DNA of 64,000 nt. Origin: Candidatus Parcubacteria bacterium. GTDB lineage: Bacteria; Patescibacteriota; Minisyncoccia; Phycocordibacterales; Zambryskibacteraceae. This document shows positions 1-64,000 of this stretch, piece after piece (positions within the stretch are counted from its first letter, which is position 1; every line of letters begins with the position of its first letter). Location: contig JAIFWP010000001.1 of assembly GCA_019661785.1 (NCBI GenBank), forward strand, positions 11,545 through 75,544, in the 5' to 3' direction. The translations under genes were made by a program, and so were the position numbers. The notes beneath the pieces were generated by a model, which was not told the origin of the DNA, searched no databases, and saw only the letters and a program-made list of their open reading frames with translations.

Positions 1-107
1 CAATCAACATGTTCAATGGCCAGGATTTCGAAGGTCGCAAGCTAACGGTCAACGTGGCACGCCCCCTCGAGCCCCGCGCTCCGGGCATGAATCGCCGCCC
101 GATGTAA
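1..107 (+). CDS. 3' end of an RRM-type RNA-binding protein gene (partial, N-terminus outside window)
   Basis: In-frame translation ...FNGQDFEGRKLTVNVARPLEPRAPGMNRRPM* matches the C-terminal RNP-fold consensus (GRxLxVNxA). Stop TAA at 105-107. Confidence 0.55.
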   Translation, partial: INMFNGQDFEGRKLTVNVARPLEPRAPGMNRRPM

Positions 108-135
108 TCTAGGGCTTCGGCCCAAGATAACAAAA

Positions 136-158
136 GCTCCCTTCGGGGAGTTTTTGTT
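136..158 (+). terminator. Rho-independent terminator after the RRM gene
   Basis: GC stem gctccc/gggag with ttcg loop, followed by a ttttt run. Confidence 0.6.
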
Positions 159-160
159 TG

Positions 161-189
161 TTGACATAAGTATTTATTTGTGATATTTA
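161..189 (+). promoter_or_regulatory. Sigma70-like promoter candidate
   Basis: TTGACA at 161-166, 17-nt spacer, TATTTA-like -10 at 184-189. Confidence 0.3.
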
Positions 190-202
190 TAGAAGCAGAT
201 AT

Positions 203-727
203 TTGTTCACGTTCCGCATTGCGGACATACCAAGGACAATGATGGCGAAGCCAAGGGTTCCAAAGATTGAAGAAGTAAATGTTGAGGAGATGTGCGCCGC
301 TCTCCAAGTTGAGGGAGCCGACCATGAAGATGGTCTGCGGGCGGCCTTCTCCATGACTGAGAAATCTCGCATGCCGAGAAGGCCAAAAACGCTTCGTGGA
401 ATCGCCACTCTTACCAAGCTATACCGTGAGATGGCACAGGCAGATTCAATCCACACTGTTGGCCCACGTCGTAAGCTACTCGAGATGATCGACGAAGCGG
501 CGATGTCAATCCTGTCGAGGCTCAAGTACCACGGTGAAGCGCATTCGCTCTGGTGTGACTTGCCCCTCAACTCGAGAGCCAGTTTGCCAGCGTTTAGAAG
601 GTCTTTGGACTTTCTCACCACGCCAAGCCACTTCGAATTCTGGCTCCACGACTGTGGCGGTCCCAGGAGTGAATGGGGTCAAGAAGTGTTACGACGAGCT
701 TCGCTTCTCTACCTGAAGGATAACTAG
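203..727 (+). CDS. Hypothetical protein (no recognisable domain); start more likely ATG 239 preceded by aagga
   Basis: 174-aa ORF bracketed by two strong terminators. No motif recognised. Codon usage slightly atypical for the window. Confidence 0.4.
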   Translation: MFTFRIADIPRTMMAKPRVPKIEEVNVEEMCAALQVEGADHEDGLRAAFSMTEKSRMPRRPKTLRGIATLTKLYREMAQADSIHTVGPRRKLLEMIDEAAMSILSRLKYHGEAHSLWCDLPLNSRASLPAFRRSLDFLTTPSHFEFWLHDCGGPRSEWGQEVLRRASLLYLKDN

Positions 728-740
728 ATTTTCGAAGAGA

Positions 741-776
741 AGCCGGATACGCAACACGCGTATCCGGCTTTTTTGT
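741..776 (+). terminator. Rho-independent terminator
   Basis: 12-bp stem agccggatacgc/gcgtatccggct with aacac loop, then tttttt. Confidence 0.7.
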
Positions 777-825
777 TTGTGTACTTGTCCCGCGGAGCTT
801 TAACGCAGTGGGATATAATAAGAAT

Positions 826-1257
826 ATGAAGAAGTTAGGGATTTTCATTATTATCCTTGTCTTGGCAGCAGTCGTAGCGACTTTTTGGCATAGAACATCT
901 AGAGGAGAGCTCAAGATTAGCGACTCTACTATACAAGTTGACATCGCTGACACTGACGCGCTTCGCGAGCAAGGGCTCTCTGGCAAGGAAGCGCTCTGTG
1001 CTGACTGTGGGATGCTCTTCGTCTTTGACTCAGCTAGCGAACCTGGCTTCTGGATGAAGGATATGAAGTTTCCCATTGACATAGTCTGGATAAGTGCTCA
1101 AAAGAAAATCGTCGGGGTCGAAAATTCGGTTTCTCCCACTTCTTACCCGGATGTCTTTTATCCAAAAGAGCCTGTTTTATACGTTTTAGAGCTGCCTGCC
1201 GGTTTTGTCCTTGAGAGGCATATTGACACAGGGGCAGAGGTGAATTTTAGTCTCTAA
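826..1257 (+). CDS. DUF192 (COG1430) family secreted/membrane-anchored protein
   Basis: N-terminal TM/signal (KKLGIFIIILVLAAVV). DUF192-like motifs GMLFVF, FWMKDMKFPIDIVWI, VLELPAGF. Alternative upstream ATG at 808. Confidence 0.7.
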   Translation: MKKLGIFIIILVLAAVVATFWHRTSRGELKISDSTIQVDIADTDALREQGLSGKEALCADCGMLFVFDSASEPGFWMKDMKFPIDIVWISAQKKIVGVENSVSPTSYPDVFYPKEPVLYVLELPAGFVLERHIDTGAEVNFSL

Positions 1258-1283
1258 TCCACACTGTTTTTTAGGCCAAAAAT

Positions 1284-1296
1284 CACTAAAATAGTG
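1284..1296. promoter_or_regulatory. NrdR-box-like palindrome upstream of nrdA
   Basis: Perfect palindrome cactaaaatagtg resembling the NrdR operator consensus acaCwAtATaTwGtgt, 30 bp upstream of the nrdA start. Confidence 0.4.
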
Positions 1297-1325
1297 AGAC
1301 GAGTTTGTAATTATTTTCCTTATCT

Positions 1326-3947
1326 ATGGTCATCTACGTAACAAAGCGCGACGGCACCAAAATGCCTTGGAATGCCGACTATATCAACCGCTCCATCGAG
1401 CGAGAGACCAAGGGTCTGCCTGACCCGATATCGAAGGTCATCCAGATAGCGAACGACACCCGCCTCACTGTCTACGATGGCATCACGACAGACGCCATGG
1501 ACCAGGCGACTATCAACGCGGCAATACAAAACATCAAAGATGATCCTGATTTCGATAAGGTTGCTACACGCCTCTTCCTCAAGACTATATATAAGAAGGT
1601 TCTTGGCTGGTACGCTACCGACGACAGAGCCGAGCTTGAAGTAAGCCACCGAAACGGGTTTATAAAGTATGTAGAGGAGGGAGTGGCTGGCGGCCGCTTG
1701 CATCCAAACATGAAGGAGAAGTTCGACCTCGAACGCATCGCTGATGCTCTCAGGCTTGAACGCGACGACCTCTTCCTCTACTCTGGCGTCGACGGACTCA
1801 TAAACCGCTACGGCATCAAGGACTCAGAGCAGAGGCCTCTTGAGACTCCGCAGTACATCTTCATGCGCATAGCCATGGGCCTTTCCTACAATGAGAAAAA
1901 TCCTACAGAGTGGGCCATTCGCTTCTACGAGAAGATGTCTAAGCATGAGTACATAGCTGGCGGCTCGACTAACCTCGGTGCAGGCACAGTGCGCTCAGCG
2001 CTCTCGAACTGCTTCCTCCTAGAAATCCACGACAACATGGAGCACATCGCGAAGTCTGTCTCAGATGTGATGCTCCTCTCCAAGGGTTCTGGCGGTCTCG
2101 GCGCCTCAGTGACCAAGCTCCGCGCTGCAGGCTCGCCTCTGAAGTCGAATTTCGGCGGCGCCTCTACTGGACCAGTGACCTTCGCCAAGGTTATCGACAC
2201 CGCCATCCGCGCTATACAGAGAGGAGGCAAGAAGAAGGGCGCTCTCTGCTTCTACATGGAGAACTGGCACCTCGATTTCCCTGACTTCCTCGACTGGAAG
2301 CACAATGCCGGAGACGACTACCTCCGCATGCGTACGGCGAACACCGCGGCCTTCATCTCAGATGAGTTCATGAAGAGGGTTAAGGCCGGCGAGGACTGGT
2401 ATCTCTTTGACCCAGCAGAGACAGGTGACCTTAACGAGATATACGGCAAAGTCTTCTCTAAGCGCTACAACGACTATGTGGAGATGGCTGAGAGAGGCGA
2501 GATGAGGCAGTTCAAGAAGATGCCTGCCAAGGAGCTCTGGAGGAAGATGCTCGTAGCTCTCCAGACCACCTCGCACCCTTGGATAACCTGGAAGGATCCT
2601 ATAAACCTCCGCGCGCTGAACAACAACACCGGCACTATACATATGTCGAACCTGTGCACGGAGATATGCCTCCCTCAGGACAAAGACAACATCGCTGTCT
2701 GCAACCTCGCATCACTTAACCTCGCCGCTCACGTCTCAGAGAAGCAGGTTAACTGGCAGCGTTTAGAGGAGTCGGTCCGCTTGGCTGTCCGCCAGCTCGA
2801 CAACCTTATAGATATTAATAAGCTCTCAGTGCCTGAGGCAGAGAGAAGCGACAAGGAGAATCGCGCAGTCGGCCTCGGCGTCATGGGTCTCGCAGATGTC
2901 TTCGAACGACTAGGACTCGCTTACGACTCAGAGCATGCATACAACTTTGCTGACCGCATTTTCGAGTTCGTCTCGTACATGGCCATTGACGAGTCTGCTA
3001 GCCTCGCTCGCGAGAGAGGCAGCTACAAGAACTTCGACGGCTCGCGTTGGTCTAAGGGTATGGTTCCTATCGACACTCTCGACCTCCTTGAGGAGAGGAG
3101 AGGGGTTAAGCTCACTGTCGACAAGACCTCGCACCACAAAGGCCTCGACTGGAATATCCTCCGAGAGAAGGTGAAGGGAGGTATCAGGAACGCCACTCTC
3201 ATGGCTGTCGCTCCGAACGCGAACATCGGCCTCGTCGTGGGCACAGTGCCGGGCATCGACGCGCGCTTCTCGCAAGTGTTTTCCCGCAACAAGATTTCTG
3301 GAAAGTATCTCGACATCAACCACAACCTCGTCCGCGATCTTAAGAACATGGACTTGTGGGAGAAGGTCAAAGAGCGCATCATCTCTCTCCAGGGCGACAT
3401 CTCAACTATCGAGGAAATACCAGAGCATGTGAGGAAGATTTACAAGACTTCCTTCACCACTTCTCCTTATGCTTATGTGGAGGTGGCTGCCAGAGCGCAG
3501 AAGTGGGTTGACCAAGCTCTCTCGCGCAACATGTACCTAGAGACCCGCGACATCGACGAGACTATGAACATCTACGAGGCAGCGTGGGAGAAGGGCGTAA
3601 AGACCACTTACTACTTGCACATGAAGCCTCGACACACGGCCGAGCAGTCGACTGTGGCAGTGAACAAGGCTCATGCTATGGGCAAGAAGGGCTTCGGCGC
3701 TCTTAGTGTGAAGCCAGCTGAGCCGACTGTGAGCGAGCCTGTTGTGGCCGAGGCAGCAGAGCCTGCCCCAGCTCCCGCTGCGGTAGTGCGCGAGCCCGCC
3801 CGCCTCGCAAGCGAGAGCGTTGCGGACAGGCCAGTACGTGTCGAGCGCGTTGAGAGTGAGCCAGTAGTCGTGGTAAAGTCGAGCGGTCTCAAGGTCCACA
3901 TGCCCGAGAATCCAGCCGATGCCAATATTTGTGACGATTGCCAATAA
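1326..3947 (+). CDS. nrdA: Ribonucleotide reductase class I large subunit with C-terminal low-complexity extension ending CDDCQ
   Basis: ATP-cone-like N-terminus (VTKRDGTKMPWNADYINRSIE). Active-site motif NLCTEI. C-terminal Pro/Ala/Glu-rich tail ending ...ICDDCQ*. Confidence 0.9.
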   Translation: MVIYVTKRDGTKMPWNADYINRSIERETKGLPDPISKVIQIANDTRLTVYDGITTDAMDQATINAAIQNIKDDPDFDKVATRLFLKTIYKKVLGWYATDDRAELEVSHRNGFIKYVEEGVAGGRLHPNMKEKFDLERIADALRLERDDLFLYSGVDGLINRYGIKDSEQRPLETPQYIFMRIAMGLSYNEKNPTEWAIRFYEKMSKHEYIAGGSTNLGAGTVRSALSNCFLLEIHDNMEHIAKSVSDVMLLSKGSGGLGASVTKLRAAGSPLKSNFGGASTGPVTFAKVIDTAIRAIQRGGKKKGALCFYMENWHLDFPDFLDWKHNAGDDYLRMRTANTAAFISDEFMKRVKAGEDWYLFDPAETGDLNEIYGKVFSKRYNDYVEMAERGEMRQFKKMPAKELWRKMLVALQTTSHPWITWKDPINLRALNNNTGTIHMSNLCTEICLPQDKDNIAVCNLASLNLAAHVSEKQVNWQRLEESVRLAVRQLDNLIDINKLSVPEAERSDKENRAVGLGVMGLADVFERLGLAYDSEHAYNFADRIFEFVSYMAIDESASLARERGSYKNFDGSRWSKGMVPIDTLDLLEERRGVKLTVDKTSHHKGLDWNILREKVKGGIRNATLMAVAPNANIGLVVGTVPGIDARFSQVFSRNKISGKYLDINHNLVRDLKNMDLWEKVKERIISLQGDISTIEEIPEHVRKIYKTSFTTSPYAYVEVAARAQKWVDQALSRNMYLETRDIDETMNIYEAAWEKGVKTTYYLHMKPRHTAEQSTVAVNKAHAMGKKGFGALSVKPAEPTVSEPVVAEAAEPAPAPAAVVREPARLASESVADRPVRVERVESEPVVVVKSSGLKVHMPENPADANICDDCQ

Positions 3948-3992
3948 TAAATAATCAAATAATATGCGAGTTTACGAGCAATCAAAAATAGC

Positions 3993-5030
3993 ATGCTGAT
4001 AGGGAAGCCCAGTCCGGACGATATGAACCTGCACCCACTGCGTTACCAGTGGGCCTATGACCTATACAACCAAGCAGTGAGGAACACTTGGTTTCCTCAC
4101 GAGATAGCTCTTAAGGAGGACCTAGACGACTGGCAGAAGATGACGGAGGATGAGAGGCACGCTGTTAAATTCCTCATGGCCTTCTTCAACCCGGCAGAAC
4201 TCATAGTGAACCGCTCCATAGCGCTTGGTATATATCCGTACCTAAAGAGCCCTGAGTGTCACCTCTATCTCGCCAAGCAGATGTGGGAGGAGGCCAACCA
4301 CTGCGTGGCCTTCGAGTACGTCCTGCAGACCTTCCCATTCGATAAGGAGAAGATATTTGAGCTCCATCTTGGCGTGCCGTCTATGGTTGCCAAGGAGGCT
4401 TATATCAATAAGTACATGAAGAGGATGACCGAGGATACTCTCGACATTGAGACGACCGAGGGCAAGAAGGACTTCCTCCGGAACCTCGTAGCTACGAACA
4501 TCGTCATGGAGGGTATCTGGTTCTACTCCGGCTTCATGGTGGCCTTGTCCTTCCGCCAGAGGAATCAGCTGCGCAACTTCGGCTCGATGATCAACTGGGT
4601 CCTGCGCGACGAGTCTCTCCATCTCAAATTCGGAATGAACCTGGTACACAATATCTTGGAGGAGAATGGTGACTTGCTCACAGAGGGCTTTGCCGCGGAG
4701 ATACGCGATATCGTGATAGAAGGTGTTAACCTTGAGACCGCGTACAACAAGGACCTTTTCCCGCAGGGTATCCTCGGCCTCAATGCCGACTATGTGAACC
4801 AGTATGTGCAGTACGTCGCTGACCGACGCCTTGAGGAGTTAGGCTTACCTAAGCACTATAACGTAACCAACCCTGCCAAGTGGATGGCTACCTCGACCGA
4901 TGTCTACGAACTGGTGAACTTCTTCGAGGCACAGAACACCTCCTACGAAGTGGATGGCCACAGCGCCACAGTGAAGAAGGAGGTCAAACCGGAGGACTTC
5001 CCAAGCGTGCCTGCAGGAGTGGGGGAGTAG
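3993..5030 (+). CDS. nrdB: Ribonucleotide reductase class I small (R2) subunit
   Basis: Di-iron ligand regions (EEANHCVAFEYV, E..H repeats), immediately downstream of nrdA. Confidence 0.88.
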   Translation: MLIGKPSPDDMNLHPLRYQWAYDLYNQAVRNTWFPHEIALKEDLDDWQKMTEDERHAVKFLMAFFNPAELIVNRSIALGIYPYLKSPECHLYLAKQMWEEANHCVAFEYVLQTFPFDKEKIFELHLGVPSMVAKEAYINKYMKRMTEDTLDIETTEGKKDFLRNLVATNIVMEGIWFYSGFMVALSFRQRNQLRNFGSMINWVLRDESLHLKFGMNLVHNILEENGDLLTEGFAAEIRDIVIEGVNLETAYNKDLFPQGILGLNADYVNQYVQYVADRRLEELGLPKHYNVTNPAKWMATSTDVYELVNFFEAQNTSYEVDGHSATVKKEVKPEDFPSVPAGVGE

Positions 5031-5057
5031 CCCCAGGCCTCGTGATATAATTTTGGC

Positions 5058-6026
5058 ATGACAATACGAGTAGCAATCAACGGTTTCGGCCGTATCGGCA
5101 GGGCGTTTTATAAATTGGCAAAAGAGAATCCAGAGCTCACGGTCGTCGCAGTGAACGACTTAGCCGACAAGGCCAATGTCGAGTATCTCTTGAAGTTCGA
5201 CACCGTCTACGGACAGTGGAAGGGCAAGTTTGATGCGCAGTATGTAAGCGAGGCAGACCCAACTAAGCTCCCATGGAAGGATTTGAATATTGATGTCGTG
5301 GTCGAGTCTACCGGCCGCTTCACTAAGGGCGGAGCAGAGGGGCACATCACAGCCGGAGCGAAGCGCGTAGTCATCACTGCGCCAGTTACGGAGGGCGCCG
5401 AGACAGTGTTAATGGGTATCAATGAGGAGAAGCTAGCTACATGCACCATATCCTCAAACGCATCCTGCACGACTAACGCAGCCTCGCCCGTGCTCGCTAT
5501 ACTCGATGAGGCCATAGGCGTAGAGAAGGCCATCCTCAACACTGTACACTCGTACACAGCCTCGCAGGGCATAGTCGATGGTCCAAACAAGAAGGATTTC
5601 CGCGAGGGACGCGCCGCCGCGCAGAATATCGTACCTTCATCTACCGGTGCAGCCATTGCAGTGTCCAAGGCCCTCACACAGCTCGAAGGCAAATTTGACG
5701 GTATATCCATCCGCGTACCGACGGTCATAGGTTCCATTGCTGATATCACATTCATCTCTAAGCGGCCTACGACTGTTGAAGAGGTCAACAAGATAATGAC
5801 CGACGCCTCGCATACTGATAAATGGAAGAAGATATTCGAAGTAACGAGCGAGCCGATAGTCTCCTCCGACGTCCGCGATGCCGCGCATGCGTCTATAGCA
5901 GATTTGAACTTCACCCGAGTAGTCGGCGGCAATTTGGTGAAGGTCCTCGCCTGGTACGACAACGAGATGGGGTACACCCACACCCTTGTGGATCATGTTA
6001 TTAAACTCGGTAAAAGCATTATATGA
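5058..6026 (+). CDS. gap: Glyceraldehyde-3-phosphate dehydrogenase
   Basis: INGFGRIGR NAD-binding motif and catalytic SNASCTTN motif. 322 aa. Confidence 0.95.
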   Translation: MTIRVAINGFGRIGRAFYKLAKENPELTVVAVNDLADKANVEYLLKFDTVYGQWKGKFDAQYVSEADPTKLPWKDLNIDVVVESTGRFTKGGAEGHITAGAKRVVITAPVTEGAETVLMGINEEKLATCTISSNASCTTNAASPVLAILDEAIGVEKAILNTVHSYTASQGIVDGPNKKDFREGRAAAQNIVPSSTGAAIAVSKALTQLEGKFDGISIRVPTVIGSIADITFISKRPTTVEEVNKIMTDASHTDKWKKIFEVTSEPIVSSDVRDAAHASIADLNFTRVVGGNLVKVLAWYDNEMGYTHTLVDHVIKLGKSII

Positions 6027-6053
6027 AAGAACAAGGAACTATCTGGAATTAGT

Positions 6054-6503
6054 ATGAAAATATTTATTGGCTCAGATCATCGAGGCTTTGAGCTTAAGAG
6101 TATGCTCAAGTTCTATCTTGAGGCGGCAGGCTATGAAGTCATAGACAAAGGTGCTCACGAGTACAATGAGTCTGACGACTATCCAGACTTCATCATCCCA
6201 GTAGCCGAGGCGGTGACGGGCGACGCAGAAGCCAAGGGCATCATCATAGGCAAGTCAGGAGAGGGGGAGGCGATATGCGCTAATAAGGTGAGGGGCATTA
6301 GGGCAGTGGTCTACTATGGACACGAGCCAGAGCTTCTAAGACTCACTCGCAAGGACAACGATGCTAATGTGCTCTCTCTGGCATCAGGCTTCTTCCTTTC
6401 TAACGAGGATGTGAAGAGCGCGGTCAAGATGTGGCTCGAGACCCCATTTACGAACGATGAGAGGCATGTGAGGAGGCTCGCTAAGATCGACCAAATAAAA
6501 TAA
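6054..6503 (+). CDS. rpiB: Ribose-5-phosphate isomerase B (RpiB/LacAB family)
   Basis: MKIFIGSDHRGFELK..., ICANKVRGIRA. 149 aa. Confidence 0.88.
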   Translation: MKIFIGSDHRGFELKSMLKFYLEAAGYEVIDKGAHEYNESDDYPDFIIPVAEAVTGDAEAKGIIIGKSGEGEAICANKVRGIRAVVYYGHEPELLRLTRKDNDANVLSLASGFFLSNEDVKSAVKMWLETPFTNDERHVRRLAKIDQIK

Positions 6504-6510
6504 CAGACTC

Positions 6511-7068
6511 ATGGCTGACATTATCCCGGCAGTATTGGCCAAGAGTGCTGAGGAGATGCGCGAGAAGCTCGCCGCGATACCGAGTGAGGTACAAATGGTC
6601 CACATAGACGTGCTTGAGGACGATGTGTGCGCCGACTTCTCTAAGCCTTTCGAGGCGCATCTCATGGTTTCTGACCCGCTGCCCATTATGGAGCGCTGGA
6701 TAAAGAGGGGAGCCAAGAGGATCATCGTGCACAAACTCTCAAGAGAGGTACTCGAATACAAAAGGCAGGTCGAGATAGGGCTTGGAGTCGAGATGCAGGT
6801 GCCTATTGAGGAAATCTTGCCGCTCTCGCGTGATGTATCCTTCGTACAGCTTATGTCTATAGCGGAGATGGGAGAGCAGGGGCATCCGTTGGATGAGAGA
6901 ATATTTGATAGAATAAAGGAGTTAAGGGAGGTCTATCCGGATACGGTCATAAGCGTCGACGGTGGAGTGAATGCATCTAACTTCGAAAGGTTGCGAGATG
7001 CAAAGGTAGACAGACTCGTAGTGGGTAGCGGCTTCCAAGAACTATGGACATCACAGATGAAAAAGTAA
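6511..7068 (+). CDS. rpe: Ribulose-phosphate 3-epimerase-like protein (compact, 185 aa)
   Basis: Conserved HIDVLED, HLMV, LMSIAEMGEQG, VDGGV and VVGSGF blocks of the RPE TIM barrel, but shorter than canonical Rpe. Confidence 0.7.
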   Translation: MADIIPAVLAKSAEEMREKLAAIPSEVQMVHIDVLEDDVCADFSKPFEAHLMVSDPLPIMERWIKRGAKRIIVHKLSREVLEYKRQVEIGLGVEMQVPIEEILPLSRDVSFVQLMSIAEMGEQGHPLDERIFDRIKELREVYPDTVISVDGGVNASNFERLRDAKVDRLVVGSGFQELWTSQMKK

Positions 7069-7907
7069 TTGAGTTAGAGGAGAAGGCCAACCAGATACGC
7101 CTTTCTATCATTGAGATGCTCCTTGAGGCCAAGAGTGGGCACACTGCCGGGCCGCTTGGCATGGCGGATATTTTCACCACTCTCTTCTTCCATACGATAA
7201 GACATAACCCGAAGAAGCCTGATTGGCCCGAACGGGACAGGCTCGTACTCTCTAATGGCCACATTTGCCCCGTCTATTACTCGACACTAGCTCATGCCGG
7301 ATACATCCCGCTCGCAGAACTTAAGACTCTGCGCAAATTTGGCTCGCGCTTGCAGGGCCATCCGCACAGAGACTTCTTATCCATACTTGAGACCTCCTCC
7401 GGTCCGCTTGGCTCGGGCCTCTCCCAGGCTGTTGGTATGGCTCTTGCTGACCGCATGGATGCCAAGGAGGACAAGAGGCGTATATATAGCCTCCTCTCAG
7501 ACGGCGAGCATGATGAGGGGCAGCTCTGGGAGGCAGCTATGCTCGCAGGGAAGAACAAGTTAAGGAACATCACTGCAGTCGTTGACCGCAATAACATCCA
7601 GATAGACGGCTTCACCGAGGACATCATGCCGCTCGAGTCTTTGTCTGAAAGATGGAAGGCCTGGAATTGGCATGTGATAGAGATAGATGGTCACAATATA
7701 AGAGAGATTGTAGACGCCTTCGAGAAGGCCAAGGCTATATATGAGAAGCCGACGGTGATTATTGCGCACACTATCCCGGGCAAAGGGGTTAAAGAATTCG
7801 AGCGCGACTATCGCTGGCACGGCAAGCCGCCAAACGTCGAGGAGGGCAAAATGGCCATTGCCGAACTGCGCACTCTTGGAGGGAAAATCAAATCCGAACA
7901 CCAATAA
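7044..7907 (+). CDS. Transketolase, N-terminal (TPP-binding) subunit
   Basis: HTAGPLGMADIF...SNGH..., GSLGQGLS TPP motif. Split transketolase arrangement. Confidence 0.9.
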   Translation: MDITDEKVIELEEKANQIRLSIIEMLLEAKSGHTAGPLGMADIFTTLFFHTIRHNPKKPDWPERDRLVLSNGHICPVYYSTLAHAGYIPLAELKTLRKFGSRLQGHPHRDFLSILETSSGPLGSGLSQAVGMALADRMDAKEDKRRIYSLLSDGEHDEGQLWEAAMLAGKNKLRNITAVVDRNNIQIDGFTEDIMPLESLSERWKAWNWHVIEIDGHNIREIVDAFEKAKAIYEKPTVIIAHTIPGKGVKEFERDYRWHGKPPNVEEGKMAIAELRTLGGKIKSEHQ

Positions 7908-8887
7908 TGCTTAATCCTGATTTAAAACTGAATAAGAAGATGTTCGACGAGAAGGTGGAGCAAGTGCCCATACGCAAGGGTTTTGGCGAGGGCTTGGTGC
8001 AGGCGGGGGAGGAGGACCCTCAGGTGGTCGTACTCTGTGCCGACCTAACGGAATCTTCTCAAGCACTATATTTTAAAGAAAAATTCCCCAACAGATTTGT
8101 CGAAGTCGGCGTAGCAGAGCAGAACTTGGCTTCTGTAGCGAGCGGTATGGCAGCTATGGGGAAAATCCCTTTCATCACCTCATACGCCATGTTTAGCCCT
8201 GGGCGCAACTGGGAGCAGATACGCACCACCATTGCGTACAACAACAGGCCCGTGAAGATTGCGGGCTCGCACGCGGGCATATCCGTCGGTCCCGATGGCG
8301 GTACGCACCAGGCCATTGAGGACATCGCTATCACTAGAGTCATACCACGTATGGTAGTCATCTCTCCATGTGATGCTCTAGAGGCGCACAAGGCCACAGT
8401 CGCAGCTGCTAAGACCGACACTCCTGTATATATAAGACTCGCAAGAGAGAAGACGCCTGTTATGACCACTGATGCAACGCCGTTTGAGATTGGTAAAGCC
8501 CAAATTTTCTGGAAATCTGATAAACCTCAAGTAGGTATCATCGCAACGGGTGCGCTCTTGCATCAGGCGCTCCGCGCTGCGAAGGAGCTCCAGGATAAAA
8601 TAAATATCGAAGTGTTAAACTTGTCTACCATAAAGCCCCTGGACGAAAAAGCAATCATCGATTTGGCCAAGAAAGCTGGAAGGATTATCACCGTCGAGGA
8701 GCACCAGATACGCGGCGGCATGGGGAGCGCTGTAGCAGAGTGTCTGGCTAAGCACTCCCCAGTTCCTATGAGGTTTATAGGTGTAGATGACCAGTTCGGC
8801 CAGTCGGGTACGCCCGAGGAGCTCATAGAGCATTACGGAATGGGGAAGAAGGCTATTATTGAAGCTGTAAAGGATCTAATAAAATAA
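7907..8887 (+). CDS. Transketolase, C-terminal (pyrimidine-binding) subunit
   Basis: FVEVGVAEQNLASVASGMAAMGKIPF, directly following the N-terminal subunit. Confidence 0.9.
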   Translation: MLNPDLKLNKKMFDEKVEQVPIRKGFGEGLVQAGEEDPQVVVLCADLTESSQALYFKEKFPNRFVEVGVAEQNLASVASGMAAMGKIPFITSYAMFSPGRNWEQIRTTIAYNNRPVKIAGSHAGISVGPDGGTHQAIEDIAITRVIPRMVVISPCDALEAHKATVAAAKTDTPVYIRLAREKTPVMTTDATPFEIGKAQIFWKSDKPQVGIIATGALLHQALRAAKELQDKINIEVLNLSTIKPLDEKAIIDLAKKAGRIITVEEHQIRGGMGSAVAECLAKHSPVPMRFIGVDDQFGQSGTPEELIEHYGMGKKAIIEAVKDLIK

Positions 8888-8888
8888 T

Positions 8889-9701
8889 ATGAAGAAGTTA
8901 ATAATACTTAGTTTGGTTCTAGTTATAGTCCCTCAAATAGCCATGGCTGCTTGGTGGAATCCTTTTAGCTGGGGTATTTTCCACAGGGCCGAGAGAGCAA
9001 ATGAGGCTATGATAACGAATGCCGAGAAAAAGGCAGACAAGCCTATTCCCGATGCTAAACCAACGGCATCTCCTTTAACGGGAGTAGCGCCCCATACGGT
9101 CAACTTCTCCATACCTCTCACGAAGGGCTTTAATTATGGTGGAGTTTATTACACAATCGCTTACGGAGATGGCGGGGCGGCTGGTTTTGATGTATGCACA
9201 ACTTCGTGTCCTCAGCATCTAACTCTATCGCATGCATACGCAGCTGGAACTTACACTGCTGTCATCACACTCAGAACGCAATGTGGATCATGGGAGTGCC
9301 TGGGGCCGAGCAAAGAGGCGGCAAGATTCAACATAGTTGTCTCAGAAAACACTAGCGTTCAGGCCCCAATTAAGACCATCAATAAACTTTCCGGTGTTTA
9401 TAATTATTCGAACGGAGGACTCGGCTTCCTGATACCGCAATACCACCTTGGGACGCACGAGGTGAGCCACTTTATAACTGTAACGTTTAGGAACCAGAGC
9501 GAGGCATTGAAGATGCTCAAGATTGACGTATCAAAGACATGCGATAAGGGCCTCTCGACAAGTATCGGCGGGTCTACAGTTGATACTATCGAAGTCAGCG
9601 GCTACGATAATGAAAAAGCGGTTAAAGATTGGAAAGAGGAAGTAGTCTTTGAGCGAGTTGTTTCAGCTTCAGCTCCAGTATTGAGTTGTGCTACGAACTA
9701 A
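8889..9701 (+). CDS. Secreted protein with a PKD-like Ig domain
   Basis: Signal peptide (MKKLIILSLVLVIVPQIAMA). PKD-like pattern YYTIAYGDGG...HAYAAGTYTAVITL. Several Cys pairs. Confidence 0.55.
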   Translation: MKKLIILSLVLVIVPQIAMAAWWNPFSWGIFHRAERANEAMITNAEKKADKPIPDAKPTASPLTGVAPHTVNFSIPLTKGFNYGGVYYTIAYGDGGAAGFDVCTTSCPQHLTLSHAYAAGTYTAVITLRTQCGSWECLGPSKEAARFNIVVSENTSVQAPIKTINKLSGVYNYSNGGLGFLIPQYHLGTHEVSHFITVTFRNQSEALKMLKIDVSKTCDKGLSTSIGGSTVDTIEVSGYDNEKAVKDWKEEVVFERVVSASAPVLSCATN

Positions 9702-10659
9702 GGCCCTCTATTTCTTCGCGAGTGAGGAGGCCCTTCTGAGCGCCGATCTGCTGCACGACGGACATTGAGTTAATCATGGCCCAGGACATGGCGGTGTCGA
9801 GGTCTTTGCCAAGAGCCATGGCGGCCACGGTGGTTGCGGCGAAGGCGTCTCCGGCTCCGGTGCGGTCGAGCGGCGGTTTAGGGTCCGGATACGGGTCTTT
9901 GAACGTGACCTTCTCCCCGTCATAGGCATAAGCGCCCGTAGGTCCATCAGTGATGACTACGACCTTCGGTCCAAGCTCATGGATCCTTTTCAATAACTCT
10001 TCAATACCAAGCGTGTCTATACCAAGTATCTTCTCGGCCTCCTCAACATTGCAGAAGAAGATATCCGCTCTCTTGTATAGCCTTGCTAGCTTGTCCTTGC
10101 CTAGAGATATCTCATTCTTGCCAGGCTGGAAGGCGAATTTGGTCATGCTGTGAGTGCCCAAGTAGTCTGCGACAAACTCGTGGAAGGGGTAAGCCGTCTC
10201 CGCGACTGAGCTGAAGTAGAGCCACTTGGGTTCGCCCACATTAGGCATGTCGTAGTCATGCTTCTCGTGTTTAATAAGTATGGTGCGGTCTGGCGGGTAC
10301 CAAAGCACGTAGTGATAGTTGGTTTTGACGCCTTTGTTCACTTTTATAAAATCGGCATCCACTTTATCCGCTAATAGAGCAGCAAGGCAGTCGCGGCCGT
10401 TCTGGTCGTCGCCGACATTCGACACCAAGGCCGAGCGGAGTCCGAGTCGAGCAGCAGCCACAGCGGCATTAGCCGCATTGCCTACAGCAGGGATTACAGT
10501 CACATCCTCGTAAGGAATCTTCTCTGCGAAGGGCAGGCATATCTTGTAGTCAGCGTGGTCCGGAGTGCCGGTTATCTCGGCGTTCTTAAGCCTTATGAAG
10601 GCATCTATAACAGTATCGCCAATAGCCACAAAGTCGTGCATTTGACCCAATTGTATCAT
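9691..10659 (-). CDS. PfkB-family carbohydrate/nucleoside kinase (ribokinase-like)
   Basis: C-terminal PfkB signature DRTGAGDAFAATTVAAMALG and N-terminal GxGD region. Shares its neighbourhood with the pentose-phosphate genes. Confidence 0.85.
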   Translation of the reverse strand: MIQLGQMHDFVAIGDTVIDAFIRLKNAEITGTPDHADYKICLPFAEKIPYEDVTVIPAVGNAANAAVAAARLGLRSALVSNVGDDQNGRDCLAALLADKVDADFIKVNKGVKTNYHYVLWYPPDRTILIKHEKHDYDMPNVGEPKWLYFSSVAETAYPFHEFVADYLGTHSMTKFAFQPGKNEISLGKDKLARLYKRADIFFCNVEEAEKILGIDTLGIEELLKRIHELGPKVVVITDGPTGAYAYDGEKVTFKDPYPDPKPPLDRTGAGDAFAATTVAAMALGKDLDTAMSWAMINSMSVVQQIGAQKGLLTREEIEGLSS

Positions 10660-10674
10660 GCTAAGATAAGCCTA

Positions 10675-11526
10675 ATGAAGAGTCTTAAAGAACAGATAGA
10701 GTGGGCCAGTGGGAAAGGTGTCGCCATAGGACACTTCAATGTCTCGGACTCGGAGGGCTTCAATGCCGTGGTGAGCGCCGCTACCGAGCTTGGCGTACCA
10801 GTCATCATCGGAGTGTCGGAGAAGGAGAGGAGCTTCCTCGGTGTAGCCGAGATACGAGCGCTCGTCACTGCCGAGCAGGGCAAGGGCTTGCCTGTGTACT
10901 TAAACGCGGACCATACCTACTCAGTAGAGGCCTCCAAGGAAGCGGTGGATAACCACTTCGACTCGGTCATCATCGACGGAGCCGAGAAGCCTTTCTTTGA
11001 GAATGTGATGATGACTAAAGAGGTGGTGAACTATGCTAAAGAAAAATATCCAGACATCTTAGTTGAGGGTGAGCTAGGCTTCATTGGTACAGGCTCAATG
11101 ATGCGAGATGAGATACCTGACGGAGTGTCGCTAGAGACCCAGACTACTGCCAAGGATGCCAAGAGCTTCGTCGACGAGACCTGTGTAGACCTCTTTGCCC
11201 CCTCTGTGGGCAATATCCACGGCCTTGTGAAAGGGGGCGAGCCTAAGTTGAATATTAAAAGGATTAAGGAGATAGCTAAGGCCGTATCAGTGCCTCTAGT
11301 CCTCCATGGCGCCTCAGGCAACACCGACGAGGAGGTCGCGGCTGCAATAGACGCAGGTATACTCATAGTACACATCAATACGGAACTAAGACTGGCTTAT
11401 AAAAAAGGCATCAAGAAAGGCATGTCCTCCGACGAAGCCGCCCCGTACAAATTCATGGCCGAAGGTGTCGAAGAAATGAAAAAACTCGCCACCCAGAAAC
11501 TCAGGGTATTTAATAAGATGCAATGA
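10675..11526 (+). CDS. fba: Class II fructose/tagatose-bisphosphate aldolase
   Basis: GVAIGHFNVSD, LHGASG and GILIVHINTELR class II aldolase blocks. ATG at 10675, only 15 nt from the divergent kinase start. Confidence 0.85.
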   Translation: MKSLKEQIEWASGKGVAIGHFNVSDSEGFNAVVSAATELGVPVIIGVSEKERSFLGVAEIRALVTAEQGKGLPVYLNADHTYSVEASKEAVDNHFDSVIIDGAEKPFFENVMMTKEVVNYAKEKYPDILVEGELGFIGTGSMMRDEIPDGVSLETQTTAKDAKSFVDETCVDLFAPSVGNIHGLVKGGEPKLNIKRIKEIAKAVSVPLVLHGASGNTDEEVAAAIDAGILIVHINTELRLAYKKGIKKGMSSDEAAPYKFMAEGVEEMKKLATQKLRVFNKMQ

Positions 11527-11816
11527 AGAGTATCTCGCTGGTTGTCTTTGCCGGACTTGTTATTATCGTGGGGTTCTTTTTCATACATGGGTCAGTAATC
11601 ATTAAAAAAGTTCCACTTACTGATCAGGAGGAAGCGTGTTTAAATGAGTTGCTACCAGTAGCTTTTGACGGAAAAGGGCAAGGCAAGGGATTTGTATACG
11701 TTACGAGTAAGGAAGATAACAAGATTTATCTTAAACTCTATGCTTTCGGGGAATTTGACTCAAATTGGATTGCCGAATGTCCTGGCGGGATAGGAAGAGC
11801 TGAGTTAATGAATTAA
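11523..11816 (+). CDS. Hypothetical small membrane-anchored protein
   Basis: 97 aa with N-terminal TM helix, overlapping ATGA junctions with both flanking genes. Confidence 0.45.
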   Translation: MKSISLVVFAGLVIIVGFFFIHGSVIIKKVPLTDQEEACLNELLPVAFDGKGQGKGFVYVTSKEDNKIYLKLYAFGEFDSNWIAECPGGIGRAELMN

Positions 11817-13412
11817 ATGAAAGACCAGATACAGAAATTCTTTAAGGGGGAGGTATTGGATGATGAGGCGACTTTGAAAACGTATAGCAAGGACGCGAGT
11901 TTGTTTGTGGTAAGGCCAAAATTGGTCGTGTTTCCTAAAGACGCTTTAGATTTGGAGAATTTGGTGAAGTGGGTTTCTGAAAATAAAGCTGAGGACCCGA
12001 CGCTGTCGCTCACTATCCGCGCGGCGGGGAGTGACATGAGCGGCGGGCCGCTTAACGAGAGCATCATAGCGGACGTGACCAAGCATATGGGTAAGATTGG
12101 CGAGATAAATGAGAGGGGGACAGTGGTAGAGCCGGGCGCCTTCTACAGAGACTTTGAAGTTAAGACCCTTGAGAAGGGCCTCATATTGCCCTGCTACCCA
12201 GCGTCGAAGAACTTATGCGCTCTTGGCGGGCAAATTGCTAATAACGGCGCAGGGGAGAAGACCTTGCGATACGGCAAAATGGAGAATTTCGTTGTGGAGA
12301 CCAAAATGATTTTCGCAGACGGCAAGGAGTACAGAGTGAAGGCTCTCAGCAAGGACGAGCTCGACGACAAGATATACCAAGGAGGCTTCGAGGGCGGAGT
12401 ATATGAGAAGCTCTATGACCTCATATTGAAAAATTACGAGTTGATACAAAACGCTAAGCCCAAAGTCTCCAAGAACTCCGCCGGTTACTACCTCTGGAAT
12501 GTCTGGAAAGATGGCATCTTCGACCTTAATAAATTAATCGTCGGCTCACAGGGCACATTGGGAGTTATTACGGAGGCTAAAATCAAACTCGTACCAGTTG
12601 AGCCCATCTCGCGACTCTTCGTCATCTTCCTTAAGGACTTAGAGCCCTTGGCAAGCGTGGTAAATGAGATTCTGCCTACTAACCCGGAGTCTATAGAGTG
12701 CTTTGACGACGCCTCAATGAAGCTCGCCGTGAGGTTCCTGCCCAAATATATACTCCGATTCCTCCCCGAGGCGTTTATGATTCTCCGTGGAGGCGTGCCC
12801 AAGCTCATAATGCTTGTGGAATACTCGGGCAAGACTGAGGAGGAAGTGGGGGAGAAGCTCAAGGCCTTGGAGGAGAAGATAAAGCACTTCGGCCTACAGA
12901 TGCACCGAGCCCATTCAGAGTCTGAGTCGGAGAAATATTGGACCATGCGCCGAGAGAGCTTCAACCTGCTCAGGAAGCATATTAAGAACGCTCGCACAGC
13001 GCCCTTTGTCGACGACGTAGTTGTGGGGCCCGAGGATATGCCGAGCTTCCTCCCCAAGATGCGGGCCATCCTCGACAGCTACAAATTGAACTACACCATC
13101 GCTGGCCACGCAGGCGATGGCAACTTCCACGTCATACCGCTGATGAATATGAAAAATCGCTCCAATGTGCAGGTGATAAAGGAAGTGGGAGAGAAGATAT
13201 ACGACCTGGTGGGCAAGTACCACGGCTCCATCACTGGCGAGCACAACGATGGCATAGTCCGCACACCATATTTGAACAAAATGTACTCTCGGGAAGTCCT
13301 AGACCTCTTCAAAAAGACTAAAGAGATATTTGACCCGCAAAACATATTTAATCCAGGCAAAAAAGTGGGTGGAACTGTCGACTACCTGACATCCCACATA
13401 GCTATAGAATGA
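11817..13412 (+). CDS. FAD-linked oxidase (GlcD/D-lactate dehydrogenase family)
   Basis: PCMH-type FAD-binding domain (RAAGSDMSGG, CALGGQIANNGAG) and C-terminal FAD-oxidase domain (HAGDGNFHV). 531 aa. Confidence 0.85.
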   Translation: MKDQIQKFFKGEVLDDEATLKTYSKDASLFVVRPKLVVFPKDALDLENLVKWVSENKAEDPTLSLTIRAAGSDMSGGPLNESIIADVTKHMGKIGEINERGTVVEPGAFYRDFEVKTLEKGLILPCYPASKNLCALGGQIANNGAGEKTLRYGKMENFVVETKMIFADGKEYRVKALSKDELDDKIYQGGFEGGVYEKLYDLILKNYELIQNAKPKVSKNSAGYYLWNVWKDGIFDLNKLIVGSQGTLGVITEAKIKLVPVEPISRLFVIFLKDLEPLASVVNEILPTNPESIECFDDASMKLAVRFLPKYILRFLPEAFMILRGGVPKLIMLVEYSGKTEEEVGEKLKALEEKIKHFGLQMHRAHSESESEKYWTMRRESFNLLRKHIKNARTAPFVDDVVVGPEDMPSFLPKMRAILDSYKLNYTIAGHAGDGNFHVIPLMNMKNRSNVQVIKEVGEKIYDLVGKYHGSITGEHNDGIVRTPYLNKMYSREVLDLFKKTKEIFDPQNIFNPGKKVGGTVDYLTSHIAIE

Positions 13413-13445
13413 CGAACCGCTCAGCTTTTGCTGAGCGGTTTGCGG
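13413..13445. terminator. Bidirectional hairpin terminator
   Basis: aaccgctcagc-ttttg-ctgagcggtt perfect 11-bp stem with T-run, directly after the oxidase stop. Confidence 0.6.
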
Positions 13446-13678
13446 GAGTGCCTCTTGAGCTTTTTGAGCATCGTTTCGTACACACGAACTCTCTCCCGAA
13501 TCCTTGATATGTGGGAGGAATCTGTTGCTGTAGCAAGCGCAGACTTGACAGTGCGGAGATGGCGATGAATCTCGTCTCGATTGTTCAGCACGCGAGCTCC
13601 ATTGTGATGGTGAACAAATGCGATCTGCACCTATCTTTTCACCTTGATTCAAGGCCGTCAATAGGGTAGGATGTGGAT

Positions 13679-14353
13679 ATGCTCTCCCTTAAAGTAGAGA
13701 CCAGAGACTTAAAGACGAAACCAGAGGATATACGCAAAGCGGGCTTCATCCCCGCCGTCTTTTATGGCAAGAAGGAGAAAAGCACTCCTATTTCCATTGC
13801 TAAAGCAGACTTCGTTAAGGCCTGGAAGACGGCCGGCGAGTCTACTGTGGTCTCACTTGAGACTCCTGAGGGTTCCGTGGAGAGCCTCATACATGATATT
13901 GATTTCGACCCAGTCACCGGAGCTCCGCGACATGCGGACTTCTACGTGTTCGAGAAGGGTCACAAGGTTAAGGTCGAGGTGCCTATAGAGTTCACTGGCG
14001 TATCGCCTGCTGTGAAGGACCAGGGCGGTACTCTGGTGAAGGTGCTCTACGCGCTTAAGATTGAGGCTATGCCTCGAGACTTGCCGCACGGTATTGAGAT
14101 AGACATCTCGCCTCTCACGACCTTTGAGAGCCAGATACTCGCCAAGGACATATCCATGCCCGAAGGCGTGACTCTCCTAGAGAACCCTGAGGAGGTAGTC
14201 GCTCTTGTCTCTGCTCCTCGCGAGGAGAAGGAGGAGGAAGCAGCTCCAGTCGACCTCTCGGCTATCGAAGTAGAGAAGAAGGGCAAGGAAGAGACTCCAG
14301 AGGATGCGGAAGCGGCAGCCGAGGCAGCACCCAAGGACAAAGCTCAGTCTTAA
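13679..14353 (+). CDS. rplY: Ribosomal protein L25 (Ctc form, acidic C-terminal extension)
   Basis: L25 N-domain (FIPAVFYGKKE...PRHADFYVF) followed by a Glu/Ala-rich tail. Alternative ATG at 13673. Confidence 0.85.
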   Translation: MLSLKVETRDLKTKPEDIRKAGFIPAVFYGKKEKSTPISIAKADFVKAWKTAGESTVVSLETPEGSVESLIHDIDFDPVTGAPRHADFYVFEKGHKVKVEVPIEFTGVSPAVKDQGGTLVKVLYALKIEAMPRDLPHGIEIDISPLTTFESQILAKDISMPEGVTLLENPEEVVALVSAPREEKEEEAAPVDLSAIEVEKKGKEETPEDAEAAAEAAPKDKAQS

Positions 14354-14362
14354 GCTCACTCA

Positions 14363-15742
14363 ATGAAGCTCATTAACAGGTTTCTCCCTATTTTTCTTAT
14401 TTTTGCTGTTTTTGGCATTTCATTTTTTGATATCTTTCCTCACTCAGCACTTGCCCAAGCGGCTGACCCTTGTAACTCCGGTACTGTAGGCAAGTCGAAC
14501 GCCGAGCTCCAGGCTGACCTAGATGCCTGTAACGTCGAGATCGCCAAGTGGACCGACATATTGAACAGTACTAAGAAGAACACGGCCTCCTATGCCACCG
14601 AGGTCTCTAAGCTCACAGCGAAGATTAACGCCGCCAAGGCCACTATCAATGCCAAGAACAAGGCCATAGCGAGCCTCAATACGAACATCACTCAGAAGCA
14701 GACTCAAATCAACACTCTGCAGAGTCAGATAGCCGCGGACAGCGAGTCGGTGGCTGAGCTCCTAAGGAAGACCAATGAGATAGACGCCTTCTCTGTCGCT
14801 GAGGCCGTGCTCTCGGACAAGGACTTCTCCACCTTCTTTGCCGATGTTGGCGCATACTCGACGACTAGAGCCTCGCTCCTTGCTATTGTCGATAACCTAA
14901 GAGGCGTGAAGAGCCAGACAGAGACGCAGAAGATAGAACTCGCCAAGCAGCGAGATGCTGAGGCTGATGCCAAGGCTGTCATCGAGGCCAACAAGAAGAA
15001 GGTTGAAGCCAGCCAAGCAGAGCAGAAGACCCTTCTCACTCAGAGCCAGAACCAGGAGAAGGCCTTTACCCAAGTTGTCGCCGACAAGAAGGCCAAGGCT
15101 GAGGCTATACGCACAGCCCTCTTCGGCCTGCGCGACTCTGCGGCCATACCGTTCGGCACAGCACTCGGCTATGCGCAGACCGCTAGCACGAAGACCGGAG
15201 TAAGACCCGCTCTCATACTCGCCATATTGCAGCAAGAGTCCAACTTGGGGGCGAATGTAGGTACCTGCGTCATCACTGACCTCTCCTCCGGGCAAACGAG
15301 GAATGTGAACAGCGGCAAGGTATATGCGAACGGCATCCACCCCACTCGCGACCTGCCTCTGCTACAGGCCTTGCTGCCTGCCCTTGGTCGTGACCCGCTC
15401 ACGACCAAGGTTTCTTGCCCATTATCCATAGGCTATGGCGGTGCCATGGGACCGGCGCAATTCATCCCCTCGACTTGGAACATTATGAGGAACCAGATAG
15501 CCACCTATACAGGCAAGACCTCGCCTGACCCTTGGGACCCGGCGGATGCCATAATGGCTCTAGCAATACTCCTCAAGAACAACGGCGCCAGCGCCGGCAC
15601 ATATACCGCCGAGAGGACAGCGGCTTGCAGATACTACGGCGGCGGCACAAGCTGTACCTCGACTACGGGGGTCTACGGCAACCAAGTCATGAGCCGGGTG
15701 ACCAACATCCAGGCCAATATCGATGTGTTGCAGGATAGCTAA
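14363..15742 (+). CDS. Secreted coiled-coil protein with C-terminal lytic transglycosylase (SLT/MltB-like) domain
   Basis: Signal/TM N-terminus, about 250 aa of heptad-rich Ala/Lys/Gln repeats, then ILAILQQESNLG and AMGPAQFIPSTW typical of lytic murein transglycosylases. Confidence 0.7.
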   Translation: MKLINRFLPIFLIFAVFGISFFDIFPHSALAQAADPCNSGTVGKSNAELQADLDACNVEIAKWTDILNSTKKNTASYATEVSKLTAKINAAKATINAKNKAIASLNTNITQKQTQINTLQSQIAADSESVAELLRKTNEIDAFSVAEAVLSDKDFSTFFADVGAYSTTRASLLAIVDNLRGVKSQTETQKIELAKQRDAEADAKAVIEANKKKVEASQAEQKTLLTQSQNQEKAFTQVVADKKAKAEAIRTALFGLRDSAAIPFGTALGYAQTASTKTGVRPALILAILQQESNLGANVGTCVITDLSSGQTRNVNSGKVYANGIHPTRDLPLLQALLPALGRDPLTTKVSCPLSIGYGGAMGPAQFIPSTWNIMRNQIATYTGKTSPDPWDPADAIMALAILLKNNGASAGTYTAERTAACRYYGGGTSCTSTTGVYGNQVMSRVTNIQANIDVLQDS

Positions 15743-15766
15743 AATACTGTTAAAGTAGCCCCACAA

Positions 15767-16042
15767 ATGAAGAAAGGAATACACGCCAAGGAGTACCGCC
15801 CAGTCCTCTTCAAGGACAACGGCAATGGTACCGAATACATCATCCCTTCCACGGTAGCTACCAAGGAGGAGGCCAAGGCTAAGGATGGCAAGACCTATCC
15901 GCTCTTCCGCGTGGAAATCTCCTCTTCCTCGCACCCTTTCTACACCGGACAGGAGAAGGTCCTCGACTCCGCTGGCCGCGTCGAACGCTTCAAGCAGAAG
16001 CAGGCCAAAGCGGGTACTAAGAAAACCAAGAGCGGAAAATAG
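15767..16042 (+). CDS. rpmE: Ribosomal protein L31 (Cys-less type B)
   Basis: [10 protein letters not shown]...GRVERF with no CxxC zinc motif. Confidence 0.88.
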
Positions 16043-16128
16043 ATTTCCTTAGCACACAACTATTTCTTGCTAGAAATGTTGCTCACGCTCGGCCCGTCGG
16101 CCTGCGCGAGGCTAGATAAATCTATTTT
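16037..16128 (+). repeat. Long inverted repeat / extended terminator hairpin after rpmE
   Basis: aaaatagattt at 16037-16047 pairs with aaatctatttt at 16118-16128 (perfect 11 nt). A GC-rich inner hairpin (ctcggcccgtcggcc...cgag) and a T-rich tract follow. Confidence 0.5.
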
Positions 16129-16197
16129 CCGCTCTTGTTTAAAACAGAACTCCGTGACGTACGAAAATTTACTTCTCTTTTTTGCTAAGATAAAGCC

Positions 16198-17157
16198 ATG
16201 AATCCCGATATCCAAAGATACAAAGACAACCCTCGCACTGCGTACATCGCGGATACTTTGGTGCGCCTTTTGGATGAAGAGACGGAGACGAAGAAGATGC
16301 TCGCGGATGAGAGTATGAAGGCCATGGCTGAGGACGAGCTCGCCCGCATAGAGATCGAGAAGCAAGCTGTCATAAAGGAGATGGACGAGATACTCAAAGC
16401 GGAGGAGAAGGAGGAAGAGTTCCCAAACGAAGTCATCCTCGAGGTCCGTGCCGGTGCTGGAGGCGATGAGGCATCGCTCTTCGCCAAGGAGCTCGCTGAT
16501 ATGTACCGCGGATATGCCAAGCTCGTAGGTTGGGGAGTAGAGCCCTTGGATGAGTCGCTCTCTAGTGCTGGTGGATACAAGGAAGCGAGCTTCGAGATAC
16601 GCGGACTAGATGTATATAAGAAGCTCCGCTTCGAGACAGGGGTGCACCGCATACAGCGAGTGCCGGATACGGAGAAGATGGGCCGAGTCCATACCTCCAC
16701 GGCCTCGGTAGCCATACTCCCTTTGCGTAAGAGGACGACGATAGAGATAAAGCCGTCTGACATCGAGATAGAGACCTCCCGCTCGGGCGGGGCAGGCGGG
16801 CAAAATGTGAACAAGGTCGAGACTGCCGTGCGCATCATCCACAAGGCTACCGGCATAGACGTGCGTTCGACCTCGCAGAGGAGCCAGCTTAAGAATAGGG
16901 AAGCCGCCATGAGTATCCTCCTTGCTAAACTCCAAGCCAAGAAGGACGAGGAGGAAGCTGCCAAGTACTCAGGCGAGCGCAAAAGCCAAATAGGTACTGC
17001 GGATAGGTCTGAGAAGATACGCACCTACAACATCCTCCAAGACCGCATTACCGACCACCGTATCAAGCAGGATTGGCACAATATCGAGAAGATATTCCAG
17101 GGCTATATGGAGCCAATAATCGACGCCCTGCAAGCAGAAAACGACAAATCTGCTTGA
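16198..17157 (+). CDS. prfA: Peptide chain release factor 1
   Basis: GGQ motif ([17 protein letters not shown]) and PDT tripeptide at the RF1 PxT position. Confidence 0.9.
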
Positions 17158-17159
17158 CA

Positions 17160-17545
17160 TTACTGTTGAGCTATGATAGAGTGAAAGAGTACAGGCGATC
17201 CTCGGCTTGCACTGAGTCCGTAAGGACAAGATAGTGGAACAGGGGCAACTCTGGGTGGCCCGGTGCCCAGAGCCAATAGGGGGCTAGTCTCCGACACGAT
17301 ACCCAAAGTCGGGGATGAAATGGGTAAGGCCCAGCGTCGCTGCGTTGGGAACACCGAAATATCAGCGCGTTCCGATGGGCATGCAGGATTGAGTCGACTC
17401 AGTCATGTGCCCATCGGGACGACAGTTCCTTTTTCACAATTCAACCGGAGATCGTCACGTGACGAGTCAACGGCTTCACCGGCCCCGCTTTGGCGGAGAC
17501 CCGTAGAAAACAACCCACGCTTACAAACGTGGGTTTTCTATTGCC
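17160..17545 (+). ncRNA. Candidate structured ncRNA (possible rnpB-like) with its own terminator
   Basis: About 385 nt gene-free with multiple stable hairpins (17248-17271, 17382-17428, 17453-17464). aaagUcgggg (17316-25) is complementary to ccccgcttt (17478-86) with a single bulged U, as in RNase P helix P4. GAUGAAAUGGGUAAGG resembles CR-II/III. It ends in a strong terminator before rpsB. Confidence 0.3.
17512..17540 (+). terminator. Rho-independent terminator upstream of rpsB
   Basis: aacccacg-cttacaaa-cgtgggtt followed by ttct. Confidence 0.65.
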
Positions 17546-17595
17546 TAAGTTGCCAATCTGAGCCCTTTTTGGTACTATTGTGAACGCACTAATAA

Positions 17596-18309
17596 ATGGC
17601 TACCAACACCAAAAACGGCGGATTGATAGATGAGCTCTTCAAGGCGGGAGCTCATTTCGGCTTTGTCAAAAGCCGCCGCCACCCCTCCGCCAAGCCCTTC
17701 ATCTTCGGAGAGAAGGATAAGGTCGAAATCTTCGACCTAGAGAAGACTTCAGAGGCGCTTGTGAAGGCACAGACCTTCCTCGAGGAGAAGGGCAAGGAAA
17801 ATGCTCTCATCCTCATCGTCGGCGGCAAGTCTGAGGCTCGCGAGGCCGTCAAGGCTTCCGGCAGAGAGCTTGGTATGCCCTTCGTCGCTGGTCGCTGGAT
17901 AGGCGGCACTCTCACGAACTACTCCGAGATAAAGAAGCGCATCCAGAAGCTCGAAGACCTCACCACTCAGCGCGAGAAGGGCGAGCTAGGCAAGTACACC
18001 AAGAAGGAGCGTCTTTTGATTGATAGAGAGATAGACCGTCTCACTCTCTACTTCAGTGGTCTCTCGACCTTGAAGTCTCTTCCTAAGGTCCTCCTCGTCG
18101 TCGACCCTAAGCGTGAGCACATCGCTGTGTCTGAGGCTAAGCAGCTCCGCATCCCAGTCGTGGCTGTCGCTGGCTCTGACAACAACCTCTTCGAGGTGAA
18201 CTACGCTGTGCCTTGTAACGACGCCTCACAGCACTCTGTATCGTTTATAATGAAGAAGCTTGTCGAGGCTTACAAAGCTGGCAAGGCATCCATAAAGAAG
18301 GAGGAATAA
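17596..18309 (+). CDS. rpsB: Ribosomal protein S2
   Basis: GAHFGFVKSRRHPSAKPFIFG and the rest of the S2 fold. 237 aa. Confidence 0.95.
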   Translation: MATNTKNGGLIDELFKAGAHFGFVKSRRHPSAKPFIFGEKDKVEIFDLEKTSEALVKAQTFLEEKGKENALILIVGGKSEAREAVKASGRELGMPFVAGRWIGGTLTNYSEIKKRIQKLEDLTTQREKGELGKYTKKERLLIDREIDRLTLYFSGLSTLKSLPKVLLVVDPKREHIAVSEAKQLRIPVVAVAGSDNNLFEVNYAVPCNDASQHSVSFIMKKLVEAYKAGKASIKKEE

Positions 18310-18314
18310 AAGTA

Positions 18315-18776
18315 ATGACCGATATTACCACAGCTGACATCAAGGCCCTTCGCGAGGAGACAGGTCTCTCCATCGCTGAGTGCCGCAAGGCTCTCGAGGA
18401 GTCTAAGGGCGACAAGGCCGGAGCCCTTGAAATACTCAAGAATAGGAGCGTCGAGATAGCAGCCAAGAAGGGTGACCGAGCCCTCGGCTCTGGCACTGTA
18501 GCGAGCTACATCCACAATGCTGGTGCCTCAGGCACTTTGGTCGAGCTCTCATGCGAGACGGACTTCGTCTCGAAGAACGAAGAGTTCAAGAACATCGCCC
18601 GAGATATTGCTCTTCACATCGCAGCCATGAATCCAACGGACGTCTCAGAGCTCCTCACCCAGCCCTTTGTGAAGAGTCCCGACAAAACCATCCAGGACGT
18701 AGTGAACGGCGTTATACAGAAGTTCGGCGAGCGCACAGAGATACGCCGCTTCGCCCGATTCGCTGTCTCGGAGTAG
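18315..18776 (+). CDS. tsf: Elongation factor Ts (short form)
   Basis: N-terminal UBA-like TADIKALREETGLSIAECRKAL and SYIHNAGASGTLVELSCETDFV. Classic rpsB-tsf linkage. Confidence 0.85.
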   Translation: MTDITTADIKALREETGLSIAECRKALEESKGDKAGALEILKNRSVEIAAKKGDRALGSGTVASYIHNAGASGTLVELSCETDFVSKNEEFKNIARDIALHIAAMNPTDVSELLTQPFVKSPDKTIQDVVNGVIQKFGERTEIRRFARFAVSE

Positions 18777-18800
18777 TTCTTAGACCGTTTCTCCCACACA

Positions 18801-19217
18801 ATGACCCTTCAAATCATATTCGCAGCGTCCGGCGTGGGCATAGCCGCCATCATCTGGGCCAAGGTCCTAGAGGATAAGCACAAGAGGAAGCCCGCACTCC
18901 TGCGCCTTATCTCTCTCGGCGACGCGCATGCCCGCACTCTCTCGCACGAGCTCTCGCGCAGATACTTCGAGTGGAAGGAGGAAGCGGATTTCTTCCTCAA
19001 TAAGGAACTCCCTTTTCGCACGAGGACCTTCATCAATAAGACCAACGTTACGGTCAAAGAGAGGTTCGACAAGCATGTGGGGGACATCCGTGGGTCCAAG
19101 TTCCTAAAGAAGAACGACGGTTTGAACGAATTTTTCAAGAATCTTTCCGAAAAAGAGAATGGTCGGATTGATGACGAATTATCACAGGATAGTTCGGAGA
19201 TTGAACCAAGAAGCTAA
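18801..19217 (+). CDS. Hypothetical membrane-anchored protein
   Basis: 138 aa, N-terminal TM helix then a Lys/Glu-rich soluble region. Sits in the slot usually occupied by pyrH/frr but matches neither. Confidence 0.4.
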   Translation: MTLQIIFAASGVGIAAIIWAKVLEDKHKRKPALLRLISLGDAHARTLSHELSRRYFEWKEEADFFLNKELPFRTRTFINKTNVTVKERFDKHVGDIRGSKFLKKNDGLNEFFKNLSEKENGRIDDELSQDSSEIEPRS

Positions 19218-19243
19218 AAGCTATAAGCTTGAAGCAGTTACGT

Positions 19244-19319
19244 GCCGCCTTAGCTCAGTTGGTAGAGCAACACTTTTGTAAAGTGAAGGTCCTCGGTTCG
19301 AATCCGAGAGGCGGCTCCA
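19244..19319 (+). tRNA. tRNA-Thr (anticodon UGU)
   Basis: Cloverleaf: acceptor GCCGCCT/AGGCGGC, D-arm GCTCAGTTGGTAGAGC, anticodon loop TTTGTAA, T-arm GGTTCGAATCC, encoded CCA. Confidence 0.9.
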
Positions 19320-19326
19320 AATTTAA

Positions 19327-20040
19327 CTAGTTACTAGTCGGTGTCGAGGTGGCGGCGGTGGAGGAGGCCTTGAGGGCGTTTAGGCGCTCTTGCTCAACCT
19401 TGAGGCGGGCGAGGGCTGGGATGGACTTCTCGAGCTCTGAGAGGGGTCTGAAGCCGTAGTAGGGGTCGCCGTTAACGACGAGTACTGGCAAGGTCGGACC
19501 GAGCTTATATATGGCCCTTAAGGTGTGCATAGCCTCAAGGTCGAGGTTGTAGTCGAAGGAGTATATGCGTAGGTCAGGGAACTCGTCATGGAGGGCGGTG
19601 AGCACGTAGCCCATCTTCTGGCAGTCGTCACAGTCGCCAGCATTGGAGTAGAAGTAGAGTATGAAGGTTGGGTGCGTGCCGCACTTCTCTGTCACTCTTT
19701 TCATTAGCAGATAATCGCGGATTTCTAGGAGCGAGTACTGGCTTTTGAGCAGGATGACGTTCTCGTTGTCGGTGCCTCTTTGCGCCTCCGCTACGGAGAG
19801 CTTGTCGGCCAGGTCGCCAAGTTCCTTGGATAGGGTGATGGTCTTGCCCACATCCTTGCAGGAGGTCTCCTCTAGGAGCTGGGACTGCGTCTCTGAGGCC
19901 AAGATGTCAAAGGAGAGCTGGTCCTCGATTCCCTGTATGGTAGCGAGCTTCTTCTGCGAGAAGTAGTTGGATACGAAAAGGGCTGTGCCAAAGATAATGG
20001 CCGTGATAAGAAAAGCGAAGAGGTATTTGCGGTTGTCCAT
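19327..20040 (-). CDS. Membrane-anchored thioredoxin-fold protein with CDDC active-site motif
   Basis: N-terminal TM and a helical linker. The thioredoxin fold reads FILYFYSNAGDCDDCQ...TLPVLVVNGDPYYG, with the cis-Pro in the expected place. Confidence 0.55.
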   Translation of the reverse strand: MDNRKYLFAFLITAIIFGTALFVSNYFSQKKLATIQGIEDQLSFDILASETQSQLLEETSCKDVGKTITLSKELGDLADKLSVAEAQRGTDNENVILLKSQYSLLEIRDYLLMKRVTEKCGTHPTFILYFYSNAGDCDDCQKMGYVLTALHDEFPDLRIYSFDYNLDLEAMHTLRAIYKLGPTLPVLVVNGDPYYGFRPLSELEKSIPALARLKVEQERLNALKASSTAATSTPTSN

Positions 20041-20052
20041 GCGTGGCGGGGC

Positions 20053-21300
20053 CTATTTCCAGCTTATCTGCTTCCGCATGAGAGTACTATAAGTCGCCTT
20101 AGCAAGCCAGAGGGGAGGAAGGAAGATGTATAGAGCGAGGTAGTAGAACACATCCTTGCCCAGACGCACTCGACCCTCTGATATTTTGAGCGAGAAGAAG
20201 AGGAGGACTAGAGAGAGGGCCACAGCTGTCGAAGCGAGCCAGAACATGGTGCCGGTATCCATAGCAAACCAGTTAATGCTGAAGCTTGGCACATGAGGGT
20301 TGAAGCCGACTGCCTGGTACTTGAGCATCTGGTCGGGGATTTTTGCCACCATGCTCCAGACGAAGTTGCCCGCGGCGTATAAAGTGCTGAAGATAGAGAA
20401 GGTGGCCATGGGCAGGATGTAAACTCCTATGTGCCCATACTTCTTGTTGAAGTACATGTCGCGATAGTCGAAGGCATTGTTCAAGAATCCATAAGCCCAG
20501 CGCACTCGTTGCTTGTAGAGGCCTTTTAGCTTAGCTGGACCGATAGTGTATACAAAGGCGCTGTGGGAGTTGGCTATCTTGTAACCATGCTTCTGCATGC
20601 GGAGAGCCATCTCCATGTCCTCGGTGTGGTGAGCATGGCGATAGCCTCCAAGCTCGCTAAAGACCCTCGTGCGGAAGATGGAGAAAGGTCCAGGGGTGAC
20701 ATAGAGAGCCCCCATGGAGGCGAGTATTCGGCGCAGGAGGATGCCCCAGCTGTACTCTATCTTCTGCACATACTGGAGGACTGTCTTAGGCTCGTGGATT
20801 TTAATAGATGGGGTAACAGCCATGGTGTTCTCATCGTTGAAGTAGGGGACTATCTTCCTTAGAGCGGCGCTGTCGACGAAGGAGTCGGCATCGAGACAGC
20901 CCACAAGCTCGGTATCTACGATGGCGAGGCCGGCGTTAAGCGCGGCAAATTTGCTCCCCTCATTACGCTTCGAGAGTATTCTCACCTGAGGATGGTCTTT
21001 GAACTTCTGAAGCACTTTGAGTGTGCCGTCCGTAGAGCCGTCATCTACGAGGATGAGGGACAGGCTCTGGCTGGGGTAGTCGAGGTCAAGGAGGGATTTA
21101 ACGGTCTTCTCTACCGACCTCTCCTCGTTAAAAGAGGGCACAATGATAGAGACCGACGGGTAATGGCCGACCTCCTTTCCGTCGTGCTCCTTCTCGAACT
21201 TTATCTCCTCACGAATCTCAAAATAAGTGATGAGCAAAAGAATCTCGAAGAAGAGCGAGGCAAAAAGCGTAAAGTATAGGAAAAGACTAGAAATGGCCAT
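20053..21300 (-). CDS. Processive family-2 glycosyltransferase (PgaC/IcaA/NodC/HasA-like synthase)
   Basis: N- and C-terminal TM helices. GT-A core with VDDGSTDGT, DAD (CLDADSFVD) and the processive QRVRWAYG (QxxRW) motif. 415 aa. Confidence 0.85.
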   Translation of the reverse strand: MAISSLFLYFTLFASLFFEILLLITYFEIREEIKFEKEHDGKEVGHYPSVSIIVPSFNEERSVEKTVKSLLDLDYPSQSLSLILVDDGSTDGTLKVLQKFKDHPQVRILSKRNEGSKFAALNAGLAIVDTELVGCLDADSFVDSAALRKIVPYFNDENTMAVTPSIKIHEPKTVLQYVQKIEYSWGILLRRILASMGALYVTPGPFSIFRTRVFSELGGYRHAHHTEDMEMALRMQKHGYKIANSHSAFVYTIGPAKLKGLYKQRVRWAYGFLNNAFDYRDMYFNKKYGHIGVYILPMATFSIFSTLYAAGNFVWSMVAKIPDQMLKYQAVGFNPHVPSFSINWFAMDTGTMFWLASTAVALSLVLLFFSLKISEGRVRLGKDVFYYLALYIFLPPLWLAKATYSTLMRKQISWK

Positions 21301-21324
21301 AAATCTCAGTTACTATATCGTATA

Positions 21325-22485
21325 ATGCCCGATTTGCAAAAAACGCATCATATATCCTTAGACGATGAGAAGGCCCTTATCCTTAGCCTCGACAAGCGCA
21401 CTGACGCCGAGAGCGCCCGCATGCGCCGCTACCTCGGCATGCCCGACCTCTCAAGGACGCATGGGAGCCCTATACATGAGATGGTTGAGCGAGTCTTAGC
21501 GAGGCCCGAGTTCAAAAACTTCGACATCATAGAGACTCCTGAGATTGTTCCTGCGGATATAAGCTTCGACCTTTTCGACTTTCCGGCTAATCATCCGGCT
21601 CGCAGCTCGTCCGACACGTATTATGTTACCGACAAGAACATTCTCCGTACGCACACAACGGTGATGTGGTACTACTACCTGCAGTTGCCTGAAGTACGTG
21701 AGCGGATGGCGCGCGGCGAGTCGGTGGGCAGCTTCTCTTTCGGCAAAGTATATAGAAAGGACGAGATAGACAGAAACCACATGAATGTCTTCCATCAGCT
21801 CGACGGGTGGTATCTCGCGCCAAAGGACAAAGAGCCGCTCGGCGAGGAAGAGCTCAAGGGAGTCCTCCTGTCTATTGCCAAAGCTGTCTTCGGCGAAGCG
21901 GTCATAAGCCGATTCAACCCAGATACCTTCCCCTACACCAACCATTCGCTTGAGATGGAGATAGATAAAAATGGCAAATGGGTCGAGGTTTTGGGAAGCG
22001 GGATAGTGAAGGATAGCGTATTAGAGAAGTTTGGCATTGATTCGACGAAGTGGAACGGCTGGGCCTTCGGCTTCGGGCTCGAGCGGCTGGCTATCATCTC
22101 AATGGAGCTTCCAGACATCCGACTCCTGTGGTCGGAGGACGAACGAGTGAAGAAGCAGCTTGTACTTGGGCAGAAATATAAGGAAGTATCTAAGTTCCCA
22201 CCCGTAGTACGCGATATTTCGTTTGTGGTGGATAATGCCTCCTTTGTCTTAAATGATTACTTTGACTCTATCCGCGAGATTGGAGGCGACCAAGTGGAGC
22301 AAGTCGAGCTCATCGATAAGTATGAGAATGCCGCTAAGTTCGGCGCAGACAAAACAAGCTACACCTTCCGCATTACCTATAGAGATCTCAACAAGACACT
22401 GACTAACTCTGAAGTTAACGACATGCATGCCAAGGTTGAGGAGGCTACGGCTAAGGAATTCGGCGGGGTAATACGTCTCTCGTAA
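21325..22485 (+). CDS. pheS: Phenylalanyl-tRNA synthetase alpha-type catalytic core fused to a C-terminal FDX-ACB (anticodon-binding) domain (monomeric mitochondrial-type PheRS architecture)
   Basis: Class II motifs NHPARSSSDTYYV, LRTHTT and GWAFGFGLERLAII. The C-terminal ~100 aa (VVRDISFVVD...TSYTFRITYRDLNKTLTNSEVN...) matches the FDX-ACB domain normally at the PheT C-terminus. No pheT adjacent. Confidence 0.85.
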   Translation: MPDLQKTHHISLDDEKALILSLDKRTDAESARMRRYLGMPDLSRTHGSPIHEMVERVLARPEFKNFDIIETPEIVPADISFDLFDFPANHPARSSSDTYYVTDKNILRTHTTVMWYYYLQLPEVRERMARGESVGSFSFGKVYRKDEIDRNHMNVFHQLDGWYLAPKDKEPLGEEELKGVLLSIAKAVFGEAVISRFNPDTFPYTNHSLEMEIDKNGKWVEVLGSGIVKDSVLEKFGIDSTKWNGWAFGFGLERLAIISMELPDIRLLWSEDERVKKQLVLGQKYKEVSKFPPVVRDISFVVDNASFVLNDYFDSIREIGGDQVEQVELIDKYENAAKFGADKTSYTFRITYRDLNKTLTNSEVNDMHAKVEEATAKEFGGVIRLS

Positions 22486-22486
22486 T

Positions 22487-23077
22487 ATGGCATGGATATA
22501 TAGAGTTGGTCTTCTGAAAAGCGATGTTGATGAGTCTTTGCTTAAAAAGTCTGAGCTCAAGTATGAGGAAGTGGAGGTGGAGACTGCTCTACGCGCGCAT
22601 ATAGATGAGACTTTAGGGAAGCCATATAAACTCCAGACATCTATGCGAGAGGATGCCCCAAACTTCTTCAGCTGTTCGTCCTTGCCGAGTTACCTATATG
22701 TTTTTGCCGGAGTGTTCATGCCGAGCCTCGTCATAGAGAAGTTTAATTTTACTAAGCCAGTTACTCGAGAGGAGCTAAGGTTTGGCGACTTCGTCTACTC
22801 CTTCAACGATGCAGATGTGGACAGGAAGTCGCCGAACCACATGGGCATATATATGGGTGATGGCAAAATCCTCCAAGCCGCAGGGTATTGGTATAAGGGG
22901 CAAGTGCTCATCGAGGATCTGGACAAGAGCCCTTCCTTCGAAAATATTGTAGGATATGGCAGAGTAGTAGATGACTTGAGCGAGAAGCGATATGTGGTCG
23001 AGATACCCGAGGACAGGCCCGACTTGCAAAATAAGAACAATTTGATAAAAGAGTTAGAAAAATATGGCCACCAATAA
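22487..23077 (+). CDS. NlpC/P60 family papain-like cysteine peptidase (no signal peptide)
   Basis: Catalytic Cys in FSCSSLPSYLY, His in NHMGIYMGDGKILQA. Starts 1 nt after the pheS stop. Confidence 0.8.
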   Translation: MAWIYRVGLLKSDVDESLLKKSELKYEEVEVETALRAHIDETLGKPYKLQTSMREDAPNFFSCSSLPSYLYVFAGVFMPSLVIEKFNFTKPVTREELRFGDFVYSFNDADVDRKSPNHMGIYMGDGKILQAAGYWYKGQVLIEDLDKSPSFENIVGYGRVVDDLSEKRYVVEIPEDRPDLQNKNNLIKELEKYGHQ

Positions 23078-23702
23078 GCCAGCCAGCAAAGATAGGCGAC
23101 AAAAGCCCGAGACCAAGGTCACGGTGAAGACCATTTTGCCTGTACCCTTTGTCTCGCAGTACGAGATAGGACGCGACTCCGACGGTCTCTCGCGCGCCTG
23201 CGGCGCCGCTTGCGTGAAGATGGTTCTCGACTACAGGGGCGGTGAGGCTCCCAACTTCCTTGCTCTCGTGCGCGAGGGTCAGACTATGCGTGGGGCGTAC
23301 ATCTCCGGTATCGGCTGGACTCATGCTGGACTTGCAGCACTCCTAAGGAACCACAACGTCGGTGCCTATGCCGAGGAGTTCCGCGCGGTTGATGTCGATG
23401 CCAAGAACAGGGAGTTCCTCCCATCGCACTTCGAGGCTGGACATATTGAGCGCGGTATACAAAAGATTGCAGGCAAGATTTTAGACTGGAAGCAGCCAGT
23501 CATCGTCTCAGGAGTGAAGAATTGGAAAGAGAAGGACAAATGGCACCTCATGGTGGTCACAGGCGTAGAGAAGGATGGAGACAGGATAGCCGGCTTTTTC
23601 TATCACGACCCAGACGACGAGGACAAAGATGGTCGAGACAACTTCGTAGACAAGGAAACCTTCCGCACCTACTGGCGCAAGTTTGCGATATTCGTGGACT
23701 AA
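23064..23702 (+). CDS. Stand-alone peptidase C39-like (papain-fold) domain protein
   Basis: Q(x13)CGAACVKMVLDYRG matches the C39 Q...CG.AC..M..Y.G block. His in WHLMVVTG, Asp in YHDPDD. No ABC transporter domain and no signal peptide. Confidence 0.7.
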   Translation: MATNKPASKDRRQKPETKVTVKTILPVPFVSQYEIGRDSDGLSRACGAACVKMVLDYRGGEAPNFLALVREGQTMRGAYISGIGWTHAGLAALLRNHNVGAYAEEFRAVDVDAKNREFLPSHFEAGHIERGIQKIAGKILDWKQPVIVSGVKNWKEKDKWHLMVVTGVEKDGDRIAGFFYHDPDDEDKDGRDNFVDKETFRTYWRKFAIFVD

Positions 23703-23737
23703 GGTAGAGTTAAGTCAGGCCTGAACCCGGAGGACGA

Positions 23738-23980
23738 ATGGACGGCATAACCGATCTTTCCCCCCGCGGTACACACACACGCACACATGTAGTCTACAAA
23801 GAGTTCAGATATGTGCCCGACACGGCCGGTACTGAAAGCCTTGTCGATAAAGCAGGAGAAGAGTCTGCTGCCGAAGTTGCAGAAGTCCCCGTGATTCCGG
23901 ACATCGAGGGCGAGAACCTGCCTTATTTTCAACTCATTCTCCTCGAGCTCCTTACCGACGAAACCCGCCTCGCATCCTGA
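23738..23980 (+). CDS. Possible small acidic protein (80 aa) or 3' UTR
   Basis: ORF lies between the C39 gene and a strong + strand terminator. Contains an (ac)n microsatellite. Coding status uncertain. Confidence 0.25.
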   Translation: MDGITDLSPRGTHTRTHVVYKEFRYVPDTAGTESLVDKAGEESAAEVAEVPVIPDIEGENLPYFQLILLELLTDETRLAS

Positions 23981-23985
23981 GGCGG
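23953..23985 (+). terminator. Strong rho-independent terminator
   Basis: aacccgcctc-gcatcct-gaggcgggtt perfect 10-bp stem then gtttt. Confidence 0.75.
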
Positions 23986-24019
23986 GTTGTTTTACTTATA
24001 AAAGAGAACCGCGCACTAG

Positions 24020-24673
24020 CTAGTGCGCGGTGGAGAGGCCCAATGCTCGGACAAAGAGCTTAATGACATCATCGACCTTGCCACTCATCACCAGGTCGAT
24101 ATGCTTGTCCTCCATACCGCATTCGCCGAGCTTTTGGAGGAAGAGCTCTTTGTGCTTGTCTGGTGGCGGGAGCGGGGTAGGCAGTGTGTCGGCGCCCTTC
24201 TCTTGGGCAGGAAGGCCGAGTATTTCCACCATCGTCTTTCTTGCTTCGGCCAGGGTCTGCTTTTTGTTGCCCATCTCTTCGATCAGGCAATAAGCAGCGT
24301 TGCTACCGGCGCTCTCTGTACTGAGGATGCAGATGAGGCCGAGGAGGAGATGTTCGGTGCCGACGTAGCTCATGCTGAGCCCTCGAGCCTCCGACATGGC
24401 CGACTCGAGCACTTTCTTGGCTTTGAAGGTATAGGGGAGATCCGGGCCCGCCTTCCCTTTGCCCTTTGACAACCTTTTCTCGATCTCTCTATTAAGCTTG
24501 TCGAGGTCGATATTGAGGCGGAGCAGGATCGTTGCGCCAACCCCTTCCCCCTCGCGCAGCAACCCGAGCAGGATGTGCTCAGGCCCGACGAACTCGTGAT
24601 GGAAACGCGCTGCTTCCTCGCGAGCCATTGAAAGGACCTTGCGTACTCGTTCGGTAAAGTTGTAGCCGTTCAT
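24020..24673 (-). CDS. Stand-alone Clp N-terminal domain protein (two Clp_N repeats)
   Basis: Repeat 1 FTERVRKVLSMAREEAARFHHEFVGPEHILLGLL. Repeat 2 YTFKAKKVLESAMSEARGLSMSYVGTEHLLLGL. No AAA+ module follows. Confidence 0.78.
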   Translation of the reverse strand: MNGYNFTERVRKVLSMAREEAARFHHEFVGPEHILLGLLREGEGVGATILLRLNIDLDKLNREIEKRLSKGKGKAGPDLPYTFKAKKVLESAMSEARGLSMSYVGTEHLLLGLICILSTESAGSNAAYCLIEEMGNKKQTLAEARKTMVEILGLPAQEKGADTLPTPLPPPDKHKELFLQKLGECGMEDKHIDLVMSGKVDDVIKLFVRALGLSTAH

Positions 24674-24752
24674 GGACCCCTCCTGGGGCAGCTGGATGTC
24701 TATTCCCACCCTATCATTTACCCCTAAAATTTGCTATAATTATGGGTACCAA

Positions 24753-26813
24753 ATGCCCGAAAAAGCCAAGCAAACAGGCCATAAATACGACGCCCAATCC
24801 ATCACCGTCCTTGAGGGTCTGGAACCTGTCCGCAAGAGACCCGGGATGTACATTGGTACGACGGGTCCCGACGGCCTCCATCACCTCATCTGGGAGATTT
24901 TTGACAACTCACGCGACGAGGCCATGGGCGGCTTTGCGAGCGACATTGAGGTGGCTCTTCTGCCAAGTAACCGCATCAGAGTAGTCGACAACGGCCGCGG
25001 CATACCAGTCGACACTCACAAGCAGACCAAGGTATCGGCTCTTGAGACTATCATGACTACGCTCCATGCCGGAGGTAAGTTCTCTGGCGAGGGCTACCAA
25101 GTCTCGGGCGGACTGCACGGTGTGGGCGCCTCGGTAGTGAATGCCCTCTCCACTTACTGCCGCGTTGACGTGCACAAGGACGGCGGTATCTACATGCAGG
25201 AGTACGCTATGGGCAAGCGCAAGGCCGCAGTGAAGAAGGTGGGTTCTACCAAACAGCAAGGCACAGTTGTGACCTTCCAGCCTGACCCATCCATATTCCC
25301 CGACACCAACTTCGACTTCAAAAAGGTTGTGAACCACTTGCGCCAGCAGGCTTACCTCGTTAAGGGCCTTCGCATCACTGTCATTGACGCCAGAGAAACT
25401 CCTAAGGTGGATGCAGAAGACGTCTTCTACGTCCGCGAGCTAGGACTTGAGGCACCAAGCATGGGCTTCTACTTCGAGGGCGGGCTCATGTCCTTGGTTA
25501 AGTTTGAGAACCAGCTCCAGAAGCCGGTACACAAAAATATCTTCTATGTGGAGAAAGCTGCCAATGGTAACGACTATGAGACTGTCGAGGTAGCGTTACA
25601 GTATGTCGACGACATCTCCTCGCGCATATTGCCCTTCGCCAACAACATCTACAATGCCGAGGGCGGCACGCATGTCACAGGCTTCAAGACCGCTCTCACC
25701 AGAACTTTAAACACATACGCCCGCAAAAATAATTTAGTGAAGGAGAGCGAGGACAACTTCACTGGTGAGGATGTGCTCGAGGGTCTTACGGCTGTCATCT
25801 CGGTCAAACTGCGTGAGATACAGTTCGAGGGTCAGACTAAGGGCAAGCTTGGCTCAGTAGAGGCTCAGGCTATGGTCACAACCATCTTCGGTGAGGCTTT
25901 CTCTGCCTTCCTTGAGGAGAACCCAGACGACGCTAGAGCCATGATAAACAAGGTGGTCCTCGCCCTTAAGGCCAGGAAGGCTGCTAAGGCTGCTAAGGAC
26001 TCTGTGCTGCGCAAGGGCGCTCTTGAGGGCATGACCCTGCCCGGCAAGCTCGCAGACTGCTCCTCGCGCTCAGCTGAGGAGTCTGAGCTCTTCATCGTAG
26101 AGGGAGACTCTGCCGGCGGTACGGCCAAGATGGGCCGCGACAGGCGCACTCAGGCTATCCTGCCTTTGCGCGGAAAGATTTTGAACATCGAACGTGCTCG
26201 TTTGGACCGTATGCTTGGGAGCGAGCAAATCAAGAACCTCGTTGTGGCTCTCGGTACAGCCATAGGAGACACCTTCGACCTCTCTAAACTCCGCTACCAT
26301 AAGATAATCATAGCTACGGATGCCGACGTCGACGGCGCGCACATACGCACGCTCCTCCTCACGCTCTTCTACCGACACTTCCGCCTAGTTATCGATGGGG
26401 GCTTTATATACATCGCGCAGCCGCCTCTCTACAAGATAAGGAAGGGTAAGGAAGTGCACTATGCGTACACAGACGCGGAGAAGAACAAGATTGTCGGAGC
26501 TGATATAAACGTCGAGGATACTATTGAGGAGAATGCCGAAATAAATACAGAGGATACCGAAGCAGAGGAAGAGGAGAACCCAAAGAAGAAGTCAGCTAAA
26601 GTCTCTATCCAGCGCTACAAAGGTCTGGGAGAAATGAACGCAGAGGAGCTCTGGGAGACGACCATGGACCCTAAGGTCCGCATATTGAAGCAAGTCACCG
26701 TGGAAGACGCTCGCGATGCCGACAAAGTCTTCGACATCCTCATGGGCACCGATGTCCCGTCCCGCAAATCCTTCATCCAGTCAAACGCAAAGAAAGCTAC
26801 GCTCGACGTTTAA
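24753..26813 (+). CDS. gyrB: DNA gyrase subunit B
   Basis: GHKL ATPase N-terminus (GLHHLIWEIFDNSRDEA), Toprim EGDSAGG, PLRGKILN, QRYKGLGEM. Extended -10 tgcTATAAT at 24732-24740. Confidence 0.92.
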   Translation: MPEKAKQTGHKYDAQSITVLEGLEPVRKRPGMYIGTTGPDGLHHLIWEIFDNSRDEAMGGFASDIEVALLPSNRIRVVDNGRGIPVDTHKQTKVSALETIMTTLHAGGKFSGEGYQVSGGLHGVGASVVNALSTYCRVDVHKDGGIYMQEYAMGKRKAAVKKVGSTKQQGTVVTFQPDPSIFPDTNFDFKKVVNHLRQQAYLVKGLRITVIDARETPKVDAEDVFYVRELGLEAPSMGFYFEGGLMSLVKFENQLQKPVHKNIFYVEKAANGNDYETVEVALQYVDDISSRILPFANNIYNAEGGTHVTGFKTALTRTLNTYARKNNLVKESEDNFTGEDVLEGLTAVISVKLREIQFEGQTKGKLGSVEAQAMVTTIFGEAFSAFLEENPDDARAMINKVVLALKARKAAKAAKDSVLRKGALEGMTLPGKLADCSSRSAEESELFIVEGDSAGGTAKMGRDRRTQAILPLRGKILNIERARLDRMLGSEQIKNLVVALGTAIGDTFDLSKLRYHKIIIATDADVDGAHIRTLLLTLFYRHFRLVIDGGFIYIAQPPLYKIRKGKEVHYAYTDAEKNKIVGADINVEDTIEENAEINTEDTEAEEEENPKKKSAKVSIQRYKGLGEMNAEELWETTMDPKVRILKQVTVEDARDADKVFDILMGTDVPSRKSFIQSNAKKATLDV

Positions 26814-28014
26814 TCTCTTCTCTTAGTTTTGAAATGAGTTCTTCGATTGAGAGGACTTCCTTAGTGCCGTTGCGACTTTCTACAGTGAGTTTCTGGTCAG
26901 CTACCTCCTTGTCGCCTATGACTATGGCGTAGGGGATTTTCTCGGTTTTCACATTGCGGACCTTCTTGCCCAAAGACTCGCTAGATTCATCGAGTTCGGC
27001 GCGGATGCCCTCGGCTTTTAACTTCTCTGTCACTGACTTTGCGTATTCAAAGTGAGCTTCGCCAATAGGGAGGACCTTCACCTGCACAGGAGCGAGCCAG
27101 AGAGGGAGGACTCCCTCAAGATGCTCAAGGACTACAGCCACGAAGCGTTCAATGGAGCCCATGATAGCGGAGTGGATCATGACTACGCGCTCCTTCTCAC
27201 CTTTTTCGTTCACGCAGGTGAGGTCGAAGCGCTCTGGGAGCTGCATGTCGAGCTGGATGGTAGCTACCTGCCACTCGCGGCCGGCGGCGTTCTTCGCTAC
27301 GAAGTCGAGCTTCGGTCCGTAGAGAGCGGCTTCGCCCGGTCCCTCGAAGAAGTCTGCTCCGCGCTCGGCAGCTATCTCACGCAACTCACTCTCGGCCTTG
27401 TCCCATATAGCTGGAGTGCCAAGGTACTTCTCTGGTGTTGCCGGGTCGCGGAAGGAGAGGCGCACTCGCAGGGTGAAGCCGAAGGCCTTGTAGAAGCTGT
27501 CTACGATATCCCATATCTTATTGAACTCGTCCTTAATCTGCGGAGTGCGGCAGAAGACGTGTGAGTCGTCCTGAGTGATAGAGAGCACGCGAGTAAGGCC
27601 GCCAAGCTCGCCGGACTGCTCGTCGCGGTAGACCATGGTCGTCTCGGCGTAGCGCTGAGGCATCTCGCGATAGCTGTGGGGCTTGCGGGCGAATATCTGT
27701 ATATGGTGAGGGCAGTTCATTGGCTTGAGCGCATACTCCTTGCCCTCGCGCGAAGTAAGCTTGAAGAGGTCATCAGCGAACTTCTCCCAGTGGCCGCTCG
27801 TCTCGTAGAGGTCTCGCTTGGTGATGTGAGGGATAGTGACGCGGTCGTAGTTGTGCTTGGAGCGGAGTTCCCAGACGAACTTGTCTAGCTCGCCGCGCAC
27901 TATTGTACCCTTAGGGGTCCAGAGGGGGAGTCCTGGGCCGACTAGCTCGGAGAAGGTGAAGAGGTCAAGCTCCTTGCCTAACCTGCGGTGGTCGTTGGGT
28001 TCCATTTCAGTCAT
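26797..28014 (-). CDS. thrS: Threonyl-tRNA synthetase, catalytic + anticodon-binding domains only (no TGS/editing N-domains)
   Basis: Begins at the ThrRS core motif DHRRLGKELDLF, has KPMNCPHH, class II motifs and a C-terminal anticodon-binding domain. The upstream ORF extension lacks any TGS/N2 homology. Confidence 0.85.
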   Translation of the reverse strand: MTEMEPNDHRRLGKELDLFTFSELVGPGLPLWTPKGTIVRGELDKFVWELRSKHNYDRVTIPHITKRDLYETSGHWEKFADDLFKLTSREGKEYALKPMNCPHHIQIFARKPHSYREMPQRYAETTMVYRDEQSGELGGLTRVLSITQDDSHVFCRTPQIKDEFNKIWDIVDSFYKAFGFTLRVRLSFRDPATPEKYLGTPAIWDKAESELREIAAERGADFFEGPGEAALYGPKLDFVAKNAAGREWQVATIQLDMQLPERFDLTCVNEKGEKERVVMIHSAIMGSIERFVAVVLEHLEGVLPLWLAPVQVKVLPIGEAHFEYAKSVTEKLKAEGIRAELDESSESLGKKVRNVKTEKIPYAIVIGDKEVADQKLTVESRNGTKEVLSIEELISKLREEIKRRA

Positions 28015-28101
28015 GGAAGAGATTGTAGCATTTTGACAATGAGGCTGGAAGGAGTATAAATATCCAAAGAAAGCATCCCTCAACCTTTTGCCGAGAGACT
28101 T

Positions 28102-28440
28102 ATGCAGATGAGTAAGCAGGCCATGAATATGTTGCTTGTACGCCGCATGCGCGGGAGGATCCCTTCAAGGCTCATCGAGGACATCGCGAGAGAAGAGGCT
28201 CGCAGAGCCAGAACGCGAAACGAGATCGAGAGGCTCTTCAGTCTCCTGACCCCCATCCAATCGAGGCTGCTCCTGATTCATTTTGGGCTTGAGTATCTCT
28301 ACAGCATGCCGGACGACGCAGTGGCCAAGCTCCTGAAGAAGAAGTCGCCGAGGAGCGTGGCACAAATCAAGAGATGGGCCCTGCATAGTCTTCGCAAGGC
28401 CGCGGATGCAAAGAAGCTCATACAGCCAGTCTTCGTCTGA
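28102..28440 (+). CDS. Small stand-alone sigma-70 region-4-like HTH protein
   Basis: LTPIQSRLLLIHFGLEYLYSMPDDAVAKLLKKKSPRSVAQIKRWALHSLRK aligns with sigma region 4 (LTxRErxVLxLRFGL...TxERIRQIExKALRKLR). 112 aa. Confidence 0.5.
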   Translation: MQMSKQAMNMLLVRRMRGRIPSRLIEDIAREEARRARTRNEIERLFSLLTPIQSRLLLIHFGLEYLYSMPDDAVAKLLKKKSPRSVAQIKRWALHSLRKAADAKKLIQPVFV

Positions 28441-28456
28441 AAGGGCGAAAGGCCCG

Positions 28457-28486
28457 GACCCGCGGAACATCGCGGGTCTTGTTTTA
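28457..28486 (+). terminator. Rho-independent terminator
   Basis: gacccgcg-gaacat-cgcgggtc then ttgtttt. Confidence 0.7.
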
Positions 28487-28492
28487 TATAAA

Positions 28493-31400
28493 CTACAAAG
28501 CTTTAAACTTCTCGGCGATGAGCGAGGTCTCGCCGTTCCTCTTCGAGACCTTGCCTTTCACAGCTACACAGTTCTCGAGCGCAATGAACTGCTTGTACTC
28601 CTCATAGACTCTTGGGAAGACGACCACGTCCGTGTCCCCTGAGAGGTCCTCGAGCTTTATGAAGACCATGCGCTCATTCTTCTTTGTAGTCACATCTCTT
28701 ACGTCTGAGATGATGCCGCCAACGACGCATATGGTGTCGACATGGCAGTCAGAGAGCTTCTTGATGTTCATGTCCTTGTCGGTGAGCTTGCCTCTATGCG
28801 CATCAAGCGGGTGGCCAGAGATATATAGGCCCAAAAGGTCCTTCTCCCACTGGAGCTTATCCTTCTGCGTGGCTGCCGGGGCGTTCAAGAGACGGAGACT
28901 TGGCAGAGCCGATACGCCAAAGAGGGAACTCTGCTCGCTCGACTTTTGTTGGCCCTCCTTGTGGTAGCCCAAGAGTAGGTCGATATTGGCAAGCATCTGT
29001 CCTCGCTCACCAAACTCCTCCATAGCACCAGCTTTTATGAGGGACTCTAAAGACTTCTTATTCAAATTCTTATCCTTCACCCTGTCGAGGAAGTCTACGA
29101 GGGATGTGAATTTGCCTCCGCGCTTCCTCTCCTCGATGATGGCGGTTGAGATGCCCTGGCCAAAGTTTTTTATAGTAGTTAGACCGAAGCGTATCTTATA
29201 TTTTTCCTTCTTGTCTGCGCGTGGAGGAACGGTGAATTGCGAGTACGACTCGTTTACTGACGGTGGCAGTACGTCTATGCCCATCCTCTTACACTCGGCG
29301 ACCATGGTCCCGATAGTCTCGACGTCACCCGACTCGGCAGAGAGAACTGCGGACATGTATATCTCCGGATAGTTAGCTTTGAGCCACGCCGTAATGTATG
29401 CAATGTGGCCATAGCTTGCAGCATGAGCCTTGTTGAATCCATAACCCTGGAAGGGGACGAAGAGCTCCCAGAGAGCCTCGGCCTTGTCTCGCGACATGCC
29501 TCCATGTTTAATGCAGCCTTCAACGAACATGACATGCTGCTTCTTCATCTCCTCAGGGATTTTCTTGCCCACGGCTTTGCGGAATTTGTCGACCTCGCCC
29601 CATGAGTATCCGGCGACCTCGATGGCTGTCATAAGAAGGTCGTCTTGGTAGACCAGCACACCATAAGTAGTGTCGAGGAAGTCCTTCATCTTCGGATGCA
29701 TGTATGTGGCAGGCTTCTTGCCGTTCTTGCGCGCTATGTACTCTTGGATGTTGTCCATCGGGCCAGGGCGGTAGAGGGCCACCATGACATTGATGTCGTG
29801 GATGTTGGTTGGCTTCAAGTCCATGAGCGAGCGCGTCATGCCGTCGCCGTTAAGCTGGAAGGTGCCCTCCGTCTCGCCGCGAGCGAGCATCTCGAAGGTC
29901 TTCTTGTCGTCGAGAGGTATGTCTTCAATAGAGATGTCTTTGCCCTCTATCTTCTTCACCCTAGAGATAGCGTCGGCGATGATAGAGAGGTTCCTGATGC
30001 CAAGGAAGTCGAATTTGAGGAGACCTGCTTCCTCTATGGAATACATGTCGTACTGGGTGATGATCTTCTTCTCACCCTTGGTGTCGTACTGTAGAGCTGT
30101 GTACTCAGTGAGAGGCTTCGGCGCGATAACCACTCCTGCGGCATGAACCGAGATGTGCCTGGCATTGCCCTCTATCTTCTCGGCCATGTCGACGATGCGC
30201 TTCACATCCTGGTCGGCGGTGTAGAGCTTTTTGAAATCCGGATTCTCTTTCTTGGCGCGTTCAATGGTCATGGGGAAGCCCTGCGCGCCGATAGGTATCT
30301 GCTTGGCTATCATGTCGCCAGTCGAGACAGGGAAGCCCATAGCTCGCGTAACGTCGCGAACGGCGCCGCGGGCCATCATGGTGCCGAAGGTACCTATCTG
30401 GGCCACTCTGTCAGCACCATACTTCTGTCTGGCATAATCGATGACCTCGTCGCGCCTGTCGTCGGCAAAGTCCATGTCGATATCCGGTGCCGACGGCCTG
30501 TCAGGGTTTAGGAAGCGCTCAAAGGGGAGCTTGAACTCGAGCGGATTGATATTCGTAATGCCAGAGAGGTATGTGACCAAGGAGCCGGCAACCGAGCCTC
30601 TGACATTTGTCAGTATCCCATTATCATGGGCGAAGGAGAGTAGGTCAGACACTACGAGGAAGTACTTCGGGTAGCCCTTATCCTTGATGACTTTGAGCTC
30701 ATACTCTATGCGCTTCATGACTTCCTCGGTAGGCTCGAGCTCGCGGCGCTTCAAGCCAGAGAGGACTATCTCCCGCAAAGCCTCGTCATGAGTCTTACCG
30801 CCCTCGACCTCTATGTCGGGGAAGACCCATTCACCGAGCTTAAGTTCCAAATTGCATATGTCGGCGATTTTTTCCACATTCGCAAGTGCTTCTGGGACAT
30901 CCTTATACATCTTCGCAGCTTCCTTCTGCGTAATGAAGGAGTAGTCCACTTCCTCCTCGTCGAACCCTCGTCCTCCTGTGCCCAAGTGAGACTGGATAGA
31001 GAGCACGGTGTCGCGCGCAGGCCTGTCGCTCGGGCTTAAGTAGAAGACTTCTGGCACGACGACAGGAGCAATGCCTTCCGTGTCAGGAAGTCTCTCTCGA
31101 CTCACGTCTATATAAAGGCTCTCGCCGAAGGTTTCCTTCCACCACTCTGCGTCCTTAGGCAAAGCGGTGAGGATGACGATAAGTCCTTCCCTATACTTCT
31201 CTAAAAGTTCCTTATCGACGCGAGGCTTGTAGTAGAAGCCCTCCAAGTACGAAGTGGATACGAGCTTCAGAAGGTTTTTGTACCCAAGCTCATTTTTCGC
31301 CAAGAGGACTATGCGCGAGCGGGAGGAGTCGACGCGAGCTTCCTTGTCATGGCGGGTGCGTGCGGCGAGATATGCATCAACTCCGATGATTGGTTTAATG

Positions 31401-31582
31401 CCCGCATCCTGGCACTCTTTATAAAACTCAATAGCACCGTAGAGGTTCCCTGAGTCTGTGAGGGCCAGGGCCTCCATACCCTGTTTCTTGGCCTCTTTCA
31501 CCAAATCTGGGATCTTTGGCAGAGCTTCAAGGAGAGAATAATGCGAGTGGGCCCGCAAGTGGACAAAGCCTTTCATGGCCAT
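28493..31582 (-). CDS. dnaE: DNA polymerase III alpha subunit
   Basis: PHP domain FVHLRAHSHYSLLEA..., polymerase core. About 1030 aa from MAMKGFVHL. Confidence 0.92.
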   Translation of the reverse strand: MAMKGFVHLRAHSHYSLLEALPKIPDLVKEAKKQGMEALALTDSGNLYGAIEFYKECQDAGIKPIIGVDAYLAARTRHDKEARVDSSRSRIVLLAKNELGYKNLLKLVSTSYLEGFYYKPRVDKELLEKYREGLIVILTALPKDAEWWKETFGESLYIDVSRERLPDTEGIAPVVVPEVFYLSPSDRPARDTVLSIQSHLGTGGRGFDEEEVDYSFITQKEAAKMYKDVPEALANVEKIADICNLELKLGEWVFPDIEVEGGKTHDEALREIVLSGLKRRELEPTEEVMKRIEYELKVIKDKGYPKYFLVVSDLLSFAHDNGILTNVRGSVAGSLVTYLSGITNINPLEFKLPFERFLNPDRPSAPDIDMDFADDRRDEVIDYARQKYGADRVAQIGTFGTMMARGAVRDVTRAMGFPVSTGDMIAKQIPIGAQGFPMTIERAKKENPDFKKLYTADQDVKRIVDMAEKIEGNARHISVHAAGVVIAPKPLTEYTALQYDTKGEKKIITQYDMYSIEEAGLLKFDFLGIRNLSIIADAISRVKKIEGKDISIEDIPLDDKKTFEMLARGETEGTFQLNGDGMTRSLMDLKPTNIHDINVMVALYRPGPMDNIQEYIARKNGKKPATYMHPKMKDFLDTTYGVLVYQDDLLMTAIEVAGYSWGEVDKFRKAVGKKIPEEMKKQHVMFVEGCIKHGGMSRDKAEALWELFVPFQGYGFNKAHAASYGHIAYITAWLKANYPEIYMSAVLSAESGDVETIGTMVAECKRMGIDVLPPSVNESYSQFTVPPRADKKEKYKIRFGLTTIKNFGQGISTAIIEERKRGGKFTSLVDFLDRVKDKNLNKKSLESLIKAGAMEEFGERGQMLANIDLLLGYHKEGQQKSSEQSSLFGVSALPSLRLLNAPAATQKDKLQWEKDLLGLYISGHPLDAHRGKLTDKDMNIKKLSDCHVDTICVVGGIISDVRDVTTKKNERMVFIKLEDLSGDTDVVVFPRVYEEYKQFIALENCVAVKGKVSKRNGETSLIAEKFKAL

Positions 31583-31611
31583 AGTATAATACAGGCAATG
31601 ATAAGGAACGA

Positions 31612-32202
31612 ATGATGCAGATCGTAGGCATAGACGAAGCCGGCAGAGGGCCACTCGCGGGGCCAGTGGCAGTAGGTGGAGCTCGCGTCGGAACCAATTT
31701 CAATAAAAAATTCTTCAAGGGCATCAAGGACTCCAAACAGCTCTCTGCTGAGGACAGGGAGCTCTGGTTCGCCCTTGCGCAAGAGGGTAAGAAGAAGGGC
31801 GAGCTCGACTTCGCCGTTGCTCTCATCTCCGAGAAGGTTATCGACAAACATGGGATTGCCTACGCCATTCGTCTCGGCATCAAGAGAGTGTTGAAGAGCT
31901 TGGGAGTGTCTACGACCGAGTCGCAGATTTTCCTAGACGGAGGCATCAAGGCGCCGGAAGAATTCAAGCATCAGAAGACGGTGGTGAAGGGGGATGAGAA
32001 GATACCCATCATCTCTCTCGCTTCTATCTGCGCCAAGGTCATACGCGACAGGAAGATGGTCAAATTGTCTCTGAAGTATCCTGAATACGAGTTCGACCTC
32101 CACAAGGGCTACGGCACCTTTATCCACAGAGAGGCTATCAAGAAATATGGCCCTGTAGAGCTCCACAGGCGCAGTTTCCTACGCAAGATTTACGTGGCTT
32201 GA
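31612..32202 (+). CDS. rnhB: Ribonuclease HII
   Basis: MMQIVGIDEAGRGPLAGPV... RNase HII N-terminal catalytic block. TATAAT at 31585-31590. Confidence 0.9.
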   Translation: MMQIVGIDEAGRGPLAGPVAVGGARVGTNFNKKFFKGIKDSKQLSAEDRELWFALAQEGKKKGELDFAVALISEKVIDKHGIAYAIRLGIKRVLKSLGVSTTESQIFLDGGIKAPEEFKHQKTVVKGDEKIPIISLASICAKVIRDRKMVKLSLKYPEYEFDLHKGYGTFIHREAIKKYGPVELHRRSFLRKIYVA

Positions 32203-32228
32203 CAAAGAGCCAATAGCTGTATTATAAT
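32199..32228 (+). promoter_or_regulatory. Near-consensus sigma70 promoter
   Basis: TTGACA at 32199-32204, 17/18-nt spacer, tTATAAT at 32222-32228, embedded in the rnhB 3' end and facing the Nudix gene. Confidence 0.55.
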
Positions 32229-32277
32229 ATAGGGAGAAGTCTGGGACCTACCCGGGCAACCTTCACACGAGGTAACC

Positions 32278-32787
32278 GTGCTGAAAGAGAAGAAACCTAC
32301 GAGCCCCCACAGCTCTAGGATGGTCATAAGCCATCCGGAGAATAAGGATGGGGAAGCGCAGATACTTCTCTTGAAGTGTCAGCCTTTCCCCAACAAGCCT
32401 GAGGATGTCCCTTGGTATGAGATTCCTGGCGGCGACTACAAGCCACAGGCGACTCTCGATGCGCCGAAGGAGACTCCTGAGGAGACCGCCAAGCGCGAGA
32501 CAAGGGAAGAGACTGGTTTGAAAATTCCGCAGAATGCTCCAATCGAAGAGTTCTATCTGGAGATACTGCCGAGCGGCCACAAGAAGCACGGCTTCCATGT
32601 AACTCGGAAGTGCTGCAAGGGCAAGAGGCACAAGACTCCGAGGAACGACGGCAACAAGCGCATCCTTGAGAACGATTGGTTCAAGGTGAGCGACGCTCTC
32701 GCTCTTATCCAGCCAGGAGAGGATGGGCGCACTCAGTACGACATACTCCTCGAGTTCCAACAGTTTATCGCCGGAAAGTCCGGCTAA
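32278..32787 (+). CDS. Nudix hydrolase (Nudix box with insertion)
   Basis: IPGG...E-TPEETAK-RETREETGL reproduces Ex7REUxEExGU, but with 12 rather than 5 residues between GG and the first Glu. GTG start at 32278, alternative ATG at 32320. Confidence 0.68.
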   Translation: MLKEKKPTSPHSSRMVISHPENKDGEAQILLLKCQPFPNKPEDVPWYEIPGGDYKPQATLDAPKETPEETAKRETREETGLKIPQNAPIEEFYLEILPSGHKKHGFHVTRKCCKGKRHKTPRNDGNKRILENDWFKVSDALALIQPGEDGRTQYDILLEFQQFIAGKSG

Positions 32788-32858
32788 GGGCCCCGTCCAC
32801 GACACAGCGTCGAGACGAGGGCCTTTTCCTTTTCCCATATCTCTGTTATATTACAGGC

Positions 32859-33017
32859 ATGGTTGTACGAATGAGATCCACAAGAGCGCACACGGCTAAC
32901 CGCCGTTCGCATCACGCGCTCAAAAATCCCGCACTCTCGAAGGATGCGTCCGGCAAGACGCACTTGCGCCACCGCGCTCACCCAAAGACTGGTGAGTACC
33001 GAGGCCGTAAGGTGTAA
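32859..33017 (+). CDS. rpmF: Ribosomal protein L32
   Basis: MVVRMRSTRAHTANRRSHHALKNPALSKDASGKTHLRHRAHPKTGEYRGRKV matches the L32 consensus (RRSHxAL...ETHLRHH...YRGRKV). Hidden in the 3' part of a longer spurious ORF. Confidence 0.8.
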   Translation: MVVRMRSTRAHTANRRSHHALKNPALSKDASGKTHLRHRAHPKTGEYRGRKV

Positions 33018-33046
33018 GCCAAAACTGTTCTTTATGTCACTAAAAT

Positions 33047-33976
33047 ATGTCGCATAGACATCTTTCGCGCTCAGTAGTGCTGCAGACACTTTTCGAATGG
33101 GACTTTGAGCCCTCGGCAGAGAAGCCTGCTAAGTCGAAGGAGGATGTCGCAGAGATATTCGACAGGAATATAAAAGAGTTCGCCCCCGACTCGAAGGATA
33201 AACCCTTCATGCAGAGTCTTTTAAATAACGTTGTAGGGAAGAAGAAAGATTTAGACATCATCATAGAGAAGGCCGCTCCAGACTGGCCCATAGAGAAGAT
33301 TTCTATCGTCGATAGGAATATTTTGCGTATTGGTCTGGCTGAACTCCTTTTTGCCGATCGTGATGAGGTGCCGCCCAAGGTGGCTATCAACGAGGCTATC
33401 GAGCTTGCCAAGTCCTTTGGTGGAGATACTAGCGGACGCTTCGTTAACGGCGTCCTAGGTGCTGTATATAGAGAGATGGGAGAGCCAGGCAAGGATGATC
33501 CTCCAAAGCCGAGGAAGAAGTATGGCAATGTACCTGACTCCGAGCTCCCAGTAGAGAAGCTCGCAGGGGCTGTGGTCTATGCCAAGGATAGCGGAGAGAC
33601 ATATCTAGCGCTCGTGCATGATGTCTTCGGCCACTGGACTCTCAGCAAGGGTCGCTTAAGCGAAGGGGAGAAGTATGAGGACTGCATAACGCGCAAAGTG
33701 CCTCTTGAGATAGGTGTGCCGGTAACTATAAAAGAGCAGCTCGGCTCGAACTCGTACTCAACCTTCCACCCGGAGAGAGGGAAGATCAGGAAGGAGATAA
33801 ACTACTTCTTAGTCGAGGCTCCATACCAGGAGCTAACTCTAGAGAAGAAGGAGGAGAAGGGAGGTCTCGACGACGTGCGCTGGTTCAAGCTCGCGGATAT
33901 CCTAGACCTTAACTTCTACGACGACATTTTGCCTATAGTTACCAAGGCGCTTCAGATACTGGCCCAAACGAGATAA
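33047..33976 (+). CDS. nusB: NusB antitermination factor fused to a C-terminal degenerate Nudix domain
   Basis: Residues 1-150 NusB (SRSVVLQTLFEWDF..., AINEAIELAKSFGGDTSGRFVNGVLGAV). The C-terminal half has a Nudix fold with box GRLSEGEKYEDCITRKVPLEIGV, where RE is RK and EE is LE. Confidence 0.8.
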   Translation: MSHRHLSRSVVLQTLFEWDFEPSAEKPAKSKEDVAEIFDRNIKEFAPDSKDKPFMQSLLNNVVGKKKDLDIIIEKAAPDWPIEKISIVDRNILRIGLAELLFADRDEVPPKVAINEAIELAKSFGGDTSGRFVNGVLGAVYREMGEPGKDDPPKPRKKYGNVPDSELPVEKLAGAVVYAKDSGETYLALVHDVFGHWTLSKGRLSEGEKYEDCITRKVPLEIGVPVTIKEQLGSNSYSTFHPERGKIRKEINYFLVEAPYQELTLEKKEEKGGLDDVRWFKLADILDLNFYDDILPIVTKALQILAQTR

Positions 33977-33995
33977 ATAGTAGATAGTTAAGAGG

Positions 33996-34685
33996 ATGGA
34001 TTTATCCAAATTCGAGAGCGTCATAGGCGTGAACTTCAAGGACAAAGGCCTCTTGCGTCAGGCTTTTACGCACCGCTCATACATGAACGAGAACCGAGGT
34101 ACAGGCCTCGGCCACAACGAGCGCTTGGAGTTCTTGGGTGACGCGGTGCTCGAGCTCGTCATCACAGACTTTCTATACAAGACATATTCTCAGATGGACG
34201 AGGGCGAGATGACCTCGCTTCGTTCCGCTTTGGTGAATGCCGATACCTGCGCCGAGGTGGCGCAGAGCCTAGGGGTAAACGACTTCCTCCTCCTCTCGAA
34301 GGGTGAGAGCAAGGATAGCGGCAGAGCTCGCGCATATATACTTGCCAACACTCTTGAGGCCATCATCGGAGCTATATATCTAGACCATGACTACGACACG
34401 GCTAAGGAATTTATATACAAAAACATCACTTCTCTCGCCGAGGGTATTATCGAGCGAGGCTCGCACATAGACGCCAAGTCTCAGTTTCAAGCTAAGGCTC
34501 AGGAGGAAGAGGGATTCACTCCGATGTACAGGACTATCGACGAGTCTGGTCCAGACCATGATAAGCATTTCAAGGTAGCGGTGCATGTAGGCGAGAGGAA
34601 ATATGGTGAAGGCGAAGGGAAGTCGAAGCAAGATGCCGAACAAGCCGCCGCAAGAAACGCCCTCAAAGCCAAAGGCTGGGATTAA
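33996..34685 (+). CDS. rnc: Ribonuclease III
   Basis: Signature ERLEFLGDAVLELVITDFLY plus a C-terminal dsRBD. Confidence 0.92.
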   Translation: MDLSKFESVIGVNFKDKGLLRQAFTHRSYMNENRGTGLGHNERLEFLGDAVLELVITDFLYKTYSQMDEGEMTSLRSALVNADTCAEVAQSLGVNDFLLLSKGESKDSGRARAYILANTLEAIIGAIYLDHDYDTAKEFIYKNITSLAEGIIERGSHIDAKSQFQAKAQEEEGFTPMYRTIDESGPDHDKHFKVAVHVGERKYGEGEGKSKQDAEQAAARNALKAKGWD

Positions 34686-34700
34686 GCTATAATTGAGGTA

Positions 34701-36908
34701 ATGTATCTCAAATCGATTGAGCTATCGGGCTTCAAGTCCTTTGCCAAAAAGAGCGTATTGGAGTTCACCTCCACCATATCGGCTATTGTAGGTCCGAACG
34801 GCTCCGGCAAAAGCAATGTGGCAGAGGCCTTCCGCTTCGTCTTGGGCGAGCAGTCGATGAAGAGCTTGAGAGGGAAGAAAGGAGAGGATTTAATATTCAA
34901 CGGCGCGGGGAGCGAGGCTAGGGCGAACCGCGCTGCGGTCAAGGTGGTCTTTGATAACTCTAAGCGCGTCTTTGGCATCGACTTCCCCGAGGTATCAATG
35001 GAGCGAGTAGTGCACCGCGATGGCGTAAACGAGTACCTTATAAATGGGAGCACAGTGAGGTTGAAGGACGTGGTTGAGCTCCTGGCTCGCGCACACATAG
35101 GAGCCTCGGGACATCACATCATCTCCCAAGGCGAGGCCGACAGAATCCTCAACACATCGGAGAAGGAGCGCAAAGGCATGATAGAAGATGCCCTTGGCTT
35201 GAAGATTTATCAATACAAGCGCCTCGAGAGCGAGAGGAAGCTCACAAAGACCTTCGAGAACATAGCCCAAGTCGAAGGACTCAGGAAGGAGATTGCGCCG
35301 CATTTAAAGTTTCTTCGTAAACAGGCCGAGAAGATAGAGAAGTCAGAGAGTCTGCGTGACGAGCTGCTCTCGCTCGCTAGGGAATACTTCAAGCGCGAGG
35401 AGATGTACATTACTCACGAGAAGGCTGCTCTCGCGAGTGAACGCGGACCAATAGAGGCAACGCTTGAGAAGCTCCACAAGGAGCTTGCCGATGCTAAGAG
35501 AGTGCTCGAGACTAGCGCTAAGGGTGGTGATAAGAACTTCAAGGTCTTAGACCTCGAGTCTGAGATTGCTCATGTGAGAGCTCACAAGGACGGCTTAGTG
35601 AGAGAGCTTGGCAAAGTTGAAGGCTTGCTCAATGCCGAGGAAAGGATAATAAGAAAGGAGAGGGAGCTCGCCACAAGCGAGGAGCGTAAGATGATACGCC
35701 TCAAGGATGTTGAGGCTCTGTATGAGGAAGTAAGTCTGCTCGAAAGTATCCAGTCCGTCATATCAAGACTCAAGGATTTTATAAAAAGCCAGAAGCATTC
35801 CGCAGACTCAAGCGTCATCCTCGAAGCCGAGAAGTCTATACAAAAGCTCGTGAAGGATAAGGAGAAGGCAGAGAAAGATATAAAACTCGCCGAGGATAAA
35901 GAGCAGAAGCTCCGTAACGAGTATGAGAGTCTGAAGCGCGAGATAGAAGAGGATAAGGACTCATCGCGCGATGCTGAGAAGGCCGTCTTCCGTGTAATGT
36001 CAGAGGAGAACGAGCTTCTAGGGAGGAAAAATGTCCTCAAGGCTCGCGAGGACAAGATGAAGGCGGAGGAAGAGGAATGGAAGCGCGGTCTGGCTGAGGT
36101 TGGAGCGCTTGCCGGAGAGGGAGTGCTGGGCTACAGAAGCTACCAAGCAGGAGAGCTCGAAGCAGATAGGAAGATGCAAGAGGAGAGGAAGCGGACTCTC
36201 GAGAGACTTAAGATACGTCTTGAAGAAGCAGGCATATCAGGTGCAGGGGATGTGCTCAAAGAGTTCAAGGACGTGACAGAGAGAGACGAGTTCCTGGCTC
36301 GGGAGCTTCTCGACCTCGACAAGTCTGCCGAGTCCTTAAAGGCATTGATTAAAGATCTGGAGACTAGGCTTGCAGTCGAGTTCTCACAAGGACTCACTAA
36401 GATAAATGCGGAGTTCGGCAAGTTGTTTAGCACCATGTTCGGTGGTGGAGAGGCCAAACTCACTTTGACCAAACAGAAGAAGAAGGTAAGCAGCGACATG
36501 TCACTGGGTGATGAAGAGCTCGACCTAGAGCCTGATGCGGAAGAGGCGATGGAAGAAGGTCTTGAGGTGAGCGTTAGCCTACCGAGGAAGAAGATACGCG
36601 GCCTCATGATGCTCTCTGGCGGCGAGAGGGCCTTAACCTCTATAGCGCTCCTCTTCGCTGTCTCGGCAGTTAACCCACCGCCATTTATCATATTGGACGA
36701 GACAGACGCCGCCCTTGATGAAGCCAACTCGAAGCGCTATGGAGACATGGTGGTAGAGCTCGCCAAGCACTCGCAGCTTATTTTGATAACACACAACAGA
36801 GAGACTATGGGCCGCGCGGGCATCATCTACGGAGTAACTATGGGTTCGACCGGAGTATCGAAGCTCCTCTCCATTGCCTTCGACGAAGCAGTACAGGTTG
36901 CGAAATAA
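34701..36908 (+). CDS. smc: SMC-family chromosome segregation ATPase, short (735 aa) with no recognisable hinge
   Basis: N-terminal Walker A (GPNGSGKSNV). C-terminal signature LSGGERALTSIALLFA and Walker B ILDETDAALD. Continuous coiled coil between them. rnc-smc synteny. Confidence 0.8.
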   Translation: MYLKSIELSGFKSFAKKSVLEFTSTISAIVGPNGSGKSNVAEAFRFVLGEQSMKSLRGKKGEDLIFNGAGSEARANRAAVKVVFDNSKRVFGIDFPEVSMERVVHRDGVNEYLINGSTVRLKDVVELLARAHIGASGHHIISQGEADRILNTSEKERKGMIEDALGLKIYQYKRLESERKLTKTFENIAQVEGLRKEIAPHLKFLRKQAEKIEKSESLRDELLSLAREYFKREEMYITHEKAALASERGPIEATLEKLHKELADAKRVLETSAKGGDKNFKVLDLESEIAHVRAHKDGLVRELGKVEGLLNAEERIIRKERELATSEERKMIRLKDVEALYEEVSLLESIQSVISRLKDFIKSQKHSADSSVILEAEKSIQKLVKDKEKAEKDIKLAEDKEQKLRNEYESLKREIEEDKDSSRDAEKAVFRVMSEENELLGRKNVLKAREDKMKAEEEEWKRGLAEVGALAGEGVLGYRSYQAGELEADRKMQEERKRTLERLKIRLEEAGISGAGDVLKEFKDVTERDEFLARELLDLDKSAESLKALIKDLETRLAVEFSQGLTKINAEFGKLFSTMFGGGEAKLTLTKQKKKVSSDMSLGDEELDLEPDAEEAMEEGLEVSVSLPRKKIRGLMMLSGGERALTSIALLFAVSAVNPPPFIILDETDAALDEANSKRYGDMVVELAKHSQLILITHNRETMGRAGIIYGVTMGSTGVSKLLSIAFDEAVQVAK

Positions 36909-37157
36909 ATAAATTATGGTTTAATTAGCACGGACGCTATCCTGGAGGGTGTATGACGAGGGAGACTCATCGCAATACCGATGGCGAGAAGCGCAAGAAG
37001 GGTACGGCAGGCGATGCACGGACGTCCGGTGGAAAGATGGGCGAAAGCGCAAACTCGGAGCAGAGTCGCTTCGTCCCGACACCATTTCCAGGTGTGAACC
37101 CCAACGACTCCAAATATCGGCAGCCGCTGGACATTCCGCAGGATTGCTGAAATGAAT
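36909..37157 (+). ncRNA. Candidate structured ncRNA in the smc 3' region (unassigned)
   Basis: About 250 nt purine- and GC-rich with two frames open at once (non-coding signature). Ordered resemblances to bacterial RNase P RNA blocks: CCGAUGGC, GCGCAAG, GGUGGAAAGAUGGGCGAAAGCGCA, AAACUCGGAGCAGAG, AUGAAUAA. Terminated by a strong hairpin. Confidence 0.22.
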
Positions 37158-37159
37158 AA

Positions 37160-37192
37160 AAGGAGCGGCCTGTTAGCCGCTCCTTGCTTTAT
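37160..37192. terminator. Bidirectional terminator (shared with convergent rnr)
   Basis: aggagcggc-ctgtta-gccgctcct flanked by A-run and T-run. Confidence 0.7.
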
Positions 37193-39078
37193 ATAAACTG
37201 AAAGTCCAAAGTTTTCCTCTCGAGGTCTGCATTCAATAGTTTGACCTTAACCTTGTCGCCGAGGGAGTATTTCTTACCCGTCTTCTTGCCCACAATGGCA
37301 TAAAGTTTCTCATTCAATTCATAGAAGTCGTCGGTCATATCCTTCAAGCGCACCATGCCGTCGGCTTTGGTCTCGGCTTCCTCCACATAGACGCCCCAAT
37401 CAGAGACTCCGGAGACCACCCCGTCGAAGGTCTCTCCAACATGCTCGGACATGTACTCAACCTGCTTGTATTTAATAGAACCTCGCTCGGCCTCAGCTGC
37501 CTCTATCTCGCGCTCGCTCGACTCGTCGGCCATGCGCTGATACTTGGCTACCTCATCCTGTTCTATCTTGCCCTTCACCAAATATCTTTGCAGGAGGCGG
37601 TGGACCATGATGTCTGGATAGCGTCTGATTGGAGATGTAAAGTGGGTGTAGTAATCAAAGGCGAGTCCGAAGTGTCCGATGTTGGCAGTTGAGTAGACGG
37701 CCTTCGACATGCTTCTAATGGTGGCGGTCTTAATAAGAGCTTCAGCAGGGGAGCCTTCTACAGAGTGGAGCATTTTTGAGATGTCTTCGGTCGTGGTCTC
37801 ACCCTCTTTGTGCGTGAGCTCAAAGCCGAGAGCCTTCACGAAGTCGGCCAAGTTCATAATGCGGTCGCGGTCTGGAGCATCGTGGATGCGATAGATGCCA
37901 GCGGCCTTAGAGTCCTTCTGCGTAGCAAGGTGCAAGACTTTGGCCACTTCTCGATTGGCCAGGAGCATGAAGTCCTCAATGAGCTTGTGTATGTCCTTGC
38001 GGGCTTTGCGTATAACTTTGACCGGCTTGCCTACATCATCAAGCACGAATTTGACCTCGTCTGTCTCGAACTCGATAGCTCCGTTCTTGAACTTCTCCTC
38101 GCGGAGCTTATAAGCAATCTGGTTAAGAGTATTTAATTCCTCATAATGCTGGCCCGACTTCTTGTCGAGCACTTCTTGAGCCTCCTCATAGCTGAAGCGC
38201 TTGTTAGAGTTAATGAGCGTGCGGCCGAACCACTTATCCTTGACCTCGCCCTGCATGTTCATCTTAAAGACTGCGGAGAAGGCGTACTTGTCTTCATTGG
38301 CATTCAAGGAACAAAGGTCGTTCGACAATATCTCTGGGAGCATCGGGATGGTGCGGTCGACCAAGTATATGGATGTGCCACGTTCAAGCGCCTCTCTATC
38401 TAGAGCGGTTTTCGGTACGACAAAGTGCGATACATCGGCAATATGGATGCCTATCTCATAATCGCCATTGTCGAGCTTCTTAATAGACAAGGCGTCGTCG
38501 AAGTCCTTGGCATCTATGGGGTCAACGGTGAAAGTGGTTACCTCGCGGAAGTCTCTCCTGTCCTTGGTGTGGTCTTCTTTGGCGAATCTCTCCTTCCATT
38601 CTGTGGCCTCACGCTCGACGTCGGCGGGGAAGTCTATCTCAAAGCCAGCTTCGTAGACGAAGCTCTGCATCTCGGCATTGTGCTCGCCCTTGCGGCCAAT
38701 AACTTTGGCAACCTTGCCCTTAGGAGTCTTCGACCACTCTGTTATCTCCACATAGACCTTGTCTCCGTCCTTCGCCCCGAGAGCGTCGCCGTCTATTTGT
38801 ATGTCTACGTACATGCGCTTGTCATCAGGGATGACATAGCCCTTATCTACCACTCCAACGAAGTGGGTTTTCTTGCGGGTCACTATCTCCACAACCTTGG
38901 CCTGCTTGCGTCCGTAGACCTCTTTGCCTAGAGATTCGACCTTGACCGTGTCGCCGTTTAGCGCGGTGTTGATGTACTCAGGCGAGACTTCGAAGTCGTC
39001 GCTCTCGTCTGCTGGGTTCGGGAAGTAGCCTACACCCTTGCCTGTTACGCGTATTTTGCCCTCTAAAGTTTTATTCAT
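37189..39078 (-). CDS. rnr: Ribonuclease R (RNase II family exoribonuclease)
   Basis: N-terminal cold-shock/OB, central RNB domain, C-terminal S1 domain (GKKYSLGDKVKVKLLNADLERKTLDF). 629 aa. Confidence 0.9.
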   Translation of the reverse strand: MNKTLEGKIRVTGKGVGYFPNPADESDDFEVSPEYINTALNGDTVKVESLGKEVYGRKQAKVVEIVTRKKTHFVGVVDKGYVIPDDKRMYVDIQIDGDALGAKDGDKVYVEITEWSKTPKGKVAKVIGRKGEHNAEMQSFVYEAGFEIDFPADVEREATEWKERFAKEDHTKDRRDFREVTTFTVDPIDAKDFDDALSIKKLDNGDYEIGIHIADVSHFVVPKTALDREALERGTSIYLVDRTIPMLPEILSNDLCSLNANEDKYAFSAVFKMNMQGEVKDKWFGRTLINSNKRFSYEEAQEVLDKKSGQHYEELNTLNQIAYKLREEKFKNGAIEFETDEVKFVLDDVGKPVKVIRKARKDIHKLIEDFMLLANREVAKVLHLATQKDSKAAGIYRIHDAPDRDRIMNLADFVKALGFELTHKEGETTTEDISKMLHSVEGSPAEALIKTATIRSMSKAVYSTANIGHFGLAFDYYTHFTSPIRRYPDIMVHRLLQRYLVKGKIEQDEVAKYQRMADESSEREIEAAEAERGSIKYKQVEYMSEHVGETFDGVVSGVSDWGVYVEEAETKADGMVRLKDMTDDFYELNEKLYAIVGKKTGKKYSLGDKVKVKLLNADLERKTLDFQFI

Positions 39079-39123
39079 CGTTCGGCATTATAACACATAT
39101 TGACTAATGGCGAGAATTTCATT

Positions 39124-39681
39124 ATGGTACTGAACAGACTTCCACAGGAGAAACGCTTGATCACCGTAATTGACCGCGACACAGTTAGTCGGCTAAAGAG
39201 GGCTTACCTGAGCTTCTCGGCTAGGGGATACATAAGTGATGCCCCGAGGAAGGATGTTCCGGGGATGCCTGGACACCGCATGATCGAACACGAGGAGGAC
39301 GATATCCGCTACATGGATGTTTACCTCAAGAGTCTCGGGTCTCACTACTCCGGCGGCTCGACCATGATGTTGTACAAGGGCGAGGTAATCTGGAGGATGA
39401 CATACGAGGGTTGGTGCGATAAGCGGGCCCTCCCCACGCTCAAGGCAGCTCTCGCGAAGTCATACTCGAAGTATGAGTTCAATGCGGGTAGAGGCCCAGC
39501 GAAGTTTACCCACCAAGAGCTCAAGTACTACAACGATGCCCACGGCGAGTTCGAGCGCTTCAGCAGTGTGGAGACTATCGAAGACGAGAGTGTGGTCAAG
39601 GGGCCTCCATGGAAAATTGATCCGGACACCGTCGCACAGCATGAATGCCGCGGCAGGCTGCTCGTCCGCGTAGTCGACTGA
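39124..39681 (+). CDS. Hypothetical protein
   Basis: 186 aa from ATG 39124 (TTG alternative at 39100). No recognisable motif. Followed by a strong terminator. Confidence 0.45.
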   Translation: MVLNRLPQEKRLITVIDRDTVSRLKRAYLSFSARGYISDAPRKDVPGMPGHRMIEHEEDDIRYMDVYLKSLGSHYSGGSTMMLYKGEVIWRMTYEGWCDKRALPTLKAALAKSYSKYEFNAGRGPAKFTHQELKYYNDAHGEFERFSSVETIEDESVVKGPPWKIDPDTVAQHECRGRLLVRVVD

Positions 39682-39691
39682 CAGGCAAAAA

Positions 39692-39728
39692 CCCGCAGGA
39701 CTCTAACGAGTCTTGCGGGTTTTCTCTT
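39692..39728 (+). terminator. Rho-independent terminator
   Basis: aacccgcaggactc-taac-gagtcttgcgggtt then ttctctttt. Confidence 0.72.
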
Positions 39729-39746
39729 TTATGTTACTATTGGCCG

Positions 39747-40181
39747 ATGTTAAAAATTAGGCTCCAAAGAGTCGGGCGCGTACACGAGACCTCTTTCCGT
39801 CTCGTTTTGACCGAGTCTGTGAACTCGACCAAGTCAGGACGCCTTAAGGAGATTCTTGGCTCATACGACCCAAGGAAGACCACTGACTCTATCAAGGCTG
39901 ACAGGGTTAAGTACTGGCTTGGTGTAGGAGCTAAGGCTACCGGCACAGTGCACAACCTCCTCATCACGCACAAGATAATCGACGGCAAGAAGATAAATGT
40001 CCTTCCCAGAAAGACTCCTATAAAGAAGGATGCTGAGCCTGTTAAGGAAGCCGCTCTCCCGACGAGCGAAGCTGTCGGGACTCCGACTGAGAACGTCGGA
40101 GCTGTACCTGCTGAGGCCCCTGCTCCTGTCGAGGCTCCAGCTAGTGAGCCTGTGATAGAATCTACCGAGGCTTCGGCCTAA
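39747..40181 (+). CDS. rpsP: Ribosomal protein S16 with Ala/Pro/Glu-rich C-terminal extension
   Basis: MLKIRLQRVGRVHETSFRLVLTESVNSTKSGRLKEILGSYDP matches the S16 N-domain. About 60-aa low-complexity tail. Confidence 0.88.
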   Translation: MLKIRLQRVGRVHETSFRLVLTESVNSTKSGRLKEILGSYDPRKTTDSIKADRVKYWLGVGAKATGTVHNLLITHKIIDGKKINVLPRKTPIKKDAEPVKEAALPTSEAVGTPTENVGAVPAEAPAPVEAPASEPVIESTEASA

Positions 40182-40211
40182 CTGATTATCCCGTTTTAAC
40201 TCTGTACGAAT

Positions 40212-40556
40212 ATGATAGATGATTTGAAGTTTCTTGAATTTCTTGTAAAGGCATTGGTCGAAAATCCAGATGATGTGAAGATAACGAGGACTGTGGACGA
40301 GATGGGAGTGCTCATGACTCTCGATGTGCACCCCGACGACATGGGCAAGGTCATCGGCCGAGCAGGGAACACCGCCAAGGCCATCCGCATACTGCTTCGC
40401 GTAGTAGGTATGAAGAACAATGCGAGAGTGAACTTGAAGATAAACGAGCCTGCCGGCGGTATGCGTAGCATGCCAGCGCGCGACGAGTCTGCATCTCCAG
40501 CTCCCCGAGCCTCGAAGAGCCTCGACGAAGCCTTCGCCGATCTCAACCTTGAATAG
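40212..40556 (+). CDS. KH-domain RNA-binding protein (KhpA/YlqC-like)
   Basis: GKVIGRAGNTAKAIRILL KH GxxG loop. Conserved position after rpsP. Confidence 0.8.
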   Translation: MIDDLKFLEFLVKALVENPDDVKITRTVDEMGVLMTLDVHPDDMGKVIGRAGNTAKAIRILLRVVGMKNNARVNLKINEPAGGMRSMPARDESASPAPRASKSLDEAFADLNLE

Positions 40557-40581
40557 TTTCCTCAAATAAATATAGAAAGGA

Positions 40582-40610
40582 AAAGCCGGCCCGCGAGGGT
40601 CGGCTTTCGT
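40582..40610 (+). terminator. Terminator-like hairpin
   Basis: aaagccggc-ccgcgagg-gtcggcttt (one G.U pair) then cgtttt. Confidence 0.45.
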
Positions 40611-40626
40611 TTTCCGATTCTGATCA
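40611..40626. promoter_or_regulatory. Perfect 16-bp palindrome (operator-like)
   Basis: gattctgatcagaatc, in the 300-nt gap where rimM would be expected. Confidence 0.3.
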
Positions 40627-40921
40627 GAATCTCACTGGACAAGGCTCTGAGAGAATCGCGACATGCTGAAGGTTGTGGTTCGAAACCCGACTTTCAGCCA
40701 CGGCCTTGGTGAGCTCAGAGAGACCCAGATTTACCTGGGTTCCATCGCTGAACCTGAATCTCCACCACCTTCTTGAAAAAAGGCGGCGCCCACTGCCCAC
40801 AACTTCCTTCTCGAGCAAAATGTTCCGGTTTCTCATACGCTCCCCATTGAAGGTGCCAGGCAGTACTGTATCACTTTTCATAGCCTTGTCAAGGTCGTAA
40901 AAACACGGTAGAGTGGGATAT

Positions 40922-41575
40922 ATGCATTTCCATATCATTACTCTTTTCCCAGGAGCTTTCGACTCGTACCTAGGCGAGTCTATCTTGAAGCGCGCTATAG
41001 AAGATAAGAAGATACGTGTATCTTTCTACAACCCGAGAGACTTCGCGGATAACGAGTACAAGCGTATTGATAGACCTCCTTATGCTGGCGGTCCCGGCAT
41101 GGTCATCCAGGCCGAGCCGGTCATTAAAGCTATTGCTAAGGCTAAAAGCAAAGCCAAATCGAAGAATACGAAAATAATTTTCCTTAGTCCTTCTGGTAAA
41201 CAATTTACCAATGAGTACGCAGCGAAAACAGCCAAGAAGTTTAGCGATGTCATCATTGTTTCCGGCCGATACGAAGGTATCGATGCCAGAGTTAAGAAGG
41301 TTTTCAAGATGGAAGACATTTCCATCGGACCCTTTGTGTTAACGGGTGGGGAACTGCCAGCCATGCTTATGATAGACGTCATGGCCCGCCAGGTAGAGGG
41401 AGTCCTAGGTAACTTCGACTCGCGTGAAGAGTCTCGTGTCGCAAGTCCGGATGTTTACACCCGTCCTGAAATTTTTGCATACAAAGGTAAGAAATATCGT
41501 GTGCCCAAGGTGCTCCTTGGTGGTAATCACGCTAAAATCGAGGAGTGGAAAAGCAAAAGACAGGGCAAGAAGTAG
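40922..41575 (+). CDS. trmD: tRNA (guanine37-N1)-methyltransferase
   Basis: MHFHIITLFPGAF..., SPOUT knot region GRYEGIDARV, LTGGELPAM. Confidence 0.9.
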   Translation: MHFHIITLFPGAFDSYLGESILKRAIEDKKIRVSFYNPRDFADNEYKRIDRPPYAGGPGMVIQAEPVIKAIAKAKSKAKSKNTKIIFLSPSGKQFTNEYAAKTAKKFSDVIIVSGRYEGIDARVKKVFKMEDISIGPFVLTGGELPAMLMIDVMARQVEGVLGNFDSREESRVASPDVYTRPEIFAYKGKKYRVPKVLLGGNHAKIEEWKSKRQGKK

Positions 41576-41590
41576 AGTTATAATAAATTC

Positions 41591-42016
41591 ATGCTCACAT
41601 ATACACACAGCTGGTTGGCAGTAATTATCACTGCGGTAGGATGCTTTATTATAGGATTTCTCTGGTTCGGACCTCTGTTTGGCAAAACATGGATAAGGCT
41701 TATGGGTATTAGCCAAGCGCAAGCCGAGGAGGGGAGGAAGGGCGGCATGAAGAGCATGGTGAAGCCAATGATTATGGCCATGGTCTCGAATCTGGTTACA
41801 GCCTTCGTCTTCTTCACTCTGGCGCAGTCGCTCATGCTTGCAGGATTTGCCTCTGCGCTCATGCTTGGCATCTTGCTCTGGCTCGGGTTCTCTATCCCGC
41901 TTTTCCTAAACGGTGTTCTGTGGGAGAAGAAGTCCTGGAGCCTCTTCTGGTTTAATGCAGGCCACATCTTAGTCACGCTTATCTTCTCGGCTCTCGTCTA
42001 CAGCTTTTGGAGGTAG
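41591..42016 (+). CDS. Hypothetical polytopic membrane protein (about 4 TM)
   Basis: 141 aa, four hydrophobic segments. No catalytic motif recognised. Confidence 0.5.
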   Translation: MLTYTHSWLAVIITAVGCFIIGFLWFGPLFGKTWIRLMGISQAQAEEGRKGGMKSMVKPMIMAMVSNLVTAFVFFTLAQSLMLAGFASALMLGILLWLGFSIPLFLNGVLWEKKSWSLFWFNAGHILVTLIFSALVYSFWR

Positions 42017-42019
42017 TAT

Positions 42020-42046
42020 AAAGGGCGTCACTTCGTGACGCCCTTT
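42020..42046. terminator. Bidirectional hairpin terminator
   Basis: gggcgtcac-ttc-gtgacgccc with T-rich flanks on both strands. Confidence 0.6.
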
Positions 42047-42291
42047 AACAACATCTTCTGTGCCTCCACGGCAGAAATTTCGTAGTAGATGAAGTCTTCG
42101 TCATCCTTGTCCTCGTACTGGTCCTCGTCGTCGCGATACCAGACGATATAGACTTCATCACTCCGAAGCACGAGGTGCTTTGTGTGCTTCCCGTCCGTTA
42201 GGTCATGGCGGTCATGCCTCAGGCACTCTAGTATCTCACCATGGCATGGCGTACGGTTGAACATGGGCATAATAACGCCGCAGGTCTTCAT
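42028..42291 (-). CDS. Hypothetical small Cys/His-rich protein with acidic tail
   Basis: 87 aa. N-terminal C-x11-CH-x5-C-x2-H-x2-H pattern, then an Asp/Glu/Tyr-rich tail. Convergent with the DUF membrane protein. Confidence 0.35.
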   Translation of the reverse strand: MKTCGVIMPMFNRTPCHGEILECLRHDRHDLTDGKHTKHLVLRSDEVYIVWYRDDEDQYEDKDDEDFIYYEISAVEAQKMLLKGVTK

Positions 42292-42328
42292 GTGGCCTCC
42301 GAATTAGTCCTAGGACACCCTACCATAT

Positions 42329-42357
42329 TTGACAGAAAAAGGGGGTCGGCGTATACT
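42329..42357 (+). promoter_or_regulatory. Consensus sigma70 promoter for rpoBC
   Basis: TTGACA at 42329-42334, exactly 17-nt spacer, TATACT at 42352-42357. About 80-nt leader to the rpoB ATG. Confidence 0.6.
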
Positions 42358-42444
42358 ACGCATCACTTCTAAATCGATTAAGTTATGGCTCTAGAAGGCG
42401 GTAATTAGGGGAGATTACAAGCCTGTTTGATTATTTAAATATTG

Positions 42445-45400
42445 ATGCCAACCAAATCGTCGGCTAGACCGAAGAAGTTCTTCGGCCGTTTCCGGGAGCC
42501 TCTTACAGAGAGTCCCAATTTCGTCGTTTCTCAGGTAGACAGCTTCAAGTGGCTCATAGAGCACGGCTTGAAGGAGATTTTCCAGGAGTTCTCAAGCATT
42601 AAGGACTTCTCCGAGAGGAAGTTCCAACTCGACTTCGTTGGCTTTGAGCTAGAGAAGCCCAAAATGACCGAGTTCGAGGCTAAGGACAAGAAGCTCTCAT
42701 ACGAGGCGCCTCTCAAGGTCACAGTAAAGCTCAAAAACCTTATCCACAAGACAGAGAAGGAGCAGGAGCTCTTCATGGCGGACTTCCCGCTCATGACCGA
42801 CCACGGCACCTTCATCATCTCCGGCATCGAACGCGTCATAGTGCCCCAGCTTGCGCGCTCTTTCGGCGTCTTCTTTACCGCGGCTGAGGTCAAGGGCAAG
42901 AGGACCTTCGGCGCTAAGATCATCCCGGCTCGCGGAGCTTGGATAGAGTTCGAGACTGATGCAGACAATGTTATATATGTGCGCATAGACAGGAAGCGCA
43001 AGTTCCCAGTCTCAACTCTCCTCAGAGCCTTCGGCGCTACTACGAACGAGAAGATACTCTCTCTCTTCTCTGGCATGCCAGAGGCCAAAGTCTATATAGA
43101 GAAGACCCTTGCCAAGGACCACACGCTTAACGAGGTGGATGCCGCTATCGAGATACACAAGCGCCTCCGCGACGGCGATCTAGCTTCTGCAGAGAACGCC
43201 AAAGAATTCGTTAAGTCGATATTTAACGAAGAGCGCTACGACATACACAAGGTTGGACGATACTCGTTCATCCGACGCTTCGGCCTGAAGGATACTCCTA
43301 AGGAGATAGAGCGCAGAACGCTCTCCATTGATGACCTCCAGATCATCGTCAAACACATCATAGAGTTGAACACCACTCCAAACGCGATGCCAGACGACAT
43401 CGACCACCTCGGCAGCCGCCGAGTACGATACGTCGGTGAACTCTTCCAGCAGAAGATCCGCGTAGGTATGGCCCAGATAAAGAGGAACATCCAGAACAGG
43501 ATGTCGACCATCGACACCGACGTAACTTTGCCAGTGCAATTCATCTCGCCTAAGCCTTTGCAGGCCCGCATCAAGGAGTTCTTCACTACGAACCAACTTT
43601 CCCAGTTCATGCAGCAGGAGAACACCCTTGCTGAGATAGAGCACCTCAGAACGCTCTCGGCCCTTGGTCCCGGCGGATTGAACCGCGCTCGAGCAGGCTA
43701 TGAGGTCCGCGACGTGCACCCTTCGCACTACGGACGCCTCTGTCCTATCGCCACTCCTGAAGGTCCGAACATCGGTCTTATCTTGCGCTTGGCAACTTAC
43801 GCCCGTGTGAACGATTTCGGCATGATAGAGACTCCATACGCTGTTGTGAAGGATGGCTCTATAACCACTGAGATAAAGTACTTAAACGCGCTCGAGGAAG
43901 AGCAGTACAACATCGCTCACGCAGCTACTGTCGTCGAGGACAACAAAATCATCCCTGAGATAGTCGACGTGCGCCACAAGGGCGAGCCGCATACAGCTCA
44001 CAGGAAGGATGTGCACTTCATCGACGTGGCTACGAACCAGGCTTTCTCTGTCTGTACTTCCATGATTCCGTTCCTAAACCACGACGACGCCAACCGAGCA
44101 TTGATGGGTTCGAACATGCAGCGCCAGGCTACGCCTTGTATCATCCCTGAGGCACCGCTAGTTGCCACAGGCATTGAGGAGAAGGCAGTTAGAGACACTG
44201 GACGCCTCATTATCGCTCCTTGCGCCGGCACCATAAGCTACGTCGACGGCAAGAAGATTGTCCTCACCGACAACAAGGAGGACGAGCACGCTTTCCCACT
44301 CGTGAATTTCTCTATGACGAACGGCTTTACCGCCTTCCATCAGCGACCAGTCGTCGAGCTTGGTCAGAAGGTCAAGAAGGGAGATGTCCTCGCAGACACC
44401 TCTACCTCCGAGCATGGACAAATGGCCTTGGGACAGAACGTCCTTGTGGCCTTCATGTCTTGGAGCGGCGCTAACTACGAAGACGCCATCATCCTCTCTG
44501 AGAGACTCGTTAAGGAATCCAAGTTTACCTCCATACATATTGAGGACTTCATTGTGAACGTCCGAGACACCAAACTCGGTCCCGAGATTACGACCTGCGA
44601 CATCCCTAACGTCGGCGAGGCAAAGCTCAAAAACTTGGCTGAAGACGGTATCATCCGCGTCGGCGCCGAGGTTCGCCCCGGCGACATATTGGTCGGTAAG
44701 ATTACCCCTAAGGGAGAAAGCCAGCTCACTCCTGAGGAGCGCCTGCTCCGCTCGCTCTTCGGCGAGAAGGCAAGAGATGTGAAGGACACATCGAAGCGCA
44801 TGGAAGGCGGTAAGAGAGGACGCGTTATCTCAGTACAGGTCTTCTCGAGAGAGAGGGGAGACAAGCTTGAGAGCGGCATCTTGAAGCAGATACACATACA
44901 GGTTGCGCAGCTTCGCAATGTCTCTGTCGGTGACAAACTCGCCGGACGCCACGGTAACAAGGGAGTCATCTCCCGCATCCTCCCAGTTGAGGATATGCCA
45001 TACATGGAAGACGGTACTCCTATCGACGTCATCCTCACTCCGCTTGGCGTGCCGAGTCGCATGAACTTGGGCCAGATTCTTGAGATGCATCTTGGTCTCG
45101 CTGCCCACACTCTTAACTACCAGGCTATCGTGCCTCCATTTGCCGGAGCCGAGGAAGACGAGATTAAGAGCGAGCTCAAGGCCGCAGGCTTCAAGGAGAA
45201 CGGCAAGATGAAGCTCTACGACGGACGCACGGGCGTAGCCTTTGACCAGGACATCGCTGTCGGCTACATGTACATCTTGAAGCTCCACCACATGGTCGAG
45301 GACAAGATACACATGCGCTCTATTGGACCTTACTCCTTGATTACTCAGCAGCCTCTCGGAGGCAAGGCTCAGAACGGAGGCCAGAGATTCGGAGAAATGG

Positions 45401-45630
45401 AAGTGTGGGCTCTCCTCGGACACGGCGTAGGACACATCCTCCGCGAGATGCTCACTATCAAGTCTGACGACATCACTGGACGTTCAGCAGCCTTCGACTC
45501 CATCGTGAAGGGCGAGAAGCTCCAGGAGCCAGGCACCCCAGCCTCCTTCAATGTGCTTGTGAACAACTTGAGAGGACTTGCGCTCGACATCGAGGCCAAG
45601 AAGAGACCAATGGAGCCAAATAACGAATAA
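42445..45630 (+). CDS. rpoB: DNA-directed RNA polymerase beta subunit
   Basis: Full-length beta with conserved blocks, e.g. GEMEVWALLGHGVGHIL. 1061 aa. Confidence 0.97.
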   Translation: MPTKSSARPKKFFGRFREPLTESPNFVVSQVDSFKWLIEHGLKEIFQEFSSIKDFSERKFQLDFVGFELEKPKMTEFEAKDKKLSYEAPLKVTVKLKNLIHKTEKEQELFMADFPLMTDHGTFIISGIERVIVPQLARSFGVFFTAAEVKGKRTFGAKIIPARGAWIEFETDADNVIYVRIDRKRKFPVSTLLRAFGATTNEKILSLFSGMPEAKVYIEKTLAKDHTLNEVDAAIEIHKRLRDGDLASAENAKEFVKSIFNEERYDIHKVGRYSFIRRFGLKDTPKEIERRTLSIDDLQIIVKHIIELNTTPNAMPDDIDHLGSRRVRYVGELFQQKIRVGMAQIKRNIQNRMSTIDTDVTLPVQFISPKPLQARIKEFFTTNQLSQFMQQENTLAEIEHLRTLSALGPGGLNRARAGYEVRDVHPSHYGRLCPIATPEGPNIGLILRLATYARVNDFGMIETPYAVVKDGSITTEIKYLNALEEEQYNIAHAATVVEDNKIIPEIVDVRHKGEPHTAHRKDVHFIDVATNQAFSVCTSMIPFLNHDDANRALMGSNMQRQATPCIIPEAPLVATGIEEKAVRDTGRLIIAPCAGTISYVDGKKIVLTDNKEDEHAFPLVNFSMTNGFTAFHQRPVVELGQKVKKGDVLADTSTSEHGQMALGQNVLVAFMSWSGANYEDAIILSERLVKESKFTSIHIEDFIVNVRDTKLGPEITTCDIPNVGEAKLKNLAEDGIIRVGAEVRPGDILVGKITPKGESQLTPEERLLRSLFGEKARDVKDTSKRMEGGKRGRVISVQVFSRERGDKLESGILKQIHIQVAQLRNVSVGDKLAGRHGNKGVISRILPVEDMPYMEDGTPIDVILTPLGVPSRMNLGQILEMHLGLAAHTLNYQAIVPPFAGAEEDEIKSELKAAGFKENGKMKLYDGRTGVAFDQDIAVGYMYILKLHHMVEDKIHMRSIGPYSLITQQPLGGKAQNGGQRFGEMEVWALLGHGVGHILREMLTIKSDDITGRSAAFDSIVKGEKLQEPGTPASFNVLVNNLRGLALDIEAKKRPMEPNNE

Positions 45631-45635
45631 CTGCC

Positions 45636-48600
45636 ATGACCATCATCAACAAAAAAGTCGTCGATACAAAAGATTTCGACACCATAGGCATCAGGCTCGC
45701 CTCACCGGAGCGCATCAAGGAGTGGTCCTACGGAGAAGTGACCAAGCCCGAGACTATCAACTACCGCACCCAGCGCTCAGAAAGGAACGGCCTCTTCGAC
45801 GAGAAGATTTTCGGCCCGGACCGCGACTTTGAGTGTTACTGCGGTAAGTACAGAGGCATTCGTTACAAGGGTATCGTCTGTGAGAAGTGCGGTGTTGAGA
45901 TAACCCGCTCCATAGTGCGCCGCGAGAGGATGGGACACATTGAGCTCGCCTCGCCAGTTGCTCACATCTGGTTCCTTAAGAATGTACCTTCCCGCATCTC
46001 GCTCATCATGGGCATCCCAGTAGTCGACCTGGAGAAGGTCATCTACTTTGCTGGCTACATAGTGACCTCAGTATCCGAGCAGGAGAAGTCTCGCGTGCTG
46101 AAGGACCTCGACTCCGAGTTCAAATCCAAAGTGAAGAGTCTTCACGATGACAAGGCCAAGGAGTCCCTGAAGGAACTCGCCACACAGACCAAGCACGACA
46201 TCGAGTCGCTCGTCCCAGGACGCGTCCTCGACGAAGTTGAGTATCACCGATTCGGCATGAAGTACTCGACCATCTTCGAGGCAGGCATCGGCGCAGAAGC
46301 TATATATGAGATCTTGAAGAAGACAGACATGAAGAAGCTCCTCGCCGAGCTTGAAGAGGCTCTGACTAAGGCTCCCGCTACTGACATCGTCCGCTTGAAC
46401 AAGCGCATCTCCACCGTGCAGTCGATGATAAGCGCAGGCACTCGCCCTGAATGGATGTTCCTCACTCGCATCCCAGTCATCCCTCCGGCTATACGCCCAA
46501 TGGTCCCCCTAGACGGTGGACGCTACGCTACTTCTGATGTGAACGACCTCTACCGACGCGTCATCAACCGCAACAACCGTTTGAAGAAGTTGAAGGAAAT
46601 CAACGCTCCGGATGTCATTCTACGTAACGAGAAGCGCATCTTGCAGGAAGCTGTTGATGCTCTTATAGACAACACTATCCGCCACGGCAGCGCCGGAGGC
46701 AGCCAGGCCCAGCGCCGTCCACTGAAGTCGCTCTCCGATAACCTTAAGGGCAAGCGTGGTCTCTTTAGACAGAACCTCCTCGGCAAGCGCGTGGACTACT
46801 CCGGACGCTCCGTCATCATCGTCGGTCCTGAGCTCGCTCTCCACCAGTGCGGTTTGCCTAAGCACATGGCGCTTGAGCTCTTCAAGCCATTCGTCATCTC
46901 TGAGCTCTTGAAGAGGGAACTTGCTTACAACATCCCAGGAGCAAGACGACTCATTGAAGACGCTATACCAGAGGTTTGGGCCATACTCGAAGAGGTTATC
47001 CGCGGCAAGTACGTTCTGCTTAACCGCGCACCAACGCTCCACCGCCTCGGCATTCAGGCCTTCCAGCCTATACTCATTGAGGGTAACGCTATCCAGCTCC
47101 ACCCTCTCGTCTGTACCGCATTCAATGCAGACTTCGACGGAGACCAGATGGCAGTACACGTGCCTCTCTCTGACGAGGCTCAGGCTGAAGCGCGCCTCAT
47201 CATGGCCGCAGACAGGAACATCCTCAAGCCAGGTAACGGCGAGCCTGTCGTCACGAACAAGATGCTCGACATCGTGCTTGGTACTTACTGGATCACTCGC
47301 ATTATCGCAGGAGAGAAGGGCGAAGGCCGCTACTACTCGACCCCAGCTGCAGCTATCACTGCGCACGACTTCGATGTAGTGAGCCTAAGGGCGAAGATTA
47401 AGGTCCTTGCGCCTGAAACTCCTAAGTATGCGCACTTCGAGGGCAAGACCTTTGAGACCTCGGTTGGACGCATACTCTTCAACGCAGTTTTGCCTGAAGA
47501 TCATCCGTTCATAAACCATGAGATGGACCGCAAGGCTATGGGCGGACTCGTTGACGACCTCATAGAGCGCTACGGCCTAGAGTCTCTCCCAGGTATCGCT
47601 GATAAGATAAAGAACTTCGGCTTCCGCTACGCTACTCTCTCTGGAGTGACATGGGGACTCGACGATGTAAAAATCCCTGAGGCCAAGTCTGGCATCATCA
47701 AGAAGGGTCGCGACCAGGTTGCTAAGATCCTCGACCAGTGGAACGACGGTCTCCTCTCGGAGAACGAGCGCATCCAGAAGTCGGTTGAGATATGGCAGTC
47801 TATCAAGCAGGAGATTGAGTCTCTCATACCTAAGACCTTGAGCACTAAGGACTCCGTTTACGACATGACTTACTCTGGTGCTAGAGGCTCCTTCGGTAAC
47901 CTTAACCAGATGGCAGGTATGAAGGGTATCATCCAGAACGTCGCCGGCGAGGCGCTTGAGTTCCCGATTCTCTCTTGTTACAAGGAAGGTCTCACTCCGC
48001 TCGAATACTTCATCACTACGCACGGCTCGCGCAAGGGTCTCACTGACACCGCGCTCAACACCGCTAAGGCCGGATACCTCACCCGCCGTCTCTTCGATGT
48101 CGCGCAGGACGAGATAGTGACCGAGGATGATTGTGGTACCAAGGAAGGCATCTACATAACCAAGAAGACCGCATCAGGCATTGATGTGCCTCTCTCGAAG
48201 TCAGTACGCGGACGCTTCCTCGCTAAGGATATGGTAGATGAGAAGGGTACTGTGCTCTTCAAGTCAGGCCACTTCATGGAGAAGCGCGATGCGGATACCA
48301 TAGACAAAATTAATCTCGAAGGTGTTTGGGTTAGGAGCCCGATGGTCTGCAAGTCTGTACACGGACTCTGTGTTAAGTGTTACGGTGTTGACCTTGGTTC
48401 CAACAAGGTAGTCGAGCTAGGCGAAGCGGTAGGTACCGTGGCGGCACAGGCTATCGGCGAGCCGGGAACCCAGCTCACCATGCGTACCTTCCACGCCGGA
48501 GGTGTGGCCGCAGCAGGCGGAGACATCACGCAAGGTCTCCCTCGCGTCGAAGAAATCTTCGAGAAGAGGAAGCCTAAGAATCCAGCCATCGTCTCGCACG

Positions 48601-49271
48601 TCGACGGCACAGTGAGCGAGATTAAGATGAGCGGACACGACAGAGTAATCGTCGTCTTGCCAGACCCTGTCGAAGCCTCAACTGCCAAGTCGAAGAAGCT
48701 AGATACCGAGTACACGGTCACTCCAAACAGGAGCATCCTCACGAGAGTTGGCGCTTCGGTCAAGAAGGGCGAGATGCTCACGGACGGCTCTGCCGACCTA
48801 GACGAGCTCTTCCGCTACGCTGGCAAAGAGGCTACAGCCGAGTACATCATCCGCGAGGTATCGAAACTCTACGAACTCCAGGGAGCAGCGGTCTCGCACA
48901 AGCACATCGAGCTTATCATCAGACAGATGTTTGCTAGGCGCAAAGTCAGAGATGGCGGCGATAGTGCCTTCAACCGCGGCGACGTGGTCGAGGTCTCTGA
49001 GCTTCATGGCACCGAGGTTAAGGCAGATGCAGTTATCATGGGCATCACTGAGGTTGCTCTCTCCAGAGCTTCCTTCCTCTCGGCAGCATCCTTCCAGCAC
49101 ACGCCAAGAGTTCTTATCCAAGCAGCCCTACGAGGCGTGCAGGATGAGCTCTTGGGTCTCAAAGAGAATGTTATTATTGGCAGACTGATTCCCGCAGGTA
49201 CCGGTTTCGAGGGCAGCTACAAGCAGAAACTCATATGCGAGGAAACGTCGAAGAAGTCAAAGACAGGCTAG
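45636..49271 (+). CDS. rpoC: DNA-directed RNA polymerase beta' subunit
   Basis: Zn-binding [21 protein letters not shown], catalytic [16 protein letters not shown]. 1211 aa. Confidence 0.97.
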
Positions 49272-50791
49272 ACATCGCCGAGGTCATCGGCGGTTATGTC
49301 AAAGTCGATAAGGCGGGGGCGAACTTCAAAGCCAAGTGCCCCTTCCACAACGAGAAGACACCTAGCTTCTTCATATCGCCTGCGCGTCAGAGCTATTACT
49401 GCTTCGGTTGCGGGGCCAAGGGAGACATCTTCACCTTCGTTGAGGAAATGGAGGGCGTCGACTTCAAAGAAGCTCTAAAGACTCTAGCCGCGAAGGCTGG
49501 AGTTGAGCTCAAGTACGAAAGAGGAGAGAGTAAGGGTGATACCGACAAGCTCTATGATGCTCTTGAGGAGGCCGCAGCCTTCTTCGAGTCAGGACTTGAG
49601 GCTAGCGCTGAAGCGAAGAAGTATCTTGCCTCGCGCGGCGTATCAGACGAGAGCGTAAAGGAGTGGCGCTTGGGTTATGTACCCGAGGACTGGCGACTCC
49701 TCCGCGAGCACATGCTCGGCAAGGGCTATGACGATGTGACGCTCACTAAGGCCGGTCTCATAAAGATGAGCGTCGACCACAAGGACAAGGAGCCTTACGA
49801 CGTTTTCCGCGGGCGCGTCATCTTCCCGATATTTGACGCTAGCGGGAGAGTCATAGCTTTCTCTGGCAGAGCTCTCGCGCCTGACGCAACGCCAAAGTAC
49901 CTTAACAGCCCTGATACGCCCCTCTTCGTGAAGAGTGATGTCCTCTATGGTCTCGACAAGGCCAAGCAGGACATAAGGAAGAAGGATTACACCGTTCTCG
50001 TCGAGGGTCAGCTAGACCTGGTCCTCTCGCACCAGTCGGGGGTCAAGAATACTGTAGCCTCGTCTGGTACAGCTTTCACAGCCCAGCACTTGGAGCGCCT
50101 AAGGCGTCTCTCGCCGAGGATACTCCTCGCCTTTGACAGTGATGAGGCGGGCAGCAAGGCATCTGAGAGGAGCACGGTGCTCGCGCTCTCATTAGGACTT
50201 GAGGTCAAGCTGGCCAAAATGCCGGAAGGCTCCGACCCGGCAGACATGGTTAAGACCAATCCCGAGAGTTGGAAAGATGTTTTGAGGAAAGCGAAGCCCG
50301 CCATAGAGGTCTTCCTCGACGAGATACTCTCGGAAGAGAAAGACGCTCGCAAAGTTGGCAAGGCCATAGAGAAGAAGGTTCTCCCTCTCATCTTGCTCCT
50401 GTCGAGCTCAATAGAGCGCTCACACTTCGTATCCCTTATAGGCAAGCGCACTGGTCTCAAGGAAGAGCATATTTGGGAGGACTTGAAGAGAGCCAAGAGA
50501 CCCGACACTGTAACGGCCACCGCAGGCAAAGAGGAGGCAAAGGCAGAGTCACCCAAAAAGCGGACTCGCGCGGAAGAGCTGGAAGAGATAAGGAGCTGGC
50601 GCAAGGAGAATCCGGGAGATATGGACTTGCGCAGGCAGGAAACCGAACTCGTCATCCTCATGAGAGTAGATGAGCTCGATAGTGAGATAGCAGAGGCGCG
50701 TATAGCGCTAGGGAGAGGGGAGAGCGAAGCGCTCGAGAAGGTATCGGCTCTCTCAAAGGAACGAGATGAAGAGAAGCGCAAATTAATATAG
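49235..50791 (+). CDS. dnaG: DNA primase
   Basis: Zinc ribbon CPFHNEKTPSF...CFGCG, Toprim EGQLDL...DSDEAG. The start overlaps the rpoC 3' end by 37 nt in another frame. Confidence 0.9.
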   Translation: MRGNVEEVKDRLDIAEVIGGYVKVDKAGANFKAKCPFHNEKTPSFFISPARQSYYCFGCGAKGDIFTFVEEMEGVDFKEALKTLAAKAGVELKYERGESKGDTDKLYDALEEAAAFFESGLEASAEAKKYLASRGVSDESVKEWRLGYVPEDWRLLREHMLGKGYDDVTLTKAGLIKMSVDHKDKEPYDVFRGRVIFPIFDASGRVIAFSGRALAPDATPKYLNSPDTPLFVKSDVLYGLDKAKQDIRKKDYTVLVEGQLDLVLSHQSGVKNTVASSGTAFTAQHLERLRRLSPRILLAFDSDEAGSKASERSTVLALSLGLEVKLAKMPEGSDPADMVKTNPESWKDVLRKAKPAIEVFLDEILSEEKDARKVGKAIEKKVLPLILLLSSSIERSHFVSLIGKRTGLKEEHIWEDLKRAKRPDTVTATAGKEEAKAESPKKRTRAEELEEIRSWRKENPGDMDLRRQETELVILMRVDELDSEIAEARIALGRGESEALEKVSALSKERDEEKRKLI

Positions 50792-50803
50792 AATAAGAAG
50801 TTA

Positions 50804-52030
50804 ATGGCCCAAAAGAAAAACAAAAAGAAGGTCAAAAAGATGAAGGCCAAAAAGACCAGCGTAAAATCGCGGGTCAAAAAGGGTGCGGCCAAGAAACAGA
50901 AGAAAGCTATAACTAAAAAGAAAGCCGTCAAAGTTTTGAAGACGAGACCCCTCTCGAAGAAGGCTCAAGAGGGTGAGACAAAGATGAACCGGCTCATAGT
51001 GAGGGGCAAGGAGAGAGGATTCATCACATATGACGAGATACTGAAGGAGTTCCCGACTATTGAGACCAATATCATCTTCCTCGACGAGCTATACGGCAAG
51101 CTCGCTAGTGCCGGAGTGGACGTGCTCGAGGGCGGCGGACTCTTAGAGATTAGGAACGAAGATGACGACAAGAAGTATTACTCCAAGTCGGACTCGGCCT
51201 ATGACTCGATACAGATGTATCTCAAAGAGATAGGTCGCTACCCGCTCATTTCGGGCAGTATGGAGAAGGAGCTTGCCCGCCGCATTGAAGCTGGTGACGT
51301 TGAGGCCCGCAACCTCTTGGCTCAGGCCAACTTGCGCCTCGTGGTCTCTATTGCCAAGAAGTATGCTAACCGTTCCCCAGACCTTACTCTCCTTGACCTT
51401 ATACAGGAGGGCAACCTAGGCCTCTATAAGGCCGTGGAGAAGTTCGACTGGACGAAGGGTTACAAATTCTCTACCTACGCTACCTGGTGGATACGCCAGG
51501 CTATTACTCGCGCCTTGGCTGACCAGAGCCGCACTATCCGCGTGCCTGTGCACATGGTTGAGACTATCGCCAAGTACAAGCAGGTCGTGCGCCGTCTTAC
51601 CCAGGACCTCGGCCGAGAGCCATTGCCAGAGGAGATAGCGCTAGAGATGAACCTTGATGTAGAGAAGATTTACCAGATAGAGAAGATAGACCAGTCTACC
51701 GTCTCGCTTGAGAGCCCGGTAGGGGACGAGGGTGACGATGGCAAGTCTAAGCTCGGCGACTTCCTCGCTGATGACAAGATACTCTCTCCGTCTGAGGAGT
51801 CCTCGCGCCGCATTATCTCCGACCAGGTCAAGGAGATACTTGGAGATTTACCGCCTAAGGAAAGAAAGATTTTAGAGATGCGCCACGGCCTTATAGACGG
51901 CTATACGCACACCCTCGAGGAAGTGGGCAAGGTCTTCGGCGTCACCCGCGAACGCATCCGCCAAATCGAAGCCAAGGCCCATGAGAAGATACGCCAACAC
52001 GAGAAAATAAATAGACTAAGAGGATATTAA
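50804..52030 (+). CDS. rpoD: RNA polymerase sigma-70 factor with lysine-rich N-terminal tail
   Basis: Regions 1.2-4 present ([27 protein letters not shown]; [22 protein letters not shown]). About 60-aa poly-Lys N-terminus. Confidence 0.92.
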
Positions 52031-52036
52031 AACGCT

Positions 52037-52063
52037 AAGCCGCCCCTAGGGGCGGCTTTAGTT
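52037..52063. terminator. Bidirectional terminator after rpoD
   Basis: aagccgcccc-ta-ggggcggctt then tagtt. Confidence 0.7.
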
Positions 52064-52282
52064 ATGCATGCGAGCGAGGATGTAGGGCATCACGATGTAG
52101 ATGCCGTAACCGAGCATGACTGCTCCGCATGTCCCTCTGAAGAGCCGGAACTTTGGACTCATGTCTTTGGAAAAGAGTGCCAGAAGTATGTTGGCCTCGC
52201 CGCCGATGAGGAGTACGAGAGTCCCGATCTTCAACCAGTTGAACAAAGAAAGATCCACGCACGCCTCCGATAAAAGTCTCAT
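52058..52282 (-). CDS. Possible small membrane protein (75 aa)
   Basis: Hydrophobic ORF. The longer 112-aa version would read through a minus-strand terminator, so the start is placed at Met 52282. Confidence 0.3.
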   Translation of the reverse strand: MRLLSEACVDLSLFNWLKIGTLVLLIGGEANILLALFSKDMSPKFRLFRGTCGAVMLGYGIYIVMPYILARMHN

Positions 52283-52321
52283 CCTAATGACGCACAAGGA
52301 GGACCAAACTATCAATATAAA

Positions 52322-52356
52322 AAAGAACCCCGCCGATCGTATGAGTCGGCGGGGAT
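52322..52356 (-). terminator. Rho-independent terminator for the minus-strand gene 52374-52844
   Basis: ccccgccga-tcgtatgag-tcggcgggg followed on the minus strand by ttcttttttat. Confidence 0.65.
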
Positions 52357-52373
52357 TTCGTTGGGGATACCTA

Positions 52374-52844
52374 TTACCGTGAGACAGCGGCGGCAATCCG
52401 CTTCAGGAAGCCGGGTCTGGCCGGAGTGGTATCCTTCACCTCTTCCGGGACCTGGAGGAAGCACTGGTTCATGAGGTCCATCATGATTCGGTCAATCTCC
52501 TCAGTGAGTCCGGCGCGCTTGAGCGGGCCGATGGCATCCGCCAGAACAGGGAACTGAGCCTCGTCGAGAAGGTTCACGAGATAGCCGAACTCCTTCCACG
52601 TCTTGAGGTTTTTCTGGACATCATTGAGGCAAGTGATGATCCACTTTGCTTCTCCGTCTCCTGGGGCGGAAACGTGCCAAAGCTCCTTCTTGAGCTTGTC
52701 GGCAAGGTTTTCCTCCGCCTTCGCTCTCAGCTCTGGGGTGAGGCTGAAGAACTGGTTGTTCTTCGGCAGTGAATCGGTCTCGGCACGTTGAACCATATAA
52801 AGAGCTCCTGTTTGCCATCCCGTGGCACGCGGGCTTACACTCAT
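52374..52844 (-). CDS. Hypothetical cytoplasmic protein
   Basis: 156 aa (or 140 from Met 52796). No motif recognised. Own terminator. Confidence 0.45.
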   Translation of the reverse strand: MSVSPRATGWQTGALYMVQRAETDSLPKNNQFFSLTPELRAKAEENLADKLKKELWHVSAPGDGEAKWIITCLNDVQKNLKTWKEFGYLVNLLDEAQFPVLADAIGPLKRAGLTEEIDRIMMDLMNQCFLQVPEEVKDTTPARPGFLKRIAAAVSR

Positions 52845-52922
52845 CAGCTATCCCATCGGGCACTATGAGTTAAGCTTGGGTATTATATACCATATATATG
52901 TCCTTGTCAAGTTATAAAGAAA

Positions 52923-52953
52923 GGGCGGACCTGTGAGGGTCCGCCGTTTTGTT
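52923..52953. terminator. Hairpin terminator
   Basis: ggcggacc-tgtgag-ggtccgcc then gttttgtt. Confidence 0.55.
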
Positions 52954-52965
52954 ACTGCTGTGGAG

Positions 52966-53253
52966 CTAGCCGAAGGCCGCCTTGTGTTTCTTGCGCTGAA
53001 TCACGCCGTCTACGTGCTCTGTCACGAGCCATGAGATGACGCCGGCCATGAAGCAAATGAGTACGCCCATGGAATCATGGGAGCTGAAGTCTCGTTGGCC
53101 CCGTTCGGGCTGCCCGAGCATGACCATCGCGTAGAGGATTCCGCAGATGTAGGCGTACATGATCCCACAGTCCGCCTCGTGGCTCGCATACCGCAGTGTT
53201 AGCATCAACACTGGAGGTGCGGTCACGCACAGGATGAAAAGCAAAAAGAGCAT
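52966..53253 (-). CDS. Hypothetical small membrane protein (3 TM)
   Basis: 95 aa, hydrophobic. No motif recognised. Confidence 0.4.
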   Translation of the reverse strand: MLFLLFILCVTAPPVLMLTLRYASHEADCGIMYAYICGILYAMVMLGQPERGQRDFSSHDSMGVLICFMAGVISWLVTEHVDGVIQRKKHKAAFG

Positions 53254-53354
53254 TAAACTTCTCCGTTAGGGTGGACTTATACCAAAATACCACCAATATT
53301 TGTTTAAGTCAATAGTTAAGAACTAGTAATCCATCTACATGATAAAATAGGCTC

Positions 53355-56237
53355 ATGTCTGATGATCTCTTCAAGACGGCCTATAAGAGCCTCAATAAGG
53401 CTCAGAAGGAGGCTGTGGACGCTATAGAGGGTCCAGTGATGGTCATAGCTGGTCCTGGCACTGGTAAGACTCAGGTGCTCACGCTCCGCATAGCCAATAT
53501 CCTCACTAAGACCGATACTCCGGCCGACGGCATCCTGTGCCTCACCTTTACTAACTCCGGCGTGAAGGCCATGCGTGAAAGGCTGTTAGAGCTCATAGGC
53601 CCTGCTGCATCAAGAGTGGTTATATCGACCTTCCATAGCTTTGGCTCAAGCCTTATAGAAGAGTTCTACGAAAGGTTGGATCTGCCCGCTCCGCCCAAGC
53701 TCCTTGATGAAAGAGACGCAGTCCTCTTGGTGGACGAGATACTTGAGAGCAATGATTGGGAGTACTTACGTCCAAGAAGCGGCGGAGCGCACAACTTCCG
53801 TGACCTGCGCTCCCTCATATCTTTCTTGAAGAGGGAGAAAATTTCTCCGGAGGATTTTGCTCTCGAGGTCGGCAAAGAGATTAAGAAAGTGAAGGATAAG
53901 GCGAAGCTAAAGAGCCTTGGCCGTACTGAAGAGGCTTCCCGCTTCTATAAGCTCTATGAGGAGGCTAAGCGCGAGCGCAACATCGTGGACTATGACGACA
54001 TCCTTGAGTACATTGTGAGGCTCGCGGAGAGTTCGAAAGATGCCAGAGCCAGTCTTCGCGAGCGGTATCTCTATGTGCTCGTGGACGAGCATCAAGACTC
54101 AAGCGGAGTACAGAACAAGTTCCTCGAAGCTGTGTGGTCAGATACCGAGAAGCCGAACATCTTCGTCGTTGGTGATGACAGGCAGCTCATATATGGATTC
54201 GGCGGAGCATCCTTGTCGCACTTTGAAAGTTTTAAAGATAGCTTCGCCGGCACAAAGCTCATATCCCTTAGCGAGAATTATCGTTCCACGGAACCGATAC
54301 TTGAGCTCGCAGATGAGGTCTTAGTGAGTTCTATAAGCAAGGTTAAGCTAAAGAGCAACAGGAGCGAGAAGCACGCCGTGACGCTTGTTGAAGCTGAGTA
54401 TCCTCGAGACGAGATACTGGCTGCGGGCTTAGCGATAAAGAAGAGGATAGAGGAAGGAGTAAATCCTGATGAGTGTGCGGTTATAGTGCCGAAGAACGCT
54501 CAAGTCAGGAGCGCTGTAGCCGTGCTACAGGACTTAGGATTGCCAGTAGCGGCGAGCGGCAAGGCTTCTTTCTTTAACCTTCATGAGACAGAGACTCTCA
54601 TAGATGTTCTCAGATTCCTGGTAGATCCATATGATGCCGCTTCTACAGCCAGGCTCATATTGAATCCAGTCTTTGGCATACCGGTGCTTACGGGACATGC
54701 TTTCTTGCGCGAGGAGGGCCGCAAGGTAAGTATTGATTCTGTACTAAAGGCTAAGGGTAAGATAGGCGAGCTAGGCGACTTATTGGCCCAACTCCTCAAG
54801 CTGTCTAAGGAGAAGGATGTCTATGAGCTAGTGCAGGAGATCGGCAAACAAGTCTTCTACAAGACTAGCGACCACAAGACGCTTCTGCGCCAAATAGAGT
54901 CTGTCCGCACGATGCTTCACCTGGCGCTATCTAGGCTGGAAAGAGATCCAAAGACAAGCCCGAGCCAGTTTGTGGCCTTTATCGACAGGCTCATCGAATA
55001 TAGCGAGGACATCCCGCTAGCAGTCTTCTTGGCAGACGAAGGGGTTAAGGTTATGACACTCCACGCCTCGAAGGGGCTCGAGTTCGACTCAGTGTGGATT
55101 GCCCATCTTGATGAGAAGTCGCTCATGAAGGGTAAACGAGCCGGCTTTGTCTTGCCTGAGAAGATCGCGCAGTTTGCCGCTGAGAAGGATGAGTTATCAG
55201 CACGAAGAGAGCTATATGTAGCCATCACAAGAGCCAAGCGCTACCTCACGCTCTCATATGCAGCCAAAAGTTATACAGGCGGGGAGCAGGCTCTCGCTCA
55301 TATTGTCGCCTCTTTGCCGAAGAAGATGCTCGTGAAGAAGTCAGTGCTTGAGACGGAGAGTGCAATACTCGGCAATGACCCAAGCCTTTATGTGACAAGC
55401 AACAGGCGAGAGAAGACCGCGAGTGCTGTGGAGGAAATGCGCGAGCTTGTGAAGAAGAATGTAGCAGACATGAGCATCTCCGTGACGAACTTGAACAACT
55501 TTTGGAGTTGTCCGTGGAAGTGGTACTTCAGGAGCTTCCTTCGTTTGCCGGAGCCAGAGTCAGAGAGTCTCGTCTTCGGCGACTTGGTGCACAAACTTAT
55601 AAATAGGCAGCTCAAGGAGGGGAGCTTCCGTCATGATTTTAGACAAGAGATAGAGGATTTCCTAGACGAGCTCCATGTATATGACGAGCTTTCGCGCAGG
55701 CGCTACTTTAAGGATGCTGACAAAGTCTTGTCTGCGTTCCAAGATGCTATCCTCCCCCACATAAGTGAGGACTTCGCAACAGAAAAGAGCCTTCGTTATG
55801 TAGACCCAAATGTGAATATGGTTGTAACGGGCAAACTCGACCTGGTAGAGCAGCTAGAGGACGGAACTATGCGAGTGTCTGACTTTAAAACTGGCGGGGC
55901 AAAGACTACAGGGGCTATAGAGAAAGTGAGCGAAGGCGGCAGGCTCTCCGACATGCTCCGCCAGTTAGCCATGTACTCGTATCTACTCGAAAACCAGAGA
56001 AAGTCCGGGGAAATCTCTTCCTCTCGCCTCATCTTCCTCGAAGCAAGTGAGAAGGATAAGAACTTTATATACGAAACCCAGATGGGCAAGGAGGAGATAG
56101 GCTTGCTGAAGAAAGATATCGTCGACTTTGCCAAGCTCCTATCTAGCGGCGAGTGGACAGAGCTCCCTTGTGACAATGACTCTTACGGCAAGCCTTGCGA
56201 GTACTGCGCTTTAAAGGACCTCTTACTTAAGAAGTGA
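53355..56237 (+). CDS. UvrD/PcrA-family helicase fused to a C-terminal RecB/Cas4-like PD-(D/E)xK nuclease with 4-Cys cluster
   Basis: Helicase motifs I (AGPGTGKT), II (DEHQD), VI (VAITRAKRYL). Nuclease domain GDLVH...DLVEQ...SDFKTG...YSYLL. Cys at FWSCPW plus CDNDSYGKPCEYC (C-x8-C-x2-C). Confidence 0.88.
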   Translation: MSDDLFKTAYKSLNKAQKEAVDAIEGPVMVIAGPGTGKTQVLTLRIANILTKTDTPADGILCLTFTNSGVKAMRERLLELIGPAASRVVISTFHSFGSSLIEEFYERLDLPAPPKLLDERDAVLLVDEILESNDWEYLRPRSGGAHNFRDLRSLISFLKREKISPEDFALEVGKEIKKVKDKAKLKSLGRTEEASRFYKLYEEAKRERNIVDYDDILEYIVRLAESSKDARASLRERYLYVLVDEHQDSSGVQNKFLEAVWSDTEKPNIFVVGDDRQLIYGFGGASLSHFESFKDSFAGTKLISLSENYRSTEPILELADEVLVSSISKVKLKSNRSEKHAVTLVEAEYPRDEILAAGLAIKKRIEEGVNPDECAVIVPKNAQVRSAVAVLQDLGLPVAASGKASFFNLHETETLIDVLRFLVDPYDAASTARLILNPVFGIPVLTGHAFLREEGRKVSIDSVLKAKGKIGELGDLLAQLLKLSKEKDVYELVQEIGKQVFYKTSDHKTLLRQIESVRTMLHLALSRLERDPKTSPSQFVAFIDRLIEYSEDIPLAVFLADEGVKVMTLHASKGLEFDSVWIAHLDEKSLMKGKRAGFVLPEKIAQFAAEKDELSARRELYVAITRAKRYLTLSYAAKSYTGGEQALAHIVASLPKKMLVKKSVLETESAILGNDPSLYVTSNRREKTASAVEEMRELVKKNVADMSISVTNLNNFWSCPWKWYFRSFLRLPEPESESLVFGDLVHKLINRQLKEGSFRHDFRQEIEDFLDELHVYDELSRRRYFKDADKVLSAFQDAILPHISEDFATEKSLRYVDPNVNMVVTGKLDLVEQLEDGTMRVSDFKTGGAKTTGAIEKVSEGGRLSDMLRQLAMYSYLLENQRKSGEISSSRLIFLEASEKDKNFIYETQMGKEEIGLLKKDIVDFAKLLSSGEWTELPCDNDSYGKPCEYCALKDLLLKK

Positions 56238-56951
56238 GTCGATTTTAGCTTTGACGCTCTCGTAAGGTTCGGCGCCGTTCACAACTATTTGTTTGTCGCC
56301 CATGATGATGACTGAGTACGGAGTGCCTTGAGCTCCTGCGTTTATGGCTGCTGTGACATCGTCAGTTATCTCTTTGCCATGCGTACCATTTGTGAGGCAC
56401 TTGTTGAACTGAGTTACATCTAAGCCGAGGCCCTGAGCTATCCTTGGGAGTTCGGCCGGATCTAGAGTGTTGTTAGAGCCTGTGGTAGCAAAGATTTTAT
56501 CTATATAGCTCCAGAAGGCAGTATTGCCACCTTGGTCAGCTGCACACTCAGAGGCCTCTGACTCCATGGGCGCTTTGGAGTGGAGCTGAGCAATAGGGAA
56601 ATGGCGGTAGACCCAGTTAACCTTGCCTGCATAAGTAGCGAGGACCTGATGCATAGTGTCGTGGAAGACCTTGCAGAAAGGGCACTCAAGGTCGGAGTAC
56701 TCTACTATGGTTATAGGGGCATTGGCATCGCCAAGCATGTGGTCCTTGCCGCTAACTGGCTCTACCTTGCCCTCGGGCGTATTGCTGCCCGTGAGAGAGC
56801 CTGCAGCAGCTATGGCGCCGCCGTGACCGCCTCCGAAGTAGACTGCGCTCGCTATCATGCCTCCAGCCAGGATAATGGCTAGCGGGATAGTGAACTGCTG
56901 AGTACCTCGACTGCTATCATTATGACTGGCATTATTGGTTTCGGGCATCAT
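56223..56951 (-). CDS. Membrane-anchored DsbA/BdbD-like thiol-disulfide oxidoreductase
   Basis: N-terminal TM, then thioredoxin fold with CPFC active site (ITIVEYSDLECPFCKVFH). Confidence 0.75.
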   Translation of the reverse strand: MMPETNNASHNDSSRGTQQFTIPLAIILAGGMIASAVYFGGGHGGAIAAAGSLTGSNTPEGKVEPVSGKDHMLGDANAPITIVEYSDLECPFCKVFHDTMHQVLATYAGKVNWVYRHFPIAQLHSKAPMESEASECAADQGGNTAFWSYIDKIFATTGSNNTLDPAELPRIAQGLGLDVTQFNKCLTNGTHGKEITDDVTAAINAGAQGTPYSVIIMGDKQIVVNGAEPYESVKAKIDSLLK

Positions 56952-57405
56952 GTTTGAGCTTATTTTTACCGAGTAAGTATACCACCGCGGCTGATAGGAG
57001 AGAAATAAGTATGCTTGCTGACACATCAAGCGTATGGTGCACACCTACGTATACTCGAGCTGAAGCCACTGCGAGAGTAATAATCCAGAGCCATATGGCC
57101 CACTTGCGGTCGAAGTAAGTCATCACAGCCGCCAAAGCCGCTACGAGCAGAGTGTGGTCTGAGGGGAAGCCGTTGTCTGCCGCATGTTGTATTAAAGGCG
57201 CTATCCCGCTTACGACAAACGGTCTTGGGTCGTAGTAGAAGTGGCTAGCAATCTTGGCTACCATGTATGCCAATGGCAGAGTGATGATACCAAAGATGGC
57301 GAGGCTCTTCTTTATTTTCCTGTCCGCTCTCAACCAGTAAATCCCGACAATCAGCGCTGATGCTATGAAGAGATACTTGGCACAGAATATAGCAATAGTG
57401 TTCAT
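56932..57405 (-). CDS. PAP2-family phosphatase (undecaprenyl-diphosphate phosphatase-like)
   Basis: PAP2 motifs: KxxxxxxRP-like DPRPF, PSDH, SARVYVGVHHTLD. Polytopic. Confidence 0.8.
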   Translation of the reverse strand: MNTIAIFCAKYLFIASALIVGIYWLRADRKIKKSLAIFGIITLPLAYMVAKIASHFYYDPRPFVVSGIAPLIQHAADNGFPSDHTLLVAALAAVMTYFDRKWAIWLWIITLAVASARVYVGVHHTLDVSASILISLLSAAVVYLLGKNKLKHDARNQ

Positions 57406-57414
57406 TGGATGTAA

Positions 57415-57990
57415 TTAAAATGGCAGAGTAAATGTTAGTTTATTTTCTATCGGTTTTTCCCAGTCCTTAGTATCCAGTTTTATCTCGTTCAGTTTGCCGC
57501 CCTCTTTGAATACGAGTTTGCCGTGCTCGCGGGCATGGTCATAAAGAGCCTTGGTGATGCGCACATCGTCTATGCAGTAGTCGCGGACCTTATCCACTTC
57601 GCCATTTTTCCACCACTGGATAGCTTCAAGGCCATGGCCAATCTTTTTCTTGCCCAGGGTCCCCTCAGCAAGCTGGTCGAGCTTCATGCGGCGACCATAG
57701 GATTTGTAAATCTCCTTCAGAATGTCGAGGCTTTTGAGCTTAGTCAGGTCGCCGTGATAGTACTTGTTGAGTAAAGGGATATCGAAATGGTCTGAGTTGA
57801 AGCCTATGAGCATGTCTGCGCGCTCGAGTATGGGCCAGAGCTTGCCGAGCTCGTCCTCCACATATGACGAGTAAGAGTCTGTCTCTGAGTCATGTATAGC
57901 GATGAGAGAGATGTCTAAAAGCGACGGATCATGCTTGCCAACGTCAGCGAAAACATTCTTCGTCTCAATGTCGAATACAATCTTACGCAT
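57415..57990 (-). CDS. DEDDy-type 3'-5' exonuclease (RNase D/DnaQ-like fold)
   Basis: Exo I FDIET, Exo II GFNSDHFDIPLL, Exo III YCIDDVRIT. ATG overlaps the hisS stop (TAATG). Confidence 0.8.
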   Translation of the reverse strand: MRKIVFDIETKNVFADVGKHDPSLLDISLIAIHDSETDSYSSYVEDELGKLWPILERADMLIGFNSDHFDIPLLNKYYHGDLTKLKSLDILKEIYKSYGRRMKLDQLAEGTLGKKKIGHGLEAIQWWKNGEVDKVRDYCIDDVRITKALYDHAREHGKLVFKEGGKLNEIKLDTKDWEKPIENKLTFTLPF

Positions 57991-58784
57991 TACTTGCTGG
58001 TCTTAAGGCTGTGAGTCTCTAGGAAGTCACGCATGGTGATGTCTCCCGCGCCAAAGCCGACTGCAGGTACAGCTTCAACATCGAAAAGTTCCATCAAGTT
58101 GTCATAACGACCTCCGCCAAGGATTGAGCGCGGGTTAGCTGGGTCGGTATCGAAGAACTCGAAGACAACCCCTGTGTAGTAGGCTTGTCCGCGCTTGAGT
58201 GTCTCGTCAATTTTAAGATTTGTAATACCTTTCTCTTGGAGAGCATTCATAACCTCACCTAAGGTATCACTCATCGAAGCTGGAGCACTGAGACGTATCT
58301 CATACGAGTCTCGGCTTGCGCCGAACTCCTGCATGATCGCATCAGCAAGAGATATGATTTCTACATCAGCGCTTTGGTCGGGGACACCCATAATATCTAC
58401 GTTGAGCTGATAGTGCTCTCGGCGTCTGCCGCGCTGGGGCTTCTCGTATCTAAAAAGGTTAGGGATTGAGTACCAACGCAGAGGGAACTTCAATGTACGT
58501 CTGCGGGCTGCAACCATGCGGGCGAGAGTTGGGGTCATCTCAGGCCTGAGTGTCACACTCCTGCCGCCTCTGTCAGTGAAGGTGAAGGTTTGCTCATTGA
58601 CTATCTCCTCTCCCGACTTCTCCGCATACAGTTCCGTCGGTTCAAGAGGGGATGCTCCATACTCCTCATATCCATATTGTTCGGCAATCTTACTCCAGAC
58701 AGAAAAAATGTACTTTTCCACCCTCATGTCCTCCGGATAGAAATCCTGCACGCCCTTATAGGGGGCTGTATCAAGCTTCGTCAT
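57990..58784 (-). CDS. hisS: Histidyl-tRNA synthetase catalytic core without anticodon-binding domain
   Basis: HisRS motifs 1-2 (LRPEMTPTLARMVA..., RWYSIPNLFRYEKPQRGRRREHYQLNVDIMG) and motif 3 GGGRYDNL. Protein ends about 25 aa after motif 3 (264 aa total). Confidence 0.8.
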   Translation of the reverse strand: MTKLDTAPYKGVQDFYPEDMRVEKYIFSVWSKIAEQYGYEEYGASPLEPTELYAEKSGEEIVNEQTFTFTDRGGRSVTLRPEMTPTLARMVAARRRTLKFPLRWYSIPNLFRYEKPQRGRRREHYQLNVDIMGVPDQSADVEIISLADAIMQEFGASRDSYEIRLSAPASMSDTLGEVMNALQEKGITNLKIDETLKRGQAYYTGVVFEFFDTDPANPRSILGGGRYDNLMELFDVEAVPAVGFGAGDITMRDFLETHSLKTSK

Positions 58785-58802
58785 AAGCGTATTATATCGG
58801 AA

Positions 58803-59543
58803 ATGACAGAGATATTGAAACTATACAAGAACTTGGGTGAGACGCCCCTCGAGTGCATAGAGCGCTTTAAGCTAGAGCGGCCTGAGTACAAGGATGTAAA
58901 TATGACCTACCTCGGTAGGCTCGACCCTATGGCTGAAGGGCTACTCTTTATCCTGGCAGGGGATACCAGGGATAAGCAGAAGTATCTTGACTGGGACAAG
59001 GCCTATGAGTTCGAGGTTTTGTGGGGGTTTGAGACTGATACTTACGACACTCTAGGACTGGTCACAGCCGAGGGCAAGATGCCCATAGACCTGGAGAAGA
59101 AGATGGGGAAGCTGCTTAAGAATATCGCCGCCAGGAAGACCCAGGCCTATCCTCCATACTCGGCCCGCACAGTTGGCGGCAAGGCCCTGCATACATGGGC
59201 TAGAGAGGGCAAAATAGGCGAGGTCGAGATACCGACAAGGAGCATAAAGATATTCCACATCGAGCATGTGCGCACGAGGCTCCTTAAGCAGAGCGAAGTG
59301 CTCGAGGAAATACTCAAGAACATTGCATTGGTCGAGGGCGACTTTAGGCAAGCTGAGATATCCTCGCTTTGGAAAAGGGTTTTAAAGCCAAACGAGCTTG
59401 CTCTCATATCTAGGTTCAAGGTCGATGTCTCAAGCGGCACTTATGTACGCGGCCTTGCTCACGAGATGGGCAAGATGCTCGGCACATGTGCTCTGGCTTA
59501 CAGTATCAAGCGCACAAGAATGGGAGAGCATAGATTAGACTGA
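58803..59543 (+). CDS. truB: tRNA pseudouridine55 synthase
   Basis: Catalytic GRLDPMAEGLL block and C-terminal PUA-like region. ATG 58803. Confidence 0.88.
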   Translation: MTEILKLYKNLGETPLECIERFKLERPEYKDVNMTYLGRLDPMAEGLLFILAGDTRDKQKYLDWDKAYEFEVLWGFETDTYDTLGLVTAEGKMPIDLEKKMGKLLKNIAARKTQAYPPYSARTVGGKALHTWAREGKIGEVEIPTRSIKIFHIEHVRTRLLKQSEVLEEILKNIALVEGDFRQAEISSLWKRVLKPNELALISRFKVDVSSGTYVRGLAHEMGKMLGTCALAYSIKRTRMGEHRLD

Positions 59544-59561
59544 CTTGAAATGTAACAAGTC

Positions 59562-59882
59562 TTGATACGTCATATACTCCGGACATTTATAGGAGGCACG
59601 ATGTCGAGACCTGCAATACTGTTTCTCGCTTTCTTGTTTGGGATAGTGATTGCTGACTGTGGGGTAAGCAAGATGCCGCCTCAAGAGGCCACGAGCAGCG
59701 CTGAGGTGCAAAGCGAGTGCTTGACCCACTTCATCAACTTCGCCACTGGCACTCTGAGCGAGGCGGATTCCATCCTCTCGCCGAGGTGCGACGCTACGGC
59801 CGAGACGCGGCCCAATGCGCAGAGGCTGCGCTCACAAGCCAGGTCCTACCTCAAGAACGGCAAGATGCCCAAGGACCCCTAA
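59562..59882 (+). CDS. Putative small secreted/lipoprotein
   Basis: Signal-like LAFLFGIVIADCG (lipobox-like IADC). Start probably Met at 59601. Confidence 0.4.
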   Translation: MIRHILRTFIGGTMSRPAILFLAFLFGIVIADCGVSKMPPQEATSSAEVQSECLTHFINFATGTLSEADSILSPRCDATAETRPNAQRLRSQARSYLKNGKMPKDP

Positions 59883-59910
59883 CCGCAAGGTAGGGGTCTG
59901 GCTTTTATAT
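59874..59910 (+). terminator. Rho-independent terminator
   Basis: gacccct-aaccgcaaggt-aggggtc then tggcttttat. Confidence 0.55.
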
Positions 59911-59912
59911 TC

Positions 59913-61697
59913 CTAACCTTTTCTTAGTGACTTAGCGCGGTCTTGCTGGGTGAGGATTTGTTTGCGGAGGCGGACTGACTCAGGAGTGATCTCAATATAT
60001 TCGTCATCCTTCATTATTTCCATGGCACGTTCTATTGATAGCTTCCAAGCAGGGACAAGGAAGACAGCATCGTCAGAGCCGGAGGCGCGCATGTTCGTGA
60101 GCTGTTTGCCCTTGGTTGGGTTCACATACATGTCCTCACCCTTGGAGGTGTTGCCTATGACTTGACCCTGGTATACCTCGTCGCTCGGCTCTATGTAAAG
60201 CACTCCTCTCTGCTGCAGGTTGTCGAGAGCGAAGGCCAAGGCCTTACCCTTCTCCATCGATATCATCGAACCCACATCGTGATGGTCTATGACTCCGGCA
60301 TAAGGTCGGAAGCCGACAAAGCGTGAGGAGAAGATGCCTAAGCCCTTAGTGTCCACAATGAACTGGCCTCGGTATCCCAAGAGTCCTCGTGTAGGAGCCT
60401 CGAGGATAAGACGGGTTTGGCCATTCTCGGTCTTCATGTCCATGAGCTGGGCGCGGCGGGAGGTGAGAGTAGATATGACAGTACCGGAGGCCTCTTCAGG
60501 CACGTCGATGACCACTTCCTCGAACGGTTCCATTTTCTCACCATCTACCTCTTTGATAATAACGTGGGGCTGGGAGACCTGAAGCTCGAATCCCTCTCGG
60601 CGCATGTTCTCACAGAGGATGGCTATGTGGAGTTCGCCGCGGCCGAAGACTGTGAGCTGGTCACTCTGAGAGAAGTCGACCTTAAGACCCACATTCACCT
60701 CTAGCTCGCGTTCCAAGCGCTCGCGTATCTGGCGTCCAGTGACGAATTTGCCTTCCTGTCCGGCAAAGGGAGAGTCGTTAACGAGGAAGTTTAGGGATAT
60801 GGTCGGCTCGTCGACATTGATAGTCGGCAAGGCCTCGCTCTCGGCGCTGCCGGATATGGTGTCTCCTATGTAAATCTCAGGGAGTCCTGCGAGCATGACC
60901 ACATCGCCGGCGATAGCCTCTTGGCTCTCCACTCTCTTAATACCCTCGAAGGAGAAGAGCTTGGTAATCTTGCCTTTGTAGTTCTCGCCGTTAGGCTTCT
61001 TCACGAAGACCTCTTGTCCAGTCTTAAGCACACCTTCGTATATTCGGGCGATAGCTAGGCGTCCGAGGAAGTTGTCATAGGCGAGGTTGAAGGGCTGCAG
61101 GCGTACAGGTACTTCGAGGTTCTGTGCCGCTGGCGGGACATGTTCAAGGATGACGTCGAGGAGCGGGTTCAAGTCCTTGGAGTCGTCAGAGAGATTCCTC
61201 CTCGCGATGCCCTCGCGTCCGATAGCGTACACGGTGGGGAAGTCTATCTGGTCATTGCCGGCACCAAGCTCGAGGAAGAGCTCTAGGACCATCTCGTGCA
61301 CGGCTTCGGGGCGTGCAGCAGGCTTGTCTATCTTGTTTATGACGACGATGGGCTTCAGACCAAGCTCGAGAGACTTCTTAAGCACGAAGCGAGTTTGAGG
61401 CATGGGGCCCTCCTGCGCATCGACCACAAGAAGCACTGTGTCTATGGAACGGAGCACACGCTCTACCTCAGAGCCGAAGTCTGAGTGCCCTGGAGTGTCG
61501 ACGATATTGACCTTCGTATTTTTATAAAAGAGGGAAGTATTCTTCGAGTATATGGTGATGCCGCGCTCCTTCTCAAGGGCGTTAGAGTCCATGCTCTCAC
61601 CCTCGGAGAACATGCCGTTCTGGCGGAGGAGCGCGTCGGTCAAGGTGGTCTTGCCGTGGTCGACGTGGGCGATAATAGCTATGTTCCTTATTTCCAT
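59913..61697 (-). CDS. typA: Translational GTPase BipA/TypA
   Basis: [27 protein letters not shown]-domain plus EF-G-like domains and BipA C-terminal domain. 594 aa. Confidence 0.92.
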
Positions 61698-61752
61698 CTG
61701 GTTTCCATAATTAAATCCCGCCTCGGCGGGATGTCACATTTAAACACAAAAA

Positions 61753-62301
61753 CTATTTTTCTACAAGCTCACCAGATACATAGGTGTAGGTCTTCGTTGT
61801 GGGGACTGTGGGCTCAGCTGCAAAGGGTTCCTCGGGTTTGCGGTCAAGATATTTAACCTTGATAAGTCCCTTGGAGTCTATGGATATAGACTGTGGTGAG
61901 ATGCGGTCACCTATGAAGACTGCATTGCTGCCCTTGTAGGAGACATTACCTGAGACATAAGCAGCGACGTAGATAAAGAAGCCAGAACCAAAGCCGTCTT
62001 GAGTGAGGATAACCACGGCATCATTTTTCGAGTCATCGTTAATATCTCCGTACACGGTCTTGTCGGCCAAGCCTGTCTCAGTCTGGACGAAGGCATCTCC
62101 TCCGCTAGATGAAAAGCCTACTCCATTCTTGAGAGTCACCGGACCATCCTCGAAGATGAAGGTGGCGTTCGATGCATCAGGCTTTGATGTGGCTGGGGCA
62201 ATCTTCACCTCGGGAGTAGCATTAGACCCTCTGCCCGGCCAGAAGAACCATGCGACGGCGGCTACTATCAACAGCACTGAGAGTATTAAGACCTTCTTCA
62301 T
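61753..62301 (-). CDS. Hypothetical secreted/membrane-anchored protein
   Basis: Signal/TM MKKVLILSVLLIVAAVAWFFW, then a Gly/Ser/Asp-rich beta-type sequence. Start at Met 62301. Confidence 0.45.
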   Translation of the reverse strand: MKKVLILSVLLIVAAVAWFFWPGRGSNATPEVKIAPATSKPDASNATFIFEDGPVTLKNGVGFSSSGGDAFVQTETGLADKTVYGDINDDSKNDAVVILTQDGFGSGFFIYVAAYVSGNVSYKGSNAVFIGDRISPQSISIDSKGLIKVKYLDRKPEEPFAAEPTVPTTKTYTYVSGELVEK

Positions 62302-62323
62302 CTGCCTATTGTATAATGAGAAC

Positions 62324-62764
62324 ATGTTAAAACCAAAAGCGAGGGGCAAGAGTAGGGGCTTCACCCTTATCGAACTCCTCGTCGTCATCGCTATCATAGG
62401 CATCCTCGCTGCCGTCATCCTTGTTTCTCTCGGCAAGGCTCGCACAAGGGGCAATGACTCTAAGGTCAAGTCTGAGTTGATTAGCCTGCGCACTACCGCA
62501 GAGACATATATAAACGAGAAGGGTAGCTACTCAGTGGCGAATAACTGCGGAGAGGGGATGTTCATCGATACAGACACTAGGATGTCTGACTTCACCAACT
62601 TAAACAACTATCCAGGCGGTACAGTGCTTAAGTGCAAGGCAAATGGCGGGGCATATGCTGTGTCAGCCAACCTCCAGACTGATGGCAAGTTCTGGTGCGT
62701 GGACTCGAACGATACCTCCAAGTTAGAGAACTTAGACCCCGGCAGCGTTACTGCGTGCCCATAG
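62324..62764 (+). CDS. Type IV pilin/pseudopilin
   Basis: Class III signal and N-methylation site ...GFTLIELLVVIAIIGILAAV. Four Cys in the globular domain. 146 aa. Confidence 0.82.
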   Translation: MLKPKARGKSRGFTLIELLVVIAIIGILAAVILVSLGKARTRGNDSKVKSELISLRTTAETYINEKGSYSVANNCGEGMFIDTDTRMSDFTNLNNYPGGTVLKCKANGGAYAVSANLQTDGKFWCVDSNDTSKLENLDPGSVTACP

Positions 62765-63121
62765 TCCAACCAAGACTCCCCCGAGCATTCCCCATGCTAT
62801 GTCACTGAGCGTGTCGGCTAGGCTAGGTACGTAGGCTAGAGCGAAGTCGGGATTCCGCACTGACCCTATGAACTCCCATATCTCCCACAAGTAACCGCCA
62901 AAGACAGTGAAAAGGATAATGGTCAGGAAGAATAGCTTCCTAGACTGGATGCTGTCTCTCGCTATGACTAGCCACACAAAACCGAACATGACTCCCGCTA
63001 TGATGTGGAGTATGACATCGGTGAACCAGTAAGTGCTATACCAGCCGTAACGCCTCGCCAAGAAGGCTCCCAGAGCTATAACAAGAAGCAGACTGAAGGC
63101 CTTATACAAGTGTCCACGCAT
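62732..63121 (-). CDS. Hypothetical polytopic membrane protein
   Basis: 129 aa, about 4 TM. Overlaps the pilin 3' end by 33 nt (convergent). Confidence 0.42.
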   Translation of the reverse strand: MRGHLYKAFSLLLVIALGAFLARRYGWYSTYWFTDVILHIIAGVMFGFVWLVIARDSIQSRKLFFLTIILFTVFGGYLWEIWEFIGSVRNPDFALAYVPSLADTLSDIAWGMLGGVLVGLWARSNAAGV

Positions 63122-63143
63122 ACATATAGAGACGGAATACCTT

Positions 63144-64000
63144 TTACACTATTGCTTCGCCGTCTTGGTATACGGTCATGCCCTTCTTGCGCAGTTCTTT
63201 GAAAAATTCATCAGTAGGGACAGCCAAGTCTGGAGCGAGGCTTCCTCGGGCGGTAATGCGCCCGTCATGTATCATCCGTGCCATGATGGCAGCGGGGAAT
63301 CCTGTATCAATATTGCATCCCGCCTCAACCCATCCTGGCAGAGTAGAGACGATGCACTCCATTTTACGTATTAGGATGTCGCCGTTCTTGCCTTTGCCAG
63401 ATACTTCCACCCACAGATTCTCCTTCTCGCTATACTCCTCTGGTCGTGGTAAGCGGGTAAGTATGCGCGTCATGGCATCTACGGGCCTTATCTGCATCTT
63501 TTCAAACGGCAAAGGCTCCTCTTGGTCGAAGCCGAGCTCAATGAGCTTGTTGAGAGTCTCTAATGAGTGGTCAGGGAATCCTGCGTAGAAGCGGATATTC
63601 TTTGGCTTCAAGCTGGCATAGTCCACCGAGAAGGTGTATGTCTCTGGATGCCTTACGAGGTAGCATTTCTGTGTGCCGATATCTTTGAACTCTCTTATTT
63701 CCTCGGTATCCGCAGGGTTCTTCTCAAGCCAGACACCGTTCTCTATCAAGGGAGCAGGGTCTGTCAGCTCTTCGAGGATGCTCGGCATGGAGAAGGGGAC
63801 ATAGAACTTCTTAACATTTGAGTCCCAAGCAAAACCGAGTTCTATGGTGTCTATCTCTTCAAAGAACTGCGAAGCATGCTTCATCATCACGTTGTTGATG
63901 CCAGGAGTAGAGCCGCAGCCAGTCAAGGCTATGAGGTTAGCCTTCTTGAAGTCATCATTCATCCCCAACTGAGTCTTCGTCATAGGAATGTCAGATCCAA
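63144..64000 (-). CDS. Saccharopine dehydrogenase-family-like protein (partial; N-terminus beyond window edge)
   Basis: Reading frame remains open to position 64000. Weak resemblance to the Sacchrp_dh C-terminal region (CNIDTGFPAAIMARMI). Confidence 0.4.
   Translation of the reverse strand, partial: GSDIPMTKTQLGMNDDFKKANLIALTGCGSTPGINNVMMKHASQFFEEIDTIELGFAWDSNVKKFYVPFSMPSILEELTDPAPLIENGVWLEKNPADTEEIREFKDIGTQKCYLVRHPETYTFSVDYASLKPKNIRFYAGFPDHSLETLNKLIELGFDQEEPLPFEKMQIRPVDAMTRILTRLPRPEEYSEKENLWVEVSGKGKNGDILIRKMECIVSTLPGWVEAGCNIDTGFPAAIMARMIHDGRITARGSLAPDLAVPTDEFFKELRKKGMTVYQDGEAIV

Follow-up and report, generated by a model that had tools for sequence, protein, structure and literature searches.

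Type I 3′-end sRNAs, of which DapZ and MicL of enterobacteria are examples, are transcribed from a promoter of their own, located where the upstream coding gene ends, and share its terminator. At the position considered here, one described system is the rpsB-tsf leader of Escherichia coli, which is bound by ribosomal protein S2. For the CPR/Patescibacteria, to our knowledge, regulatory and accessory RNAs are nearly uncharted, and such small genomes are considered to have hardly any space for them. We analyzed a stretch of 64,000 nucleotides (“the window”) from a Parcubacteria (Paceibacteria) genome, in which rpmE, prfA, rpsB, and tsf occur in the order that is kept across dozens of Patescibacteria genomes; the prfA-rpsB gap, usually 10 to 130 nt in those genomes, measures 438 nt in the window (positions 17158 to 17595). 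Judging from sequence comparisons, we give somewhat better than even odds (a probability of about 0.55) to the reading that this gap is a gene in its own right, encoding a structured small RNA (sRNA) of ~355 nt, which would be clade-restricted, fast-evolving, and accessory. In kind, this would be an ordinary bacterial sRNA gene, transcribed from a promoter that lies where the preceding gene stops. Like the DapZ/MicL type, its promoter overlaps the end of the upstream coding sequence and its terminator would also end the upstream mRNA, and a short element is conserved in a fast-evolving RNA that is non-coding and restricted to one lineage. Unlike that type, the window family is much longer and carries multiple hairpins (190 to 355 nt), neither a seed nor a target was found for it, its CPR host is largely devoid of Shine-Dalgarno (SD) sites, and its presence varies between near-identical strains.

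The promoter at the prfA stop codon and the terminator at the other end of the gap together give it the predicted layout of a complete transcription unit of ~355 nt (Table 1). Transcription of the sRNA would start at a near-consensus σ70-type promoter (TTGACA-17-TGaTAGAGT, 17154 to 17182, identified by its match to the consensus), whose −35 hexamer overlaps the prfA stop, and would stop at an intrinsic terminator; the rpsB promoter begins ~5 nt past the tail of this terminator. The same terminator would presumably also end read-through from rpmE-prfA, the RNA then doubling as the 3′UTR of prfA. A preliminary description of this region had already proposed a terminator of its own before rpsB, and a hairpin followed by a T-run is indeed found there; both promoters (17154 to 17182 and 17550 to 17578) were absent from that description. 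It had also stated that no plausible ORF covers the region, which agrees with our results: the gap contains ORFs of 106 aa (plus strand) and 64 aa (minus strand), both without a Pfam match, and neither tblastx nor ORF inspection found peptide conservation among the homologous cassettes described below. What the sequence predicts is thus what an independent sRNA gene should have, namely, a promoter and a terminator around a non-coding body.

Table 1. Features of the prfA-rpsB locus in the window, cassettes at the same position in related loci, and related loci without a cassette
Feature	Position	Strand	Basis or remark
rpmE	15767–16042		
prfA	16198–17157		stop codon TGA 17155–17157
RNA promoter, −35 hexamer TTGACA	17154–17159	+	10/12 match together with −10, 17-nt spacer; overlaps prfA stop
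RNA promoter, extended −10 TGaTAGAGT	17174–17182 (hexamer 17177–17182)	+	TG precedes second hexamer
Predicted primary transcript, ~355 nt	17189–17545	+	promoter and terminator bounds; 5′ end inferred ~7 nt past −10
5′ domain	17258–17374	+	locally similar to 5′ part of L167 cassette
Core long hairpin GUUCCGAUGGG...CCCAUCGGGAC	17369–17420	+	covariance-model match with conserved flanks 17356–17444
Weak terminator-like hairpin GGGAC-GACA-GUUCC + U5	17416–17434	+	competes with base of core stem
Last body hairpin GAUCGUC-ACGU-GACGAGUC, after CAACCGGAG	17450–17468	+	MFE and centroid folds
CCCCGCTTT, 3′ strand of supposed P4	17483–17491	+	segment missing from L081 and L165
Intrinsic terminator, hairpin AACCCACG...CGTGGGTT (17512–17535), then T-rich tail	17512–17545	+	scan and MFE
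rpsB promoter TTGCCA-17-TACTAT	17550–17578	+	separate from the RNA; context only
rpsB	17596–18309		
tsf	18315–18776		
Window cassette	17154–17545		reference for PrfA identity
L081 cassette	~2058–2385		PrfA 90% identical to window
L165 cassette	3503–3728		PrfA 79% identical to window
L166 cassette	2844–3090		PrfA 78% identical to window
L167 cassette	2028–2262		PrfA 78% identical to window
L001 cassette	1897–~2137		PrfA 72% identical to window
Cassette-less loci			L082 (90%), L164 (81%), P0007 contig (81%), L006, L003, L171 (78%), L014

Several further observations concern the genomic context. Leaderless or very-short-leader mRNAs may be the rule in this organism, as the window sequence suggests, and the rpsB leader would be ~11 nt long; an SD-like 4-mer lies upstream of only 5 of the 51 long-ORF genes in the window (versus a background of 22%), and −10-like hexamers are found within 20 nt of the ATG in many of these 51 genes. 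EF-Ts, encoded by the window's tsf, has only 153 aa, about half of the E. coli protein, and a 153-aa EF-Ts with PF00889 assigned is also present in L164, L171, and the P0007 contig. Elsewhere in the window, two sub-threshold Rfam matches were observed, one to the ribosomal protein L20 leader (52866 to 52958; 23 bits, gathering score 58.7, E = 3.8) and one to the trpB ncRNA motif (677 to 779; 32.7 bits, gathering score 59, E = 1.2).

The region had been called hairpin-dense, with long perfect stems, and this characterization was borne out. On the plus strand, the minimum free energy (MFE) is −149 kcal/mol (z = −4.8; minus strand, z = −3.3), the body of the window RNA without its terminator has an MFE z score of −4.2, and seven inverted 9-mers occur where 0.8 are expected, about ninefold over chance. 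All of the stems listed before were located, that is, CTCTGGG (17249) with CCCAGAG (17266), CCGATGGGCA (17372) with TGCCCATCGG (17408) around GAGTCGACTC (17391), and CGTCACGTGACG (17453). The tips of two hairpins (17391 to 17400 and 17453 to 17464) are perfect palindromes, GAGUCGACUC and CGUCACGUGACG, and their loops, UCGA and ACGU, are self-complementary, through which the RNA could dimerize by loop-loop contact. The weak terminator-like hairpin shares a strand with the core stem, namely, the 3′ strand of the latter, and its downstream GUUCC is identical to the 5′ strand of that stem; the two pairings are mutually exclusive. This GGGAC-GACA-GUUCC pairing is confined to the window copy and, as read from the sequences, is not conserved in L081 or L165. 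A layout of GGAG plus hairpin similar to that at 17450 to 17468 can be seen in L081 and L167, a likeness judged by inspection rather than by statistics.

Loci of relatives were gathered through searches with RpsB and PrfA. Six loci, including the window, share a promoter-RNA-terminator cassette between prfA and rpsB, and in the five relatives the cassette is 190 to 300 nt long. All six carriers have a prfA that ends in ...K(S/T/A)A with GCT TGA CA, an arrangement found in none of the cassette-less relatives, and a TGnTAnnnT element 16 to 17 nt past TTGACA. This extended −10 equivalent is present in L165, L166, L167, and L001; a promoter scanner reports the cassette promoter in five of the six carriers, and in L081, where the −10 hexamer TAAGCT falls under the scanner threshold, an element of the TGnTAnnnT type is recognizable by eye (TGATAAGCT). 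At the other end, each of the five other cassettes finishes in a stable hairpin and a U-tract just before the rpsB promoter. For all six bodies, taken without their terminators, folding is more stable than in dinucleotide shuffles (z = −4.2, −2.2, −5.3, −1.7, −5.4, and −2.8), and no Rfam family matched in the loci of the five relatives. As a side observation, all six cassette-bearing prfA genes stop at UGA, as the overlap with TTGACA forces them to, whereas those of cassette-less close relatives nearly all stop at UAA; UGA is not read by RF1 itself.

In sequence, the bodies of the cassettes have little in common. nhmmer and blastn searches with the insert against 80 to 170 related loci and against the window returned no matches, a six-way MAFFT alignment analyzed with RNAalifold gave no consensus structure, and leave-one-out profiles did not recover L001 and L166, so that the homology of all six bodies is putative. 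These negative results have to be seen against the divergence of the carriers: at the fourfold-degenerate sites of prfA, the window is only 0.35 to 0.52 identical to the other carriers, and unconstrained sequence is therefore expected to be scrambled. A core hairpin is common to the window (17356 to 17444), L165 (3563 to 3652), and L081 (2144 to 2242), although the fourfold-site identity of the window to either relative is 0.48 to 0.49. Its base follows the form GUUCCGA(N)GGG...CCC(N)UCGGGAC with conserved flanks, pairwise local alignments of the three sequences reach z = 4.7 to 13.5, and a search of related loci totaling 380 kb with a covariance model of the hairpin (R1) returned these three and no others. 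The 11 bp of the base comprise eight invariant pairs and one double change (U-A/G-C), with 97% of the cells paired; the covariation among three sequences is not significant, the observed score being reached by 160 of 500 shuffles. Above the base, the helix is extended by unrelated sequence in each lineage. The hairpin at 17249 to 17272 was considered as a second copy of the core, which model R1 did not support.

Other parts of the window RNA connect to other carriers. The 5′ domain aligns locally with L167 (z = 4.2, 0 of 200 shuffles), L001 and L167 have in common a 3′ hairpin before the terminator (CUCUC-loop-GAGAGUGAA(G)UCAUA, z = 4.3), and L166 is tied to the other carriers by position and promoter only. 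A UCGGG...CACA motif, apparently common to five of the RNAs, failed a leave-one-out test. In our reading, the cassette bodies may represent one family with mosaic retention of modules, and from the shared, unusual placement of the promoter we infer that the six bodies descend from a common ancestor.

The distribution of the cassette is patchy. It is missing in at least seven equally close relatives, judged at the prfA-rpsB locus only (a copy may lie elsewhere in those genomes), and the gap in these relatives is 23 to 75 nt and contains the rpsB promoter only; carriers amount to 6 among ~14 close relatives. The most informative pair is L081 and L082 (ENA contigs, positions 695 to 2535 and 1 to 1511, respectively), which are 100% identical in rpmE, in the first ~500 nt of prfA, and again in the rpsB promoter and the start of rpsB. 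In between, the last ~460 nt of prfA are 83 to 98% identical, and a cassette is present in L081 and not in L082. The pattern resembles the replacement of one allele by another through homologous recombination inside a single population. Because L082 lacks the cassette despite flanks that are 100% identical to those of a carrier, the organism can probably do without the RNA. When RpsB was used to look for relatives closer than L081, no match exceeded 79%, and a metagenome scan with PrfA returned, among the matches listed, relatives of at most 67% identity, with the core hairpin in none of them.

The prfA-rpsB spacer in Paceibacteria is, in general, an insertion hot spot. prmC-like ORFs lie there in L004 and L016, type IV pilin-like ORFs in L023 and L025, a gene for an RRM-type RNA-binding protein with a long leader in L088, L090, and L101, ~100-nt AT-rich near-perfect palindromes in L026 and L027, and 3.1 kb with a 628-aa ORF in L007. 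In L001, a Cys-rich ORF on the minus strand follows the cassette RNA.

The preliminary description had further suggested an RNase P-like RNA, with tmRNA, 6S RNA, or a novel RNA as fallbacks. Some features do recall bacterial RNase P RNA (RF00010/RF00011): the window RNA has a similar size, a 9-bp pairing with a bulged U (17305 to 17314 with 17483 to 17491), and a string reminiscent of GGGxUGAAAxGGGU...GGUAAG. The last resemblance is a loose one between GGGGAUGAAAUGGGUAAGG and the string GGGUGAAAGGGUG...GGUAAG of E. coli M1 RNA. In addition, no RNase P RNA was seen elsewhere in the 64-kb window. The supposed helix P4, however, does not withstand scrutiny. Its strands had been placed 5 to 11 nt off, at 17316 to 17325 and 17478 to 17486: AAAGTCGGGG lies at 17305 to 17314, and CCCCGCTTT is at the position given in Table 1. 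A long-range pairing of the same form (4 bp, a 1-nt bulge, and 5 bp) arises in 34% of shuffles of the region, and the pairing is therefore not beyond chance; it is also absent from the MFE and centroid folds, where GUCUCCGAC and GUCGGGGAU pair as a local hairpin instead. Neither strand is conserved in L081, L165, or L167. The 5′ strand sits upstream of everything that is alignable with L081 or L165; it falls within the 5′ domain, together with GATGAAATGGGTAAGG (17314 to 17329) from the preliminary description, and there AAAGUCGGGG aligns to AACGAUGGGU in L167, so that AAGUC is not conserved, and GAUGAAAUGGGUAAGG, likewise from that description, aligns to UAUAAAAUCGGUAGUG. The 3′ strand belongs to a stretch that is peculiar to the window copy, located past the last hairpin and ahead of the terminator.

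Searches with covariance models point in the same direction. No Rfam family matched the region at gathering score, and the RNase P, tmRNA, 6S, and SRP models remained without a match even at E ≤ 10 (about 11 bits or more in these searches of 366 to 601 nt), in the region as well as in the five homologous loci and across the window. What did match at E ≤ 10 consisted of terminator look-alikes and noise (11 to 23 bits) and, elsewhere in the window, of tRNA and noise. Lui et al. 2021 (PMC8172020) had to lower the RF00010 threshold to 5 bits for 10 of 35 circular CPR genomes, in which scores can be as low as that, and a negative Rfam result in the CPR is therefore not absolute; hence, it is the comparative evidence that carries the case against RNase P. 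Apart from the unconserved strands, homologous RNAs of 190 to 300 nt are hardly long enough to accommodate an RNase P catalytic domain, even a reduced one, and an essential RNA with a single gene copy would not be expected to be missing, as the cassette is, from at least seven close relatives, L082 among them. We regard the RNase P reading as largely refuted, and that any diverged or reduced housekeeping RNA (RNase P, 6S, tmRNA, or SRP) has escaped the standard models at this locus seems to us very improbable. Thus, from the preliminary description the structured non-coding RNA stands, on the strength of the promoter, the terminator, the folding, and the cassettes of five relatives, its RNase P likeness falls with the missing model matches and the chance-level P4, and its fallback of a novel RNA is the option that survives.

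Other known RNAs were considered in turn. ARAGORN reports only tRNA-Thr in the window, and neither it nor Rfam finds a tmRNA; no SRP model matches at E ≤ 10. Like 6S RNA, the cassette has its own promoter and terminator, is ~200 nt long in most relatives, lies among housekeeping genes, and has the low sequence conservation that is usual for 6S RNAs. Unlike 6S RNA, it is absent from many close relatives, no 6S model matches at E ≤ 10, and the six MFE folds are multi-branched series of hairpins without a rod or central bubble, a criterion that, judged on single-sequence MFE folds, is not decisive. A sponge of the CsrB/RsmZ type was rejected, with 33 GGA in the six RNAs versus 31 ± 4 from dinucleotide shuffles, and so was a regulator that pairs with the start of rpsB, for which complementarity did not exceed that of shuffles. 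An anti-SD seed in the CCUU tail was dropped, given that SD-like motifs precede no more than 5 of the 51 genes.

A coding function of the cassette can be set aside with similar assurance. mRNAs of type I toxins typically combine a strong promoter, a structured transcript of 200 to 350 nt, a patchy distribution, and fast divergence, and the cassette shows all of these, patchy between strains as it is; nevertheless, that it encodes a small protein, e.g., such a toxin with a heavily folded mRNA, is hardly credible. No ORF is conserved between cassettes by tblastx, Pfam gives no match, the 15-residue Kyte-Doolittle mean does not exceed 1.1 in any ORF of at least 12 aa, and the ATGs in the core loops of L081 and L165 read the conserved CCCUCGGGACGG in different frames. 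More weight attaches to a cis-acting role, in which the cassette would be either a structured 3′UTR of prfA that insulates rpsB-tsf or a long attenuator leader feeding into it. The absence of a terminator after prfA from cassette-less relatives, whose gaps of 23 to 75 nt hold the rpsB promoter only, means that a cassette would end rpmE-prfA transcripts and shield rpsB-tsf, thereby adding insulation. The leader version can point to the E. coli system, as in both cases a structured RNA lies directly upstream of rpsB-tsf, and to the weak alternative hairpin that competes with the core stem. Unlike in E. coli, however, a terminator and the conserved rpsB promoter (17550 to 17578) intervene between the RNA and the gene, no Rfam leader matches, and the RNA is missing in close relatives that keep the same rpsB promoter, an identical element being present in L081, L082, L164, and L165, i.e., with or without a cassette. 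With this promoter, the sole one in cassette-less genomes, downstream of the terminator and within ~5 nt of it, attenuation would matter little. Nor is there complementarity with the rpsB start or conservation of the alternative pairing in L081 and L165, and for mere insulation the terminator would do by itself, with a strong promoter and a structured body of 150 to 320 nt being superfluous. We therefore hold a purely cis-acting element to be unlikely.

A different objection is that the cassette might have no function at all and be a selfish or decaying remnant, inserted at a hot spot, equipped with a promoter and hairpins by chance, and spread by homologous recombination. The spacer of other Paceibacteria does accommodate many unrelated inserts (prmC, pilin-like, and RRM genes, palindromes, and a 3-kb insert), the cassette is polymorphic inside a recombination tract (L081/L082), the bodies are largely unalignable, and the patchy presence (6 of ~14 close relatives) is also what is expected of a neutral insertion. 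Against this, six lineages with saturated synonymous sites have retained the promoter (−35 and extended −10) and the terminator, all six bodies are more structured than shuffles, and the core hairpin is kept in three lineages. Moreover, the cassette has no second copy in the 64-kb window, BLAST against phage and plasmid sequences gave no match, and a scan of viral contigs with the core pattern gave only three chance matches, in high-GC coding DNA. By eye, there are no terminal inverted repeats, and tblastx found no likeness to the genes seen in the gap elsewhere, of which the cassette was also considered as a remnant. On balance, we find a functionless insert a doubtful account of the locus. 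The reading as an sRNA gene is the one that we prefer, because the promoter placement and the terminal hairpin with its U-tract are kept in five relatives (prfA 72 to 90%) and because the core hairpin is retained at fourfold-site identities of 0.48 to 0.49.

How might such an sRNA act? The family is always found at the prfA-rpsB position and is probably dispensable. Its functional element is likely the base of the hairpin at 17369 to 17420 (GUUCCGA.../...UCGGGAC) together with the 3′ tail, since only this part is kept across saturated synonymous divergence. We infer that the RNA would act in trans through the hairpin base and tail, which may be a protein-binding or an RNA-pairing site; no partner or target was found, and the rpsB start region shows no complementarity above shuffles. 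It is tempting to speculate that the cassettes constitute an undescribed class of structured RNAs of one Paceibacteria clade, highly expressed from the prfA-stop promoter, put together from hairpin modules that can be swapped, and passed from strain to strain by homologous recombination, with a dedicated partner, either a protein or an RNA, binding the GUUCCGA/UCGGGAC hairpin. We regard this fuller scenario as a long shot; if it were true, the RNA might, for example, serve in translation control or in the interaction of these ultra-small symbionts with their hosts.

The analysis also holds a lesson for the annotation of RNase P. Finding a “P4-like” pairing with a bulged U does not identify an RNA as RNase P, which matters because the RNase P RNAs of the CPR are diverged and still hunted for (PMC8172020). 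The cassette family itself has no Rfam match, and we found no description of it in RNase P-focused literature. Taken together, a unit that is kept at one locus through saturated divergence and yet varies between near-identical strains would offer a tractable first example; candidate sRNAs are rare in CPR bacteria, and this one would come with an informative presence/absence polymorphism.

Follow-up and report, generated by a model that had tools for sequence, protein, structure and literature searches.

In a Candidatus Parcubacteria bacterium, the canonical pheS-pheT operon has been replaced in place, between a GT2 glycosyltransferase gene and gyrB, by one gene that carries a PheS-type catalytic module and an FDX-ACB domain on the same chain. 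The replacement lies in a stretch of 64,000 nucleotides, which will hereafter be referred to as the window and whose position numbers are used here. The fused gene is very probably a single-chain PheRS that displaced pheS and pheT, is most likely the only PheRS of the cell and would lack an editing site. According to a reference review, all known prokaryotes share the heterotetrameric organisation of PheRS, and apart from the mitochondrial PheRS no monomeric enzyme with a class II catalytic module is known. In the full-text literature outside subscription journals, we found no published description of a monomeric bacterial PheRS and no published account of the absence of pheT in Patescibacteria.

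The conserved motifs suggest that the PheS-type class II module would activate Phe and pass it to tRNAPhe, while the C-terminal FDX-ACB domain would read the GAA anticodon from the same chain, so that a beta subunit would not be needed. The fused gene would have displaced the ancestral operon at the operon's own chromosomal position and, being most likely the only PheRS, would work without the B3/B4 post-transfer editing site. A remnant of pheT, consisting of B5 with an inserted NlpC/P60 hydrolase domain, would have been kept as a separate downstream gene, which is probably translationally coupled to the fused gene.

Domain architecture and fold of the fused protein

The fused gene can be divided into the following parts:
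21325..22485, + strand: fused gene, putative single-chain PheRS (ORF; Pfam PF01409 and PF03147; best PDB match, human mitochondrial PheRS)
21325..21456, + strand: N-terminal extension, aa 1-44, three short helices (AF2 secondary structure; the Pfam core begins at aa 45)
21457..22158, + strand: class IIc catalytic module, aa 45-278 (PF01409 and motif alignment)
22159..22188, + strand: short linker from the PheS-type tail to FDX-ACB, aa 279-288, SKFPPVVRDISF (alignment)
22189..22476, + strand: FDX-ACB (B8-type) anticodon-binding domain, aa 289-384 (PF03147)

Read from its ATG, the fused gene product has 386 amino acids; the NCBI model has 383, as would be the case if translation began at the TTG at 21334. 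The sequence shows 100% identity to 'hypothetical protein KW800_00180 [Candidatus Parcubacteria bacterium]', the gene being labelled hypothetical by PGAP. The N-terminal extension is conserved in the fused family and differs from the coiled coil of classical PheS. The catalytic module matches PF01409 (tRNA-synt_2d) over residues 45-278 with an E-value of 1.2e-52 and 179.3 bits, against a Pfam cutoff of 19.8, and its class II motifs 1-3 align with those of PheS from E. coli and from Parcubacteria. It contains HPAR, DTYY, LRTHTT, the motif 2 segment GKVYRKDEIDRNHMNVFHQLDG, FPYTNHS and the motif 3 segment GWAFGFGLERL, which is followed by the PheS C-terminal tail PDIRLLWSEDERVKKQL. A preliminary description of this DNA had recognised a PheS-like protein of 386 residues by HPAR...DTYY, LRTHTT and GWAFGFGLERL, all of which are present.

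PheS of E. coli and of Parcubacteria stops at the position of the linker, and the start of the PheT FDX-ACB domain aligns after it. The fused chain runs past the ...LRFxxQF tail of PheS into FDX-ACB, and there is no adjacent pheT. The assignment of the last ~100 residues (VVRDISFVVD, YTFRITYRDLNKTLTNSEVN) to FDX-ACB, made in the same description, is borne out by PF03147, whose profile is covered over its full length (1-94/94) with an E-value of 1.5e-22. Furthermore, the C-terminus matches the C-terminal part of TIGR00472 (pheT_bact), and the C-termini of Parcubacteria PheT match the region 22189..22476 in tblastn.

More than 100 homologues with 67-82% identity have the same two domains and a length of ~380 amino acids, and the conservation of the fused family (67-82% identity, hundreds of clusters) is on par with that of the flanking housekeeping genes. 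In 30 family members, the invariant residues are H90, P91 and R93; D97, T98, Y99 and Y100; L107, R108, T109, T111 and T112; R144; H157, Q158, D160 and G161; F202, P203, T205 and S208; and A247, F248, G249, G251, E253 and R254. Two pocket positions deviate from the classical consensus, E being replaced by D in FHQxEG and F by Y in FPFT. Some further representatives of the fused-type family also have the E-to-D change. Given these motifs, the protein would be expected to synthesise Phe-tRNAPhe, and it is probably monomeric.

The best sequence match in the PDB is human mitochondrial PheRS (E 3e-57). The AF2 model of the fused protein, which is confident (pLDDT 89.9) and compact, was used for Foldseek, and its best fold match is again human mitochondrial PheRS, with a TM-score of 0.71 over ~390 columns. 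Seven mitochondrial PheRS entries were matched with E-values of 8e-33 to 6e-32. The model aligned to the closed-state structures 5MGV, 5MGH, 5MGW, 5MGU, 3CMQ and 8P8X with a TMq of 0.71-0.72 over ~390 aligned columns, and to the open, tRNA-bound state 3TUP with a TMq of 0.55. The superposition on the human mitochondrial enzyme, which had been proposed as a check, thus extends over both domains (TM 0.71), and PF01409 followed by PF03147 on one chain is the domain order of the monomeric mitochondrial enzyme, as had been noticed from the sequence; the fold agrees. Profile comparison of the whole protein, also proposed at that stage, gives scores short of the equivalog cutoffs of both types: TIGR00469 (pheS_mito) scores 227.5, below its cutoff of 258.35, and TIGR00468 (pheS) scores 155.8, below its cutoff of 237.45. 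P0121, a family member of 63% identity, reaches 264.3 on TIGR00469, so that the family straddles this cutoff. The PheS of locus L134, from a neighbouring lineage, scores 299.6 on TIGR00468.

Replacement of pheS and pheT at a conserved chromosomal position

The position of the PheRS genes, or slot, is defined by the following features of the window:
18315..18776, + strand: EF-Ts, short form, 153 aa, anchor for fetching orthologous loci
19244..19319, + strand: tRNA-Thr(UGU), conserved anchor, placed after Tsf and before the PheRS slot
20053..21300, - strand: GT2 glycosyltransferase, divergent, left flank of the slot (Pfam; synteny)
22487..23077, + strand: stand-alone B5a-NlpC/P60-B5b module, 196 aa, pheT relic
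23064..23702, + strand: Peptidase_C39_2-like gene (Pfam; tblastn synteny)
24672..26813, + strand: gyrB, conserved right flank of the slot (translation; synteny)

We surveyed 80 EF-Ts-anchored loci from GTDB species genomes of related Patescibacteria. The conserved block is L25-SLT-RF1-S2-Tsf-tRNA-Thr-hyp(-)-GT2(-)-[X]-gyrB, and in most loci GT2 directly precedes pheS or the fused gene. Slot X is occupied by canonical pheS and pheT in 37 loci, by the fused gene in 10 genomes (8 survey loci, L001 and the window) and by SrmL in one survey locus; no surveyed locus carries two of these types. In the published Paceibacteria genome PMX_810_sub, the order is Tsf-hyp-tRNA-Thr-hyp-pheS-pheT (PMC10936435). 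A scan of viral contigs with a degenerate tRNA-Thr DNA pattern was unspecific, giving at least 120 matches, and the EF-Ts-anchored protein scan was preferred. The fused-gene genome L143 is nested within canonical genomes with 94% and 100% bootstrap and 76-77% marker identity, and the replacement is therefore recurrent among Parcubacteria. Between L143 and the canonical L134, DNA collinearity is lost precisely where GT2 meets pheS and returns at gyrB.

The ORF at 22487-23077, which begins 1 nt past the stop of the fused gene (TAA-T-ATG) and is labelled 'C40 family peptidase' by NCBI, is a relic of pheT. It is collinear with the B5a-NlpC/P60-B5b region of long PheTs, and its own segments flanking NlpC/P60 make a B5-like fold; in sister lineages, B5 with the inserted NlpC/P60 domain is an integral part of PheT. 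The module is 77-78% identical in L130 and L147 and shares many contigs with fused genes, and its catalytic Cys63 and His118 are invariant. The C39-like gene follows pheT in the canonical loci L168 and L172 and follows the relic in the window, and it thus marks the original 3' boundary of pheT.

Searches of the 64-kb window with PheS and PheT queries from Parcubacteria revealed neither B3/4 nor B6/7 nor another PheS, and an intact pheT is absent throughout the window. The preliminary description had stated that no pheT follows the fused gene and that the next genes are two peptidases. The first statement extends to the whole window as far as an intact pheT is concerned, but the first 'peptidase' is itself the pheT fragment. 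Its expectation that the B3/4 editing domain would be missing agrees with the window, even with PheT queries from Parcubacteria. A canonical pheS-pheT elsewhere in the genome is unlikely, because the exact slot is occupied, the pheT relic adjoins the fused gene and the breakpoint of the swap against a canonical relative is clean. The window covers 64 kb of a 102-kb contig; the rest of the genome probably has neither pheS nor pheT, and editing is probably absent. Two alpha-only sequences, P0245 and P0256, were tried as a route to CPR PheT and were rejected; one comes from a Gram-negative bacterium that carries an Mla system, the other from a eukaryote, and neither is next to a pheT. No PheRS is found among the entries listed in the Minisyncoccus annotation table. 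As a separate observation, the ThrRS in the window is also without its editing domain.

Phylogeny, alternative readings and significance

All trees were built by neighbor joining (NJ), which may produce long-branch artefacts. The core of the fused protein and all other fused forms are separated from all canonical PheS with 100% bootstrap, and the canonical PheS of Parcubacteria groups with that of E. coli, to which it is 53% identical. In the NJ core tree, the fused protein falls in an assemblage of bacterial sequences whose sister is a group of 78 tips including Msf1, Branchiostoma and Salpingoeca; the deep nodes of this tree are weakly to moderately supported (54-78%). An origin by simple internal deletion of pheS-pheT was rejected, since the domain order, with ACB ahead of B5-NlpC, argues against it, as do the tree and the signatures held in common. 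The gene could still have been made within Parcubacteria from the 3' end of pheS and the B8 of pheT, with fast divergence afterwards, in which case the mitochondrial resemblance would be convergence or long-branch attraction. This alternative, which concerns the origin of the gene rather than its function, is unlikely. The identical slot and the adjoining relic fit it, as do a junction made of a complete PheS tail, 9 residues and a canonical FDX-ACB start, the use of NJ trees only, and a core that is only slightly closer to mitochondrial PheRS (32.9% identity, 130 bits) than to local canonical PheS (31.6%, 118 bits). However, the 100% bootstrap that holds the fused forms together and the grouping of the local canonical PheS with E. 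coli speak against it. Moreover, YR+DEIDRxH, GWAFG and SxSDxYY are shared with mitochondrial and phage forms and are absent from local PheS, and the ACB domain matches its mitochondrial counterpart better (72 bits) than that of local PheT (42 bits). ACB followed by B5-NlpC reverses the order found in PheT, which a simple deletion cannot yield, and L143 recently gained its copy, on the minus strand, inside a canonical clade.

With respect to function, the protein is most likely the sole, editing-free PheRS of the organism, judging from its sequence and that of the locus. An artefact, such as a mis-assembly, a frameshifted pheS-pheT or a pseudogene, has a negligible chance of explaining the gene: the uninterrupted architecture of ~380 amino acids recurs in hundreds of independent contigs (NCBI, JGI, ENA, Logan) and in the 9 other loci examined, the AF2 model is confident and compact, and the functional motifs are invariant, against which stand only the metagenome-assembled source and the 'hypothetical protein' label of NCBI. 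It is more conceivable, but quite improbable, that the fused protein is an accessory PheS-related ligase of other function and that a canonical PheRS is encoded elsewhere. Its best NCBIfam model is NF051887 (SrmL), although the score of 247.3 bits is below the cutoff of 300 and true SrmL proteins score 370-446; canonical pheS and pheT exist in other Parcubacteria, a related gene in an Oligoflexia MAG has a non-housekeeping neighbourhood, as an extra paralogue might, and the genome evidence comprises 64 kb of a 102-kb contig. The fused gene nevertheless sits in the exact pheST slot, with no locus having both types, and next to a decayed pheT fragment, which indicates that the ancestral operon was broken down at its original site and did not move. 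In addition, the residues of its pocket, ATP site and motif 3 do not vary, in contrast to SrmL, and the swap against L134 has a clean breakpoint. Should SrmL not be a PheRS, slot occupancy alone would be no proof of PheRS function. It is also rather unlikely that the enzyme has two components, the fused chain and the B5-NlpC/P60 protein forming an 'alpha plus mini-beta' in which the papain-like hydrolase proofreads or acts hydrolytically in some other way on tRNA or peptides. The 1-nt stop-start gap (TAATATG), which suggests translational coupling, would agree with such a pair, and so would the derivation of the module from PheT, its 77-78% identity in L130 and L147 and presence on many fused-gene contigs, its invariant Cys63 and His118, and the integral place of the NlpC/P60 domain in the PheT of sister lineages.

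A single-chain PheRS in this slot suggests that bacteria, and not only mitochondria, can run on a minimal editing-free PheRS, and that such a design can probably support a whole cellular proteome. The in-place replacement suggests that cis-editing of Tyr-tRNAPhe is dispensable in these ultra-small symbionts. Close genomes that differ only in the PheRS type of one slot represent a natural experiment for assessing what the loss of editing costs, and are also of use in aaRS engineering. The bacterial sequences also provide sisters for the debated origin of mitochondrial PheRS, and a concrete, testable function is suggested for the NCBI SrmL family. pheS and pheT are among the markers used for bacterial phylogeny and for completeness estimates (e.g. 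GTDB bac120); as markers, they would be systematically 'missing' in fused-gene lineages. A broader reading, which we regard as tentative and on the whole somewhat doubtful, would take the pheST locus as a cassette that can be swapped among three alternatives: the reduced alpha2beta2 PheRS, the single-chain PheRS and SrmL. SrmL would then be a sole PheRS that has diverged further and rebuilt its amino-acid pocket. On this view, the single-chain form would have arisen or circulated in bacteria and phages before, or independently of, eukaryotes, FARS2/Msf1 would have its closest free-living kin, and a candidate for its source, in the bacterial genes, and B5-NlpC/P60 could be a new trans-acting partner of the editing-free PheRS.

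Comparison with known synthetases and related proteins

The canonical (alpha-beta)2 PheRS (TIGR00468/TIGR00472) has a homologous catalytic module and FDX-ACB domain, occupies the same chromosomal slot and presumably acts on the same substrates. In the canonical relatives among Parcubacteria, pheS encodes 238-266 aa and pheT ~590-650 aa, or 739-803 aa when it has the NlpC/P60 insertion. The fused type has one gene instead of two, lacks B3/4, B6/7 and B1/B2, and has no partner for the heterotetramer interface. Its core is only ~32% identical to the PheS of its neighbours.

SrmL ('PheS-related mystery ligase') is a family of Patescibacteria with a two-domain architecture and a length like those of the fused protein, and in L175 and L214 it holds this slot, beside gyrB. 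However, SrmL has lost or remodelled HPAR, DTYY, FHQxEG, FPFTxPS and GWAFG, whereas the fused family keeps HPAR, DTYY, FHQxDG, FPYTxxS and GWAFGFGLER, and the two form separate clades in the NJ core tree. SrmL is unmentioned in the full-text literature searched, which excluded subscription journals. The contigs around the SrmL representatives P0263 and P0250 are short, and the neighbourhood of P0128 is an ATP synthase operon.

Fused genes with the same architecture and 40-46% core identity to the window protein are found on a phage-like contig of 340 kb, among many small hypothetical ORFs and phage markers, and in the non-housekeeping neighbourhood of the Oligoflexia MAG. Both lie outside the pheST slot and probably serve as auxiliary copies, not as the only PheRS of the cell.

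The closest known system is the mitochondrial PheRS (FARS2, PDB 3CMQ/3TUP; yeast Msf1; TIGR00469; PheRS-M in AARS Online), with which the fused protein shares the alpha-type module followed by B8/FDX-ACB, the lack of a B3/B4 editing domain and the signatures YR+DEIDRxH, GWAFG, PDIRLxWSxDxR and SKxPxxxxDISF. The fused gene differs in being located on a bacterial chromosome, at the pheST locus. Its product does not have the insertion that splits the alignment with mitochondrial PheRS into two stretches, and it has D for E in FHQxEG and Y for F in FPFT. In the tree, its place is in a bacterial clade beside, and not within, the eukaryotic mitochondrial clade, the two being sisters.

The fused gene and its protein

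The fused gene joins a PheS-type core (PF01409) and an FDX-ACB domain (PF03147, B8) on one chain. Translation of the ORF bore out its extent and every motif quoted in the preliminary description. The last ~100 residues had been described as FDX-ACB-like, and PheT chains in the PDB do match this stretch alone (the last 100 residues); bacterial PheS chains in the PDB align with the core only. The proposed likeness to the mitochondrial type also held. The top PDB sequence matches are all human mitochondrial PheRS (E about 3e-57), and seven such entries are the best structural neighbours of the AlphaFold2 model, which was made with 30 homologues as input (pLDDT 89.9, pTM 0.83). The closed-state human enzyme superposes on this model with a TM of 0.71-0.72 over about 390 columns. 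Between the start of the divergent GT2 gene (21300) and the ATG (21325) there are only 24 bp. This ATG overlaps a TATAAT hexamer (21321-21326), which is followed 7 nt later by a TTG (21334), a start that would yield NCBI's 383-aa model. Either codon may be the true start, and the mRNA may carry a short leader or be leaderless.

Features of the window
21325-22485, +, gene for the putative fused single-chain PheRS; 386 aa, from ORF translation
22487-23077, +, pheT relic, B5a-NlpC/P60-B5b; 196 aa; NCBI 'C40 family peptidase'
26797-28083, -, ThrRS; 428 aa; class II core and HGTP anticodon domain
18315-18776, +, EF-Ts, short form; 153 aa

The window is a core-gene region with RNR, GAPDH, RF1, S2, Tsf, GyrB, ThrRS, DnaE, SMC, RpoB/C, DnaG and RpoD. 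Its EF-Ts lacks a 43-residue internal segment found in that of a relative, L001 (196 aa), and forms of either length occur repeatedly in the Parcubacteria loci retrieved. The ThrRS, which is located about 400 bp from dnaE, lacks the N-terminal TGS/tRNA_SAD editing region and so appears to be the second synthetase there without an editing domain; at the corresponding position, locus L214 has a ThrRS of 591 aa with a tRNA_SAD match.

With 100% identity, the window protein matches 'hypothetical protein KW800_00180 [Candidatus Parcubacteria bacterium]', whose contig is 102 kb long. Among the matches listed, more than 100 homologues from Parcubacteria, Paceibacterota and Minisyncoccia MAGs share 67-82% identity, a length of about 380 aa and both Pfam domains. 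The label 'hypothetical' arises because the protein scores below the cutoffs of the NCBIfam models SrmL ('PheS-related mystery ligase'; 247 bits, cutoff 300), pheS_mito (227.5 bits, cutoff 258.35) and pheS (155.8 bits, cutoff 237.45), a position between families. Across 30 family members, HPxR, DTYY, LRTxTT, the motif 2 Arg, FHQxDG, FPxTxxS, the specificity Ala and motif 3 Arg in GWAFGxGxER, and the PheS C-terminal tail are invariant. There are two deviations: Asp replaces Glu in FHQxEG, as in some other fused-type family representatives, and Tyr replaces the second Phe of FPFT. From these motifs we conclude that the window protein is probably a PheRS, because they are invariant in its family, whereas nearly all pocket motifs of SrmL are remodelled. 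It is predicted to be active, to be monomeric and to lack editing.

The pheS-pheT slot and its occupants

No PheT was seen among the large ORFs of the window, and tblastn of the 64 kb with Parcubacteria PheS and PheT queries matched three stretches only: the two parts of the fused gene (core and ACB domain) and the ORF directly downstream; B3/4, B6/7 and a second PheS were not found in this search. The earlier statement that no pheT is nearby thus stands for an intact pheT. Canonical PheRS is present in this bacterial class. CPR PheRS-beta proteins are mentioned by Mukai et al., and the Paceibacteria genome PMX_810_sub is annotated with the order Tsf - hypothetical - tRNA-Thr(tgt) - hypothetical - pheS - pheT (PMC10936435). 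Up to the tRNA-Thr, this order matches that of the window (S2 - Tsf - hypothetical - tRNA-Thr(tgt), with the fused gene 2 kb on), and we therefore tested the synteny of the slot.

A single scan anchored on EF-Ts gave 80 loci from GTDB species genomes, which were typed by tblastn with window proteins and E. coli PheS/PheT as queries. The conserved Parcubacteria block is L25 - SLT - RF1 - S2 - Tsf - (hypothetical, tRNA-Thr) - hypothetical(-) - GT2(-) - X - ... - gyrB. In 34 loci pheS and pheT occupy the slot X, and in 3 further ones pheS is there but the contig breaks off within it or directly beyond it. Eight loci, L001 and the window have the fused gene at X, and one locus, L175, has a divergent fused gene. 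More than one type of occupant was seen in none of the surveyed loci. The remaining loci were too short or were non-CPR outgroups. Several loci bear ENA labels (for example 'uncultured Candidatus Saccharibacteria') that clash with their Parcubacteria-type synteny; these labels were not relied on.

The canonical genes are genuine: PheS and PheT of L134 score 299.6 bits (cutoff 237) and 459 bits (cutoff 403), and Parcubacteria PheS has a mean identity of 53% to that of E. coli over the aligned core. Both subunits are reduced. PheS (238-266 aa) has no N-terminal coiled-coil tRNA-binding arm; PheT (about 590-650 aa) lacks B1/B2, the match to E. coli PheT starting only at residue ~150.

Representative occupants of the slot
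L134 12902-13738 and 13742-15571, canonical pheS and pheT
L157 14708-15472 and 15465-17363, canonical pheS and pheT
L175 14518-15765, SrmL gene
L214 10001-11200, SrmL gene

At 370 bits, the slot protein of L175 is a true member of SrmL, a Patescibacteria family with 612 matches. The SrmL gene adjoins gyrB in L214 and is followed by two hypothetical genes before gyrB in L175; within 20 kb of it, no other PheRS gene was found in either locus. SrmL may be the only PheRS of its genomes, in a highly diverged form; that it is also a PheRS is considered plausible. Unless it is one, occupancy of the slot alone does not prove PheRS function, because SrmL sits in the same slot. An HNH endonuclease gene (L175 11365-11805) directly follows the tRNA-Thr, where other loci have the hypothetical(-)/GT2(-) pair; it may reflect past activity of a mobile element there.

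Replacement of the operon and origin of the fused gene

The species tree (L25, RF1, S2, Tsf and GyrB; 1648 columns; NJ, simple distances; 500 bootstraps) groups the window with L130 (100%), and these with L147 and the L175 genome (81%), so that the latter nests within the window-type clade. The fused-gene locus L143 groups with the canonical L134 and L140 (94%; marker identity 76-77%), in a wider clade whose other members are all canonical (100%). At the DNA level, L143 and L134 align collinearly as far as the GT2/pheS boundary, and collinearity resumes at gyrB; the intervening segment is 2.3 kb long in L143, where it contains the fused gene, and 3.5 kb long in L134, where it contains pheS-pheT. 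Because L143 nests among canonical genomes with DNA breakpoints at the slot edges, the fused gene has replaced the operon on more than one occasion, each time in the same slot. Recurrent replacement would most simply reflect exchange of the slot as a cassette among related Parcubacteria, by way of its conserved flanks.

The fused gene is on the plus strand in five of its ten loci and on the minus strand, relative to Tsf and gyrB, in the other five (L131, L136, L143, L169 and L180). The inverted copies form one fused-gene subclade, 57-61% identical to the window protein, in the same slot, which is consistent with independent insertions rather than vertical inheritance of one rearrangement.

The two genes downstream of the fused gene in the window had been taken for peptidases, a reading that fails for the first of them. 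In six canonical loci, long PheTs (739-803 aa) carry a Pfam NlpC/P60 domain within a split B5 domain, and a B5 HMM from uninterrupted PheTs breaks at positions 40-44 in them. The papain-like insert lies mid-B5 and keeps the catalytic Cys, His and His. We know of no description of such a hydrolase-domain insertion in a tRNA synthetase.

Long PheTs with an NlpC/P60 insertion
L132 13532-15874
L144 5170-7512
L155 13919-16312
L168 14985-17336
L172 15024-17378
L207 15833-18256

Residues 2-194 of the ORF 22487-23077, which starts 1 nt after the fused-gene stop, align with the B5a-NlpC/P60-B5b segment of these proteins (E 4e-38 to 8e-26), and the ORF terminates at the B5 boundary (B5 signature ...VVEIPEDRPDLQNKNNLIKELEKYG). 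Stand-alone copies of the module were seen only in loci without pheT (window, L130, L147); there are 64 stand-alone homologues, many of them on contigs equal in length to those of fused-PheRS matches. Since the module aligns to the B5 segment of PheT and was seen alone only where pheT is gone, the ancestral pheT was taken apart at its original site, and relocation of an intact operon is thereby made less likely.

In the core tree (NJ, simple distances, 204 columns, 200 bootstraps), canonical PheS of Parcubacteria and E. coli is set apart from all fused forms (100%). The Parcubacteria fused clade (78%) is joined by P0124/P0128 (75%), then by Oligoflexia proteins (76%) and then by SrmL (54%). 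The sister group of this whole assemblage has 78 tips, among them the mitochondrial PheRS of S. osmophilus (Msf1), Branchiostoma and Salpingoeca. Long-branch attraction may affect these distance trees. The fused forms have the signatures YR+DEIDRxH, GWAFG and SxSDxYY in common.

Mean blastp values against the window protein (core, identity and bits; ACB, bits)
Oligoflexia: core 46%, 236 bits; ACB 55 bits (partial alignment)
Phage-like: core 40%, 156 bits; ACB 61 bits
Mitochondrial: core 33%, 130 bits; ACB 72 bits
Local canonical PheS / PheT: core 32%, 118 bits; ACB 42 bits

Origin of the fused gene by simple internal deletion of pheS-pheT is argued against by the domain order, in which ACB precedes the B5 relic. 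From these comparisons we favour acquisition of an already fused gene, after which pheST would have decayed.

Two related genes lie in other settings. In the Oligoflexia MAG GCA_019694465.1, a 414-aa fused PheRS-like gene (L003 10001-11245), 45% identical to the window protein, has beta-lactamase, MR_MLE and peptidase M20 genes as neighbours rather than housekeeping genes, and may be an auxiliary paralogue carried by a bacterium outside the CPR. A 348-aa PheS-core and FDX-ACB gene is found at L004 10001-11047 (ENA contig GROS21-1 scaffold_19, 340,874 bp) and also in L005. Its cluster representative, P0135, scores 308 bits, above the pheS_mito cutoff. The L004 contig, with dense small hypothetical ORFs, PhageMetallopep, SNF2 helicase and PcfJ, looks like a huge phage with a single-chain PheRS.

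Our full-text literature search yielded no account of SrmL or of a monomeric PheRS from bacteria, and databases name such sequences 'PheS alpha chain', 'hypothetical protein' or by the SrmL model. According to a review, all known prokaryotes have kept the heterotetramer, and the only monomeric form is mitochondrial PheRS, a chimera that combines the alpha catalytic module with the beta B8. What is new here is the bacterial, locus-replacing and recurrent occurrence of a single-chain PheRS, together with a pheT relic; the architecture of the window protein is that of the mitochondrial enzyme, and its mechanism would be the same.

Follow-up and report, generated by a model that had tools for sequence, protein, structure and literature searches.

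Organization of the locus

The window, by which we mean the whole 64,000-nucleotide stretch of Candidatus Parcubacteria DNA that was analysed, carries in its ORF list three tightly packed genes on the forward strand between positions 21325 and 23702. They code for a phenylalanyl-tRNA synthetase (PheRS), an NlpC/P60 protein and a Peptidase_C39_2 protein. The features of this region are:

21325-22485, forward strand: PheRS (TAA stop at 22483-22485)
22487-23077, forward strand: gene of the putative B5::P60 protein, 196 residues (ATG at 22487)
22487-22582, forward strand: predicted N-terminal half of B5 (residues 1-32), strand-helix-strand, B5 helix 1 deleted
22583-22981, forward strand: nested NlpC/P60 core (residues 33-165), PF00877, 7cfl fold
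22673-22675, 22838-22840 and 22874-22876, forward strand: P60 residues Cys63, His118 and Gln130
22982-23077, forward strand: predicted C-terminal half of B5 (residues 166-196: KRYVVEIPEDRPDLQNKNNLIKELEKYGHQ), equivalent to E. coli PheT 445-470
23064-23702, forward strand: C39_2 gene, 212 residues, PF13529
23157-23159, 23199-23201, 23544-23546 and 23607-23609, forward strand: C39_2 residues Gln32, Cys46, His161 and Asp182
23738-23980, forward strand: candidate ORF for an acidic 80-residue polypeptide, no family match
23962-23988, forward strand: intrinsic terminator hairpin, closing the PheRS-P60-C39_2 transcript in the source genome
24008-24031, reverse strand: terminator-like hairpin of the convergent Clp_N-only gene
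24020-24709, reverse strand: convergent Clp_N-only gene

A single base separates the PheRS stop codon from the start of the P60 gene, whose end (23077) overlaps the beginning of the C39_2 gene (23064) by 14 nucleotides. This arrangement, described in an earlier sequence-only reading of the locus, is borne out by the coordinates. The proposal made there that both peptidases are co-transcribed with pheS agrees with the tight packing of all three genes, and the strong terminator it called is a hairpin at 23962-23988 with a stem of 11 bp (-19.8 kcal/mol, z -4.6), after which comes UUGUUUUACUU. We take the PheRS, P60 and C39_2 ORFs to be real genes and not chance ORFs because dozens of homologues, with 32-100% identity, occur in identical gene order. 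The neighbourhood is syntenic among relatives (rpsB-tsf ... GT2, PheRS, gyrB, thrS, dnaE).

The stop codon of the 80-residue ORF lies inside the loop of the terminator hairpin, and its codon score of 0.195 is borderline, close to the lowest that real genes show. The ORF has no family match in profile searches and no homologue detectable by tblastn in 25 related loci. The closest relatives (loci L109 and L110) lack the whole 1-kb segment and have gyrB 47-56 nucleotides past C39_2. By comparison with these loci, the small ORF and the convergent Clp_N-only gene form a lineage-specific 1-kb insertion between C39_2 and gyrB. Its absence from the 25 loci and from the two closest relatives led us to reject the small ORF as a conserved partner of the peptidases.

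A single-chain phenylalanyl-tRNA synthetase

The PheRS is composed of a class II alpha core (residues 45-278; tRNA-synt_2d, E 1e-52) fused directly to an FDX-ACB/B8 anticodon-binding domain (residues 289-384; FDX-ACB, E 1.5e-22). It has no domains B1-B7 and thus no B3/4 editing domain. No further pheT-like sequence was found within the 64-kb window, where the beta subunit is absent, and the single-chain enzyme stands where sister loci have pheS and pheT. The label pheS given at first sight missed the C-terminal FDX-ACB (B8) domain of this single-chain enzyme of the mitochondrial type. The nearest NCBIfam models are SrmL (NF051887; 247.3 bits, cut-off 300) and pheS_mito (TIGR00469; 227.5 bits, cut-off 258.35), so that the protein falls below both curated cut-offs.

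A probable B5 domain carrying an inserted NlpC/P60 hydrolase

Sequence and profile comparisons make it very likely that the 196-residue 'NlpC/P60' protein is the B5 domain of a PheRS beta subunit (PheT) with a P60 hydrolase inserted in it. The insertion lies in the loop between strands 2 and 3 of B5, at a point located by a close PheT relative without insert (P0267). In the AF2 model the N-terminal half has strands at residues 5-10 and 26-30 flanking a helix at 16-22, and direct comparison supports the equivalence of the C-terminal half to E. coli PheT 445-470. When the two tails are spliced together, hhalign aligns them to the B5 profile over 53 columns spanning both tails, at 97.9% and E 3.8e-13; among 20 column-shuffled controls none did better than P 0.014. 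Spliced tails match Pfam B5 (PF03484) as best or near-best family in seven of eight homologues, with individual scores of 18-23 bits that are below the cut-off of 28.6. Residues 4-196 of the window protein are 36% identical (E 6e-29) to the interior of the PheT of locus L020. The P60 gene would thus adjoin 'pheS' by descent and not by accident, and its product would be no orphan wall hydrolase but a PheT B5 remnant with a nested P60 domain.

The C-terminal half of B5 is the best-conserved part of the free-standing protein, with a mean identity of 59% versus 48% for the core. In canonical PheRS this conserved half lies at the alpha/beta interface. E. coli PheT residues D454, D460, E463 and E464, which we take from UniProt annotation to bind an Mg2+ shared with the alpha subunit, have acidic equivalents at all four positions in PheTs with a nested P60. 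The window equivalents are D179, N185, K188 and E189, two of the acidic residues being lost in free forms. The N185 and K188 replacements suggest that the former interface with alpha may be lost.

Nested and free forms among relatives

P60 is found at the same site inside full-length PheT in at least 26 distinct CPR/Parcubacteria sequences (26 nested and 21 free distinct sequences were counted), a number of independent sequences that makes assembly artefacts unlikely. The order of domains in nested PheTs is (B1/B2)-B3/4-B5[P60]-B6/7-B8, and the gene lies downstream of pheS and usually upstream of gyrB. Pfam recognizes B3_4, NLPC_P60, B5 (profile positions 33-67 only), CLM and FDX-ACB in the L020 PheT. 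Seven more PheTs from a metagenome scan have a Pfam architecture like that of L020, bringing the confirmed nested PheTs to eight. The B3/4 editing site of nested PheTs is intact (equivalents of E. coli N254, H265, E334, T354 and A356), which rules out that P60 replaced B3/4 editing in these proteins.

In a GyrB NJ tree the free forms group as one clade that branches from within the nested forms, and the nested domain spans a deep divergence, with GyrB identity down to 57%. Judged from this tree, nested PheT is the ancestral form and the free form of the window is derived, as a single group. In the window clade pheS-pheT is, on this comparison, replaced by the single-chain PheRS, B5[P60] being the sole remnant of the rest of beta. 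There B5[P60] has a gene of its own, which begins right beside the PheRS stop or overlaps it, with overlap in L001, L004 and L006.

Where the downstream sequence is long enough, about half of the nested loci have a leaderless C39_2 gene between pheT and gyrB, and in most loci, nested and free, C39_2 starts -40 to +35 nucleotides from the P60-bearing gene. It is also missing in L006, L008, L009 and L045. Its absence from many loci implies that the two hydrolases are not obligate partners. At L009 the usual place of C39_2 is taken by a VanY-type stem-peptide peptidase, also leaderless. The C39_2 next to the L020 PheT bears a MazF/PemK-like RNA-binding domain, and an NYN RNase gene is found in the operon. 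This fusion was discarded as a general feature, L020 being the only one of 28 loci to have it.

The NlpC/P60 core

The P60 core scores 36 bits against PF00877 (cut-off 23, E 7e-9), in line with its initial identification as an NlpC/P60 papain-fold cysteine hydrolase. A profile search of the PDB matched 39 P60 chains (7cfl, E 1.5e-20), and Foldseek superposes the core on 7cfl with a TM of 0.88. Alignment and the 7cfl fold identify a triad of a catalytic Cys at a helix start, a strand-borne His and a third polar residue. Cys63 is present in 48 of 48 distinct sequences and His118 in 47, the remaining one having an alignment gap; position 130 is Gln in the window and His in 36 of the 48. The canonical motifs (D before the Cys, P-R, Q) are not kept in the window protein, which has S62, S80 and K85 at these positions. 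Nested PheT forms have D62 and Q85 in 26/26 and R80 in 24/26 sequences, and keep the third His (130). The residues S62, S80, K85 and Q130 suggest that the specificity of the window allele may differ from that of DL-endopeptidases.

All top sequence and fold matches of the core are DL-endopeptidases, and its closest relatives outside CPR are secreted wall hydrolases (including P0286). An origin in a defence system or phage was rejected, there being no PADLOC match and only generic tail-lysin P60 in PHROGs. P60 and PheRS identities among relatives are uncorrelated (rho 0.12), giving no sign of co-evolution of the two proteins. The allele classes of P60 show a shuffled distribution over close relatives.

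The leaderless Peptidase_C39_2 enzyme

The third protein scores 30.9 bits against PF13529 (cut-off 24) and 16.9 bits against the transporter-type PF03412, under the cut-off of 22. Its catalytic residues are conserved in an alignment of 28 sequences: Gln32 in 27, Cys46 and His161 in all, Asp182 in 24. The C39-like protein with a Q/C/H/D signature and no transporter that had been recognized by eye is thereby confirmed, and in both proteins the catalytic Cys and His line up in family alignments as expected of papain-fold cysteine hydrolases. The AF2 model (pLDDT 90.5) gives Foldseek matches to the C39 domains of ComA, LahT and PCAT1, to the phytochelatin-synthase-like Alr0975 and to a CdiA-CT toxin. 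The subfamily comprises 533 clusters, nearly all of stand-alone proteins with 170-210 residues; for its distant representatives, the contigs retrieved to view their gene context spanned no more than 0.7-1.7 kb. A profile of the protein searched against PDB sequences gave nothing meaningful, and no relative was found in the viral contigs scanned. Neither an ABC transporter nor a conserved small ORF occurs in the window neighbourhood or in 50+ related loci.

Cellular location

Neither P60 nor C39_2 has an N-terminal hydrophobic segment. Signal peptides and alternative upstream starts were sought in both proteins and none is possible, since in-frame stops lie 18 nucleotides (P60) and 9 nucleotides (C39) upstream of the start codons. 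Leaders are absent from all aligned homologues (13/13 P60 and 21/21 C39), and none was found in >60 P60 homologues or in >150 C39_2 homologues. The two proteins are thus presumably cytoplasmic, as the sequence-only reading had suggested from their lack of leaders. That reading considered NlpC/P60 enzymes to be normally extracytoplasmic; cytoplasmic P60 enzymes have precedents in YkfC and dipeptidyl-peptidase VI.

Possible functions

The explanation that we favour as reasonably probable, from conserved motifs, domain context and gene order, is that the P60 protein is a B5-derived, cytoplasmic, PheRS-tethered amidase for gamma-D-glutamyl-type peptides. That P60 and C39_2 are cytoplasmic and active is likely: both hydrolases would work in the cytoplasm and be catalytically competent. 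The halves of B5 would hold the P60 fold together and would probably still dock P60 onto the catalytic core of PheRS; we give B5[P60] an even chance of being still associated with the synthetase. P60 would then act, tethered to PheRS, on gamma-D-glutamyl-type bonds of soluble peptides. This specificity is suggested by the nested forms, which keep all canonical motifs of gamma-D-Glu-diamino-acid (DL-) endopeptidases. Imported or recycled cell-wall stem peptides are candidate substrates, a substrate type that we put forward tentatively and with some doubt, and the co-transcribed C39_2 would cut another bond in the peptides handled by P60. The locus may in this sense be the intracellular gamma-glutamyl/isopeptide-cleaving module initially proposed.

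If P60 is a salvage amidase, there is no obvious reason for its having stayed inside the synthetase for so long, and the fusion argues for a role linked to tRNA or PheRS. P60, perhaps with C39_2, could act on aminoacyl- or peptidyl-tRNA or on another PheRS-bound ligand. Its Cys nucleophile would serve to deacylate tRNAPhe, for instance when this carries D-Phe or a wrong amino acid, to transfer aminoacyl groups much as the LRAT-type NlpC/P60 acyltransferases transfer acyl groups, or to detoxify a PheRS inhibitor by hydrolysis. We hold such a role to be rather unlikely, although several features speak for it: the nesting of P60 in an aaRS subunit across a deep divergence, the retention of B5[P60] alone while the rest of beta was discarded with its B3/4 editing domain, the abutting or overlapping PheRS and P60 genes, the strong constraint on the C-terminal half of B5, and the MazF/PemK-like domain and NYN RNase gene at L020. 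Stand-alone PheT-domain relatives that deacylate in trans exist as well, such as CtdA, a canavanyl-tRNA deacylase of the B3/B4 type (PMC12449066). However, nested PheTs retain their own B3/4 editing site, the P60 core is a typical DL-endopeptidase by motifs and fold, and the MazF fusion is confined to a single locus. We know of no papain-fold aa-tRNA hydrolase. A more specific and unlikely proposal is that P60 in PheRS is a new synthetase-associated catalytic module, a cysteine enzyme with papain fold that removes the aminoacyl or peptidyl group of tRNAPhe by hydrolysis or transfer, with C39_2 acting downstream. If true, such a module was important enough to outlast the loss of the remaining beta subunit and its editing domain.

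The two enzymes could also be ordinary wall hydrolases whose way to the wall needs no Sec signal, be it lysis, non-classical export or delivery to a host; their tie to PheRS would then be a neutral accident that came with domain insertion and conserved gene order. This is highly improbable. The P60-core relatives outside CPR are secreted wall hydrolases, the synteny of the entire neighbourhood makes adjacency weak evidence for a shared function, and the shuffling of P60 allele classes is often seen in surface or interaction genes; but a domain that forms part of an essential cytoplasmic synthetase has no way of leaving the cell alone, the homologues of both proteins are leaderless throughout, C39_2 has no relative in the viral contigs scanned and neither protein matches a defence-system model. 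Least credible of all is that the C39-like enzyme is a double-glycine leader protease, or that the pair and the 80-residue ORF are a toxin/immunity module, both of which had been considered initially. The fold is like that of the ComA, LahT and PCAT1 peptidase domains and of a CdiA-CT toxin, and a small acidic ORF does lie directly downstream. Leader processing finds no support, the PF03412 score being under threshold and the related loci lacking an ABC transporter or conserved small ORF; the toxin/immunity pair is not supported by the ORF itself, which has no homologue in the 25 loci, lies in a segment absent from the closest relatives and has no PADLOC match.

Significance and comparison with known systems

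Domains added to or inserted in aaRSs are usually tRNA-binding or editing domains. Full-text literature searches turned up no account of a synthetase subunit with a nested cysteine peptidase domain, of NlpC with PheT, B5 or an aaRS, or of SrmL or a bacterial monomeric PheRS. The nested hydrolase ties a cell-wall-type peptidase to an intracellular translation enzyme in a large CPR group of ultra-small bacteria, and the present labels 'C40 family peptidase' and 'cell wall-associated hydrolase' are misleading. Conservation of P60 across a broad CPR clade, followed by its retention alone, speaks for a function under selection of its own, apart from aminoacylation, but physically tied to PheRS. The locus also combines a bacterial single-chain PheRS of mitochondrial architecture with a step-wise route to it from a normal alpha-beta enzyme, which bears on the possible origin of mitochondrial PheRS.

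The window enzyme has the alpha-core plus FDX-ACB architecture of mitochondrial single-chain PheRS (TIGR00469) and of the 'PheS-related mystery ligase SrmL' (NF051887). It differs from both in being bacterial (CPR) and under the two curated cut-offs, and its companion, the B5[P60] remnant, has no counterpart beside mitochondrial enzymes.

With the B5 domain of PheT (PF03484) the window protein shares the order strand-helix-strand ... strand-helix, the signature V-x-(V/I)-P-x-x-R-x-D-(L/I) ... L-I-x-E and full-length homology to PheTs bearing the corresponding insert. Canonical B5 is part of a PheT of ~800 residues, whereas that of the window is free-standing, lacks helix 1, is interrupted by an enzyme domain of ~130 residues and has N185 and K188 in place of two acidic residues.

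The P60 core has the fold and the Cys-His-His/Gln triad of the NlpC/P60 (MEROPS C40) DL-endopeptidases, such as C. difficile Acd24020 (7cfl), CwlO/LytE and MepS, whose DCS, PR and Q motifs are found in the nested forms. Unlike these enzymes, the window P60, a predicted hydrolase, lacks a signal peptide, a lipobox and any targeting domain of the SH3b or LysM kind, sits within a tRNA-synthetase domain and carries the S62, S80, K85, Q130 allele.

C39_2 shares a papain-like fold with Gln/Cys/His/Asp with the C39 domains of ComA, PCAT1 and LahT and with Alr0975 (Foldseek E 8e-7 to 1e-4; TM ~0.5-0.6 normalised by the query, and 0.75-0.79 for ComA domains when normalised by the shorter target). Compared to the C39 domains of bacteriocin exporters it has ~60 extra residues, belongs to PF13529 rather than PF03412, and is encoded at a locus without transporter or leader-peptide genes, as a member of a CPR-wide family of leaderless proteins of 170-210 residues.

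As a piece of a synthetase that survives as a gene near or replacing its parent enzyme, the window protein resembles AlaX, ProXp/YbaK and CtdA. Those proteins are editing domains, whereas the piece retained here is most probably a non-catalytic B5 domain that bears a foreign peptidase domain.

Gene organization and cellular location

The PheRS gene (the 'pheS' of the sequence-only reading) and the two peptidase genes that follow it are organized in the window as follows.

21325-22485, plus strand: PheRS gene, 386 aa; Pfam tRNA-synt_2d plus FDX-ACB
22487-23077, plus strand: P60 gene, 196 aa; Pfam NLPC_P60, 36 bits (cut-off 23)
23064-23702, plus strand: C39_2 gene, 212 aa; Pfam Peptidase_C39_2, 30.9 bits (cut-off 24)
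23962-23988: terminator hairpin, -19.8 kcal/mol, z -4.6, followed by a U-rich tract

The ORF layout bears out the tight packing noticed earlier, with a single base between the PheRS stop and the P60 start and a 14-nt overlap of P60 with C39_2, and the strong downstream terminator is also found. Profile searches uphold both peptidase family assignments; the transporter-type Peptidase_C39 model scores 16.9 bits on the C39_2 protein, under its cut-off of 22. The claim that both proteins are leaderless holds as well. In-frame stops lie 18 nt before the P60 start and 9 nt before the C39_2 start, and neither N-terminus is hydrophobic, so that a signal peptide is impossible barring a sequencing error. 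No aligned homologue of either protein has a leader sequence. Being leaderless, both hydrolases are presumably cytoplasmic.

The P60 protein is a B5 domain of PheT

The 196-aa product of the window's P60 gene is the B5 domain of a PheT with a P60 domain nested in it. The related locus L020, which has the same neighbourhood, encodes a canonical pheS (249 aa) and a 751-aa pheT in which Pfam recognizes B3_4 (100-278), NLPC_P60 (346-462), B5 (475-509; profile positions 33-67 only), CLM and FDX-ACB. Residues 4-196 of the window protein align within the interior of this PheT (36% identity, E 6e-29). The insertion point, from an alignment of these two proteins with E. coli PheT and P0267, is set by the latter, a close PheT relative without insert (FGWKHECVTVDGIRYWSITPPFERLDLKIKEDVIEEVGR); it reads FGWEHACVT[~205 aa]WVVTVPHERLDLRIKEDLIEEIGR in L020 PheT and ELKYEEVEVE[~133 aa]RYVVEIPEDRPDLQNKNNLIKELEK in the window protein. 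Once the P60 core is removed and the ends are joined, Pfam B5 is the best or near-best family for 7 of 8 homologues of the free-standing kind, at E 8e-5 to 2.5e-3 and with scores short of the Pfam cut-off; L020 PheT treated likewise reaches 68 bits. A profile of 63 spliced-tail sequences matches that of 18 canonical B5 domains with 97.9% probability (E 3.8e-13) over 53 aligned columns spanning both tails; the best of 20 column-shuffled controls has P 0.014. The AF2 model (pLDDT 93.5) shows strand-helix-strand, P60 core and strand-helix, the element order of B5. The 'NlpC/P60 peptidase' label of the sequence-only reading thus stands for the family, while the L020 alignment and profile tests revise its origin. 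Full-text literature searches brought up no published account of P60 within PheT.

Distribution of the nested form and remodelling of the operon

In a protein search, P60 proved to be nested in another four PheTs. A metagenome scan classified by tblastn gave ~27 loci in which pheS precedes a 778-955-aa pheT with P60 at the same place; Pfam confirms seven of these, two of which also have the B2 tRNA_bind domain. C39_2 lies downstream of pheT in ten nested loci, directly (-40 to +32 nt) in six, and gyrB comes next wherever there is enough downstream sequence. When GyrB sequences are placed on a neighbour-joining tree, every locus with free B5[P60] and single-chain PheRS falls in one clade inside a paraphyletic nested set. 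The nested P60-in-PheT state is therefore ancestral and the pheST operon of the window is a derived form that has been remodelled: B8 joined the alpha core, B5[P60] was retained, and B1, the editing domain B3/4 and B6/7 disappeared. The resulting PheRS is a single chain of mitochondrial architecture (alpha core plus FDX-ACB) in a bacterium, scoring slightly under the NCBIfam cut-offs for pheS_mito and 'PheS-related mystery ligase SrmL'. No second pheT-like sequence occurs within the 64-kb window, and full-text literature searches found no described bacterial single-chain PheRS of this type.

The neighbouring ThrRS (26797-28083, minus strand) has 428 aa. Most clade members have 409-416 aa with catalytic and anticodon domains only, making it a second synthetase without editing domain near the editing-less PheRS; the 580-aa enzymes of L006 and L009 retain the tRNA_SAD editing part.

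Gene order in relatives

Homologues are labelled Parcubacteria, Paceibacterota or Patescibacteria. The order rpsB-tsf ... GT2 (minus) / PheRS / P60 / C39_2 / gyrB / thrS (minus) / dnaE recurs in all relatives examined. The junctions are close, with P60 starting next to the PheRS stop or overlapping it and C39_2 beginning only a few bases from P60, and they count among the clues to function. C39_2 is absent from L006, L008, L009 and L045. In L009 the PheRS gene sits on the opposite strand, and a leaderless VanY-type peptidase of 261 aa (6610-7395, minus) occupies the C39_2 position, convergent with and abutting the B5[P60] gene. Divergently from PheRS, window segment 19327-21300 (minus) encodes two proteins, a GT2 glycosyltransferase that has membrane segments and a 237-aa product that matches no family and has a hydrophobic stretch at its N-terminus; both genes are kept beside PheRS in nearly all relatives. 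In the closest relative, L109, the P60 gene (54-721) is called in two pieces of 168 and 53 aa, a split due either to a frameshift or to faulty sequencing of this 1.5-kb contig.

The 80-aa ORF had been proposed as a partner of the two peptidases. This proposal fails: the ORF has no family match, a borderline codon score and no relative in 25 related loci, and is missing from L109 (C39 90% identical) and L110 (83%), where gyrB begins 47 and 56 nt past C39_2. The window thus carries a ~1-kb lineage-specific insertion comprising this ORF, whose stop codon lies in the terminator loop, a Clp_N-only gene on the minus strand and two terminators that face each other. The ORF is outside the PheRS-P60-C39_2 module. 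The interval 23703-24740 is an insertion hot spot, empty in L109, L110 and L004 and holding unrelated 159-168-aa ORFs, accompanied or not by a Clp_N gene, in L001-L003. The Clp_N-only protein (24020-24709, minus; 229 aa) has two Clp_N repeats without AAA+ module and matches phage family phrog_35667 (E 2e-26).

Conservation of the two hydrolases

Sequence comparison shows that the catalytic residues are conserved in both hydrolases. Cys63 is present in all 48 distinct P60-bearing sequences and His118 in 47, the exception having a gap in the alignment. At the third position His occurs in 36, Gln in 8 and Asp in 2. The C39-like signature reported earlier also persists: among 28 C39_2 sequences Cys46 and His161 are invariant, with Gln32 in 27 and Asp182 in 24. 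In sequence as well as in fold the P60 core matches DL-endopeptidases of the cell wall (7cfl, E 1.5e-20, TM 0.88). The C39_2 model (pLDDT 90.5) matches the peptidase domains of ComA, LahT and PCAT1 and, across almost its whole length, phytochelatin-synthase-like Alr0975. Grouped at 50% identity, the C39_2 subfamily comprises 533 clusters, almost all of them with proteins of 170-210 aa that lack an N-terminal extension.

The window P60 allele has S62, S80, K85 and Q130 versus D, R, Q and H in nested forms, and its specificity may have shifted relative to them. Across the window and loci L001-L024 and L043-L046 there are at least three P60 allele classes, and these do not follow the GyrB tree. 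Between the window and L005 identities are 90% for GyrB, 79% for PheRS, 78% for C39 and only 49% for P60. In pairwise identity neither PheRS nor P60 correlates with GyrB (rho 0.06-0.19), whereas C39_2 tracks it (rho 0.73). These identities suggest that the stretch of PheRS and P60 is a mosaic or recombines.

The B5 acidic residues equivalent to E. coli PheT D454, D460, E463 and E464, which according to the UniProt annotation bind a Mg2+ that the alpha subunit also coordinates, are all present in 26 of 26 nested forms. Free forms retain the first and last, the other two being mostly Asn and Lys. Conservation in the free protein is highest in the B5 C-half (59% versus 48% for the P60 core), which argues for a continuing role beyond tying the P60 ends together.

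Possible functions

We privilege the hypothesis that the free B5[P60] protein remains a working partner of PheRS and that its P60 domain would be an amidase with the chemistry of a DL-endopeptidase, acting on gamma-D-glutamyl peptides in solution, for example in stem-peptide salvage by an auxotrophic episymbiont; C39_2 could cut another bond in the same peptides. The main rival, a P60 hydrolase or transferase directed at aminoacyl- or peptidyl-tRNA, lacks direct support but would account better than a peptide amidase for the long-lived fusion of P60 to a synthetase. P60 as a stand-in for editing is ruled out in nested PheTs, since these retain the B3/4 editing residues.

That both proteins are secreted wall hydrolases is disfavoured by the presence of P60 inside an essential cytoplasmic enzyme and by hundreds of leaderless homologues. 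Bacteriocin-leader processing by C39_2, whose fold matches include such peptidase domains as LahT, is disfavoured too, as is a toxin/immunity pair. L020 encodes a Kre9/dockerin-like protein and an NYN-domain RNase between pheS and pheT (1431-3124), and its C39_2 gene (5506-6558; 350 aa in one frame) has an N-terminal MazF/PemK-like domain, a fusion seen in 1 of 28 C39_2 loci.

The locus can be likened to two known kinds of system, the synthetase with an inserted domain and the stand-alone protein derived from a synthetase.
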